From the NCBI RefSeq assembly GCF_009914755.1, contig NC_060934.1: a DNA stretch of 64,000 bases; one strand, 5' to 3'. Source of the DNA: the human T2T-CHM13v2.0 reference genome, Homo sapiens. Within the stretch, counting starts at the first letter, position 1. The number at the start of each line of letters is the position of its first letter. This document shows positions 1 to 64,000 of the stretch, one piece after another. Below the pieces are notes generated by a model, which saw only the letters and a list, made by a program, of their open reading frames with translations, had not been told where the DNA came from and searched no databases. A program made the translations under genes and the position numbers.

Positions 1-374
1 CCTGAACACACACACCGCCCCCCACCCCAGTGGTGTGTTGCTAACTGCTTAATAAAATGCTCTCCAGGGGGAAATAGGAAAGCCTAGAATTGTGATGCTT
101 AAGTGGTGTAAATATCTCAGCATGACTAATTTTAAACTACCAACCTAACACCACTGAACACAGAGATGAGAAGAGATGTGCCATGCCCAGTGGCTACCCC
201 AAGCCAGTACAAGCCAGCTCCAGCACAGCCACATCCTTTCATAGGAATATGTGTACACAATCTACCTGCACCCTGAGTAGGACCCACAACTCTCACCCCA
301 AATATAAAAACAAAACCAAACGATGTACCTCCAGAACACAACCTCCTCATATATCCTGAACAGACACACACAAC

Positions 375-925
375 TGAGATAGGATAGGGTGGCCATAGCC
401 TCCATTAAAGGAGAACAACCTTGCTAAACAGATGAAGAGAACAAACCATCCGACAGTGCACAAGGAGGTCCTGCAGTAAGGAGGTGGAAAAGAAGAAGGG
501 GAAATCCCCAAATTCGCACAAGTGTGAAAACCCATGATTAGTGTCCCTGGGTTGACCAGTGCTCATTATAACAGTGAAAAACACACCCTTGGGTAGAGAT
601 TTAAGATGTTAATGATTCACCTGATATAGGCACTAGCATGTGCAGCATTTAGCGCATGCACGTCCAGAGAACAGTCCAGAGAGTGCTTAACAGTGACACC
701 CCTTCCCACCCCTTCATGAATAGTCATGTAAGGCTCCCATAAAGGAGGTTTCCCCAGTGTCAGTCAATGCTGTCTCACCTTTGAGCAGCCCACTCTGATC
801 GGCTGTCAGAGTGTACATTCACTTTGCAGTAACCTCTCTTGCTTACTTTTACGTTGGACTCACTCTCAAAGTAAGACTTCTTTTGTGCAGCAAAGTCAAG
901 AACCTGAACCAGCCCACCAGCAACA
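375..925 (+). mobile_element. ERV1 (MER4-group) solo LTR
   Basis: Starts TGAGATAGG and ends CCAGCAACA. Flanked by a 4-bp TSD CAAC (371-374, 926-929), typical of ERV1. Confidence 0.75.
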
Positions 926-1105
926 CAACTGCTACCTGTACCCTAAATACACAGATGGCCTGCACCAATTATTACTTAAATTTGCAGACAAAACTCTACC
1001 TGCCCCAAATGCTCACCTCACTGCTAAAACCATATATGTACATATATACGTGCCCAAATACAAACACGTACAATGAACACAGTACCCATATATACCCATA
1101 TATAG

Positions 1106-1571
1106 TGTGAACCCTGAAAGGGCTGATCATGAGTGGCTAACTGGGCCTAAACTCAAAATGGAGCCAAGCAGCCATTTGCTGACTGCAAGTCTCACACATT
1201 TACCCTGTTTCCTGCAAAAACCACGTACTTGTGTTACTTTGGGACTTTCACAGCTGTCTGTTCCTGTTTATGTCACCTGAATCAAGGGGTACCATTTCAT
1301 CATATGGACTTAAGAAATAGACTGTGACTTGCATCAGCCAATCAGAAATAAACAAGCTTGTATCCCTCATTTGCAGAGTGAACCAGATCGGGAATCTGAG
1401 AACGAATTTCTCTGTAAAAGATAATACCTCTCTTTGTTCTTTCAGAGTGTATCTTTGTTTTGCACTGAAGGCTGGGACTCCTTGATTTGCAAACAGCTCA
1501 GTGGAATCAAATTTCTATTTTTTTCTTTTGTTATTTTTTTAAGAAAATCCTTTTCAGTAGATTTGTTAACA
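1106..1571 (+). mobile_element. ERV1-type solo LTR
   Basis: TGTGAACCCTGAAA ... AGATTTGTTAACA termini, internal CCAAT and LTR-like U5. No clean TSD. Confidence 0.65.
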
Positions 1572-3307
1572 GTACATAATGAAAATCCTATAGGCATAGG
1601 CTCAAAAAAAAAAATCACAAGGTATACAACACTTGTGTCATGCATCACCCAGAAAAAGAATCACATACAATCCCACAGCTCTAAAATACAGGAATCCATG
1701 ATTCTTGAATCCAAACACAACCTACACAGCCTCTCTGTTTCCAAATACATGCACTGAACCTCCCACATCTCCCAGAATACAAAACACAGAAGCCACATAA
1801 ACTCAAATACACACAGAACCACAAACTATTTTTATCAAATACATATAAGTCCACCTCACGAACTCTGAGAACACACATACAAGTGGCAACACCAAATTCT
1901 GCGAGTATTACATTTCACAACAGACACAGAGGACCACTAAGTCTTAATATACCCAAAACCCCTCATATACACACTCACAAACTACCCATGAATACACACC
2001 TCACCCTCCCAGATAAAACCCATACAATACAAAAAAAAAAAAAACCCACAAAAACACCAATAATACTCTAATATACGCACACAACTTTCATATACCCATG
2101 GGCACATACAAACTCACACAAATATCCCCAATCCCTGAGTGTATAAATCCCCCGAAACACTATCCAATCAATATGCTACATCTCCAGAATACAACCTCCT
2201 CACCTCATCCCCTAAACATGCCCAAACACATGTACGAACATCCTAGCATTCTCCAAAGAAATACACTTTAAATACTAACAATCCCGTATTCTATAAACAG
2301 ACTTAGATAATTCATCTATCTGCTGATAAATATACACACAAACCAGTATACACACCCAAGATGCACAGAAATATCTCCAGCATATCATTTATAAATACCC
2401 ATAAAAACAGTTCCCAATCCCAAATTATCCCAATCTAGTATGAACCAGCTCCCACATTGCCAAGTACTAACCAATAACCATATCACATACCTCTAATACA
2501 TATAAATTCAACTCTCCCACTCTCCTGTATAAAAAGAGAACCTCATCTCTCTATCAGACACACACATACTAAATTCCCAGAATATATAACCCTAATAACC
2601 ACTTACTGAAAAACACAAGCACATAGCTCCACAAAACCTTCATCTAAACTGCCACGCCCTTGAACACACCCACAGACTCAATACTCATGTATTTGTCTAC
2701 ATGCCCTAAATATACCCGCGATTAACTAACACGCCACAAATATGCAAACATGCCACCTCATATCCCCAAATACACATACAGTTCCACAATACCTGCACAT
2801 ATGTAATCACACTTCCAAATGCTCACACAGAAATAACTCCTCCATCTTCCAAGACACAGAATCATATAAACTCCACCTCATAACTGCACACATTCATCCT
2901 ACCAGTCCCCCAGTAGACATGGATCTGCCCTCACACATTGAAATAGCCATACACACCCCCTGAAAATCATGAAAAGAAGCACGCATCACCATGCAACATG
3001 CCCCGAGTATACAAATGGTCTTCCTACATTTCCCAAATACGTAAACCAAACAGAGCGTACATCCACAAAATAGACACAAGCACTTTCTCTGTTATTGCCC
3101 ATGTGCACAAGATAATTCTTCCAAATCTGCCAAACATTAGACAAATACAAATCGCCAACATTCATCTGAGAAAACACATGGAAAATACATCTTCACAACC
3201 CAAATCACAAATATATAACCCCAATTCTTCTGGTATACATATCTTACATCTCATATTCTCCAAATATAAACTCTCACTCCTACACACTCTCACAAAAACA
3301 GTTATGA

Positions 3308-3625
<318 letters not shown>

Positions 3626-4339
3626 TAATCTGCAGTCTCCACACAGACACCACCAACCCACACATGTGAATACATATTAGATTCTCACCAATTAAATACA
3701 TATCAAATTCCAAACTAAGAATTCATATAAACATATTTTCACATACACAAAACCACCCGCACAAATCTCACACCCTCCAAAATCCAAAATAAATCTTCCT
3801 GACATTCTCAAGTACACACTAACCCAACCACCCAAGATAACACACGTGTGTGCAGTAAATTTTAGATACATGTGTAGCCTACAATTTACAAATAATATAC
3901 CACTACTTTTTATTTGTAAATCCCACATAAGTAAGCAATTCTCATGGAAGCTTTTCTTGACTTTGGCCACACTCTTGCATCCACAACCAACTTGTGCTAC
4001 CAAGTGAACAAACTATGACTAAAGGACTGTTCTTCCACTTTGCAGCTGCTCCTATCAGTGACAAATCAGCGTATTAGAACATGCATGCTGGTTGATCATT
4101 CTGATCAAGTCAACAAGCTTCACAACTTACTCAATGAGGTCGTCCGTGAGAACTTCACTGTTTTACGGGGACAGGAGCTACTTCTTTGCTGAACTGCATC
4201 ACGGTTTCAACTGCTGAGGTTTTCTTCAAGCTTTTGCATTGTTTGGAATGTGAAAGGCACGGCCGAGACACACTTTGAGGTTCCCACTGCATTGTTACAC
4301 CTCCCCCCTCACTTCAGGGCCAGGTGAGCAAGGGAAAGG

Positions 4340-4830
4340 AGCGCGGCCTGGGCATCCCGCAGGGCCCCCACTAGGAAAGCTATGAACGCTCCCGCCTTGA
4401 GCACAGCCACAGGCCTGCTCTGGTCACAATGTGGGGTCGCTCCGCAGACACTGGTGACCAGTGGGAGCATGACCAGGAGGTGATTACCTTCTGATCACCC
4501 TTGGCTTTATTTTTAGGTAACACCAAGAAGGACGCCATGAGAGCGAAGGCCATTGGGTAACCACCCTTTGCTCTCGCGCTGCGCGTCTCCCTGCCATCAA
4601 CCGCCACTGGGAGCGGTTGAGGGCGGCCGGCCTCGCGCTGGAACCTCGCCCGCCTCAAGGCTCCTGCGGCGGCGCACCGGGCAGGCCAGGACCCGCCCTA
4701 GGAGGGCCCCGCTGGAGATGTGGAAATGGAGGGACGCGGCACCTGGGCGCTTCCTGGGGCCAGACAACGCCCCCTCATTGGAACCTCCATGACCGTGCCT
4801 CTGAGAAACCAGCGCGTCTGCGACGATCAC
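4340..4830. promoter_or_regulatory. CpG-rich promoter-like segment
   Basis: High GC and many CpGs relative to the flanks. On the - strand, CCAATGAGGGGGCGT (CCAAT next to a GC-box-like motif) at ~4767-4781. Confidence 0.5.
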
Positions 4831-7467
4831 TCCTAATTTTCGGTAATACAAACCTGCAGTCCATGCACTTAGGTAACACCCTTGCTGAAAGGTTTACCTT
4901 TGGAGGGTTTATCCTAAAGCAAAGTATCCTCGAATTGCATGTCTTGCATTCCCTTTGGATGGCATTGATTTCATTCCTGCTCATGCCTTTCAAAAAACAG
5001 TATGCCCTGTTTTCCTACTCAGTCTGGAGGTTCCATTAAAGAGTATTTCTGGCAAAGATTTTTAGACCTGAAAACACACTCCAAAATATACTTTCTTCTG
5101 ACTCCATTCCCAGAGTTTTTCCTACCGCATTCAAATGATTTCTAGAAATGTTTTTGTTGTAGCCTTGATCAATTTCAGTCGATAAAGCAGCAGATAGTAA
5201 GGGAACAATTCCACGCTCCCCACCCCTGACTCTGCAACACAGTGCAGAATTCCAGTTGGCAATAAAAAACTAGTAGAGAAGGAACTCACTGACTTCAGTT
5301 TGTAATACCGTCAGAAGAAACTTTAATCGTCACATCCTTTCTGCTCATTTGCAGGATTCCTATCATCTGTCTCCACGTGATAACACTGAAGAGCCTTCAC
5401 GTTGATGCAGGCCCAGGGCCTCAAGTGCAGAGACTGAGAGCTCTGCAGGACACAGCATGGAGCCGCCATTCCTCTACTGGGTGGAAGAGCATGTGTCCTC
5501 TGAACAGGGGATCCAAGCCCTGAGATATTCTTTCTCAGCTGTCAGTGCGGCCCAGGACTTTCTGTGGGGATGCTCAGACAGCAGGGGCCGGAGGACTTTT
5601 AGCCAACACCTAAAATGGTCAGTCTTCACAAATTACCTTTGGCTAATTTGACTGTCTCTCCTCCTGGGGTCTAGGACTTCAAACATGTACAGAAGCGATT
5701 GCAGAATTAAGACAAGACACTTCCACAATATATTTTTTGTATCACTGGCTCAGAAAAAGACTCATTCAAATCCTGTATCAAAGCCACGTGTGAGAATCTT
5801 GAGAAAGCATCAGCTGACTGACTTGACAAGGGAGGAAGCAACCAAAAATTCTGCGCTTCTTCAGTATCTGAGTATGATATTTTGCTTCAACATCCCTCTT
5901 AGATGAAGTTATTGATTGAAAATCATTTAAGTTTGCCCCATGGTAAAAGATCAAGTCCTCAGAAAGATCTCCAAAGTGTTTACGGTTTGTTTTGTTTTGG
6001 TAAGTTTACCATGATTTTGCTTGAATTGCTCTCCGTTGATCTTCTCAGCTAAGATGGAGGTAGAGTTGCACAGTAGAAGAGGGCTGCATGTAAGAAGGCA
6101 GTTCTGTCTCAGAGGACAAAAGGCCTGGGAGCACCCAGACAGACAGTCACTGCATGGAGGTCACTCCCCTCCCAGTGGCCACTGTGGAGACATTTCACAG
6201 AAATGCTTGCTGGACCATTCAGGTTCAGAGTTGGGACAAAACCGAGAACTCATGGGGATATTGGACAGGAGTTAGGAAATGACCTTCTCACACAACTGGG
6301 GCAGTGGGGGAGAACCCTGGGCTTGAGACTTGCAATCCACCACTTGCCCCTGCCCCTGCCCCTGCAGTGTGGCCGCTGTTACCTTTTCCTGCAACTCTGC
6401 CTTCTTGAGTCCAAATGTCTTCGAAAGGGGCAAATGCTCGTAAGTGCCGACAGGGTGTGTTTCAGTGAATGTTTGCAGTGTGCACCGGTCTGGCTGAAGG
6501 CCTCTTCCCTTCCCCAACACCCTCCCATCGTGCAAAATTACCCTGCCCAGCAGGGAGTGACTTGTGTGTCTCAGAAGATTTTGTTGCTGTGCTCTGAGTT
6601 CTCACTCCTCATCTCCTTTGACCAGTTTCTTCTAATACTCCCCTTGTTCACAACACAGAACATGAGTGCTCTTTCCTATCATTTTGACACTAATAAACGG
6701 ACAGTGATTCTCAGTGTGGAAATGAGAATGAAGTTTTTTTTAAAGACAGGCTACAATAATTCCCATGCAGAGAACCACATGCGATGACACTGGATTCCAG
6801 ACAGCAAGAACGTATGGTGAAGATGAGGCCAACAGTGAGCTGAGAGAGGCCAGCCAGGGTGTGTTTCAGTGAAGATGAGAAACAATCAGATAACACCTGT
6901 TTCCTCCAGGAAAGAAAATGTGGCCAGGGAAAAGAGATGGGAGGAAGGCTGGTCATTGCCTATTCCACTGTGCACAGTTTGAATTTGGAGCCATGAAAAG
7001 TATTGCTTGGTTAAATTAAAATCATTCAAAAGATAAAACATAAACATTTAACACCAGCACAATATGCTGGGAAACAAAATGAAAGGATTTCTGGTCTCGG
7101 TGCTGTAGGTCACATAGCCACTCTTTCCTGGTTTGAGGCTTTCCAGCAAAGGGGCTGGGACGTAAGGCTGGCCTGCTGGTGTGGACAGAGATTCCAGCAA
7201 CATGCATGACCTGGGGGTACAAGGATTGCTTCCTAAACAATGATAAGCACACAGCCACCTAATAGTCTGGATCGGCTGAGACCATCCTGATTTCAAACAC
7301 CCAGTCCCCTTGCCTTCCTAAGAACCCCTGTGTTTCTCAGACTGAAAATGTGTTTTGAACTTTGTTCACGAAGTGAGGCCGCTGTTGAAATTCGTCAAGA
7401 CTGGGAAAGAGCCAAAGTGGGAAGGAGCATGGGTTGATTGGCACAAAAGTAGGTCTGCTGATAAAGA

Positions 7468-7812
7468 ATGGAAGTAAAGGGGCCATCAGGTAGAAGCTTT
7501 TGCTGTGAGTCAGAAGGACAATTTAAAAGTTGCCTAAAGAGGCACACGCCATCTCTGCTGCTGCCTTCCAGTTGGAAGGGAAACTCAGGTTCTTGCCTAA
7601 TGGCCGAAGCCCTTCACAGAATGTCCCCCACCCCTAACAGCTGCCCACTGCCCCTCCCCCTCTGCAGAATGTCTGGGGTCCTATGTTCCAGGAACCTGTT
7701 TACTTTCAAATTTTCCTGTTTCAGTTGGACTCAGGAGCATCTGGTGAGCCAGGTCACTCTCTGGGTCTTACCCTTGGCTTTTCTCATTGTGGAAACTGCC
7801 AGACAGCGGTAG
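7468..7812 (+). other. Overlapping uORF (114 aa): NUTM2A/B-type N-terminus MEVKGPSGRS... frameshifted after ...FTFKFS
   Basis: The first 83 aa match the remembered NUTM2A N-terminus. The continuation LFQLDSG is in another frame (1-nt loss at ~7716). ATG context AGAATGG is strong; stop TAG at 7810-7812. Confidence 0.85.
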
Positions 7813-7848
7813 TCAGTGCCCAGCCTGAGGGGATGGCTTCAAATGGAG
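7683..7848 (+). CDS. NUTM2D: NUTM2D coding exon 1
   Basis: MFQEPV...GMASNG; donor GAG|GTAAGC. Confidence 0.85.
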
Positions 7849-10800
7849 GTAAGCCTGTAGGGATGGGGGCATTATCTGAGTCTGCCATGCCTCAACTCCT
7901 TAGGAATTCAAATTTGACACTGCCCCGGGGACAGTTGATAGGGCTGATGTTGAGGAGGGAGGGAAGACTGGATGTCCCCAAGGACATCACACCTGGGGAT
8001 GGCCATGGCACCCTGAGTCTGTGTTTAGGGAGGACGGCCCCTTAGAGGTGGAACAAGATGCCTGGGGGAATACACCGTGTAGGAGAAAGGACAGAGTGGA
8101 TGGATTGATCCTTTCTAGAAGGAGACAGGTCACGTCATTGTGTGTTTGTAGGGAGTGGTGGGATCATGTTGTGCTGGTGGCCCCGGGAGGATGATAGGCA
8201 AGCCTGAACCCTGTGCCATATCTTCAGGCACCTGGAAGGTGCCCTTCCATAGTGTTCAGAGAGATTTGGACTGGAGTTTTCTAGATCTTAGGGAGGAGTG
8301 GGGAGAAGTGGTCTCAGCCAGAAAACTGTTGGGTGGGTTGGCTGTGACAGAGCATGTAGTGACAGCCCCTGGGTGGGCGAGGCTGGGGGCTGCTGTAACT
8401 GCCACAGCCCAGAGCCCCTCAGCTCTCTCCCTAGAGATGGCTTCTCCATCAGTTCAGGTAGCTGTTGGCTTTGATTTAACAGGGGTGGGGGCAGATGAGG
8501 AAGTTCAGGCAACACAGGGCCTGGGTTTCCTGAGTTGTTCTGAATTGTTTGCCCTTTTGTGGAAGCTCAGGTCTTCAGACCCACTTCCTCTTGTCTGCTA
8601 GCTCATGGCCTGTCCTCTGCACTTTGTGTTACTGTGGAGATGAAGAATTTGCTCCTATTCCATTTATACTACCTCATGAACGGGGGGCAGGTGTGGATTC
8701 TTGCTGGTTCTCAGTGGAAGGGTCTGGAAAGGCTGGTTTCCTTTTCAGTAGAGGAAGGAGAGTAGCGCACGAATAGGAAGATGGTTCTCTTATTATTATT
8801 ATTCAAGTTAGGATACGTGTCCTGAATGATGAGGTGCATGTGCTGTATCCCTTATTCCCCTTGACTAGAGACTGCATGAGGTCCTATTGAACAGGGATGA
8901 GTTCCAGACAACTTTGCCTCACCCGGCCCATGGCCCAAGAACCCCTGGTTTTTGGTTGGTCACTATGTTCAGTCATTGGGAGCTCAAAGGAGAAGGGCCA
9001 GGGATGGGCTCCTTGTCCCACTACCTATTGTAACATGACCAGCAGCTGTGAAAATCCCTAGACACCTCCCCTGTTAGCTCTGCTGCTCGCCATTTGCTGG
9101 CTGTGTTCTAATCGTGTGTGGCTTTTGCTGGCTATGCAGTGACACTGTCTCAGGGGACTCCACCACTGCCTCTCAGACCTGCTCCCTGGGAACAGAGCTT
9201 CCTGAGTGGCAGCCGGGACCATCGAGTACTGCGGAAAGGGTGGCCCGAATCTGACCCCTATTTAGCACTTGCTGTGGGTGGTGCCAGGACAATCACTTGC
9301 ATGCTGGGCATGACAGTTATGGATTATCTTCAGGGTTCCTAGGGCGCTGGCTTGGGAAAGATTTCCATCCAGTGGTTTTGTTTTGTTATGTCTGAGCTGG
9401 GAAAGAAAGGGGTTTACAAGAGCGTCAGGAAAAGGAAGATTGAAGAGGAGATGGGGCCATAATATTCGGAAGCTTCTGGCTTCCTGTCGGCCTTCTGAGT
9501 GCCGAGCACTGCCCTGGGGTAGGCCCCTCACCTGTTGCTGAGCACGCTGAGGACCACCAAGCCGCTGAGAGACTCATCCCTGACCCATGGCTTGGGAGAT
9601 GCCTGTGAGGCTGACAGGGTCTGCCAGGGACACCCGAGGGAGACCCTCGGGCAGCGAAGGCTTGGCTGTTACTTCTTGGGAGACAGGGGTCAGGGAGTCT
9701 TGGTGACCGGGGCCAGGCTCTCTAGTGGAGCGACTCTCCGTGGAGGAACAGAGCATCCGATGCACACTCAGGGACATTTGCAAGCTGCAGTTTCCCTGTC
9801 ATACGCCCTTAGCTGTTGGGACTCCCCTCTGATTCCCCAGTGACTAGTGTGGACCTGGAGACCCCAGCTCATTCACCTCTTTCCTTTGTCTCCACAGCAT
9901 ACCCAGCGCTGGGACCGGGCGTGACCGCGAACCCTGGCACCTCCCTGTCTGTGTTCACGGCTCTGCCCTTCACCACACCCGCTCCCGGCCCAGCACACGG
10001 GCCGCTCCTTGTGACTGCAGGGGCTCCTCCAGGCGGCCCTCTGGTGCTGTCTACCCTCCCCAGCACACCTCTGGTGACAGAACAGGATGGCTGCGGCCCG
10101 AGTGGGGCCGGGGCTTCCAACGTCTTTGTCCAGATGAGGACAGAGGTGGGGCCTGTGAAGGCCGCTCAGGCGCAGACCTTGGTCCTAACTCAGGCCCCCC
10201 TCGTCTGGCAGGCTCCAGGCGCCCTCTGCGGAGGTGTTGTGTGTCCACCTCCCCTACTCCTGGCAGCTGCTCCTGTGGTGCCTGTTATGGCTGCCCAGGT
10301 GGTTGGGGGCACCCAGGCCTGTGAGGGAGGCTGGTCCCAGGGCCTTCCTCTTCCACCACCACCACCACCGGCTGCCCAGCTGCCCCCCATTGTGTCCCAA
10401 GGGAATGCTGGGCCATGGCCACAAGGGGCTCACGGAGAGGGCAGCCTGGCTTCCTCCCAGGCCAAGGCCCCGCCAGATGACTCCTGTAACCCCAGGAGTG
10501 TCTATGAGAACTTCCGACTCTGGCAGCACTACAAGCCCCTGGCCCGGAGGCACCTTCCCCAGAGTCCTGACACCGAAGCGCTTTCGTGCTTCCTCATGTG
10601 AGTGTCCTGGGGGCATTGGAGCTGGTCCTGCAGCTCACACGTAAAGAGGCTGCTGGATGGACGGGAGGTCACGCTGTTCAGGGGAGCTTGCAGGGCGGTT
10701 GTGAGGGTGATGGGCTGCACTATGGGAAGGTATATTTTTGACCATATTAATCTGGCTGCGGCTCAGGACAGACTGTCAGGGGCCTCATCTCAACTGCCCG

Positions 10801-13800
10801 TCACTGTCCCGTGAGTCCAGCCAATCCTTACTTTCAATAATTTTCACAACAATGTTTACAGAAGACCCAGGTCAGAGAGGGTTCCTGGTGTGACGTGAGC
10901 TACGGTTTGGGTTTAGGTCTTTGAGTACACGCCCCAGTGCCTCCCCTTTAACCCAGTATTGATGGCCAGGAGCACCTCACATGGGGCCGGGGGGAGGAGC
11001 TGCAGGACCCAGCAGGAACCTGACACATGCCCGCAGTTCCGCTGAGGTCCAGTTAGCACAGCGGTGGTGGAGCCTGCACAGGGGGATGGTCTTGGGCCCT
11101 GCACTGGGGCCGATGCCGAGCAGGTATTTGCATCTTCACCCTCAATCCCTCCTAGAAAAAGGGACAATGATGCTTCATTCAGAGGATGGTGAAGAGATAA
11201 CTTGAGCTCACATATGACATGCATAGCACAGTGCCTGGCACATGCTATGACACATTACATGACAGCAGTTATGATTACTGTCCCCATTACTATCATTATC
11301 AAGACTAGGCCATCTAGGAGAGCACTCCCCAAAGCCACGGGCTCCAGTGATAGCTCTGAGTGCACCATGAGTCCAGCAGCCCAGGGCCATGGACTGTGGT
11401 GACTGTGAGGCAGCAACGTCAGCATCTGGGAGAGTTTGTGGTTTCATTCCCAGTCCCTGCCTCTCTCCACCCTGCGGTGCCTCTGTGACCCTGTGTTTCC
11501 CGCTGATGAGCAAACGGGAGCTTGAGCACATCCACCGTGCAACACACTGGCCGTTCCCCTAGGGAAGTCCCCTGCCTGGGGTGTAGGTGGAAGGTGGCCC
11601 CATTTTCATCCCCCAAAATCTCGCTGTTCCCGCACCCTGGAACTGGTTGCATTCCTCCTTGGAGCGGAGTCCCGGTGCACTGGGGACCCTGATTCTTGGG
11701 GTGGAGCTGCCCCAGGCTCACAGGCCTTTGCCATGGCTCCTGTGGGAATGTGGGATCTGGACCTGCTGCTTGCAGTGGCGTGGACACCGCTCTGCTTTGG
11801 TTCTGGACGTGTGCTCCTGCTCCTCATGCTCCAGGGCCCTGAGGCTACGTCCCCAGGGGCTGCCTTGCTCCAGAGTCCCCAGGAAGCCGGTTAAATGCTC
11901 AGTCTTGGGGCCCTGGAACCTGCACTTTAACCCTCACCCCCAGGTCATTCTGTGTGCACGCTGTCTCAGTCAGCTCAGGCTCTGCCGTAACGAATGCCGT
12001 AGACTGGGTGCTTTATCAAGACACATTCATGTCTCCCAGTTCCAGAGGCCAGAAGTCCCAGATCAAGGTGACAGCAGATTGGGTGTCTGGTCAGGGCCCT
12101 CCTCCTGGCTGGAGAGAGCTGTCTCTGGCTATGTCTCCTCGTGGCTGAGAGCAAGAGCCCTGGCGTCTCCTTCTGCCCTTATCAGGGCTTGGATTCCATG
12201 ACTGGGACCCACGCTCATGACCTGCTTTAACCCTGATTGCCTCCAAATACTGACACACTGGTGCTGAGGACTTCAGCACAGGAATGTTGGAGACACACAT
12301 GTTCCACCCATAGTACTGAGTCCACTTCTCAACACTGAGGACTCGAGGGGCAGTCGGAGAGGCCACTTGGTAGCTTGTGTTGATGTTTGATCTTGGGGGT
12401 GTGTCCTGGGGCCTGAGGAGCCCACATGGGGGAGAACAGGACAGGGACAGATGGCAGGACAGGTGTGGGGAGGACAGGGGCCAGGTGTTGGGACCAGGTG
12501 GGCTTGGGATGAAGGGTGGGCTTATAGACTGAGACTGACTGCACTGGTTTACAGCCCAGTTCTCCGATCCCTGGCCCGGCGGAAGCCCACCATGACCCTG
12601 GAGGAGGGACTGTGGCGGGCCATGCGGGAATGGCAGCACACGAGCAACTTTGACCGGATGATCTTCTACGAGATGGCGGAAAAGTGAGTCTGGGGTCCTG
12701 GGAGCGGGGCCCGCGTGGCAGGGTGAGAGTGAATGACAGAGGCCCGGTGGCCATGGTGGCTTCTCAACGTGGAGTATGAGGAGGGTGTGGAGAAACCCAG
12801 GACACTCTGGGCCCCTGGCTCCCTCAGGAAGCTGCTCCTGCCACCTAGAGTGTTCTGGGGTCTCTGTCCTGGCCTATTGGGAAGCACCCCCTGCCTGGCC
12901 TGGGGCCATCCCTGCCTTGACACTGGAGGTCATGGCAGGAGCAGCCAGCATCACAGACCAAAGTGGGTCACCTCCAGCTGTGGGGATGGGGAGAAGGGGC
13001 GCTAGTGACTATGGACAAGAGTAGGGTGCAGGCTCCTCACAGCAGTGGCCAGAAGTCGGTTTTCTCCCATCCCAGCCTGGCCAGGGAGTTGGGTTGGGGA
13101 GACCTGCACCTGGGACACCATGGGACCCATCTCTGGCCTGACTGCCTTTGCTCCTGGGCAGTCCCCTCCATGAAGGCAGACAGATAGACAGCAGCCTCAG
13201 GGGAAAGGGGCCCTGTCCTCTGAGCTCAGCTTTTGCTTCCTCCTGACCAGGGGTCTCCCAGGCCTCGTGCCCCTGGGTTATCTTTCAGGGGCCCACAGTC
13301 CTAGCCTCAGGACTCCTGCATCTGGGCATCATCCCTGATGCCTTCTGCCATAAATCCCACCCCTGGCCAGCTGAAACCTGGAGGAGGGGTCCCCCGAGAC
13401 CCTCCTGGACCTCGTGGCCCTGAGTTGAGTCAGGAAGCCCCGTTGATGCCATGGGCTCTGCAGGGGCCGGGTGAGGGAGGGTGAGCCCAGAACTCTGGGA
13501 GCAGCTTTCTCCTGGGACTGGGGGATGGGACACAGTGAGGGCCTGGACAGCCCACCCGAGGCACTCCCTCCCATCCCTGCCCTCGGCCGCTGCCTGGTCC
13601 TGGGGGGAGGGGGCCTGGACCCTCTCAGCACAGCCTGGGCCTCCTTCACCGCCAGGTTCCTGGAGTTTGAGGCTGAGGAGGAGATGCAGATTCAGAAATC
13701 GCAATGGATGAAGGGGCCCCAGTGCCTGCCTCCTCCAGCCACACCGAGGCTTGAACCTCGAGGACCCCCGGCCCCTGAGGTGGTCAAGCAGCCAGGTATG

Positions 13801-16343
13801 GCTTCCCACATTCCCACAGGAGCCATGGCAAAGGCCAAAGGGGCCAAGGGAGGCCACTGTCCCCACACCCCATGCTTCCCTTCGAGAGGGGGATTTGCTC
13901 CCTCCAACAGGACAGTTTCCAGGAGCATATGTTCGGTATTGACCTGGTCAAGTTTCCTAGCTACTCTCTCCCCTCGCCTGTCCAAAACTCCACATATGCT
14001 CTGCCCAGGAAGCAGGGATGAGCGGGGAGAGTACACGGCATATTGGTGGCTCCAAACTTCCTCCCAAGCGATGCTGTCTCAGATGTGCCCCTCCTGCCTC
14101 CTCCGGGGGCGCTGCGGTTCAGGTGGTCCTGACCCAGCTGGGACCCACTTCACATCCCCAAGCCCTGCCCTCCCCTGTGTGGTGCCAGCAGGAGGAGCGG
14201 CCCTCACCACGCCCGTCCTCCTCCCTCTCTGCCTCAGTGTACCTTCCCAGCAAGGCCGGCCCCAAGGCCCCGACTGCCTGCCTGCCACCACCCAGGCCCC
14301 AGAGGCCAGTGACCAAGGCCCGCCGGCCACCACCCCGGCCCCACCGGCGAGCAGAGACCAAGGCCCGCCTGCCACCACCCAGGCCCCAGAGACCAGCAGA
14401 GACCAAGGTCCCTGAGGAGATCCCCCCAGAAGTGGTGCAGGAGTATGTGGACATCATGGAGGAGCTGCTGGGGCCTTCCCTCGGGGCCACGGGGGAGCCC
14501 GAGAAACAACGGGAAGAGAGCGAAGTGAAGCAGCCACAGGAAGAGGACTGGACGCCCCCAGACCCGGGCCTCCTGAGCTACACTGACAAGCTGTGTTCCC
14601 AGAAAGACTTCGTCACCAAGGTGGGCTGGCCTGGAGTGCTGGGGTCTGCTGGATTCCAGGGGGTGGCACTCCCAGGTCCTTGGAATTAAGCTCTGTTCCT
14701 TAGCTACTCAGCAGTGTGTGTATTTCCATGGATTTGAGTGTCTGTGTATGTGATTGTGTGTGTGTCTGTGTGTTGCTGTGTGTTTGTGTCTGTGGTTTGT
14801 TACTGTGTGTCTTTGTGTGTCTGTGTGGGTGTGAGTGTGGAGTGTGTACGTTACCTGTGTCTGTGTCTTTTCCTGTGTCATATGTGGGTCTGTTTGTGTG
14901 TCTGTGTGTGGTTTGTGTGTCTCTGTCTGTGTGTGTGTAGCTACCAGGTCTGTGGTCTGTGTCTGTAGCTGGTGGTCACCATGATATGAGACAGCCCCAG
15001 GAGGGTGGGGACGGGGCGCTCGCTGCTTTCTGCATCTCCTCCAGGTGTCCTTGGCTCCAGGTTACTCCCTGCCCAGGAAGCTCACGCCTTCTTCCTTCTG
15101 TTTCCAGGTGGAGGCCGTCATTCATCCCCAATTCCTGGAAGAATTGCTTTCCCCAGATCCACAGATGGATTTCTTGGCCCTAAGCCAGGAGCTGGAGCAG
15201 GAGGAAGGACTCACCCTTGCCCAGGTACCCCAGGGGCAGGAGGGACCTGGCACACAAGGCCCACCTGATTGTGTAATCCCCCCCGCTGGGGATGCTCGGC
15301 TTCTTGGGGAGCCACTCTGGAGTGGGAAGATGCAGGTTCAGAGGGAGTAGGATGGACAGGAGCCAGGGAGGGGAGTCAGCATGCAAGCTGTGGTGAGGCC
15401 CAACAGGAGGCCCGGCAGAGCCACACCCTCTCTCTTTGACATAAAGCCCAGCTGCCTCAGGCTTCCCTACCTGCCGCCTAAGTGCCCTGGTCTCCACCAC
15501 CCTGGGCCCCGCTCACACCTGGGGCAGTGCCCGTAAGTGCCCCCTTTCCTCCCGCAGCTAGTGGAGAAGCGCCTCCTACCCTTGAAGGAGAAACAGCATG
15601 CGAGGGCAGCCCCTAGTCGTGGCACAGCCCGGTTGGACTCAAGTTCTTCTAAGTTTGCAGCTGGCCAAGGAGCAGAGAGAGACGTCCCTGACCCCCAACA
15701 AGGGGTTGGCATGGAAACCTGCCCACCCCAGACGACTGCCCGGGACTCTCAGGGACGAGGCAGAGCACACACTGGCATGGCCAGGTCCAAAGACTCTGTT
15801 GTGCTTTTGGGATGTCAGGATTCCCCTGGGCTGAGGGCTGCCCGGCCAACCTCTCCTCCCCAGGACCACAGACCCACCTGCCCTGGCGTGGGTACCAAGG
15901 ATGCCTTGGATCTCCCTGGAGGGTCTCCTGTCAGGGAGTCACATGGGCTGGCTCAGGGGTCAAGTGAGGAGGAGGAACTCCCCAGCCTGGCCTTCCTCTT
16001 GGGTTCCCAGCACAAGCTTCTGCCCTGGTGGCTACCCCAGAGCCCTGTCCCTGCCTCGGGCCTTCTCAGCCCAGAAAAGTGGGGACCCCAGGGAACTCAT
16101 CAGTTCCCATCTGCTGAGAGAAGAGGCCTCAACCTAGCACCTTCTCCTGCCAACAAGGCCAAGAAGCGACCTCTCTTTGGAAGCCTGTCCCCTGCTGAAA
16201 AGACACCCCACCCAGGGCCTGGGCTCAGGGTCTCTGGGGAGCAATCCCTGACTTGGGGGCTGGGTGGCCCCTCACAGTCTCAAAAGAGAAAGGGTGACCC
16301 CTTGGTCTCCAGGAAGGAGAAGAAGCAGCGTTGTAGCCAGTAG
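7683..16343 (+). CDS. NUTM2D: NUT family member 2 (FAM22), 7 coding exons, 806 aa
   Basis: join(7683-7848,9898-10597,12555-12683,13656-13795,14238-14620,15108-15224,15558-16343) = 2421 nt. All introns are GT-AG with compatible phases. The [11 protein letters not shown] start and 806-aa length match NUTM2D as remembered (NUTM2A is 72 aa longer). Paralogs are near-identical, so the symbol is slightly less certain than the family. Confidence 0.9.
9898..10597 (+). CDS. NUTM2D: NUTM2D exon 2 (Pro/Ala/Gly-rich region, start of the NUT domain)
   Basis: Acceptor TTTGTCTCCACAG|CA; AYPALGPG...[13 protein letters not shown]...SCFL; donor AT|GTGAGT. Confidence 0.95.
11120..11290 (+). mobile_element. MIR fragment
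   Basis: GCATAGCACAGTGCCTGGCACA core. Confidence 0.65.
11723..11755. repeat. 33-bp perfect inverted repeat, arm 1 (intron 2)
   Basis: GGCCTTTGCCATGGCTCCTGTGGGAATGTGGGA is the exact reverse complement of 13804-13836. Confidence 0.97.
11880..12335. mobile_element. MER5A-like fragment interrupted by an MLT1A-type MaLR LTR (-, ~11961-12315)
   Basis: GGAACCTGCACTTTAAC..CCCCAGGTCATTCTG (MER5A), followed by TGTCTCAGTCAGCTCAGGCT...AGAAGTCCCAGATCAAGGTG (MLT1A). Confidence 0.7.
12555..12683 (+). CDS. NUTM2D: NUTM2D exon 3
   Basis: TTTACAG|C; [19 protein letters not shown]...FYEMAE; donor AA|GTGAGT. Confidence 0.95.
13656..13795 (+). CDS. NUTM2D: NUTM2D exon 4
   Basis: CCGCCAG|G; [14 protein letters not shown]...VVKQP; donor CAG|GTATGG. 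Confidence 0.95.
13804..13836. repeat. 33-bp perfect inverted repeat, arm 2 (starts at +9 of intron 4)
   Basis: TCCCACATTCCCACAGGAGCCATGGCAAAGGCC. Confidence 0.97.
14238..14620 (+). CDS. NUTM2D: NUTM2D exon 5
   Basis: CCTCAG|TG; YLPSKAGP...[14 protein letters not shown]...DFVTK; donor AAG|GTGGGC. Confidence 0.95.
14281..14412 (+). repeat. Coding minisatellite, 3 units of 42-45 bp (LPPPRPQRP(A/V)ETKA-like)
   Basis: Units at 14281-14322, 14323-14367 and 14368-14412. Confidence 0.9.
14713..14970 (+). repeat. Degenerate (TG)n tract in intron 5
   Basis: TGTGTG/TGTCTG reiterations. Confidence 0.9.
15108..15224 (+). CDS. NUTM2D: NUTM2D exon 6
   Basis: TTTCCAG|GTG; [15 protein letters not shown]...LTLAQ; donor CAG|GTACCC. 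Confidence 0.95.
15558..16343 (+). CDS. NUTM2D: NUTM2D exon 7 (coding part)
   Basis: CCCGCAG|CTA; LVEKRLL...KEKKQRCSQ*. Confidence 0.95.
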
Positions 16344-16589
16344 GGGCTTCTGAGCAGGCTCTCTGGGGCCGATCCCCAAGGATGGGGCTCTGGCATCCGA
16401 TGCCCCAAAGCGGTCAAAAGCTTCTTCTCCCCCAGTGCTGATCTTGCTGGGCCTTAGCTTTGGAGGGTAGGGGAGGGAGGGGAGGGAGAGGGTGGCTGAA
16501 TGGGGAGGGCAGGAAGGGAGGGTCTGGGGGGAAGGGGCTGGGGAGTGGGGGTGGGAAGCAGTGCGTTGGGGGCCTCGTGTGTAAGTGTG

Positions 16590-16595
16590 AATAAA
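16590..16595 (+). terminator. Polyadenylation signal AATAAA of NUTM2D
   Basis: First AATAAA after the stop, with GU-rich sequence downstream. Confidence 0.7.
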
Positions 16596-18539
16596 TGTAG
16601 TTGTCTTGGAAAATGCTCTTGGGGCTGCTGCCTCTGTCCTCGGTGCTGTGCTGCTCTGTGGAGGGTGTCTGTGAGGGAGGGCAGAGGAACCGGCAGATGC
16701 CAGGCTCTGGGAACCCACAGGGGCCGGCCCCACTCTTTCCTCCTGACGTAGGGAGCCCCTTCAGATGCTCCAGGGACTGACAGATGCTGAGGAAGCCCTG
16801 ATCCCTCCCACCACCCACTCACAAGGCCCTGCCTGCTTTAGGGAGGCTTCTTGGGGCCCCCCCATCGTTATCAGCATCCCTGGAAAATCCTGGGATTGGA
16901 GAGAGCTGGCTGGCTCTTGTTCTGCTCGGTGGGAGCTGAGGAGAAGGCAGCCGCCTGCAACATGGACATGGGGAGAGGAGGCTGCTCCTGCTTAACCCTC
17001 ATCAGGAAGAGCGCGGGCACTGGGCTGAGGGGAGACGTTGAGGTGACCATCCACACAGGTGTGTTTGGGATACGATGATGGGTGGGGAGCAGGGGAAGTC
17101 CTTCTGCCTGTTTCTGGGCAGGAGAGAGTCTTGTCCAACTAGCTAAAGCAGATGCTCCTTGCTGTGGCCACAGGGACTGGCCTCGGGGCCCTCAAGGTCC
17201 TGCATGGAGCCCCCCACAGCTATGATTCCCTTCCCATATGATGACTGAACTCATGTGGAATTGATGTAGACACAGATTTACATTGGTTTCTAAAACAGTT
17301 CCCTCCCAACACACCATCACCAATGGGAACAAGCATGTCCAGTCCATCAGGCGCAGGGTGGGTGTTTCTGCTGGTTCCAGGGCCCGGAGGAGCTGGGGCC
17401 CAGGCCAAGAGGGGCCGAGGGTCTGCCGCCCTTCTGCCAGGCACAGACCCCAAGGGCAGAGCAGGGGCTGCCTGGGATGTGGCATTGGCTGTCTGGGAAG
17501 TGCCCTGGGAGTTGGGGGCTAGGTGTTCGCCAAAGGGAGACTTCCAGAGTCTATGAGTGAGATGAGGACTGCATCAGGAGAGGGACCGAGGCTGGGGAGG
17601 ATGCTCTGCTCTTTCCCAGGTTGTCCTGTCTTCCCAATCTCTGCTGAACTGCCCTCACCCCATGGGCCAACTCTGCCCCCCTTACCCCTAACCCACCTCT
17701 TAGAATCTCAGATCCCAGCGTGGACAGGACCCGGCACCCACCCTGGTTCCCTCCTGGCCAACACCTTCTTCTCCACGGTCTGAGTTCTGATTCCTCCCCC
17801 AGGGCGCTTATTGGCTCAGGACCCCTGTGACTGCCAGGGCACTGGTCCCAGCACTGCCTGCGTGCAGAGCTGTGGTCACGGCGCTGGGGGCTGGCCCAGC
17901 AGCAGAGGCTGGTGGGGCAAAGCTGTCTGGTACACGGTGGCCTGGCCCCTCGGCCAAGTGACAAAGGGAGCCATGTTTGGGTCCTCTCTGGCCCCATCTG
18001 CCCACAGAACACAGCAGTCAGCCTGACAGATGCCCCTCTGCCCCGTCCCTTCTGCTCGATGTGGGCAGTGTCGGAGGCCTGCTGTCTTCTGTGGCCTTTG
18101 GGAAGGAGAGTTTATCTTGGCAGGGCTTCCCCAGCTCAGTGCACGTCAGGCCCTCGGGGAAAATGTGGGGAGCGAAGAGTCACTGGTGGGTGATGTGGGC
18201 AGCTCCCGTGACTCCTCTACATTCACGGCCATCCTCAGGAGATAAGGTAGCACTGCCCCTTTGCAGGGTTTAGGAATGTTAAGTGAGCCGTGTTTGAAGG
18301 GAACATGGTCCATACTCTGGCGTGTGTGGGTGCCCAGCCAACTTCCTCACCTAAGGGTGAAAGTGACACCTTGGGGCTCCTACTGGTTACCCCACTGGCT
18401 GTTGTCTATCCTACTGTCCCTGTCCTTGTCTTGGCTGAGCCATTCCTAGGAAGCAGAACTTGTGCTTCCTCCACCTCTGTGTCCCACCTGAGCCCTACAA
18501 TCTGCCCCTAAATGGGCACAGTGGGGCTGACTGGGGGGC

Positions 18540-18918
18540 TCTGGTAGACTGAACATACGTCCCCCGCCCAGTTCCTGTGCTGAAGCCCTAACCCCCAACG
18601 TGATGGTATTTGGAAATGGGGCCTTTGGGAGTTATTCAGGGTTAGAAGAGACCATGAGGGTGGGGCCCTAATGATGGGATTAGGGCCCTGGTAAGAAGCA
18701 GAGACCCCAGAGCTCTCTCTCTCCCTGACACAAGGACACAGTGAGAAGGCGGCCATCTGCAAGCCAGAGAGAGAGCCCTCACCAGAACCTTGCCCACTGG
18801 GATGCTAACCTCGGACTTCCAGCCTCCAGACTGTGACAAATACATTTCTTTTTTTAATATGTGCCACCACCCCCAAGTCTATGGCACTTTGTCCTAGCAG
18901 CCCTATGTGACTAGGACA
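18540..18918 (+). mobile_element. MLT1A-type MaLR LTR
   Basis: GTGATGGTATTTGGAAATGGGGCCTTTGGGAG ... GGACTTCCAGCCTCCAGACTGTGA. Confidence 0.85.
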
Positions 18919-19078
18919 AAGTCCATAATCTCAAGAACTTCCTTCATGACTGGTATCTGGAAACCGTGCATCAGAGCCACGGGAAAGAAAGGCTCGGCCC
19001 TTTACAACTGTCAGCACACCTCCACCCCAAGTGCAGTGTATCACACGTGAACCAGGAGAGCCTGGGACGCAGTGAGTT

Positions 19079-19636
<558 letters not shown>

Positions 19637-20121
19637 TATCAATATTCTTTATATGTTTTGCTATTCCCATTTAAAAGAGGGAAACTGTAGCTATACACTT
19701 TCTAGTCATGTTCTTTGGTGATTTTCCTGCACAAACCAACATTGTTCTTCAGAAATATAATTTCCCCTAGAATTACCCTCCATCCAAAACATATTGTTAT
19801 TCTATCACAGAGATAAATAATGGCTTTCCAAATCCTGGTTAAAAAAACCAAACACTCTCTTCTTCTCTGTATTTTTCCAGAACAGGCATAGATGATGGCA
19901 ATTGTGTTTTACCATCTTTTTTTTTTTCTGAGATGTTAGTTTTCTAGGATATGGAAATCTTAGGATTCATAAAAAATGAAACAACTTTTTGAAATGTTAG
20001 TTTTCCAAAATTGGACAATCTTTTTGAGCCATTCTATTTTTAGGACTATTCGTTAGCTGACTTTAGAGCCTTTAATGTTTCGTTATTATTTCAAACAATA
20101 GAGAACTTTACTCCCCCCCAA

Positions 20122-20285
20122 ATTTTGAGACAGGGTCTGGCTCTGTCATGCAGGAGGCTGTCTGTAGTGCAGCGGCACAGTCTCAGCTCACTGCAACCTC
20201 CGCCTCTTGGGCTCAAGTGATCCTTCCACCTCAGCCTCCTGAGTAGCTGGGACTGTAGGTGCAGGCCACCACATCTGGCTAATTT
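20122..20285 (-). mobile_element. Alu monomer (FRAM or AluJ right arm)
   Basis: Flanked by the direct repeat AAACAATAGAGAACTT. Confidence 0.85.
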
Positions 20286-20411
20286 TAAACAATAGAGAAC
20301 TTCCAAAACAAAAGTTCTTTATTAATTCTTCAAGAAATCTGTTTTTTACTTAGTCGATTAATGTCCATCTCATGTTGCCTCAATAGCCCATGTATGAATC
20401 ACTCTTCTTGC

Positions 20412-20880
20412 AGATTTTGTTCAGTTTTGTTGTATGTAGACCCATCTTTCTTTGAGTTGGTTTCTTTGATTGAGTTGATTTGTCTGTATTAAAACCCAAA
20501 CAATACCTAAGCCAAAAAAGCAATGTAGGCACCTGTGAACTCACACACTTGGTTGCAATTGCTTCAGTAAAAAGGACAGTTTACACTCAAATTGAAGCAA
20601 CCATTATGTTTCCACAAACAACATTCCTTATTATCCCACCTCACCTTTTCATTCTTCCTATGCTGTCTAATCTGATTCTGTACAAGAGATAAGGCAGGTA
20701 CTGCTAAATGATAACTTAGATGCAGGGGCCATCATGAAAATATTCATCCCATATCTTACATTAAGCAAACTACTAGCAACTGTTTGTTAAAAAGTATAAA
20801 TGAATAAATCAAAATAGGACAGATAGGCAGTGTGGGAAGCTAAAATATGGAAGTGTTATTGCTTTGCTTTATGTGGTATA
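20412..20880 (+). pseudogene. Dynein AAA2 C-terminal remnants
   Basis: RFCSVLLYVDPSFFELVSLI (cf. SRCGMVYVDPSDLGW) at 20412-20470; CFA(L)MW with a 1-nt slip at ~20860 (cf. FVFALLWS). Confidence 0.6.
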
Positions 20881-21169
20881 ATGATCTGATTTTATCTTCC
20901 CAGCTCTCCCAGGAAGTATGCAGAATAATATTTATCTCATATTGTGGGTGTGGCAATCAAGACAGAGAGGCTAGATGCTTTACCTAAAGTCATCCAACAA
21001 ATATTTGGTAGAGCCAGTGCTAGAATGCAATAAATGGAAACAGAGTTTATTTCGGTGTTTCTTTTCCTGATACTTGCCCTATTCCTGACAAATGAATAAT
21101 GGCTTCAGAAGGTGTCACTTGTTGCTAGGGCTAAAAGGATAAATTTTACCTGTAATACCGTACCACTTA

Positions 21170-22230
21170 CTATTAGTTAACGACCCAGTATTTATTCTCT
21201 TTTTTTCTTTGGAATCTTTGGAATGTGTAAATATTTGCCTCCCGGGAAGCTCACTTTATCCTCTCCTCAGGAAAAAATCCTGATTTGGTCTGAACCAATC
21301 TTGGTAACTATCTTTCTTGCCAGTTTTGTTTTAGGAATGGGCACGCAACTCAGTTCTAGCCAACGAGATATGAGGAGCAGTCTACTGGGGAGTTTCTGGG
21401 AAAGTTTGTTTTTCTTGTCCTAATAAACAAACAAATAATGGGGTCACTGGATTGGAGATCCTATTGAGTCAAAGGAATATTGAATTTGACACAGTAGAAT
21501 AGTCTGGAAGGAAAGGAAATGATATTCAGTAAATGAAATGCTGAAAATTGATATTATGAAGGTGGCGCAGTAGTTGTTATTGATTAAATGAAACAGTTGA
21601 GATTAAGAAAGTTTAGCCAGGACAAGTTATATAGCACAAATCATTTCAGGTAAGGAAGTTAAAAAAAAACCCTGAGAGGCTAGGAAGTCCTGGCTCCAAA
21701 CTCCTGCTCCTGCTGGACTTGAGCCCCACTAGCTTCTCATCTTCCACTAATCTATGCACCCCTCCTTTCCCACTCCTCAAAAGCCGAGCTCACTCAACAA
21801 CTTTAATTTTATTCAAATAAATTATTTACACAGACATTTTGTTTTTAGTAGATGTTATTAGTGATTAGGAAAAATGAAAGAGATTGACATCTTTCAATTG
21901 ACAGAGATGCCAATAATTTTAAGTATAATTTTTTAAACACTTTGTTCTTAAAATGAGAAAGAAATGTAAGGAAGGGATCACTAGCCTGGGCGTTAGCATG
22001 TCCGAATATGATAACTAAACCTGCTGCAATTATCTTGCAACCAGGGAGGAGCTAGCTTGAAAATAAAGCCAACACAGATGACAAGCAGAAAGTGGAAAGA
22101 ACCTAAGTCGTTGATGATGCTATTGAGCTGATGAATTAAACCTGGAGTGTATGTTCCATGGGCTTCTGTAAGGAATTAAAATATTTTTACTGTTTAAACC
22201 AGTGTTTCATTGTTTTCTGCAGAAATCCTA
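21170..22230 (+). mobile_element. MLT1J-like MaLR LTR in two pieces (21170-21420, 21980-22230) with intervening L2-like sequence
   Basis: TTTAGGAATGGGCACGCAACTCAGTTCTAGCCAACGAGAT; GAAAATAAAGCCAACACAG. Confidence 0.65.
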
Positions 22231-22289
22231 ATTGGCATAAAGAAACTATTGACCGACTAACCCCACTGCAACCTCACCTGACCCCTTAG

Positions 22290-23430
22290 GATGTCCTTTC
22301 ATGATTTTCTTGATTTTGTTGAAGTTACGTATTGAGAATAATGGAAAATCACAGAAGGTGATTTTCTGATCCCAACTCCTTAGCTATGACCTTGTGTCTC
22401 TAGCTCATGATCATGGTTTATGAAGCACGGGAAGGACTGGGAAAAGTAGAAAGTAGGTAGGTAAGATGAGATGTCTGATGATGGAGGTTATTGGGGTCAG
22501 GACAGGTGGATAGGCAAGTTGAAGTGTGTAAGCTAAGCAGGAAATGCAAATGAAAATCAGAGAGAAGGTACCCCTTCAGAACAGATTCTTAGAAAGCCAT
22601 TATTAGAAACATATGGGCCACATCTTTGAGAAAAGTTGTGGAATTCACATTACAGTAATGGCATCACTTAGATTCATGCTCTTCTCTCAGGGAGAGAAAT
22701 CAATATTTATAGGATATCAAAGGGTCTTCATCATGTGTCTCAGTCTGTTTTTATTGCTATAAACAAATACCTGAGGCTGGGTAATATATAAGGAAAAGAG
22801 GTTTATTTGGCTCACACAATTCTGCAGGCTGTACGAGAAGCATGGCACCAGCATCTGCTTCTGTTGAGGGCCTCAGGAAGCCTCCATCGTGGTGGAAGGC
22901 AAAGGGGAACCCGTGTGTCACATGATCAGGGAGGAAGAGAGCAAGAGAGGGGAGGAAGGTATCAGATTCTTTTTAACAATAAGATCTCACAGGAAGTAGG
23001 AGTGAGAACATAATCCCATGAAGACAGCACCAAGCCATTCATGAGGGATCTGCCCCCGTAACCAAAACACCTCCCAGTGCGCCCCACCTCCAACATTGGG
23101 GATCAAATGTCAGCATGAGATTTGGAGGAGACAAACATTCAAACTTTATCATTGTGCTTGTTTTCTTCAGAAATAGACCGAATTGATATGTTTCATGATG
23201 ACATTATGATCTAAAAATGAGAGTTTATTTCAGTTTGTCCTGTATACACCCAAGAGGTCCAGGATATTATTCTGTCTGTCTACCACAAGTCCTGCAAACT
23301 AGAAGATGGCCTTAACAGTCAATCTAGGGTGGTTCTGCCCAATGACCTTTTGTCTTTCCTCAGTGTCTTCCAAAGCACATAGTAATATTCTATCATGAAT
23401 TATATGAAAGCTGTTTACATGGATTAAACA
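22290..23430 (+). pseudogene. Dynein AAA3 remnant, split by MSTB
   Basis: DFLIPTP (cf. DILVPT); TGKS P-loop at ~22436-22448; GTPSEQILRKPLLETYGPHL*EKLW...GIT*IHAL...YRISKGLH (cf. GTQ..ELLRQ.LD.GG.YDREKL.W...DITFVAAM...ISPRL.RH); EVQDIILSVYHKSCK...LSVFQS...FYHELY (cf. ATI.VY..V...LS.VFQG...W.HE). Confidence 0.75.
22736..23151 (-). mobile_element. MSTB LTR
   Basis: MST consensus; TSD TCATG/TTGTG (both CpG-decay products of TCGTG). Confidence 0.9.
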
Positions 23431-26074
23431 GTAAATCTGACAAACAGGCTGCTTTTTGATGACTCTAGACATATTTCTTCTTACATTTTAGACATTTGAG
23501 AAAAAAAGTCAAATTTCTTAATACTTTATGTTCAATTGAGTTTGAAGCCATAAAGAGGAAGGAAATAATAAGGATTAGAGCAAAAATAAATGAAATAGAG
23601 AATAGAAAAACAATAGAATCAATGAAACAAAAAATTAGTTCTTTGAAGAGATCAACAAAGTTGACAAAGCTTTAACTAGATTAAGGAAAAAGAATACTCA
23701 ACTACTAAAATCAGAAATGAAAAACACTACTACTGATTTATAGGAATAAAAAGGATTGTAAGAGAATTCGTATAAGAGCTATATGTCAAAAAATTGGATA
23801 ACCTAGATGAAACAGACAAATTCCTAGAAACATACAAACCAACAAAGTTGACTCAAGAACAAAGAATAAATCTGAATAGATCTATAAAAAGTAATGATAT
23901 TCAATTCTGATTGAATCAGCAACCAAAACTCTCCTAACAAAGAAAAGCCCAGGAACTGATGACTTCGCTGGTGAATTCTACCAAACGTTTAGAAATGAAT
24001 TAACACTAATCCTTCTCGAACTCCTCCAAAAAGTTGAGAAACAGAACCCTTTCTGAGTCATTCTATGAAGCCAACATTACCCTGATACCAAAGCTAGACA
24101 GACAATACAAGAAAACTATAGCCAAATGTCCCCTATGAATGCATTATAGATACAAAAATCCCCAACAAAATACTAGGAAATTAAATTCAGCAGCCCTTAA
24201 AAGAATTTTACACTATGACCAACTGAGATTTATCCCAGAAATTTAAGAGTGGTTTAACGTATGAAAATCAGTCGATGTAATACACCAAGTAATAGAATGA
24301 AGGAGTGAAAAACTCATGATCATCTCAATTGATATAGAAGAACATTTGAGAAAATCCATTCCTCCTTTATGATAGAACTGTTCAACAAACCAGGAATAGA
24401 AAGGAACTGTCTCAACATGATAAAGACCATGTATTAAAAACTCACGACTGACATCATTCTCAATGGGGAAAAATTTCAAGCTTTTCCACTAAAATCAGAA
24501 GCCATGGATGCCTGTGTTTGCCACTTCTATTCAACATAGTATTGGCAGTTCTAGCCAGACCCATCAGGCAAGAAAAAGAAATAAAATAAATCCAAATTAG
24601 AAAGGAAGAAGTAAAACTATCTCTATTTGCAAGTGATATAAGTGTAGAAAGCCCTAAAGAATACCAAAAATAGCCTCTTAAAGCTAATAAACAAATTTAG
24701 CAAGGCTGCAGAATACAAAATCAACACACAAAAATCAGTCGTGTTTCTACACACTAGCAGTACAAAATCTGAAAAGGAAATTAAGAATTTTTTATTTACA
24801 GTAGTACCCAAAAGAATAAAATATTTAGAAATCAATTTAACCAGGAAGGCAGAAGACTTGTACACTGAAAACTACAAAGCATTCTGGAAAGAAATTAAAG
24901 TAGACTTAAATAAATGGAAAGAGATCCTGTGTTCATAAGTTGGAAGACTTAATATTGTTAAAATGACAACGCTACTCAAAATGATATGTAGAGTCAATGT
25001 AATCACGCTAATAAAATCCCAACAGCGCTTTTGGCAGAAATGGAAAAACCTATTCTAAAATTCATATAAAATTTCAAGGAACCCAAAATAGCCAAAATAA
25101 TCTGAAGAGGAACAAAGTTGTAGGACTCACATTTTCTGATATTAAAATTTACTACATAGCTATAATAATTGAAATAGCATGGACTTGGCACAGAGGTAGA
25201 CAATATAGACCAATGGAATAGAATCGAGAGGCCAGAACTAACACTCACATCTATGGGTAATTAATTTTCAGCAAGGGTTCCAGGATCACTCAATGGGGAA
25301 AAGGACAATCTCTTCAACAAATGGTGTTGGGGAAACTAGATATCCACAAGCAAAAGAATGAAGTTGGACCTATACTTTTACACAATGTACAAACATTAAC
25401 TGAAAATGGATCAAAGACCAAAATTTAATGCTATAAAACACTTAAATATTAAATGCTATAAAACTCTTAGAGGAAAACATACTGAAAAATCTTCATGACC
25501 TTGGGTTTGACAACGGTTTCTTAAATATAACATCAAAAGTACAAGTGATGAAACAACTGATAAATTGGACTTCATCAAAATTGTGTATCAAGTGACACTA
25601 TAAAGAAAGTGAAAAGATAACACAAAAAATTGGAGAAAATGTTTGCAAATCATACATCTGACAAAAAACTAATATACTCAGGCATTTCTTTATGGCAATG
25701 CAAGAATGGCCTAATACAATACCCAAAAGAATTGAATGCATAAAGAATCCTACAACTCAACAAATAAAAGATAAATAACTCAATTTTTTAATGGACAAAA
25801 TACTTAGACACTTCTCTAAAAAAAAGACATGTAAATGGTCAATAAGCAACTCAAAAGATGCTAAAACCACAATGAGATACCACTTTGTACCTACTAGAAT
25901 GGCTATAATTAGAAGAAAAAATAACTAGTGTTGTTGAACATGTGGAGAAATTGGAAACCTAGTATACTGCTGGTGGGAATGTAAATGGTTTAACTGCTGA
26001 GGAAGATAGTTTGGCAATTCCTCAAAACGTAAAACAGAATTATCACCCAGTAATTCTACTCTTAAGTATATACC

Positions 26075-26486
26075 GGATATAGTTTGACTGTTTGTTCCTA
26101 TGCAAATCTCATGTTGAAATGTAATTAATCTCCGGTGTTAGAGTTGGGGCCTGGTGGGAGGTGATTGGATCATGGGAGTGGTTTCTCATGAGTGGCTTCA
26201 CCATCTCTAGCTGTCATCAAGATTGTGAGTTCTCACAAGATTTGATTGTTTAAAAGTGTGCAGCACCTCCCCACTTCCTCTCTTGCTCTGGCTTTTGCCA
26301 CGTGACATACCTGCACCCACTTTGCCTTCCATCATGATTGGAAGCTTCCTGAAGCCTCCCTGGAAGCAGATGCTGCTATGCTTCCTGTACAGACTGCAGA
26401 AATGTGAGCCAACTAAACCCTTTTTTCTTTGGCACTTACCCAGTCTCAGGTATTTCTTTATATCAATGCAAGAATGGCCTAATACA
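26075..26486 (+). mobile_element. MSTA LTR nested in L1
   Basis: 5-bp TSD ATACC (26070-74, 26487-91). Confidence 0.9.
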
Positions 26487-26516
26487 ATACCCAAAAGAAT
26501 TGAAAACAACAACTTA

Positions 26517-26828
<312 letters not shown>

Positions 26829-27145
26829 CTATAAGATGGATGAACCTTGAAAACATTATGCTAAGTTAAATAAGCTAGACACAAAAGGATAGTGTATGAT
26901 ACCATTATGTGAAATATTTACAATAGGCAAATTCATAGAGACAGGAGGTAGATTAGAGGTTACCAGAGGTTACCAGGGGCTGGAAGGAGAGGAAAATGGG
27001 AGTTTTTGCTGAATAAGCACAGTTTCTATTTGGGGTGATGAAAGGGCTTTGGTAATAGATGGTGGTAACGGTTGCACAACATTGTAAATATAATTAATAC
27101 CACCAAATTGTACAGTTAAAAATGATTAAAATGGCAAATTGCATA

Positions 27146-27682
27146 TGTCTTTCTCCGTTTGTGTTGCTATAAAGGAATACCCAAGGCTGGGTAATTTATA
27201 AAGAAAAGAGGTGTATTTAGCTTATGATTCTGCAGATTGTACAAGAAGCATGGCACTGGCATCCACATCTGGTGAGGGCCTCAGGCTGCTTCCGCTCATG
27301 TCAGAAAGGGAAGGCAAGCCAATGTGTGTGGAGATCACATGGTGAGAGAGGAAACAAGAAAGAGGGGGGTAGTGCTAGGCTCTTTTAACAACTAGCTCTT
27401 GGCCAGGTGAGGTGGCTCATGCTTGTAATCTCAACACCTTGGGAGGCTGAGGTGGGAGAATCTCTTCAGCCCAAGAGTTCAAGACCAGCGTAAAAAAAAA
27501 AAAAAATCCCATAAAACCTAGCTCTCACAGGAACTAAGAGACCAAAAACTCACTCACCTGCAACCCAGGGAGAATATTAATCTATTCATGAGGGATCTGC
27601 CCCATGAGCCAAATACCTTCCATTAGGCCCCACCTCCAACACTGGGTATCCAATTTCAACATCAGATTTGGAGGGTCAAATA
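27146..27682 (-). mobile_element. MSTB1-like LTR interleaved with an AluJ
   Basis: GTTGCTATAAAGGAATACCCAAGGCTGGGTAATTTATAAAG...; terminal ~15 bp missing. Confidence 0.85.
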
Positions 27683-27900
27683 CCTGGGCTACATACCCTT
27701 GTCTCTAGAAAAAATATATAAAATTTAGCTGGGTGTGGTGACACATACCTGTAGTCTCAGCTACTTTGGAGGCTGAGGCAGGCGGATCATTTCGGCCCAG
27801 AATTTCGAGGCTACAGTGAGCTATAATCAGGCCACTGTACAACAGCCTGCAAGACAGAATGAGACCCTGTCTTTAAAAAAATAAAAATAAAAATAAATTA
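27401..27900 (+). mobile_element. AluJ in two complementary pieces (27401-27489 and 27683-27900)
   Basis: The first piece ends at GACCAGC; the second resumes at CCTGGGC. Confidence 0.85.
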
Positions 27901-28254
27901 ATTACTTTTAAAAAGACCTTGTATTGCAAGTTGGTAAACATAAGTACATTTGTTGGGACTATGAAATTATTCACCCACAGGATCAATGTTACAAATTGGT
28001 ATTTGCATCTCAATTTAGTTTGTTCAACCCAGAATTCACATTTGCCATAAAACTGTAGTCAATAATTCAATTAAACTACTGATAACCAAAGGGGAAAGCA
28101 ACATATTGAATCAAAAATAGTTTTATCAACTGGTGTCACCAAAGAAAAGCAGGTTTCACTAGTGTTGAGAAAATAGAAAGTTTTCTATTGATTATGGAGA
28201 AATTTCAGTTCAGTTTCTAGAAGGTTAAATGCCCCAATTTTTTTTTTAATGACT

Positions 28255-29020
28255 GGGTTAAACTAAATAATGGCCTCCATTATTTCCATATGCAAATCCT
28301 CAGAACCTATCACTGTTACGTTATATGGCAAAAGAGAATTTGCAAATGTGATTAAGTCAAGGATCTTGAAATTGGGAGATTATCCTGGGTTATCTGATGT
28401 CCCCAATGTAATCACAAGGATCTTTATAAAAAAGGAAATGTGAGACAAAGGGAGAGAAGGTGATGTGATGAAGTAGAGGTCAGAGTGATGCGGGGGCTAG
28501 ATCCAAGGAATGTGGGCAGCCTCTAGAAGCTGAGACAGACAGGGAAATGGATTCTCCTCCTAGAGCCTCCAGAAGGAAAGCAGCCTTGCCAACCCATTTG
28601 AAACTTCTGATCTCCAGATCTATACAACAATACATCTGTGTTGTTTTTTTTTATTTTTATTTTTTTAGGGACAGGTCTTGCTCTGTTGCTCAGGCTAGAG
28701 TGCAGTGGCATGGTCTGGGCTCACTACAGCCTCAACCTCCCAGGCTCAAATGATCCTCCTGCCTCAGCCTCCTGAGTAGGTGGAGCTACAGACATGTGCC
28801 ACCACACCTGGCTAATTTTATTTTTTATTTTTTGTAGAGATGGGGTCTCACTATGTTGCCCACCCTGGTCTCCAACTCCTGGGCTCAAGCAATCCTCCTG
28901 CCTCAGCCTCCCAAAGTGCTGGGCTTATAAGTGTGAGAGTCACAGTTCCTGGCCCATCTGTGTTATTTTAATGTTTAAGTTTGTCATAATCTGTTACAGC
29001 AGCAATAAAAAACTAACAAA
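28255..29020 (+). mobile_element. MLT1D LTR with nested AluJ (-, ~28645-28955)
   Basis: TATATGGCAAAAGAGAATTTGCAAATGTGATTAAG; Alu TSD CATCTGTGTT(G/A)TTTT. Confidence 0.85.
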
Positions 29021-29096
29021 ATGACTAATTTTACTTCCAAACCCATTGTCTCCCTCCCTTAAAATAATTTTATCACAATAGCTATTTTTATATTAC

Positions 29097-30724
<1,628 letters not shown>

Positions 30725-31013
30725 TTAATCAGGAATGAGTCACAGCAATACTGTAATCTTGATGAAGATGTTGATGTAGATAATACTCCCATTTACAATG
30801 CACTTGCCAAATACAAGGCATTGCACTGAAAGCTTTACAGACTTTATTTTAAAAAATTTTACAACCTTTTAGGTAAGTACCATTAACCACTTTTACAGAT
30901 CAGAAAACAGGGTCTATGAGGTGAAATAATTTGTCATACAGTGGTGATGTAAATATGCATATAATGAAACAGAATAGGCAAGTCAGAAGTGATTTTTGTA
31001 TTTCTTTTAATAG

Positions 31014-31208
31014 ATTAAGGGTACTTACTATCAGCAAAAGAGTGAAAGTCTGACAGAAAAGAAAAAGATGGAAAGAAATGTGGGGATGTGCAATTCCTTA
31101 TGTTGGTTGGTTCAGCAGAGCTTTGCCATTGTTCAGATGGAGTTTAGGCAAGCAAAAGACGACCAGCCATTGCTGGGTATTTGAACATCAGATGTTCATA
31201 AGGCTTAG
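31014..31208 (+). pseudogene. Dynein AAA4 P-loop exon remnant
   Basis: Acceptor TTTCTTTTAATAG and donor AG|GTATTC. FAIV..DG/SLGKQKTTS/IAGYL across frameshifts (cf. HALLVGVGGSGKQSLTRLAAYI). Confidence 0.6.
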
Positions 31209-31379
31209 GTATTCTTAAAAGAAAAATTTATTCTCTTAAAAATTCTGAAAAAAAGTTCTCTGTATTAAAACTTCATAATGAACATTGCCACATTGTATAT
31301 TAGGCACAGATATTATTTGTTGGAGTTTTTGGTAATTGTTATTTTTGTAACTGGAATATTTAATATATGTTTTATATAT

Positions 31380-31677
<298 letters not shown>

Positions 31678-31804
31678 ATATATTTTGCAAACAATAGCAA
31701 ATCTAGAGGAAATTCTTTGAAGTAAGAAGCAGTGGTACTTAAAACTGGCTACTTGTATTTATCATCTCTGTTTCAGTTTTTTAAGAAATTCAAAATTTTT
31801 ACAG

Positions 31805-31990
31805 AGAGTTGATAAAAACATTTGATGATTTGGGGTGCAGATGAAGGATGGCTGGTATTTGAAAAATAAATAAACAAAGGCCTTCCTTGATTCTTAATGT
31901 TGAGACTGAAGGCTTCAGTGGAGTTTCTTCCTCAGCCTGAATTCCAGTGATAATGTGTCTGTTCTTGACATGAGCAATAACTGGAGTACT
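31805..31990 (+). pseudogene. Dynein AAA4 exon remnant
   Basis: Acceptor TTTTTACAG; TFDDLGCR*RMAGI*K (cf. FREDLK.LYR.AGI); AFLDS* and LNSSDNVSVL (cf. FLFTDSQI, LNSGEVPNL). Confidence 0.6.
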
Positions 31991-32510
31991 TAGGATTAAA
32001 CAAAATATTAGATGTGCCGGGCCAGAGGAGGTGAGGAAAGTCTAAAGTGATAAGGTGCTAGTCAGCTCAGAGTGGCTGTTTTAGATAGTGTAATACAGCA
32101 GACTAGAAACTTGTCGGAAAGGAAAGGTACCAGGCAGGAGATAAATGTACACCCACCTTAGCTAATGTAAGGAGCTGAAAACTCTATTTTGAATTTTTAT
32201 CCTAAACATGGAAATAACATCCTTATGAGAAATTGAACACTAAATAGACATATTAAACCAATTTTGCTTATTGAGACATCTGTTCATTCATTTATTCAAC
32301 AGCTATTTACTGAGTGGATACTTGGTAGTTTTTAGGCCTTAGAATTAACCCAAGACAAACTTGTGAGGTAGGAAGTTGCATCTCAGTCATCTCACTACTT
32401 TGCTCTTTCTTGAGACTTCAGCCTTCCCTTTCCTCCCTCAGGTTTTGGAGCTTAGAAATTAATAATATTAAAGCTTCAATGACAAGACTGTTTAAAATAA
32501 AAAATGGTTG

Positions 32511-32967
<457 letters not shown>

Positions 32968-33079
32968 TTAATACCATAATAAATACATAAAAATACACAT
33001 AAGAAACTAAACAATAAAAAGAATGTGTTAAATAATTTTTTTTTTTTACCATTTCAGGTTTTTTTTCTTTCTAATTCAG

Positions 33080-33226
33080 TTAATCAGTCCCGCTTTGCTT
33101 GTTTGTCAAGGTTCTTCAACTTGCTTAAAAACTTTTTCAAATTGGTCAAAAATTAATCTTTCAAATTACTACAGGCTTACAAAACTTTTATGCACCATGC
33201 AAACATCATGAGATGTAGTATGGGAG
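33080..33226 (+). pseudogene. Dynein AAA4-to-stalk exon remnant
   Basis: Strong polypyrimidine acceptor and G|GTAAGG donor. One frame gives SRFACLSRFFNLLKNFFKLVKN*SFKLLQAYK (cf. YVTPKSFLELIK.F..LL..K..EL). Confidence 0.6.
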
Positions 33227-33448
33227 GTAAGGAATATTTAACCTGCTTCAAACTTTAAGTATTGGACATTTGGATTGTTTTCCACTTTACCCCGTTACCG
33301 ACAAAGTGGAGCAGACATAACTGATTAATATTTTTAACCAAATATTTTGACTTAAGTATCGAATTCCTTTGGGGTCTTGAAGGATATAATACACTATGAA
33401 AGAAAAGTAGAAGGTGCTGATGATACAACGAATTAGGAGGACCTATTT

Positions 33449-34093
33449 TGTCGTGGGAACTTTAGAGAAGACTTTTTGAAGAAGAGTCACATGTCCTACC
33501 TCAATCAGTCTACAAGCGCAAGGAAACAACTTAGAGTTCGACAAAGTCATATTTATAGATTCATTGCAGTGAGGGAGATCACACACAGAACTGTGAGGCA
33601 TCTCACTCACCAAACAAGGACAAGATAATCATTACAGGATTTGGGGGAAGAGTAGAGTTTGGGTGAGATTTAAATGAAACCATTTAAGTGGCTTTTGATG
33701 AACTCAAAGCAAATCAGGAGTCAACATCAGGTCTGGGCAGGATCCAGGGGTCTGCTTCCTTGAAAACTAGAAAGTTAAGACAGATATGGATTATTGTGTC
33801 CAGAAGCCCTTTTCTTAAGCTCTGTGGCTGGAATGGAAATGGAGGCTGATTCTCTGTGTCAAAGTGTTTTAGAGTCTCCAAGACACTATGATGTTTTATG
33901 TTATAATAATATAATTTCAAAGAACAAAGTTTCTTAGCAAGTAAGAAAACAGTAATCACTCAAAGAATGGGGTTGTTATGAAGCTTTATCGCATGTCTTT
34001 GGGATAACTAGTTTCCCGTAAACTTTGCAGCTAGTTTTATCAATGTTTATTAATCCAGCTTGATGAGTGATGGAACAGATTTTTACTTTCTAA
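33449..34093 (-). mobile_element. Old ERV1-type LTR (MER110/MER90-like)
   Basis: LTR-like texture ending ATTTTTACTTTCT; subfamily uncertain. Confidence 0.5.
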
Positions 34094-34129
34094 GTCCTAG
34101 CAAAAGCTTTCCCTAAAAAGAGAGGACCA

Positions 34130-34945
34130 ACCAAGAGACAGGGGAAAATAACTTTCTGGAAAGAACAAAAAAACAAGCATGAAGGTTGTGAGCTGGTTCT
34201 GGACACATTTAAGACCCTAAAAACCAACAGGACAATGACACAGGCAACAAATGATTTGAAATGATGGAGAGATAGGGGCAGATCTTTCAGGAAGCTGCTA
34301 GCCTTAGTTAGGATTTTGCATTTCATCAAAGAGTAGAGGGAAGTCACTAAAGGATTCTAATCAGGGGAATTACCGAATCTTCATCTTCTAAGATAGAGAA
34401 TGCATTGTCATAGGCAATAGTGGAAGGTAGATGACCGTTTGGAAAGTTGTTGCAAGAGAGGATGATAGTTTATACTAGGGTGGCAGCAGTAAAGAAGGCA
34501 GAAATGGAGAGATTCAAGACAAAATTTTAGGTAGAACCAAATGGTCTTAGTGAGAGTTTGAATGTGTAACATGAGGGAGATGGAGTCAGGGATAATATCC
34601 AGGTTCTGGCTTGAATATCCGAGTAGAAGGTGGCATCATTAGGATGTGGAAGACTGGAGGTGAGGCAGGATTGATGGAAAAGAACAAGTACAGCTGTAGA
34701 CATCTTACATTTGTGCGACATTTAAGTAAGAATGCCTTGAAAGCATTTGGGTATTTGGATCTGAGGTTGAGAAGAGAGGATTGAGTTGGTGCTAAATATG
34801 GAGTCATAAGTATATATTCAAAGCCATGGAAAAAAAAGTAACATGAGAAGAGAAAAAGGATCAGGACCAAGTCTAAAGGAACTACCAAATCCAGAGGTGA
34901 ACAGGAGGACAGGAGCCAGCAAGGAAGCCCAGGCACCATGAAGAT
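34130..34945 (-). mobile_element. L2 fragment
   Basis: GAGGGAGATGGAGTCAGGGATAATATCCAGGTTCTGGCTTGA-type L2 motifs. Confidence 0.8.
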
Positions 34946-35089
34946 GGCTGAATTCACTTATGAAAAGCTTGGTTTGATGCTTTGATGTTAACTCAGTTGT
35001 ACTTGTCATCAATTTCTTAGAGAATCGAGAGCTGAAACATATTCTGAACTGCCTTCTATTTTTATTCACTGCTTTGTATTATCTGTAGT

Positions 35090-35852
<763 letters not shown>

Positions 35853-35929
35853 TTTTTAATTTTATTTTAAGCCTGTGTTCTAACCACATCATTTACCTGC
35901 AGGTCCTTGGATACAATATATACTTTTGA

Positions 35930-36265
35930 GTCTGAGTCTGTGCTCACGTTGTTCCTTCTGCTTAGAATGGCCTCTCTTTCCCCTTCTCTACCTAATCAAG
36001 TCCTACTTAACTTTTAAAACCCAGCTCTAGTGGCATGCTCCTCTCTGAGCCTTTTGTTGTTCTAATAAGGCGTAACTAATCACTCCTCCTAAATACACTC
36101 ACAGTATCCAGCTCATTCCATTAGTACAGATCTTTTCATGTTTTACTTTGCTAAGGTATAGACAAATATATCTGTCTCTACCATTGGACTGTAAGGTTCT
36201 TAAGTGACCATGAGTTATTCAACTTTACGTCCCTCATACAGAGAACAAATCTTGTTGAATTTACT
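35930..36265 (+). mobile_element. L2 3' fragment
   Basis: GTTCCTTCTGCTTAGAATG...TGGACTGTAAG...TTGTTGAAT. Confidence 0.65.
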
Positions 36266-36512
36266 TGCATGTAATTGGAGATGACATGGCAAAGAATAAT
36301 GTGGATATATCCTGCTCAGCTTCAGATAAACGCTATGACATATGTAAACAAAATATTCAGCTAACTTTTAAACTTTACATCTAATTTTGACTTATATAGG
36401 ATGTAAACTGCATACATGTACATATGCTTCAAACCTTTGAACATGCTGCTGTCTGTCTGGCATATGCCCCTATCTTCTCTCTCCCACAAGTCCACCCATC
36501 TCTCAATTTTAG

Positions 36513-36870
<358 letters not shown>

Positions 36871-37099
36871 ATTTTAGTTCTAACTAAACTGTCAACAAAA
36901 TCTTTGACTACCTTCTCTCTCTACCTCAAGATAGCTTGCTCAATTGCAATGTCACCCTGCACTCTCATTTTACAACACACATCATCTTTTAGTTTCTCAG
37001 TAAGTGTTGCTTTCTCTCTACAACTGAAAGCTCCAGGAGGCAGGGACAAAACCTGTAGTTTTTCTTTTCTTTTTTTCTTTTTTCAGCAAAGGGAGGGCT

Positions 37100-37500
37100 G
37101 ATTTTTTAACTTTTTGAAAATAGATGAAAGTAAACAATAAAATAATAAAACCTCAGATGCCATCGCTCAGCCTCAGTAACCATCAACCCATGGCCAATCC
37201 TGTCCCTACTGCAACCCTGCCCATTCCCTACACTCACACATTATTTTGAAGTAAGTCCCAGACAACACATGATTTTATTTGTAAATATTTCAGTCTGTTT
37301 CTGAAATGACTCCTTTTTGTAACATAACCACAATGTCATTATTACACCTAAGAATGAATAATATACCTCTTTAATATCATCAACTATCCAGGCAGAATTC
37401 AGATTTTTAATTATCTCTTTCAGACAATCTTTTTAATGTCTTTTCTTGAATCAGGATACAAACAAGGTTCACACATTGAGATTGGCTGGTAGTCTATTGT
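37100..37500 (-). mobile_element. L1MC 3' fragment
   Basis: ATTATTTTGAAGTAAGTCCCAGACA...TTGAATCAGGATACAAACAAGGT. Confidence 0.7.
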
Positions 37501-38014
37501 CTCTTTTTACCTACCGATTCACCTTCTATTTTTTCTTTTTGTTTCATCACTTATAAATATAAATACTATTTTTTTAATAGCTATGTCTCCAGTTCCTCAC
37601 CCAGTCTTGGTCATAGCAGGTTTTAGATAAATATTGTATTTGATGAATAAATGAATGAATACAAGTAATGCATAATTGAGAAATCTCAGGAGATACCAAA
37701 AGAAATGTAATTTAATAATAATCTTTGATTTCTCTGATCTCATATTTCTTCAATGTTCTCTAAATTTAAAATTTTATTTGATACATAATAAATGCATACT
37801 TTTGAGGCAGAAAGTATTATTCTCTGAAACATTTCTAAGAAATTAATTTACCCTGGAATTGTCGTAATTAGTTAATTTTAACTACTTCCCCTATATAAAA
37901 TTGGTGACTTGGGCAGCAAGACAAAAAAGGTTTCTATTGTTAAGTAAGACTTATTTTTCTTCCTCAAGAAATCATCACTAGTAAGCATTGCAACCTTTAC
38001 TTTGCTATTGTTAG

Positions 38015-38170
38015 ATGTGGCAACAACTCGTGCTGGACTCGAGAAAATTGTGCAAGCTTGAATTAAATAATTGCTTCTAAATTTGCTTATAAGGAAGTTT
38101 ATTGTCTTACCAGGGACTAACACTACAAATATGGAAATGGAGTCAAGCAGTGATTCAATGTAGATAACAT
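38015..38170 (+). pseudogene. Dynein microtubule-binding domain / stalk CC2 remnant
   Basis: Acceptor TTTGCTATTGTTAG. One frame gives MWQQLVLDSRKLCKL...LQIWKWSQAVIQC (cf. W...K..L.D..FL..L ... LC.WV.A..Y). Confidence 0.6.
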
Positions 38171-38477
38171 AATTGGAAACTGGGAGAAAGAATGTTCATT
38201 CAACAATCGAGAAAAACTAAAATAAAAGTTAAACTTTACTTCATCAATGCTGGGTCCAAATTAATTAATGAAAACAGAAATAAAACTATGCTTCCTAGGA
38301 TAATATTGACAGTATTTTTAAAAGTTTATTATTTTTTAAAAAGATTATTATATGAAGAGTAAAAGTCTTTCTATCTCTCTAGCCTCCCTTATTCAGATTT
38401 TCAGAGGTAAAAGCATTGTTTCTTATATATCCAGGCATTTTCCTATCAGAATGTCCAACATATGTATATTTATATAT

Positions 38478-38833
38478 AGTCATGCACCTCATAATTACAT
38501 TTAGGTCAATGGCAGGCCACATGTATGATAGTGGATGGTCCCATAAGATTATAATTGAACTGAAAATTTCCTATCATGTAGTGACATGGTAGCTTTCATA
38601 ACCTGGTAACACAGCGTATTGCTCACAGGATTATAGTGATGCGATGCAGACAAACCTACTGCACTGTCAGCTATGTAAAAGTATGGCACATACAATTATG
38701 TACAGTACATAATACTTAATGATAATAAGTGACTATGTTACTGGTTTATGTATTTACTATACTATACTTTTTATCATTATTCTAGAGTGTACTCCTTCTA
38801 CTTATTAAAAAAAAGTTAACTGTAAAACAACCC
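38478..38833 (-). mobile_element. Tigger3b fragment
   Basis: Homologous to 29097-29440. Confidence 0.85.
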
Positions 38834-38884
38834 CATGAAGAGTAATATATTCTAGATACACTTCTGTACTTGCCTTTCACACAG

Positions 38885-40370
38885 TTGATCATGTTGTTCA
38901 AATTGTCCAGATTTGGGCATTAGTAGCTCCTTTAAGTTGGCTCCGATGTCTTGTAGACTTGGCCCCCATTATTTTGTGAACATGTCTTTACTTTCTGGCA
39001 CTTTAAATGGTCTAAGCTCATCTTGCATTCCTCCTGCTCTAGTCTGGACTCAGTCATTTCCCCAGGGAGCTCTGGTTCCTTTCATCGAGAATGGTATTTA
39101 GAAACCAAGATCTGGAAACTAGTTGTGCTCATTGCTACTGGGATCTCACTGCATGTATATCCATGAGTTCACACTGATATTCCTGCTCTGATTTCAATCT
39201 GGAGTTTGTGCTACTTCACAATTTCTCTATTTTAACTCTTTTATCTGACAGAAAACTGGCTCTCAATATCCACAGTGTATTTCTTAATTACTCAATCCTA
39301 GTATATACATAAAGTAGTTTCAGAAATACTAACCCATACCCTATGAAAAACAAATTTACTAAAGTACAATATTTTCATACAGTTCTTTCTGTTTTTAGCC
39401 TTCTAGTATATGGTTAAAATAATGTTCTCCAGGTTATGTTAGATAATTCTTTTATTTTTTATCCCATTTAGTATAATTATGTCATTTATTTGTAATACAG
39501 TTGGGCTTATTTGTTACTGCTTATATTCCATTTTGGGTCTTCCCTTCCCCAACATCCTGGTTAATTTTAATTATTTATTTTTTTGAGGGGGGTGAAACAT
39601 TACCATATTTATAGGAATTAGAGCTATGCATATAGGAATACTCTGAGTGTGTCACATCTCTCTAATCATTTCTACCCATTTTTATTCCCCAATTTTTCCA
39701 CGCTGATCCTACTTAACCTCTGTAGGTGACGAATCTCATTTGTTTCTAGTTTAACTTTCCAGTATGTTTTTCCTCATATATGTGGATATATGTATATTTT
39801 CTTATATATACTTCTTTCTTACATGAAGAGTAGTATACTCTAGATATTCTTCTGTACTTTGCTTTCCACATAAGAATATACCTTGGAAATCTCTGAATAT
39901 GAATCCATAGAGCTCTTCCTCATTTATTTTATAGCTGCATAGTGCTCTCTTGTGTGAATTGTTAGAGTTTATTTAAAAACCACTGTTCTATATATGAGTA
40001 TTTAATTTGTTTCTTAAATTTAGCAATTATATATAATCTTACAATGAATAAACTTGTACATATGTTTTTCATATTGTTGGATATGTATCTTCAGGGTAGA
40101 TTTTATAAGTGAGATTATAGGGCTCCTTATGTAGTTATATTAGGTATTGCCAAGTTTCCATTGAGAAGGGTTGTTGCAGTTTGTATTCCTTAACAGCAAT
40201 GAAAAGAGTGATTATTTTCCTAAGATCTGGCTAACAAAATGTGTTGTCATATTTTAATTTATTACATTTTATTAGTTAAAATTTTATTTTAATTTTTACC
40301 CATCTGATAGGTGAGAAATAATAGCTTAGCATTTTTTTAATCTGCATTTTTCTAGTTATGAATTTGCACT
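38885..40370 (-). mobile_element. Old L1M (L1MC/MD/ME) fragments
   Basis: CCAGGGAGCTCTGGTTCCTTTCATCGAGAATGGTATTTAGAAACCAAGATCTGG and similar. Confidence 0.7.
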
Positions 40371-40394
40371 TTACAGGTATATATATGTATTTTT

Positions 40395-41083
40395 CTTTTT
40401 AAAAAATTGTATTTTAAGTTCTGGGGTACATGTGCAGGACATGCAGGTTTATTACGTAGGTAAATGTGTGCCACGGTGGTTTGCTGCACCTACTAACCCA
40501 TCACCTAGGTATCAAGCCCTGCATGCATTAGCTATTTATCCTGATGCTCTCCCTCTTCCCAACCCGCTGACAGGCCCGAGTGTGTGTTATTTCCCTCCCT
40601 GTGTCCATGTGTTCTCAATGTTCAGCTCACACTTATGAGTGAGAAACATGAGGTGCTTGGTTTTCTGTTCCTGTGTTACTTTGCTGAGGATGATGGCTTC
40701 CAGCTTCATCTGTGTCCCTGCAAAGGACACGATCTCATTCCTTTTTATGGTTGCATAATATTCCATGGTGTATATGTACCACATTTTCTTTATCCAGTCT
40801 ACCATTGATGGACATTTGGGTTGATTCCATGTCCTTGCTCCTGTGAATAGTGCTGCAGTAAACATACACATGCATGTATCTTTATAATAGAATGATTTAT
40901 ATTCCTTTTGGTATATACACAGTAATGGGATTGCTGGGTCAAATGGTATTTCTGGTTCTAGATCCTTGAGGAATCACCACACTGTCTTCCACAATGCTTG
41001 TACTAATTTACATTCCCACCAACAGTGTAAAAGCATTCCTTTTTCTCCACAGCCTCGCCAGCATCTATTGTTTCTTGACTTTG
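40395..41083 (-). mobile_element. L1PA 3' end
   Basis: WNQPKCPSMVDWIKKMW ORF2 end plus L1PA 3' UTR. Confidence 0.9.
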
Positions 41084-41137
41084 AAAAGTGATTATATGTA
41101 TATTTAAGGATCACTTTTTCAACAGCCTTGTTAAGGT

Positions 41138-41571
41138 TGTGGAGACAAAAACCACCCCATCTTGGATGCTAATCCACCATGTTGACTTCTGATTAGACCC
41201 AGTCCCATGAATAACTTCTGGTTTCTACTTTATTTACTGTCCCTAGTATAAGATCAAAACAACCCTGATGTTATCACACAAATTATAGGCTAGGACACAC
41301 ATAGCATTTTCGCCTGTTCTGGAGGGTTGCCTTTAATCGTTTTTGCTGGAGCATGTGTACCCTTTCCATACGGTACCCAAACCTTGGGTCTGGGAAATAA
41401 CAGTGTGGAGATCTACCTGTCTTGCAGTCATCCAAGATCACACTTCTGTCCATAAGTTCCTCAGTAAATCACCCATTACTGACGAACTGGATTTGTTCAC
41501 TTCCTTCTTTGGTTTCTGGGCTTCTTCAGCATTTGGGAATAGCTTTGTGTGCACAGCCTTTTCACAGAACA
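41138..41571 (+). mobile_element. LTR47-like ERVL solo LTR
   Basis: TGTGGAGAC...CACAGAACA; 5-bp TSD AAGGT/AAGAT. Confidence 0.75.
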
Positions 41572-41889
41572 AAGATATGACCTACTTTCTGTTTCTATAG
41601 AGTTGTTAAAGCCATTTGTGTGTCTCTGTGTGTGTGTGTGAATTGTCTATTGATGCCCTTTTCCCATTTTTTCTAATGGGTGCTTGGTGCTTGATCTCTT
41701 AATTTCTAACAATTATTTACATATTAGGAATATTAGCCCTTTTCCTGTAATATATGTTGAAAGCATGTTTTTAACCTGGTTGTCAGTTGTCTTTTGACTT
41801 TGTTTATGATATTTATCATGCAGTTTATTTTTATGTTACTAGATTCATCAGTCTTTTATAAATGGCTTTTAGATTTAGATTTATAACCA

Positions 41890-42715
41890 TTGCCAACTGC
41901 TGGCTCCTCCAGAAACCACCAAAATGGTTTACTGATGAACAAAAACCAAGTTTATTGCTCACTGCAGTAAGGAAGATGACTGTCTTCACATAATCTTAGT
42001 AGCCTCAGAAAAGGGAGTCAAGGGTGGGATATTGGTAAGCTTTGGGGAGTCTGGTTCTAAGGTATGTCTTTCAACATGAGGTGTGCAGTCCTGACTGGGA
42101 TAGGGTAGTTTGGATTGCTGGATACAGTGAGGCAAGACCTATAAAGCCAGCCTTGAAAGGTAAACAGTCACTTGAAAACCCAGTTGAGTGATCTACTGTT
42201 CTGAAAAGAAGGCTGTTTAGCCCGATGAGGCTGTATGAGTACAGATACATAGATCGGAAAGTTTCCAGGACAAAAAAGTAATTTCAACTTTACTTTCTTA
42301 GGCAAGGATTTCTTGGAATAGTAAAGTCATCTTAGTGCAGACAGTTCCTAATCTCTTTATTTTTTATTTTTAGAGACATAGTCTCTCTCCATCCATTAGG
42401 TTGGAATTCAGTGTTGTGATCATAACTCACTGAAATCATAAGCTGGAATGCCTGGGCCCAAGTGATCCTTCCACCGCAGCCTCCCAAGTAGCTAGGGCTA
42501 CAAGCACATGCCACCATGCCCAGCTAATTTTTAATCTTCTTATATAGAGACAGATTCTTGTTATGTTGGCAAGACTGGTTTTGAACTCCTGGTCTCAAGT
42601 AATCTTCCTGCCTTGGCCTCCCAAAGTGCTAGGATTACAGGTATGAGCCACCATGCCCAACCAAACAGTTCCTAATCTTTTTAAGCTGTGTGGCTTCAGG
42701 TTGCTTTTGTTCTCA
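41890..42715 (-). mobile_element. Old ERV1-type LTR with nested AluJ (-, ~42355-42662)
   Basis: AAGTTTATTGCTCACTGCAGTAAGG; Alu TSD ACAGTTCCTAATCT. Confidence 0.6.
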
Positions 42716-42727
42716 ACATATCCTCTA

Positions 42728-43086
<359 letters not shown>

Positions 43087-43464
43087 TCATCTTTTTCTAT
43101 TTTGATGTGTAAATTCTAGTTCTATGTTCTTTTAGTTTTCTGCAAAAGAGTACATGGGGATATATTTATAAATGCATGCATATTCAAAAATTTTCTTCTG
43201 CCCTTACATGTAAATGATAATGTGAATTTCATTTAGGATTTTTGAATCATATTTTTGTACAATATTTTCATACCGTTCTTTATGTTGAAGGGGTTCCTGT
43301 AGCAGCCTGCATTTTCTTCTGCAGTACTTACCACAATCAGAAGTTACGCTCCATCAAGGCAGTGAGTATCAGGTTTATACACTGCTATATTCCCAATGCC
43401 TAGAAAAATGCCTGACATATGATAATACCTCAGTAAACATTTGTCAATAAATAAGTGAATGAGG

Positions 43465-43848
<384 letters not shown>

Positions 43849-43999
43849 CTACATTGTTTGCCTCTTGTGTTTCATAACAAAGTATCTGCCTCATAAAGAT
43901 GTTGCATACATTTTTGTAAGCCAGTGTATGTTTGCATAAGTGAAATTCAGTAAAATGCATTCCGGTAATACTCAAGTAGAAACTAATTATATATTCTTC

Positions 44000-44315
44000 T
44001 TCCTTCCTTTCCTTTTCCTTTTCCTTTTCTTTGTCTTACTCTTTCTGTTACCCAGGCTGGAGTGCGGTGGCCTGATCACAGCTCACTGCAGCCTTGACCC
44101 CACTAGGCTCAGGTAATTTTTCCACCTCAGCTTTCTGAGTAGCTGGGACTACAGGCACACACCACCATACCTGGCTAATTTTTATACTTTTTCTACAAAA
44201 ATACAAGGTTTTGCCATATTGCCCAGTCTGGTCTTCAACTCCTGAGCTCAAGTGATCCACCTGCCTTGGCCTCCAAAAGTGCTAGGACTACAGTTGTGAG
44301 CCACTGTGCCCAGCC
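44000..44315 (-). mobile_element. AluJ
   Basis: Alu consensus, (CCTTT)n tail. Confidence 0.9.
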
Positions 44316-44579
44316 TAATTACATATTCTTATTTCAAGACCTCTTTGAAGATAAACCTTTAGTGCTAAATAATCATTCAGTATCATATCCTCTCAGCTTC
44401 TAGGACCAAATATTTGGCTTATCTCAACAACATGTATTCAGAATGCCCAATTCAATCTTGTCTTTGCAGAAAAAATCATTTTCTCTTATACACGATCCCA
44501 AAATATGCAAGAAAATATACATATTTTTCTCTTCTCCCCCTTGTTTCATAAACTGGTGTTGAGTTTTTAATTTTTATTG

Positions 44580-45540
44580 ATGGTTTGGAATTTATAATGA
44601 AAATGAAAATGCTGATGAGGTCTTTGGCTGTAGTAACAAGAAGTACTACAGATGACTCAGAGAATAAAGCTGCCTCACATTACATTAAAACTCATCTCTT
44701 GGAAAATGGTGTAAATGGTTGACTGGAGATGAAGGTAATTTATCAATTTATGTGGTTGAGGCATATTACATCATCTTAACTTTCATAAAATTAAATCTGA
44801 ATATATAACAATTTGAAATACCTTAATGCTAAGCCTTATCATTTGGCGAAGCCCCTTTTATCAAATTGAAACTCTAAAATTACCTACCATCATTTATCCC
44901 AATGGTATAACATGTCAATGGCTTACAATGTATCATTTATTTTCATAATCCATCCTTCATGAAAAATATTACCTAAAGTGTTTACCATAAAAGTGAGTGA
45001 CACCTAAGGCAAAGAAAAATAACAAAAATAGAATTAAAGAGAAAGGACTCAGAGGATGGAAGACATTGATTTAGGAAGAATGAATGACGGAGTTATAGGA
45101 GCATCCTATAATGTTAAGTTGTTACATCTTGCTAAAGGCCAAGCTCATTCTGCATATGTGAAGAGTTGATTGCATTATTTACATAGATGTATCTTGGGAT
45201 TTGAACAAAGTTGTAAGTCAGTATAGAGGAAGTTGGGCATTCCAGGGTGAGCCTATTAGCGTCCTCCAGAGTAGAAATATTGGAATGGTCTCATACAGAA
45301 GAGATAGAATATAGGATAATTCGTCATTGATTACTTCCTCTGAATTAGGATATATTTATAATACTGTTTTTAAACCAGATAAAACTAGAGAAAATCTCAA
45401 GTAATTAGTCAATTTATTGTATTCCCCATCTTTCTTCTCTGAAACATTCCCTAGGTATACAGTAGTGTAAATATACATTTCAAAAGAGAGAGGTGCTACA
45501 GACCCTCTTTGCAACCTGTATGTGTATCCAATCCTCTTGT
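44580..45540 (+). pseudogene. Dynein stalk end and AAA5 start remnants
   Basis: VNG/LTGDE, then donor AAG|GTAATT at 44734 (cf. LVNGL.GEK); EE*MTEL*...ILLKAKLILHM*RVD (cf. RW...GD.LL.AAF.SY.GPF); SLLASSRVEILEW (cf. LL....EIREW); DNSSLITSS (cf. ENG.IV..S); DPL...PIL. Confidence 0.65.
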
Positions 45541-45664
45541 CTTCTTCTTCATTCTGTTTCAAGAGGATTACACTTTTAAAATGTCTTTTGAATTCCTGAT
45601 CGCCTTACCATTCCATTTCCACTGCCTTGTCACCTTTCACAAAGAGTACTGAGGTAGCTTCTTT

Positions 45665-46420
45665 AAAAAATATGTATAGTTTCAACTTTTATTTTAGAAT
45701 CAGTGGGTACATGTGCAGGTTTATTACATGGGTATGTTTCATGAAGTTGAGTCCGTTACCCAGGTAGTGAGAAAAATACACAATAGTTGGTTTTTCAACC
45801 CTTGTCCCCTTCTTCTCTCCTCCCTCTAGTATTTGCCAGGATCTATTTTTCCCATCTTTATGTCCATGTGTACCCAATGTTTAGCTCCCACTTATAAGTG
45901 AGAACATGCAGTATTTGATTTTCCATTTCTGTGTTAATTCACTTAGGATAATGGCCTCCAGTTGCATCCATGTTGCCACAAAGGACATAATGTCATTCTT
46001 TTTTATGGCTACATAGTATTCCATGGCGTATATGTACCACATTTTCTTTATCCAATCCACCATTGATGGACACCTAGGTTGATTCCACGTTTTTGCTATT
46101 GTGAATAGTGCTGTGATTAGCATACAAGTGCATGTCTCTTTTGTGTAAAATTATTTATTGTCCTTTGGGTATATACCCAGTCATGAGATTGCTGGGTCAA
46201 ATGGTAGTTCTATTTTAAATTCTTTGAGAAATCTCCAAATTGCTTTCCACAGTGGCTGAACTAGTTTACATTCCTACGAACAGTATATAAGTATTCCCTT
46301 TTCTCTGCAGCCTTGCCAACATCTGTTATTTTTTGACTTTGTAATAATAGCCATTCTGATTGGTGTGAGATGGCATCTTATTGTGGTTTTGATTTGCATT
46401 TCTTTGATGTTGACATAATC
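45665..46420 (-). mobile_element. L1PB 3' end
   Basis: ORF2 end WNQPRCPSMVDWIKKMW; L1PB-type UTR. Confidence 0.9.
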
Positions 46421-46498
46421 ACCAAAAACGTAAACATTTCAGTTGCTATTGGTTACATGTTACGTTTTCTGTTGTTTTTATTGTTGTGTAGTTCCTCC

Positions 46499-49400
46499 TG
46501 AGCTGGTTCGGCTCTGTGTCCCCACCCAAGTCTCTCACCTTGAATTGTAATAATCCCCTTGTGTTCTTGGAGGAACCCCGTGGGAGGTAATTGAATCATG
46601 GGGAGGGGGTTTCTTCCCATGCTGTTCTCATGATAGTGAGTAAGTCTCATGAGATCTGATGGTTTTAAAAAGGGGAGTTCTCCTACACATGCCCTCTTGC
46701 CTGCTGCCATGTAAGATGTGGTTTTTGCCTTACACCATGACTGCGAGGCCTCCCCAGCCATGTGGAACTGTGAATCAATTAAACCTCTTTTCTTTACACA
46801 TTACCCACTCTCGGGTATGTCTTCATTAGCAACATGGGAACAGATTAATACAGTAAATTGGTACTGGGTAGTGGAGTGCTGCTGTAAAGACATCAGAAAA
46901 TGTGGAAGCTACTTTGGAACTGGGTAACAGGCAGAGGTTGGAACAGCTTCGAGGACTCAGAAGAAGACAGAAAAGTATGGGAAAGTTTGGAACTTGCTAG
47001 AGGCTTGTTGATGGCTTTGACCAAAATGCTGAAGTGATATGGACAATAAAGTACAGGCTGAGGTGGTCTCAGATGGAGATGAGGGGTTTGTTAGGAATTG
47101 AAGCAAAGGTGACTCTTGTTATGCTTTAGCAAGGAGACTGGTGGCATTTTGCCCCTGCCCTAGAGATTTGTGGAACTTTGAACTTGAGAGAGATGATTTA
47201 GGGCATCTGGTGGAAGAAAGTTCTAAGCAGCAAAGCATTCAAGAGGTGACCTGGGTGCTGTTAAAAGCATTCAGTTTTATTTATTCACAAAGATATGGCT
47301 TGGAATTGTAAGTTATGTTTAAAAGGAAAGCAGGGCATAAAAGTTTGGAAAATTTGCAGCTTGATGATGTGATAGAAAAGAAAAACTCATTTTCTGAGGA
47401 GAAATTCAAGCCAGCTGCAGAAATGTGCAAGTAACAAGGAGCCAAATGTTAATACCCAAGACAATGGGGAAAAGTCTCTAGGGCATGTCAGAGACCTTCC
47501 TGGAAGCCTCTCCCATCACAGGACTGGAGACCTAGGAGGAAAAAATGGTTTCCTGGGCCAGGTCCAGGGCTCCATTGCTGTGAGGAACCTAGGGACTTGG
47601 TGACCTACATCCTAGCTGCTCCAGCCATGGCTAAAAGGGGCCAAGGTAGAGCTCGGGTTGTGGTTTCAGAGGGTGCAGCTTGGCAGCTTCCACATGGTGT
47701 TGAGCCTGTGGGTGCACAGAAGTCAAGAACCAAGGTTTGGAAACTTCTGTCTCAATTTCATTGGATGTATGGAAATGCCTGAATGTCCAAGAAGAAGTTT
47801 GCTGTAGGGGCAGGGCCTTCATGGAGAACCTCTGCTATGGCAGTGCAGAAGGGGAATGTGGAGTTGGAGCCTGCACACTGAGTCCCCAATGGGGTGCTGC
47901 CTAGTGGAGCTGTGAGAAGAGGGGCACTGTTCTCCAGACCCCAGAATGGTAGATACACTAACAGCTTGTGCTGTACACCTAGAAAAGACACTCAATGCCA
48001 GCCCATGAAAGCAGCCAGGAGAGGGGCTGTACCCTGCAAAGCCAAAGGGGTGGAGCTGCCCAAGGCTATGGGCGCCCAGTTCTTGCATCAGGATGTGAGA
48101 CATGGAGTCAAAGAAGATCATTTCAGAGTGTTAAGATTTGGCTGCCCCGCTGGATTTTGGACTTGCATAGGCCCTGTAACCTCTTTGTTTTGGCCAATTT
48201 CTCCCATGTGGAATGGGTATATTTATGCAATGCCTATACCCCCATTATATCTAGGATGTAACTAATTTGCTTTTGATTTTACAGACTCATAAGTGGAAGG
48301 GACTTGCCTTGTTTCAGATGAAATTTTGGGCTTGGACTTTTGGGTTGATGCTGAAATGAGTTCAGTTTTTTGAGGATTGTTGAAAGCGCATGATTGTGTT
48401 TTTGAAATGTGAGGACATGAGATTTGAGAGGGGCCAGGGGTGGAATGATTGTAGGGAAAAGAAAGAGAGATCAGACTGTTCCTGTGTCTATGTAGAAAAG
48501 GAAGACATAAGAAACTCATTTTGATCTGTACCCTGAACAATTGTTTTGCCTTGAGATGCTGTTAATCTGTAACTTTAGCCCCAAGCCTGTGCTCACAGAA
48601 ACATGTGTTGTATGGAATCAAGGTGTAAGGGATCTAGGGCTGTGCAGAATGTGCCTTGTTAACAATATGTTTACAGGCAGTATGCTGGTAAAAGTCATTG
48701 CCATTCTCCATTCTCGATTAACCAGGGGCACAATGCACTGCGGAAAGCCTCAGGGGCCTCTGCCCAAGAAAGCCTGGGTATTGTCCAAGGTTTCCCCCAA
48801 CTGAGGAAGCCTGAGATACGGCCTCGTGGGAAGGGAAAGACCTGACTGTCCCCCAGCCTGACACCCATAAAGGGTCTGTGCTGAGGAAGATTAGTAAAAG
48901 AAGAAGGCCTCTTGTGGTTGAGATAAGAGGAAGGCCTCTGTCTCCTGCATGCCCCTGGGAATGGAATGTCTCAGTGTAAAACCCAATCATACATTCATTC
49001 TATTCTGAGATAGGAGAAAACTGCCCTGTGGCTGGAGATGAAATATGCTGGCGGCAATGCTGCTCTGTTACTCTTTACTACACCGAGATGTTTGGGTGGA
49101 GAGAAGCATAAATCTGGCCTACATGCACATCCAGGCATAGTACCTTCCCTTGAACTTATTTGTGACACAGTTTCCTTTGCTCACAGGTTTTCCTGCTGAC
49201 CTTCTCCCCACTATCACCCCGTTCTCCTGCCACATTCTCCTTGCTGTGATAATGAAAATAGTAATCAATAAATACTAAAGGAACTCAGAGACCGGTGCCG
49301 ATGCAGGTCCTCTGTATGTGGAGCGCTGGTCTCCTTGGCCCACTGTTCTTTTGCTATACTTTGTCTCTGTGTTTTATTTATTTTCTCAGTCTCCCCATCC

Positions 49401-49801
49401 CACCTGACGAGAAATACCCACAGCTGTGGAGGGGCTGGCCCCCTTCAGATGATATGGTTTGGCTCTGTATGCCCACCCAAGTCTCACCTTGAATTATAAT
49501 AATCCCCACGTGGGATCAATTGTGGGACCAGGTGGAGGTAATTGAATCATGAGGGTGTCTTCTTTCCATGCTGTTCTTATGATAGTGAATAAGTCTTACA
49601 AGTTCTGATGGTTTTATAAAGGGGAGTTCCCCTACACAGGACCTCTTGCCTGCCACCATGTAAGACGTGCCTTTAGCCTTCCACCATGATTGTGAGGCCT
49701 CCCCAGCCATGTGCAACTGTGAGTCAATTAAACCTCTTTCCTTTATACATTACCTAGTATCGGGTATGTCTTCATTAGCAGTGTAAGAACAGACTAATAT
49801 G
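46499..49801 (+). mobile_element. THE1C/D MaLR provirus: 5' LTR 46499-46852, internal 46853-48445, 3' LTR ~49450-49801
   Basis: Two homologous LTRs; GTAAATTGGTAC internal start; PPT GAGGGGCCAGGGGTGGAA. Confidence 0.92.
48450..49447 (+). mobile_element. HERV-K (HML-2) solo LTR, LTR5A/LTR5B type, 998 bp
   Basis: TGTAGGGAAAAGAAAGAGAGATCAGACTGT ... GGCCCCCTTCA; 6-bp TSD AATGAT/GATGAT. Confidence 0.93.
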
Positions 49802-49810
49802 CTGCTTCTA

Positions 49811-50030
49811 CAGTTTATTGAATTTAACTTTTAAATCAAGTTGTGATTTTATTGTTGTTGTTGTCTTTGAGTCTTGCCATCCAAATCAAAACTGGGCTAA
49901 TTTGTGGAAATAATATCTATTGGGTTAAGGAGAGAATTGTTAGATGCAGCCTAAAAGAAAGAATTTAGTGTTCACTGTATCTATCATGAAAGGCTCTTTC
50001 TATTTGTTTTCTATTATAAAGTAATATGCT
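49811..50030 (+). pseudogene. Dynein AAA5 C-terminal remnant
   Basis: One frame gives QFIEFNF*IKL*F...VLPSKSKLG*FVEIISIGLRRELLDAA*KKE (cf. EIEYNPNFKLYL...YLPE..TKVTLINFTIT..GLEDQLL..VVKKE). Confidence 0.75.
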
Positions 50031-50199
50031 GTATTTCATGGCAAAGGCTTTAAATTGAAAACTCCAAGGCTTAAAATTTAAGCCTTGCATTTGGAAATAG
50101 ACAACTAGCTCTACAGAAGTAGTTTTGTTTTGTTTTTGTTTGTGTTTTTTTGCAGTGGGGGGCTGGTATTTGGGGGCAGGGAGAGGGGAAAAAGTCCAT

Positions 50200-50375
50200 T
50201 TGCTGGTACTGAGTGACTTTGGGCAAGTTACTTGCCCTCTGTAAGCCTCAATTTCCTCATCTATAAAATGGGATATTAGCTTTCTTGTAGGATTGTTGGG
50301 AGAATTAAATGAGATAAGGAATATCTGTAAAGCAGTTAACATGAAACAGGCCCTCAATAAATGGAAACTAATTTT
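50200..50375 (+). mobile_element. MIR
   Basis: GGGCAAGTTACTTGCCCTCTGTAAGCCTCAATTTCCTCATCTATAAAATGGG. Confidence 0.9.
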
Positions 50376-50524
50376 ATTGTTTGTAATAGAAAACAACAAT
50401 GTGTCAGCTTCTAGTAATAACTTTAAAATATTCTATGCATACTATATAGCAAAGGCAGTTTTACTTCTAATCACAGAACATATAACACTAAGTATAGTTC
50501 TAATACTTAAGAAGCAAAATAACA

Positions 50525-51345
50525 CCAGGGCAGTAACAAATGCTGGAGAGGAGGTAGAGAAAAGGAAACCCTCATATGTTGTTGATGAGAATGTAAATTA
50601 GTACAACCACTATGGAGAAGAGTTTGGAGGTTTCTCATAAAAGTAAAAATAGAGTTACCATATGACCTAACAATCTACTGGGTATATACTCAAAAGAAAG
50701 GAAATCAGTATATAGAAAATATATTTGCACTCCCATGTTTGTTGCAGCACTATTCACAACAGCCAAAATTTGGAAGCAACCTAAGTGTCCATTCACAGAT
50801 GAATGGATAAAGAAAATGTGGCACTTATCTGCAATGGATTACTATTCAGCCATAAAAAAGAATGAGATCTTGTCATTTGCAATAACATGGATGGAACCGG
50901 AGGTCATTATGTTAAATGAAATAAGCCAGGCACAGAAAGACAAACATCACATGTTCTCACTTATTTTTGGATCTAGAAATCAAAACAATTGAAAACATGA
51001 AAATAGAGAGTAGAAGGATGGCTACCAGAGGCTGGGTAGTGTAATAGGGGTGGGGCGGGTAGGGAGGTGAGGATGGTTAATGGGTACAAAAAAAATAGTT
51101 GGAAAGAATGAATAAAGCCGAGTATTTCATAGCACAACAGGGTGACTATAGTCAATAATAATTTAATTGTACTTTCTAAAATAACTAAGAGTATAATGGG
51201 ACTCTTTGTGACACAAAGAATAAATGCTTGAGGTGATGAATACTCCATTCTCCGTAATGTGATTATTACATATTGAATACCTGTATCAACATATTACATG
51301 TACCCCATAAATATATACACCTATAATATACCCTCAAAAATTAAT
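50525..51345 (+). mobile_element. L1MA 3' end
   Basis: [17 protein letters not shown]; L1MA UTR. Confidence 0.9.
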
Positions 51346-51635
51346 TTTTTTTTTTTGAGATGGAGTCTTGCTGTCACCCAGGCTGGAGTGCAGTGGTGCG
51401 ATCGCAACTCACTGTAACCTCCGCCTCCCAAGTTCAAGAGATTCTCCTGCCTCAGCCTTCTGAGTAGCTGAGATTACAGGCACGTGCCACCACACCCAGC
51501 TAATTTTTGTATTTTTAGTAGACATGGGGTTTCATTATGTTAGTCAGGCTGGTCTTGAACTCCTGACCTCGTGATCTGCCCACCTCGGCCTCCCAAAGTG
51601 CTGGGATTACAGGCATGAGCCACTGTACCCGGCCA
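51345..51635 (-). mobile_element. AluS
   Basis: Alu consensus. Confidence 0.9.
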
Positions 51636-51679
51636 AAAATCTTAAAAAATACCAGGGGACATATCAGCATAGCTGAGCC

Positions 51680-52110
51680 ACTCTGACTTTTTATCAGTTT
51701 CCGGAAGACACCCATCTCCTTCTTACCTCTAGGCCTGTGTATTTCCATTCCCTTCAGCCTGGAAAGCTCTTATCCAAGCTATTTACATGGCTGGCTTCTT
51801 ATTCTTTAGTTGTTAGCTTAATGTCAACTCCTTACAGACACCCTACCTGATTATCTTAGCTCAATTAGGCCGTTCCTTGCTCTAGTCACTATTATAGCAT
51901 CCTATATATTTCCTTCAGAGAGGTTGTCACAACCTGAATTACCTTATTTTTTTGTTCATGTTTACTTGCTTACTATCAGTCTCTCCCATTAAGCTCCAAT
52001 GACATGGTCAAGGACCACATCTACTTGTGGCCCATTGAAGACCCCTTGCCTAACACAGTGTCTGGTACATGTTGAATTGTCAGTAAATATTTGTTGAAAC
52101 AATTGGTTAA
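51680..52110 (+). mobile_element. L2 3' fragment
   Basis: CCTAACACAGTGTCTGGTACA...AGTAAATATTTGTTGAA. Confidence 0.75.
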
Positions 52111-55100
52111 TAAATACTGTTCCTGAAAGCCTCTCTGCCACTGTCTCTGCAGTAGAACTGCCCTTGCTACCCTCAGACTAATGAAGAAGAGAAGACCCTA
52201 AGTACCTTATTTATACCTCCAACAAGCTGCAATCAACCCAAGAAGAGGAGGCCAGTCCGTCTCCCATGGTTCCCACACCCCCAACCCCCACTCATCACCA
52301 GAGAGAACCCCTGGCTTGAGCCCACAGCACAGACCCTTCATCCTGGGGTGATTGCACTGAGGAATTGCTGACCTACATCTCTCTGGTGTGGAGCTCCCAG
52401 GATACAAGCAAAAGACCCCTGACCACAACCACTACTAAGGTCCTTTCCTCTGTTGCCGCCAAGTTGAGGAAGGAACGTAAACACTGACATTGCCCCAGAG
52501 CTGCAGTGGGCAGCCAGGAGTGTCAAACCACAATCTACAGCCATACAGCTGGCACTCAAGGGGGAGAGGAACCCACACTTTCAGAGCATCGAGAGTGAAC
52601 ACAGCTGTAACTATGAGAAAACATAGAGGAGCCACACAACTGAGCAAGAGTCTACCAGTTGACCAATAAGCCTAAGTGCCACCTACTGGATCACACCCCA
52701 AAGCTTCAACACCAAGAATACCTCACTAACATACTCACCTCTGAAACTAGAGACAAGAAGTCAGCTTCAAAAAAAGACCCTGCACAAGGCCTCAGCCTAG
52801 TGAAAACAGCCAGAAGTCTATTGACTGTACTCAATCTATATGGCAGTTAAAGGAACACCCACACATGGAGATGAGAAAGAACTAACGCAAGAACTCCAAA
52901 AATTAAAATGGCCAGAGTGTCATATGTGCTCCAAATGGCCATACAAATTCTCTAACAAGAGTGCTTATCCAGGCTGAGCTGGCTGAAATGACAGAAACAG
53001 AATTTAGGATATGTATAGGAATGAAGATCATTGAGATTCAGGAGGACAGCAAAACCCAATCCAAAGAAACTACAAATCACAATAAAGTGATACAGGAGCT
53101 GAAAGACAAAATAGCCAGTATAATAAAGAACCTAATGGGTCCGACATAGCTGAATAACACAGTACAAGAATTTCACAATGCAATCACAAGTATTAACAGT
53201 AGAATAAACCAAGCTGAGGAAAGAATCTCAGAACTCGAAAACTGGCTTTCTGAAATAAGACAGTCAGACAAAAATAAAGAAAAAAGAATAAAAAGGAATG
53301 AACAAAACCTCCAAGAAGTAGGGGATTATGTAAAGAAGCCAAATCTACAAATCACTGGCATCCCTGAAAGGAAGGGGGAGAAAGCAAACAGTTTGGAAAA
53401 CATATTTCAATATATTGTCCATGAAAACTTCCACAACCTTGCTAGAGAGGACAACAGTCAAATACAGGAAATACAGACAACTCCTGCAAGATTCTACACA
53501 GGAAGATCATCCCCAAGACACATAATTGTCAGATTTTCCAAGGTAAAAATGAAAGAAAGAATGTTAAAGGCAGCCAGAAAGAAAAGGCAGGTTACCTGCA
53601 AAGGAAATCCCATCAGGCTAACAGTGGACCTCTCAGCTGAAACCCTATAAGCCAAAAGAGATTGGGGGCCTATATTCAACATTCTTACAGAAAACAATCT
53701 TCAACCAATAATTTTATATGCAGCCAAACTAAGCTTCCCAAGCAAAGGAAAAATAAGATTCTTTTCAGATAAGCAAATGTTGAAGGAATTCTTTACTACC
53801 AGACCTGCCTTACAAGAGATCTCAAAAGAAGCACTAAATATAGAAAGAAAAGATCACTACGAGCTAATACAAAAACACACTTAAACACACAGAATAGTGT
53901 CACTGTAAAGCAACCACACAAACAAACCAACATAATAATCAGCTAACAACACAATGACAGGATCAAATCCACACCCAACAATGGTAACTTTGAATGTAAA
54001 TGGGCTAAATGCTCAACTTAAAAGGCACAGAATGACAAGATGGATAAAAAAGCAAGTCCCAATGGTATGCTGTCTTTAAGAGACCCATCTCACACATAAT
54101 GACACCAAAAGGCTCAAAATAAAGGCATGGAGGAAAATCTACCAAGCAAATGGAAAACAGAAAAAAGCTGAGGTTGCAATCTTAATTTCAGACAAAACAA
54201 ACTTCAAAACAACAAAGATCAAAAAAGACAAAGAAGGGCATTACATAATGGTAAAGGGTACGATTCAACAACAAGATCCAACTATCCTAAATGTATATGC
54301 ACCGAACACAGGGGCACCCAGATTCATGAAGCAAGTTCTTAGAGACCTACAAACAGGCATAGACTCCCACACATTAATAGTGGGAGACTTCAACACTCCA
54401 CTGACAATATTAGACACATAATTGAGGCAGAAAATTAACAAAGATACTCAGGACCTGAACTCAACATTGGACCAAATGGATCTGATAGACCTCTTCAGAG
54501 CTCTCTACTCAAAAACAGCAGAATATACATTCTTCCCATCGCCACATGGCATCTACTCGAAAGGCAACTACTTAATTGGACGTAAAACAATCCTCAGCAA
54601 ATGTAAAATAACTGAAATAATACGAAACACACTCTCTGACCGCAGCGCAATAAAAATAGAAGTCAAAGACCAAGAAAATCTTCAAAATCAGGCAATGACA
54701 TGAAAACTAAACACGCTCCAGAATGGCTTTTGGGTAAATAATGAAGTTAAGGCAGAAATCAAGAAGTTCTTTGAATCTAATGAGAACAAAAATATAACAT
54801 ACCAGAATCTCTAGGACATAGCTAAGGCAGTGTTAAAAGGGAAATTCATCGCATGAAATGCCCACATCAAAAAGTTAGAAAGATCTCAAATTAACAACTT
54901 AACGTAACAGATGAAGGAATTAGAGAGGCAAGAACAAATCAACCACAAAGCTAGCAGAAAACAAGAAATAACCAAAATCAGAGCTGAAATGAAGGAATCT
55001 GAGACACGAGAAACCATTCAAAAGATCAACAAATCCAGGAGTTGGTTCTTTTAAAAAATTAATAAGATAGATAGGCTACTAGCTAGACTAATAAAGAAGA

Positions 55101-56069
55101 AAAGAGAGAAGATCCAAATAAACACAACTGGAAATGACGAAGGGAATGTTACCACTGACCCCACAGAAATAAAAATAACCACTAGAAACCACTATGCACT
55201 CAAACTAGAAAACCTAGAAGAGATGGATAAATTCCTGGACACATACACCCTCCCAAGACTGAACCAGGAAGAAACTGATCCCCTGAATAGACCAATAATG
55301 ATCTCCAAAAGTAAGTCAGTAATAAATAGCCTACCAACCAAAATAAAGCTCAGGACCTCATGGATTCACAGCTGAATTTTACTATATGTACAAAGAAGAG
55401 CTGGTACCATTTCTATAAAAACTATTCCAAAAAACTGGGGAGGAAGGACTCCTCCCCAGCTCATTCTACGAAGCCACCATCATTCTGATACAAAAACTTG
55501 GCAGAGACACAACAAAAAAGAAAACATCAGGCCAATATCCTTGATGAACATCAATGCAAAAATCCTCAGCAAAATAATTTCAAACTGAATCCAGCAGCAC
55601 ATCAAAAAGCTAATCCACCATGATCAAATAGACTTCATTCCTGGGATGCAAGGTTGGTTCAACATACGCAAATCAATAAATGTGATTCATCACATAAACA
55701 GAACTAAAGACAGAAACCACATAATTATCTCAATAGATGCCGAAAACGCTTTAGATAAAATTCAACACCCCTTCATGTTAAAAACTCTCAATAAACTAGG
55801 TATTGAAGGAACATACCTCAAAATAATAAGAGCCATGTTTGACAAACCCACAGTCAACATCATACTGAATGGGAAAAGCTGGAAGCATTCCCCTTGAAAA
55901 CTGGCACAAGACAAGGATGCCTTCTCTCACCACTCCTATTCAACATAGTATTGGAAGTTCTAGACAGAACAGTCAGGCAAGAAATAGAAATAAAGGGCAT
56001 CCAAATAGGAAGAAAGGAAGTCAAACTATCTCTCTTTGCAGATGACATTATTCTATATCTAGAAAACCT

Positions 56070-56372
56070 CTTTTTTTTTTTTTTTTTTGAGACAGAGTCT
56101 CACTCTTGTTGCCCATGTTGGAGTGCAGTGGCATGATCTCGGCTCACCACAACCTCCGCCTCCTGGGTTCAAGTGATTCTCCTGCCTCAGCCTCCCAGAG
56201 CAGCTGGGATTAGTGATATACACCACCACACCTGGCTAATTTTGCATTTTTCAATAGAGACAGGGTTTCTCCATGTTGGTCAGGCTAGTCTTGAATTCCT
56301 GACCTCAGGTGATCCACCCACCTCAACCTCCCAAAGTGCTGGGATTACAGGCATGAGCCACAACACTTGGCC
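56070..56372 (-). mobile_element. AluSp-like in L1 ORF2
   Basis: TSD TATATCTA(G/A)AAAACCT. Confidence 0.93.
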
Positions 56373-57875
56373 TATATCTAAAAAACCTTATAGTCTTGGC
56401 CCAAAATTTCCTTCAGCTGATAAACAACTTCAGCAAAGTTTCAACATACAAAATCAACGTACAAAAAACACTAGTATTCCTATACACCAACAACAGCCAA
56501 GACAAGAGTTAAATCAGAAAGGCAATCCCATTGACAGAAAGAATCAAATATCTAGGAATATAGCTAACTAGGGAGGTGAAAGACCTCTACAATGAGAATT
56601 ACAAAGCACTGCTCAAAAATATCAGAGAAGACACAAACAAATGGAAAAACATTCCATGCTCATGGATAGGAAAAATCAGTATTATTAAAATTGCCATACT
56701 GCCCAAAGAACTTACAGATTCAATGCTATTCCTACTAAAGTGCCAACAACCTTTTTCATGGAACTAGAAAAATCTATTTTAAAATTTATATAGAACCAAA
56801 AAGAGCTCAAATAGTCAAGGCAATCCTAAGCAAAAATAACAAAGCTGGAGGCATCATGTTACCTGACTTCAAACTATACTACAGGGCTACAGTAACCAAA
56901 ACAGCATGGTAATGGTACAAAACCAGGCACATAGACCAATAGAACAGAATAGAGAGCCCAGAAATAAGGCCACACACCTACAATAATCTGATCTTCAACA
57001 AAGCTGGCAAAAACAAGCAATGGGGAAAAGACTCCCTGTTCAATAAATGGTGCTGGGGTGACTAAGCAGCCACATGCAAAAGATTGAAGCTGGACCCCTT
57101 CTTTATACCATTTACAAAAATAAACTCAAGATGGACTAAAGACTTAAATGTAAAACCCAAAACTATAAAAACTCTGGAAGACAACCTAGGCAATACCATC
57201 TTGGACACAGAAACAGACAAAGATTTCATGACAAAGACACCAAAAGCAATTGCAAGAAAAGCAAAAATTGACAAGAGGGATCTAATTACTCTTAAGAGCT
57301 TCTGCATAGCAAAAGAAATTATCAACAGAGTAAAGAGACAACCTACAGAATGGGAGACAATTTTCAAACTGTGCATCTGACAAAGGTCTAATATCCAGCA
57401 TCTATAAGAAACTTAAACAATATTACAAGAGAAAAACAACCCCATAGAAAGTGGGCAAAGGACCCCTTAGAAAGTGGGCAAAGAACATAAACAGACACTT
57501 TTCAAAAGAAGGCATACATGTGGCCAAGAAGCACATGAACAAAAGCTCAATATTACTGATCATTAGAGAAATGCAAATCAAAACCACTATGAAGATACCG
57601 TCTCACACCAGTCAGAATGGCTATTACTAAACAGTCAAAAAAAAAAAAAAAAAAAGAAAACCAGATGCTGGTGGTGAGGTTACAGAGAAATGAGAACATT
57701 TATATGCTGTTGGTAGGAGTGCAAATTAGTTCAACCATTGTGGAAAGCAGTGTGGTGATTCCTCAAAGAGCTAAAAGCAGAACTACCATTTGACCCAGCA
57801 ATCCCATTACTGGGTATATACCCTGAAGAATATAAATCATTCTACCATAAAGACACATGCATGCAAATGTTCATC

Positions 57876-58011
57876 TTGGCTTGGTTTCTCATTCTTTTGT
57901 TCACTTTTCGGAGTCATTTTCCTACCATTCATTTGTGCATGCAGTGTCTGAATTTCACATAACAAACTCCTATGTGCTTTCTGGAGGCATTCCATAGCTG
58001 CTTGATATTCA
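57876..58011 (-). other. ~136-bp non-L1 insert with a fully open reading frame
   Basis: Interrupts L1 consensus ATGTTCAT|GCAGCACTATTCAC; encodes EYQAAMECLQKAHRSLLCEIQTLHAQMNGRKMTPKSEQKNEKPSQ. Confidence 0.8.
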
Positions 58012-58569
58012 ACAGCACTATTCACAGTAGCAAAGACATAGAATCAACCTAAATGCCCATCAACAACAAATTGGATAAAGAAAATTGGGTACATTTATAC
58101 CATGGAATACCGTGCAGCCACAAAAAAGAATGAGTTCATGTATTTCGTGGGAACACGGATGGTGCTGGAGGCTATTATCGTTAGCAAACTAACACAGAAA
58201 CAGAAAACCAAATACCACATGTTCTCACTTATAAGTGGAAGCTAAATGATGAGAACTTACAAATGCGAAGGAGACAACAGACACTGGGGTCTACTTGAGG
58301 GTGGAGGGTGGGAGGAGGGAGAGGAGAAGAAAAGATAGCTATTGGGTACTGGGCTTAATACCTGGGTGATGAAGTAATCTGTACAACAAACCCCCATGAC
58401 ATGAGTTTACCTATGTAACAAACCTTCACATGTACCCCCAAACCTAAAATAACAGTTTTTTTAAAATAATCAATATTGTCCCAGTCCTCCATTTTACAGA
58501 TATGGAAGTTGTGATTAAAATGTGATTAATGTCACAGAAATACTAGGAAAGCCAAGCTTCTAACAGTCA

Positions 58570-59975
58570 TTCCAGGGTCACTGCCAGGGTGTCAAATCCT
58601 ATGTCACTGCACAGTATGACTATAACAACAAAGTGTCCCTTTCCTGACTTCCTATTCCCCATTCTTGATCCAGCATCTTTGGGATCCACTTCCAGGCATT
58701 TTCTCTGGGGTCCTGCTGGCTTAAGTCAGCCAGATCCTGCAGTGCCTTTGCCATATGATCCTCCCCTCCCTTAACAGACACTGTACTTACCCAGTTGGAT
58801 TATACTGAAACTTAGTCCTCATACTGTCTGGTATCGGGGAGAGAAGTGGGGGTAGATTCTGAGCAGGACCAACATTGTTTTGTAAGACACTTGACTTACT
58901 CGAAGCTTATAGTTTTCAAGCAAGGAGAAGGTCTTCCATCTTCCAGCAAGGGAGTGGGCCACCTCTGTAGGCCCAGATATTCCGGAGAAGCTGGGAGGCC
59001 AAGGTCCTTAAGTGTGTCTAATAAGTTTCCCCATTCCAATTCTCATGTTCCCACTTTTTTCCAATCAGGACCCTGATTCTCTTGAAGGAGACTTACACAG
59101 GCTGAGAATTAACCTTCTCTGGCGTTCTGCCACTCATAAGTACAGGCTGCACCTGGGCTTCAGTTCAGTTGGCCTTCTGGCTGCCAGTGATGAGGGACTT
59201 TTTAAAGGCTTCCATGGAGGCCCTTTGACTCTCACACTTGGGTTTAAATTGGTGGTTAATAGATTTGATCCTGGCATCTATACTTAGTGCATCAATGGTG
59301 CTTAGCAATACCCTCCCAATTCAACAATCTTTCAAGTTACTTTTCCACCTGTACTCTCAAATACTAGATACATCACAGAAGTTAATGCATTCGCTTCTAC
59401 TTATATGCTGTCCTGGTTCACTACAAGTAAAAGTGTTAGCAATTTCACTGCAGGAGCACATCTGAGACTATCTTCAGGGAAGAGATTCTGATGGGACCAC
59501 TGGTGAGTGAGCAAACTCCAGAATCCCATCCTTAGACTCAGGTGTATATAACTACTACTGCTATCAACTGTCTTAGATTGGGCTCTTGCAGCTGACCCTG
59601 AGAATTAGATTCCTGTCCAAGTGATTGCCTGAGGGAGTGCTCTCAGAAGAAATCTGAACAGCGAGGAAGGAAGCAGAATAGGACAGGAAAAGAAGCTGGG
59701 AAAGATATGGGTTTAGCTGAAGTCTAGCCTCAGTCTGATCCCACAGGGAGTTCTGGAGCCTCAGTTCTGTACACCCGTATCAATCAGTCATTGGCTGTGA
59801 GCTACCCACGGGGGAAGGCTGTTACCTTCCAGGCATTTTCTGAAATTGTTGGCTTGAATGGAATCCTCAGGGAAAGAGTGTGAACTATTAGCAGCCAACA
59901 CTCTCAGCAGCTAAGGGATGAGTACGCCAGCTCATTGAAGAGATTCTGGACAGGACACCAACAGCATCTTCAGTA
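58570..59975 (-). mobile_element. ERVL internal fragment (58570-59568) plus LTR16-like LTR (59569-59975)
   Basis: TGTCTTAGATTGGG...GACCCTGAGA LTR end with an adjacent PBS-like sequence. Confidence 0.65.
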
Positions 59976-59999
59976 AAGATGTACTTCAATGGTAAGGAC

Positions 60000-61960
60000 A
60001 CTGAACCCAGAAAGAAGGAGTCACATGCAAGAAGAAATGGTGGACCAAGAAATGTATAAACATCTGGCTATATCTGAATAAGCACTCTTATACACAACAA
60101 TAATGGGGAACAATGGCTAATTTGGAGATGGAGGGTATTTAAAAGGCAGAATTTAAACAATAAACATTAATAAGGAATATGGGGTAATTAGTATTGAAAG
60201 TTTCTAAAGCCCTTGTATTTTTGAGGTGAAGGGTAAATACATTAATTAAATTTAGATTTTATTATGTCAAGTTATACTTGTAAAAATTTAATGGAGCTCC
60301 CAGATGTAGGGAGTAAATTAAACACATGCATCAAATTTGGTCCTCCCCAAATCCAGTTAATTTGTCAGTGAATTTTTTTAAGTCCTGGGCCATGGGAAAA
60401 TAAACAATAATAACACAATTTTGGAAAATTGGATGAGTGAGAAAAGACTTAGCAGAACTCCCAAATTAAAGTACTAAACCAGCAGCAGGAAAGCCAAGAA
60501 GCAACTTGTTTTACACTCAAGAGCCTTCAAGTGTCAGGAATTGGCAGCATCAGATTCTTCTGGAAGTGTGGTGAAGAGGAGAGACTAAAATGAGAATGAT
60601 GCGTTGAAAGTTTATTTAAGAAGCAGTCAGATCACTAGATCCTTTCCAATCATGAAAAGGTACACTACCGCTTCTATTTCCCTTCTCTTTCCCAGGAAGC
60701 ATATTCACAGGAGAGAGAGAACAGGTTTCCTGCTTGGGGATCCCAAGCAGAGTTGAAGTTGGGAGCACTGTACTGAACAAAGCCAGCTTAAGAAAATGCA
60801 TGCATACTGAATGCCCACCTCTCTCTACTCCACTATCTCGCTTGACCCAGATCCAAAATAGTAGTAGCAGACTTTGACTCTTCTGACAGGAGATTGGAAG
60901 AATCTTACCTGATCAGTCCAGGAGGAAAACCTAAATGCAGTAACATCAGGGTTCCCTAACTAAGCTGTCCAGAACTTACCATCTTCACCAAAACAAGAAA
61001 TTAAACCAATAAAGTGGAAGATCAGGGCAACACACCCAGGACATACACCCAGGTTGGGAGACACATGTAGGAGAGTAAGACAGTGAGGCCAGAATGATGC
61101 TGAGGGAAAGTCCCAAGATGACAGCTTTATGTCTTACGCATCAGGCATAAAGACCAATAGGCCATCAGAAGAATGAAGCATATTTTGTCAGGAAGATGAA
61201 AGCAATGCATCTTAGTAGCTTAAGAGAAGATTTAGAGAACTGGCAAATAATTTGGGATTAAATTAGTGATAAGTACATAGAAAACTAAGCAAATGGTAAA
61301 ACAAGATAATTAGCTCCAGGGCAAGCAAAAAGCTGCTCAGGAAAGAAAAATTTATCATAGTTTCCTACATGGCTCAGCTGTGAACAGTTTGTGCATAGTT
61401 ATATTAATGTAAATATATTGCTTGATATCAAACGCAAACATAATATGACTGTATTGTGAGGGCGTGAAGAGGAAAGAAGGCACATATATGGTGGGAGCAG
61501 TCATTTTCTAGAGTGGGAAGTCAGTAGATAATACCAAAAACTGGAAAATTGAGAAATATAAGAAATTGAGAAATGAATGTTTTTTAGAGACATGGAAGTA
61601 GATACCAACATGACCAGTAAAAGAAATGTAAATGATTGTTTCAGGGGAAGGAAGGAGGGATATAAGGCTCATGAGGAAGTATCTGATATTTTCAACTATG
61701 AGTTTTTAAAATTTTTGGTGAAATAAAATCTAAATATAAAAACAAAGATGGAATGGGAATATAATGAAATATTCAACTAAAAATATTTCAATGGCAACTA
61801 CTGAAAGAATGCAAAGAAAATATATAATTTCCAAACCAGTATGAGGAGAAAAAAGAAAAAGAGAAAAAAATAAAACACTTCAGTAATCCCTCAGAAAACA
61901 GGAAAGAAGAATGGAAGAAGCAAAGCAGAAGCTTGGTAATAAAGAAAAGAAAAAAAAAGT
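60000..61960 (+). mobile_element. Ancient L1M fragments
   Basis: A-rich L1M-like texture; boundaries uncertain. Confidence 0.45.
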
Positions 61961-61966
61961 AAAAGA

Positions 61967-62367
<401 letters not shown>

Positions 62368-62774
62368 CTAAGGTAACCAGGCAAGCTTTGGAAGAGAAGT
62401 GTAAGAAGAAGAAAGGGATTTTAAAGAATGTGTGGATAAGTGTGACAGTCTTCAGCCAAACAAACTGATTCCCAGCAGTCAAAGACAAGTACTCAAGCAC
62501 TGCAGGGCCATGAGGACCTTGAGAAAAAGGAAAGGTGGTAAGGAAATCACTCAGAGTGGGCCCTGGGTGCTGGCCAATAGGTGGTGCTGTCTGTATGGAC
62601 AGCAGTGTTGTCATCCAGGGCAGCAACACAGTGGAAAGGAAATCCAAAGCTTAATGAGCCATTCACATATAAGAACCTTTGCCAGCTAAGTGTTCATAAT
62701 TTGAGAATTACATATATTTCAGTATTCATTATATGACTCAAGATTTCAATATTTCAATATTCAATCTACACAAC

Positions 62775-63126
62775 TGATATGGTTTGGCTCTGTGTCCCCA
62801 CCCAAATCTCATTTCAAATTGTAATCCCCACATGTTAGAGGAAAGGCATGGGGGGAGGTGACTGGATCATGGCGGTGGATTTCTCTCTTGCTGTTCTCAT
62901 GATAGTGAGTAAGTTCTCAAAAGATCTGATAGTTTTAAGGTGTGGCAATTCCCCCCTTGCTCTTTTACTCTCTCTTGCCACCATGTAAGATGTGTCTTGC
63001 TTCTCCTTCACCTTCTGCCATGATTGTAAGTTTCCCCAGCCCTGCAGAACTGTGAGTCAATTAAACCTCTTTTTCTTTATAAATTACCCATTCTCAAGTA
63101 GTTCTTTATAGCACTGTGAAGATACA
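62775..63126 (+). mobile_element. THE1D-like solo LTR
   Basis: TGATATGGTTTGGCTCTGTGTCCCCACCCAAATCTCA. Confidence 0.9.
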
Positions 63127-63169
63127 ATAACCAACACTTATACAATACAATAACCAACACTTAACTAGT

Positions 63170-63460
63170 ATTAATGATATACCCCTATTAAGCAAAAGGA
63201 TTTCTTGAGTGAAGTAAACCCAATAACCAGTATTTCTTTTCAAAAACATCTATAAAAATACTAGGTTTCTATAAAATTTTCCAGATACCACTTGATAGTC
63301 ATTCAATTGAACATTGAATATGCTTTGTCTCAATTTCCAACATTCAAGATAAATATTTTTTCTATTTTATTACCTTTTTCATTTTATCATTAAAATTATT
63401 ATATCATATTTTTTCATTTTTAAAGAGAGAGTATTTCAGTAACTTTATAAATTAAGTAAG
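63170..63460 (+). pseudogene. Dynein buttress / AAA5 small-domain remnant
   Basis: DIPLLSKRIS; LSEVNPI(NQY)SFQKHL (cf. YRPVA.R.S, L..VNPMYQYSL..F); QDKYFFYFITFFILSLKLL (cf. EKDKL.FSF.L..KI). Confidence 0.6.
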
Positions 63461-64000
63461 TTTTTGCTGGCCAATTTGGAAAACTAAACAACTATTTTAA
63501 AAGAGGAAAACGCACACCGGAATCAACAAGTAAAAATTGAATGTCATTTTTATTACTATTTTTACTTATAAGAATTATAGAAATATTTGGTTATTTCAAT
63601 TCCCTATGTGTATAACTCATCATAATTTGATAAGGAGATAGGTTTAAGTGTATGTGTATATAAAAAGAGACTGAAAGGAAAAAGATAAGTAGTTATCTCT
63701 GATTGGTTGTTGGGATTAGCTATATTTTCCAAATACTCTAGAATGAATATGTATTACTTTTGTATTATTAATTGGGTTAGGGATTAAAAAAACATTAGAC
63801 CTGTATGTTAAAGTTGAACCAGCATCGTCAGGAAGGATATAAAAATCACCTGCCAAACGATGTCCATTTCAATTTACTTTATGTCCTTTCTAGGACCACT
63901 GTGAGCAGTTGTAGGTACCTGTGAGAGTGCTCAATGTAAAAAACAATTTCTGTTACCCTAAATTGGGTTAATGATAAGTGTCTAAAGGAGATGTAGATCT

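What the first reader, a model, noticed from the sequence alone, without database searches (positions are those of the whole stretch)
11723..13836. Perfect 33-bp non-TE inverted repeat bracketing NUTM2D exons 3-4 and covering the exon-4 donor
Seen: 11723-11755 (intron 2) is the exact reverse complement of 13804-13836 (intron 4, from +9). Imperfect pairing continues (11756-11772 TCTGGACCTGCTGCTTG against 13785-13803 CAAGCAGCCAG|GTATGGCT) across the 5' splice site. There are faint traces of older complementarity on the other side. Established: long-range intronic duplexes promote exon skipping and back-splicing. Inference: a pre-mRNA stem of about 50 bp could mask the donor, skip exons 3+4 (269 nt, frameshifting and removing the NUT core), or yield a 269-nt circRNA. 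A perfect core within diverged flanks suggests selection or gene conversion. If conserved in paralogs, it would also be present in YWHAE::NUTM2 fusion pre-mRNAs.
Basis: partly seen in the sequence, partly recalled or inferred. Interest (0 to 1): 0.7.

Follow-up and report, generated by a model that had tools for sequence, protein, structure and literature searches.

The report
Inverted splice-site copy in NUTM2 intron
A 52-letter piece spanning the end of exon 4 of the human NUTM2 genes is also present, reversed, two kilobases upstream in intron 2; it likely arose as a one-off DNA copying error and has changed about as fast as the intron around it, but it is predicted to pair in the unspliced RNA and could hide that splice site, most fully in the chromosome 9 copies.

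Summary
The repeat is real, but the gene is NUTM2A. The unit is 52 nt: 11723-11772 is a reversed copy of 13785-13836 (last 11 nt of exon 4 plus 41 nt of intron 4). All 7 NUTM2 copies found carry it. The chr15 relative (NUTM1 by position, recalled) has the junction-side arm only, so the intron-2 arm is the derived copy, likely from one templated DNA-repair event shortly before the chr9 and chr10 copies split. There is no sign of selection to keep the stem: at least 8 changes in 104 nt against 8.0 expected, and no two-sided compensatory change. The perfect 33-mer is what survived in the chr10 line. Pairing is predicted to be strong (-93 kcal/mol chr10; -112 chr9, where 51 of 52 pairs hold across the donor). 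Skipping exons 3+4, skipping exon 4 or keeping intron 4 all reach the same premature stop. One oddity: 7 of the 8 changes lie at donor positions -4 to +8 (P 0.004 to 0.36, depending on how events are counted), loosening the donor in the chr10 copies that enter cancer fusions. No RNA data or mammalian orthologs could be examined.

The parts
11723..11772 (+). Arm 1: derived, inverted copy of the exon 4/intron 4 junction, in intron 2 (50 nt here, 52 nt in the chr9 copies)
   Evidence: Matches the reverse complement of the NUTM1 junction (0 of 2000 shuffles reach the score) but not the same site of NUTM1 intron 2 (P 0.13-0.36)
11723..11755 (+).
11756..11772 (+). Donor-facing part of arm 1; at least 4 edits (2 deletions, 2 transversions) shared by all five chr10 copies
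   Evidence: edit distance 4, six equally good placements; MAFFT instead places 1 indel and 7 substitutions
13785..13836 (+). Arm 2: the source sequence, last 11 nt of exon 4 plus intron 4 +1 to +41; has a forward homologue in NUTM1
   Evidence: 80% identity to NUTM1 over the first 41 intron bases against 66% for the intron overall
13793..13803 (+). Exon-4 splice donor (CAG|GTATGG in chr10 copies, CAG|GTACAG in chr9 copies), inside the predicted stem
12555..12683 (+). Exon 3 (129 nt), looped out by the predicted stem
   Evidence: Hub annotation; Pfam NUT 233-274
13656..13795 (+). Exon 4 (140 nt), looped out, its last 11 nt inside arm 2
   Evidence: Hub annotation; Pfam NUT 276-321
14238..14620 (+). 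Exon 5, where the shifted frame reaches a premature stop 322 nt before the last junction

Best explanation
Arm 1 is a reversed 52-nt copy of the exon 4/intron 4 junction that likely entered intron 2 of the ancestral NUTM2 gene in one templated DNA-repair (template-switch) event and has since changed at the ordinary intronic rate, so any RNA pairing it causes is likely a side effect and not a selected switch. Shown: direction of copying (NUTM1 has the source only), sharp ends, a net gain of 26-28 nt at the site, presence in all 7 copies, neutral-rate change. Inferred: a broken or stalled strand in intron 2 primed on the opposite strand 2 kb downstream, copied 52 nt and returned, replacing about 31 nt. 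The template was DNA or unspliced RNA, since the copy spans the exon-intron boundary. This happened not long before the chr9/chr10 duplication, since the arms then differed at 0-1 of 52 positions. Predicted: in pre-mRNA the arms can pair if intron 2 is still attached when intron 4 is transcribed. That would compete with U1 at the donor and divert some transcripts to a premature-stop form, more in the chr9 copies than here.
For: Arm 1 scores 45-50 against the reversed NUTM1 junction (0 of 2000 shuffles) and is at chance against the same site of NUTM1 intron 2; NUTM1's own site does not match its junction (P 0.81); 65 nt lie between anchors in NUTM1 against 91-93 in NUTM2. The NUTM1 site does not stand out in a duplex scan (about 7% of 922 windows are as good). 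Ends are sharp. Genome searches found the arms only in NUTM2 copies (14 of 14 and 15 of 15 candidates scored). At least 8 changes in 104 nt against 8.0 expected at 7.7%; 0 two-sided compensatory changes and 5 pair-breaking ones. Exons 3+4 are more conserved than introns (8 of 269, P 0.003), so the including form is the one maintained. A similar low-copy inverted pair (117 bp, 93%) turned up in 191 kb of held sequence. Germline templated insertions of 25 bp or more number about 100 calls per person (PMC8421209).
Against: 7 of 8 changes fall in 12 of 52 columns around the donor (P 0.004 if independent; 0.04-0.36 if merged into 6-4 events), which uniform drift does not predict well. The core has 1 change in 66 nt (P 0.04-0.06 before ascertainment). 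All 4 transitions in the arms keep a G-U pair against a 32:33 background (1 in 16 by chance, and dependent on the assumed ancestor). Near-identity of the arms at the chr9/chr10 split could also reflect a much older repeat held by selection or conversion. Only two deep lineages were available. Junction microhomology is at most 3 nt and is read across about 35-40% divergence.
Confidence: 0.66

Rival explanations
1. The copy arose by accident but was harmful: in the ancestor it masked the exon-4 donor, and selection in the chr10 line loosened the donor-facing part and kept or regained G at +5, while the chr9 copies still carry an almost complete 52-bp mask over a weaker donor.
For: All 6 chr10-line changes lie at donor positions -4 to +8. 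The donor-facing duplex falls from -37.7 to -18.7 kcal/mol and the full-context gain from -65.0 to -37.7. PCCR arms are depleted over actively used splice sites (PMC8052449 section 10).
Against: The four arm-1 edits may be one complex mutation, and the two arm-2 changes one doublet or CpG decay. 2.9% of 2796 intronic 12-nt windows hold 4 or more differences anyway. The 33-bp core (-72.8) was left intact. The chr9 copies keep open, constrained exons 3-5 despite the full stem. Predicted U1 pairing differs little (-7.7 against -7.2).
Confidence: 0.17
2. The stem is a selected long-range RNA structure that regulates NUTM2 output by unproductive splicing, kept by selection or by conversion between the arms.
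For: Strong predicted stem in all 7 copies; 1 change in 66 core bases; G-U-compatible transitions. Every predicted outcome leads to one premature stop 322 nt before the last junction. Exons looped out by stable PCCRs have lower inclusion (PMC8052449).
Against: Neutral overall rate, no two-sided compensation, 5 breaks. Absent from NUTM1. The conservation of arm 2 goes back to NUTM1, which has no partner arm, so it has another cause.
Confidence: 0.12
3. The arms are remains of a mobile element's terminal inverted repeats, or the ends of an older, longer inverted duplication.
For: Lenient BLAST extends the chr9 match to 78 columns at 83%.
Against: One arm is the gene's own exon-intron junction with a NUTM1 homologue. 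No copies outside NUTM2. The extension is not significant, and the flanks of arm 1 align forwards to NUTM1 intron 2.
Confidence: 0.05

Closest known systems
Microhomology-mediated templated insertions, MMB-TI (PMC8421209; passages and section 10 part 1 read)
   Same: A short inverted copy of a nearby template put into a site, with replacement of some bases; germline; 25 bp or longer.
   Different: Here the event is fixed and old, recognised against a paralog rather than as a variant. The template lies 2,012 nt away, microhomology cannot be read reliably, and the template is the gene's own splice donor.
Short-range template switches of great apes (PMC7954356; passages read)
   Same: A reverse-orientation template creates new self-complementarity.
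   Different: Defined within about 100 nt; this pair is 2 kb apart.
[quoted passage not shown]
   Same: Non-repeat intronic arms in one gene, under 10 kb apart, looping out exons and overlapping a splice site; far more stable than the group IV limit of -30 kcal/mol.
   Different: PCCRs are defined inside elements conserved across 100 vertebrates (median arm 13 nt). This pair is 52 nt, lineage-specific, and shows neutral-rate change and no covariation among paralogs.
Reverse-complementary intronic matches that promote circRNA (established knowledge; enrichment stated in PMC8052449)
   Same: Complementary arms bracket exons 3-4.
   Different: The downstream arm covers or abuts the donor that back-splicing needs. 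No NUTM2 circRNA appeared in the 30 of 55 listings shown.
Short paired duplications, 'doublets' (Thomas et al. 2004; recalled, nothing seen: not held)
   Same: Exact 25-100 bp pairs about a kilobase apart with unrelated flanks, made by insertion (recalled).
   Different: Recalled as mostly same-strand; this one is inverted.

Membership tests
Templated insertion (MMB-TI type) | Inserted bases match a nearby template in reverse orientation | tested here: met
   50 of 52 Watson-Crick in chr9 copies, 46 of 52 in four chr10 copies
Templated insertion (MMB-TI type) | Sequence absent from the ancestral site, present at the template site | tested here: met
   NUTM1 as outgroup; a complete decay in NUTM1 cannot be fully excluded
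Templated insertion (MMB-TI type) | Microhomology at the junctions | tested here: inconclusive
   TTG is shared at the 3' junction between arm end and NUTM1 site; none is seen at the 5' junction; outgroup too distant
Short-range template switch (four-point model) | Template within about 100 nt | tested here: not met
   2,012 nt between the 52-nt arms
PCCR | At least 10 nt, -15 kcal/mol or better, under 10 kb apart, same gene, non-repeat | tested here: met
   repeat status rests on genome search and the hub's mask list, not on a repeat library
PCCR | Both arms inside phastCons 100-vertebrate conserved elements | not testable with these tools
   No conservation track. The held supplements (5 files, 245,821 characters) have no NUTM2 or FAM22 but are too small to hold the full catalogue of 916,360 pairs
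PCCR | Conservation above flanks or compensatory substitutions (support for function) | tested here: not met
   8 of 104 against 8.0 expected; 0 two-sided changes in 7 paralogs, which form two deep lineages
circRNA-promoting flanking complementarity | Complementary arms in the introns flanking the circularised exons | tested here: met
   Arms in introns 2 and 4
circRNA-promoting flanking complementarity | Back-splice reads exon 4 to exon 3 | not testable with these tools
   No RNA-seq access
Transposon terminal inverted repeats | Dispersed copies of the arms outside the host gene family | tested here: not met
   Only NUTM2 copies and the NUTM1 junction match; these searches skip very common words

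The most novel reading that the evidence does not exclude
A DNA copying accident made a built-in antisense mask for the gene's own splice donor. It still throttles NUTM2F/G by sending transcripts to decay, and it was selectively loosened in the chr10 copies. The residual stem trims YWHAE::NUTM2 fusion output and may explain fusion junctions to exon 5 by skipping of exons 3-4 from breakpoints further upstream.
Probability: 0.17. Interest if true: 0.68.

Novelty: new member of a known kind. Interest (0 to 1): 0.33.

Why it matters
As it stands it is a clear, polarised example of a templated inverted insertion that copied a splice donor. If the stem acts on splicing, the family offers a natural experiment, with a full mask in the chr9 copies and a half mask in the chr10 copies. 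That would show how long-range splicing structures are born and eroded. It would also touch oncogenic fusions: YWHAE exon 5 to NUTM2 exon 2 fusions keep both arms (PMC4599240; PMC8557563), and stabilising the stem would be predicted to send those transcripts to a premature stop.

Tried and rejected
Older complementarity beyond the arms: not significant on either side. A second weak chr9 inverted match (40 columns, 77.5%, seen in 1 of 2 chr9 copies) lies in sequence that aligns forwards to NUTM1 intron 2 and is treated as chance. A decayed repeat in NUTM1: a shared 7-mer was tested and is at chance (P 0.81; duplex scan). A local template for the chr10 arm-1 edits: best reverse match within about 150 nt is 6 nt, best within 7 kb is 8 nt; unresolved. 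Known RNA family: two Rfam matches, both far below gathering score. The constrained energies (-97, -116) were discarded because the constraint left arm 2 wholly unpaired; one search replaces them. A genome-wide frequency of such repeats was not obtained. The baseline rests on 191,304 held bases in 30 non-random, partly paralogous sequences and gives no rate. Literature: no listing or passage described this repeat, NUTM2 exon 3-4 skipping or a NUTM2 circRNA (30 of 55 listed); most subscription papers are not searched. Supplement searches were blank but uninformative. No orthologs from other mammals and no RNA data were reachable.

Full report
Observation. The 33-nt arms at 11723-11755 and 13804-13836 are exact reverse complements, and sensitive self-alignment extends them to 52 columns through the exon-4 donor (11723-11772 against 13785-13836, 88%, E 8e-9). 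Rfam gives nothing near threshold.

Family. A genome search found seven full copies (40 of 684 candidates scored, and narrower searches scored all 14 and 15 candidates and found the same seven). Five are on chr10 (this one, NUTM2D, two at 80.6-80.7 Mb, one at 51.5 Mb with a frameshift in exon 5). Two are on chr9, about 91% identical. PMC12432481 (passages) places NUTM2B/E at 10q22.3 and NUTM2F/G at 9q22; I assign those names by position only. A chr15 locus matches exon by exon; I take it as NUTM1 (name recalled). All seven NUTM2 copies hold the repeat in the same arrangement. In the chr9 copies 50 of 52 pairs are Watson-Crick, one is G-U and one is broken. In four chr10 copies the counts are 46, 2 and 4, and in the 51.5-Mb copy 45, 3 and 4. 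The perfect 33-mer is therefore the part of a 52-nt unit that stayed unbroken in the chr10 line.

Direction and origin. NUTM1 still aligns to NUTM2A in introns at about 60%. It has a forward homologue of arm 2 but no arm 1. Between two anchors it has 65 nt where NUTM2 has 91-93. Arm 1 matches the reversed NUTM1 junction (scores 45 and 50.5, 0 of 2000 shuffles) and not the same site of NUTM1 intron 2 (P 0.13 and 0.36). That NUTM1 site does not match NUTM1's own junction (P 0.81). The ends are sharp: anchored extension outwards scores 0 in chr10 and P 0.14-0.19 in chr9, inwards 0. The outer flank aligns forwards to NUTM1 (P 0.026 and 0.005, optimistic because the anchor came from an alignment). 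So arm 1 is a derived, reversed copy of the junction that replaced about 31 nt. It spans exon and intron, so its template was not spliced mRNA. This anatomy fits a templated insertion by template switching (inference). PMC8421209 (section 10 part 1) reports 103 and 99 germline calls of 25 bp or more in two people, of which 10 and 11 were classical events. The 2-kb distance is outside the short-range class (about 100 nt; PMC7954356). In 191,304 held bases one more low-copy inverted pair appeared (L013, 117 bp, 93%, 512 nt apart). The sample is not random and that pair's repeat status is untested. The four deep arm sequences reduce to one sequence with 0-1 ambiguous position, so the copy, or its last homogenisation, was recent at the chr9/chr10 split. 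That split shows 7.7% intronic divergence, roughly the human to Old World monkey distance (recalled).

Selection. No pair changed on both sides, and five changes break pairs. For it: the core has 1 change in 66 (P 0.04 by Poisson, 0.06 against real intronic windows), but P is 0.28 once the chr10 branch is conditioned out. The first 41 bases of intron 4 are also unusually close to NUTM1 (80% against 66%; 6% of windows are as high), which has no partner arm, so arm 2 is constrained for another reason. The four transitions all keep G-U pairs (background 32:33), a weak hint that depends on the assumed ancestor. Exons 3+4 are constrained (3.0% against 7.7%, P 0.003, though 4 synonymous to 3 non-synonymous codons), so inclusion is the maintained outcome.

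The unexplained part. Seven of the eight changes lie in 12 columns, donor positions -4 to +8, and all six chr10-line changes are among them. Counted singly this is unlikely (P 0.004); counted as 6, 5 or 4 events it is 0.044, 0.13 or 0.36. Also, 2.9% of intronic 12-nt windows hold four or more differences. The effect is to halve pairing over the donor in the chr10 copies (-37.7 to -18.7 kcal/mol). They also have G at +5 like NUTM1, where the chr9 copies have A. This may be one complex mutation plus CpG decay, or selection to free the donor; primate orthologs would decide.

RNA level, all predicted. Arm duplexes are -93.4 (chr10) and -112.5 kcal/mol (chr9); the best match of arm 2 elsewhere in introns 2-3 is -55. 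The stem is in the minimum-energy fold of the 2.4-kb region in both, with gains of 37.7 and 65.0 kcal/mol over folds without arm-arm pairs, and local opening costs of 18-25 per arm. U1 pairing to the donor is about -7 to -8 (U1 motif recalled). In cells the outcome would depend on timing: the intron-2 acceptor is made 1.2 kb before arm 2, so intron 2 may leave first, and bound proteins are not modelled. Skipping 3+4, skipping 4 and keeping intron 4 all end at the same stop, 322 nt before the last junction, a decay signal by the usual rule; skipping exon 3 alone is in frame. PMC8052449 (section 10) finds lower inclusion for exons looped out by stable pairs, depletion of arms over active splice sites, and enrichment outside circRNAs. 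A circle is the least likely product here because it needs the covered donor.

Fusions. YWHAE::NUTM2 breakpoints lie in NUTM2 intron 1 (PMC4599240, passages), and exon-2 junctions are reported for YWHAE::NUTM2A and KAT6B::NUTM2B (PMC8557563; PMC13725297), so both arms are in those pre-mRNAs. I saw no passage on splicing downstream of exon 2. RNA junctions to exon 5 are reported for 3 of 4 NFATC2 fusions (PMC12432481) and one KDM2B::NUTM2B, although intron 4 is the shortest of introns 1-4 (442 nt). Reading-frame selection explains this without the stem (exons 2 and 5 start in the same phase). The passages gave no DNA breakpoints, and exon numbering may differ by transcript. PMC7450558 (one passage) lists NUTM2F as a duplicated core-duplicon gene and that passage does not mention this repeat.

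Verdict. A real, family-specific templated inverted copy of a splice junction. It works like a potential long-range splice-masking stem, but it fails the conservation test that would make it a PCCR-type regulatory element on the evidence reachable here. I found no description of it in ten literature searches, which miss most subscription papers and unheld supplementary catalogues. New member of a known kind; interest 0.33.

Noticed in passing
L006/L007 (chr9 copies), at window position 13948 in intron 4: A 53-nt stretch absent from the chr10 copies with the layout 10-mer, its reverse complement, spacer, 10-mer again (GGTATTGACC). Its reverse complement aligns to NUTM1 better than its forward strand (37.5 against 20.5), but the part beyond the palindrome is not significant alone (P 0.33). 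It looks like a second small template switch about 110 nt from arm 2, perhaps later deleted in chr10.
   Followed up: partly
window 11961-12275: Old dispersed repeat in intron 2 with many 68-81% matches genome-wide. It resembles a MaLR-type LTR fragment (label recalled). It is not in the hub's list of longest masked stretches, and homology with NUTM1 stops just before it.
   Followed up: no
window 7715-7716: RefSeq skips 2 nt in exon 1. Read straight from 7468, this assembly's frame stops after 115 codons, so the long N-terminal form is frameshifted here. The next in-frame start (MASNG) at the end of exon 1 is downstream of the shift.
   Followed up: partly
L013:1137-1253 and 1766-1882 (G000:C5:95458298-95461433): Another low-copy inverted pair, 117 bp at 93%, 512 nt apart, with abrupt ends.
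   Followed up: partly
window 11760-11775: The end of arm 1 plus the next three bases reads as a possible cryptic acceptor (CTGCTGCTTGCAG|T); NUTM1 has no AG at the matching point. Not scored.
   Followed up: no
window 14265-14396: A 42-45 nt coding repeat in exon 5 (LPPPRPQRP units) whose length differs among paralogs; one chr9 copy lacks 45 nt.
   Followed up: no
L005 / L056 (chr10:51.5 Mb copy): One-base loss in exon 5 shifts the frame and gives stops; its arm 2 has a private C-to-T change that keeps a G-U pair.
   Followed up: partly
L051:3877-3975: NUTM1 holds a short direct duplication of the intron 4/exon 5 boundary, giving two similar acceptor-like sites in tandem.
   Followed up: no
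window 13796-14237: Intron 4 of NUTM2A has no stop in the exon-4 reading frame across its 442 nt.
   Followed up: no
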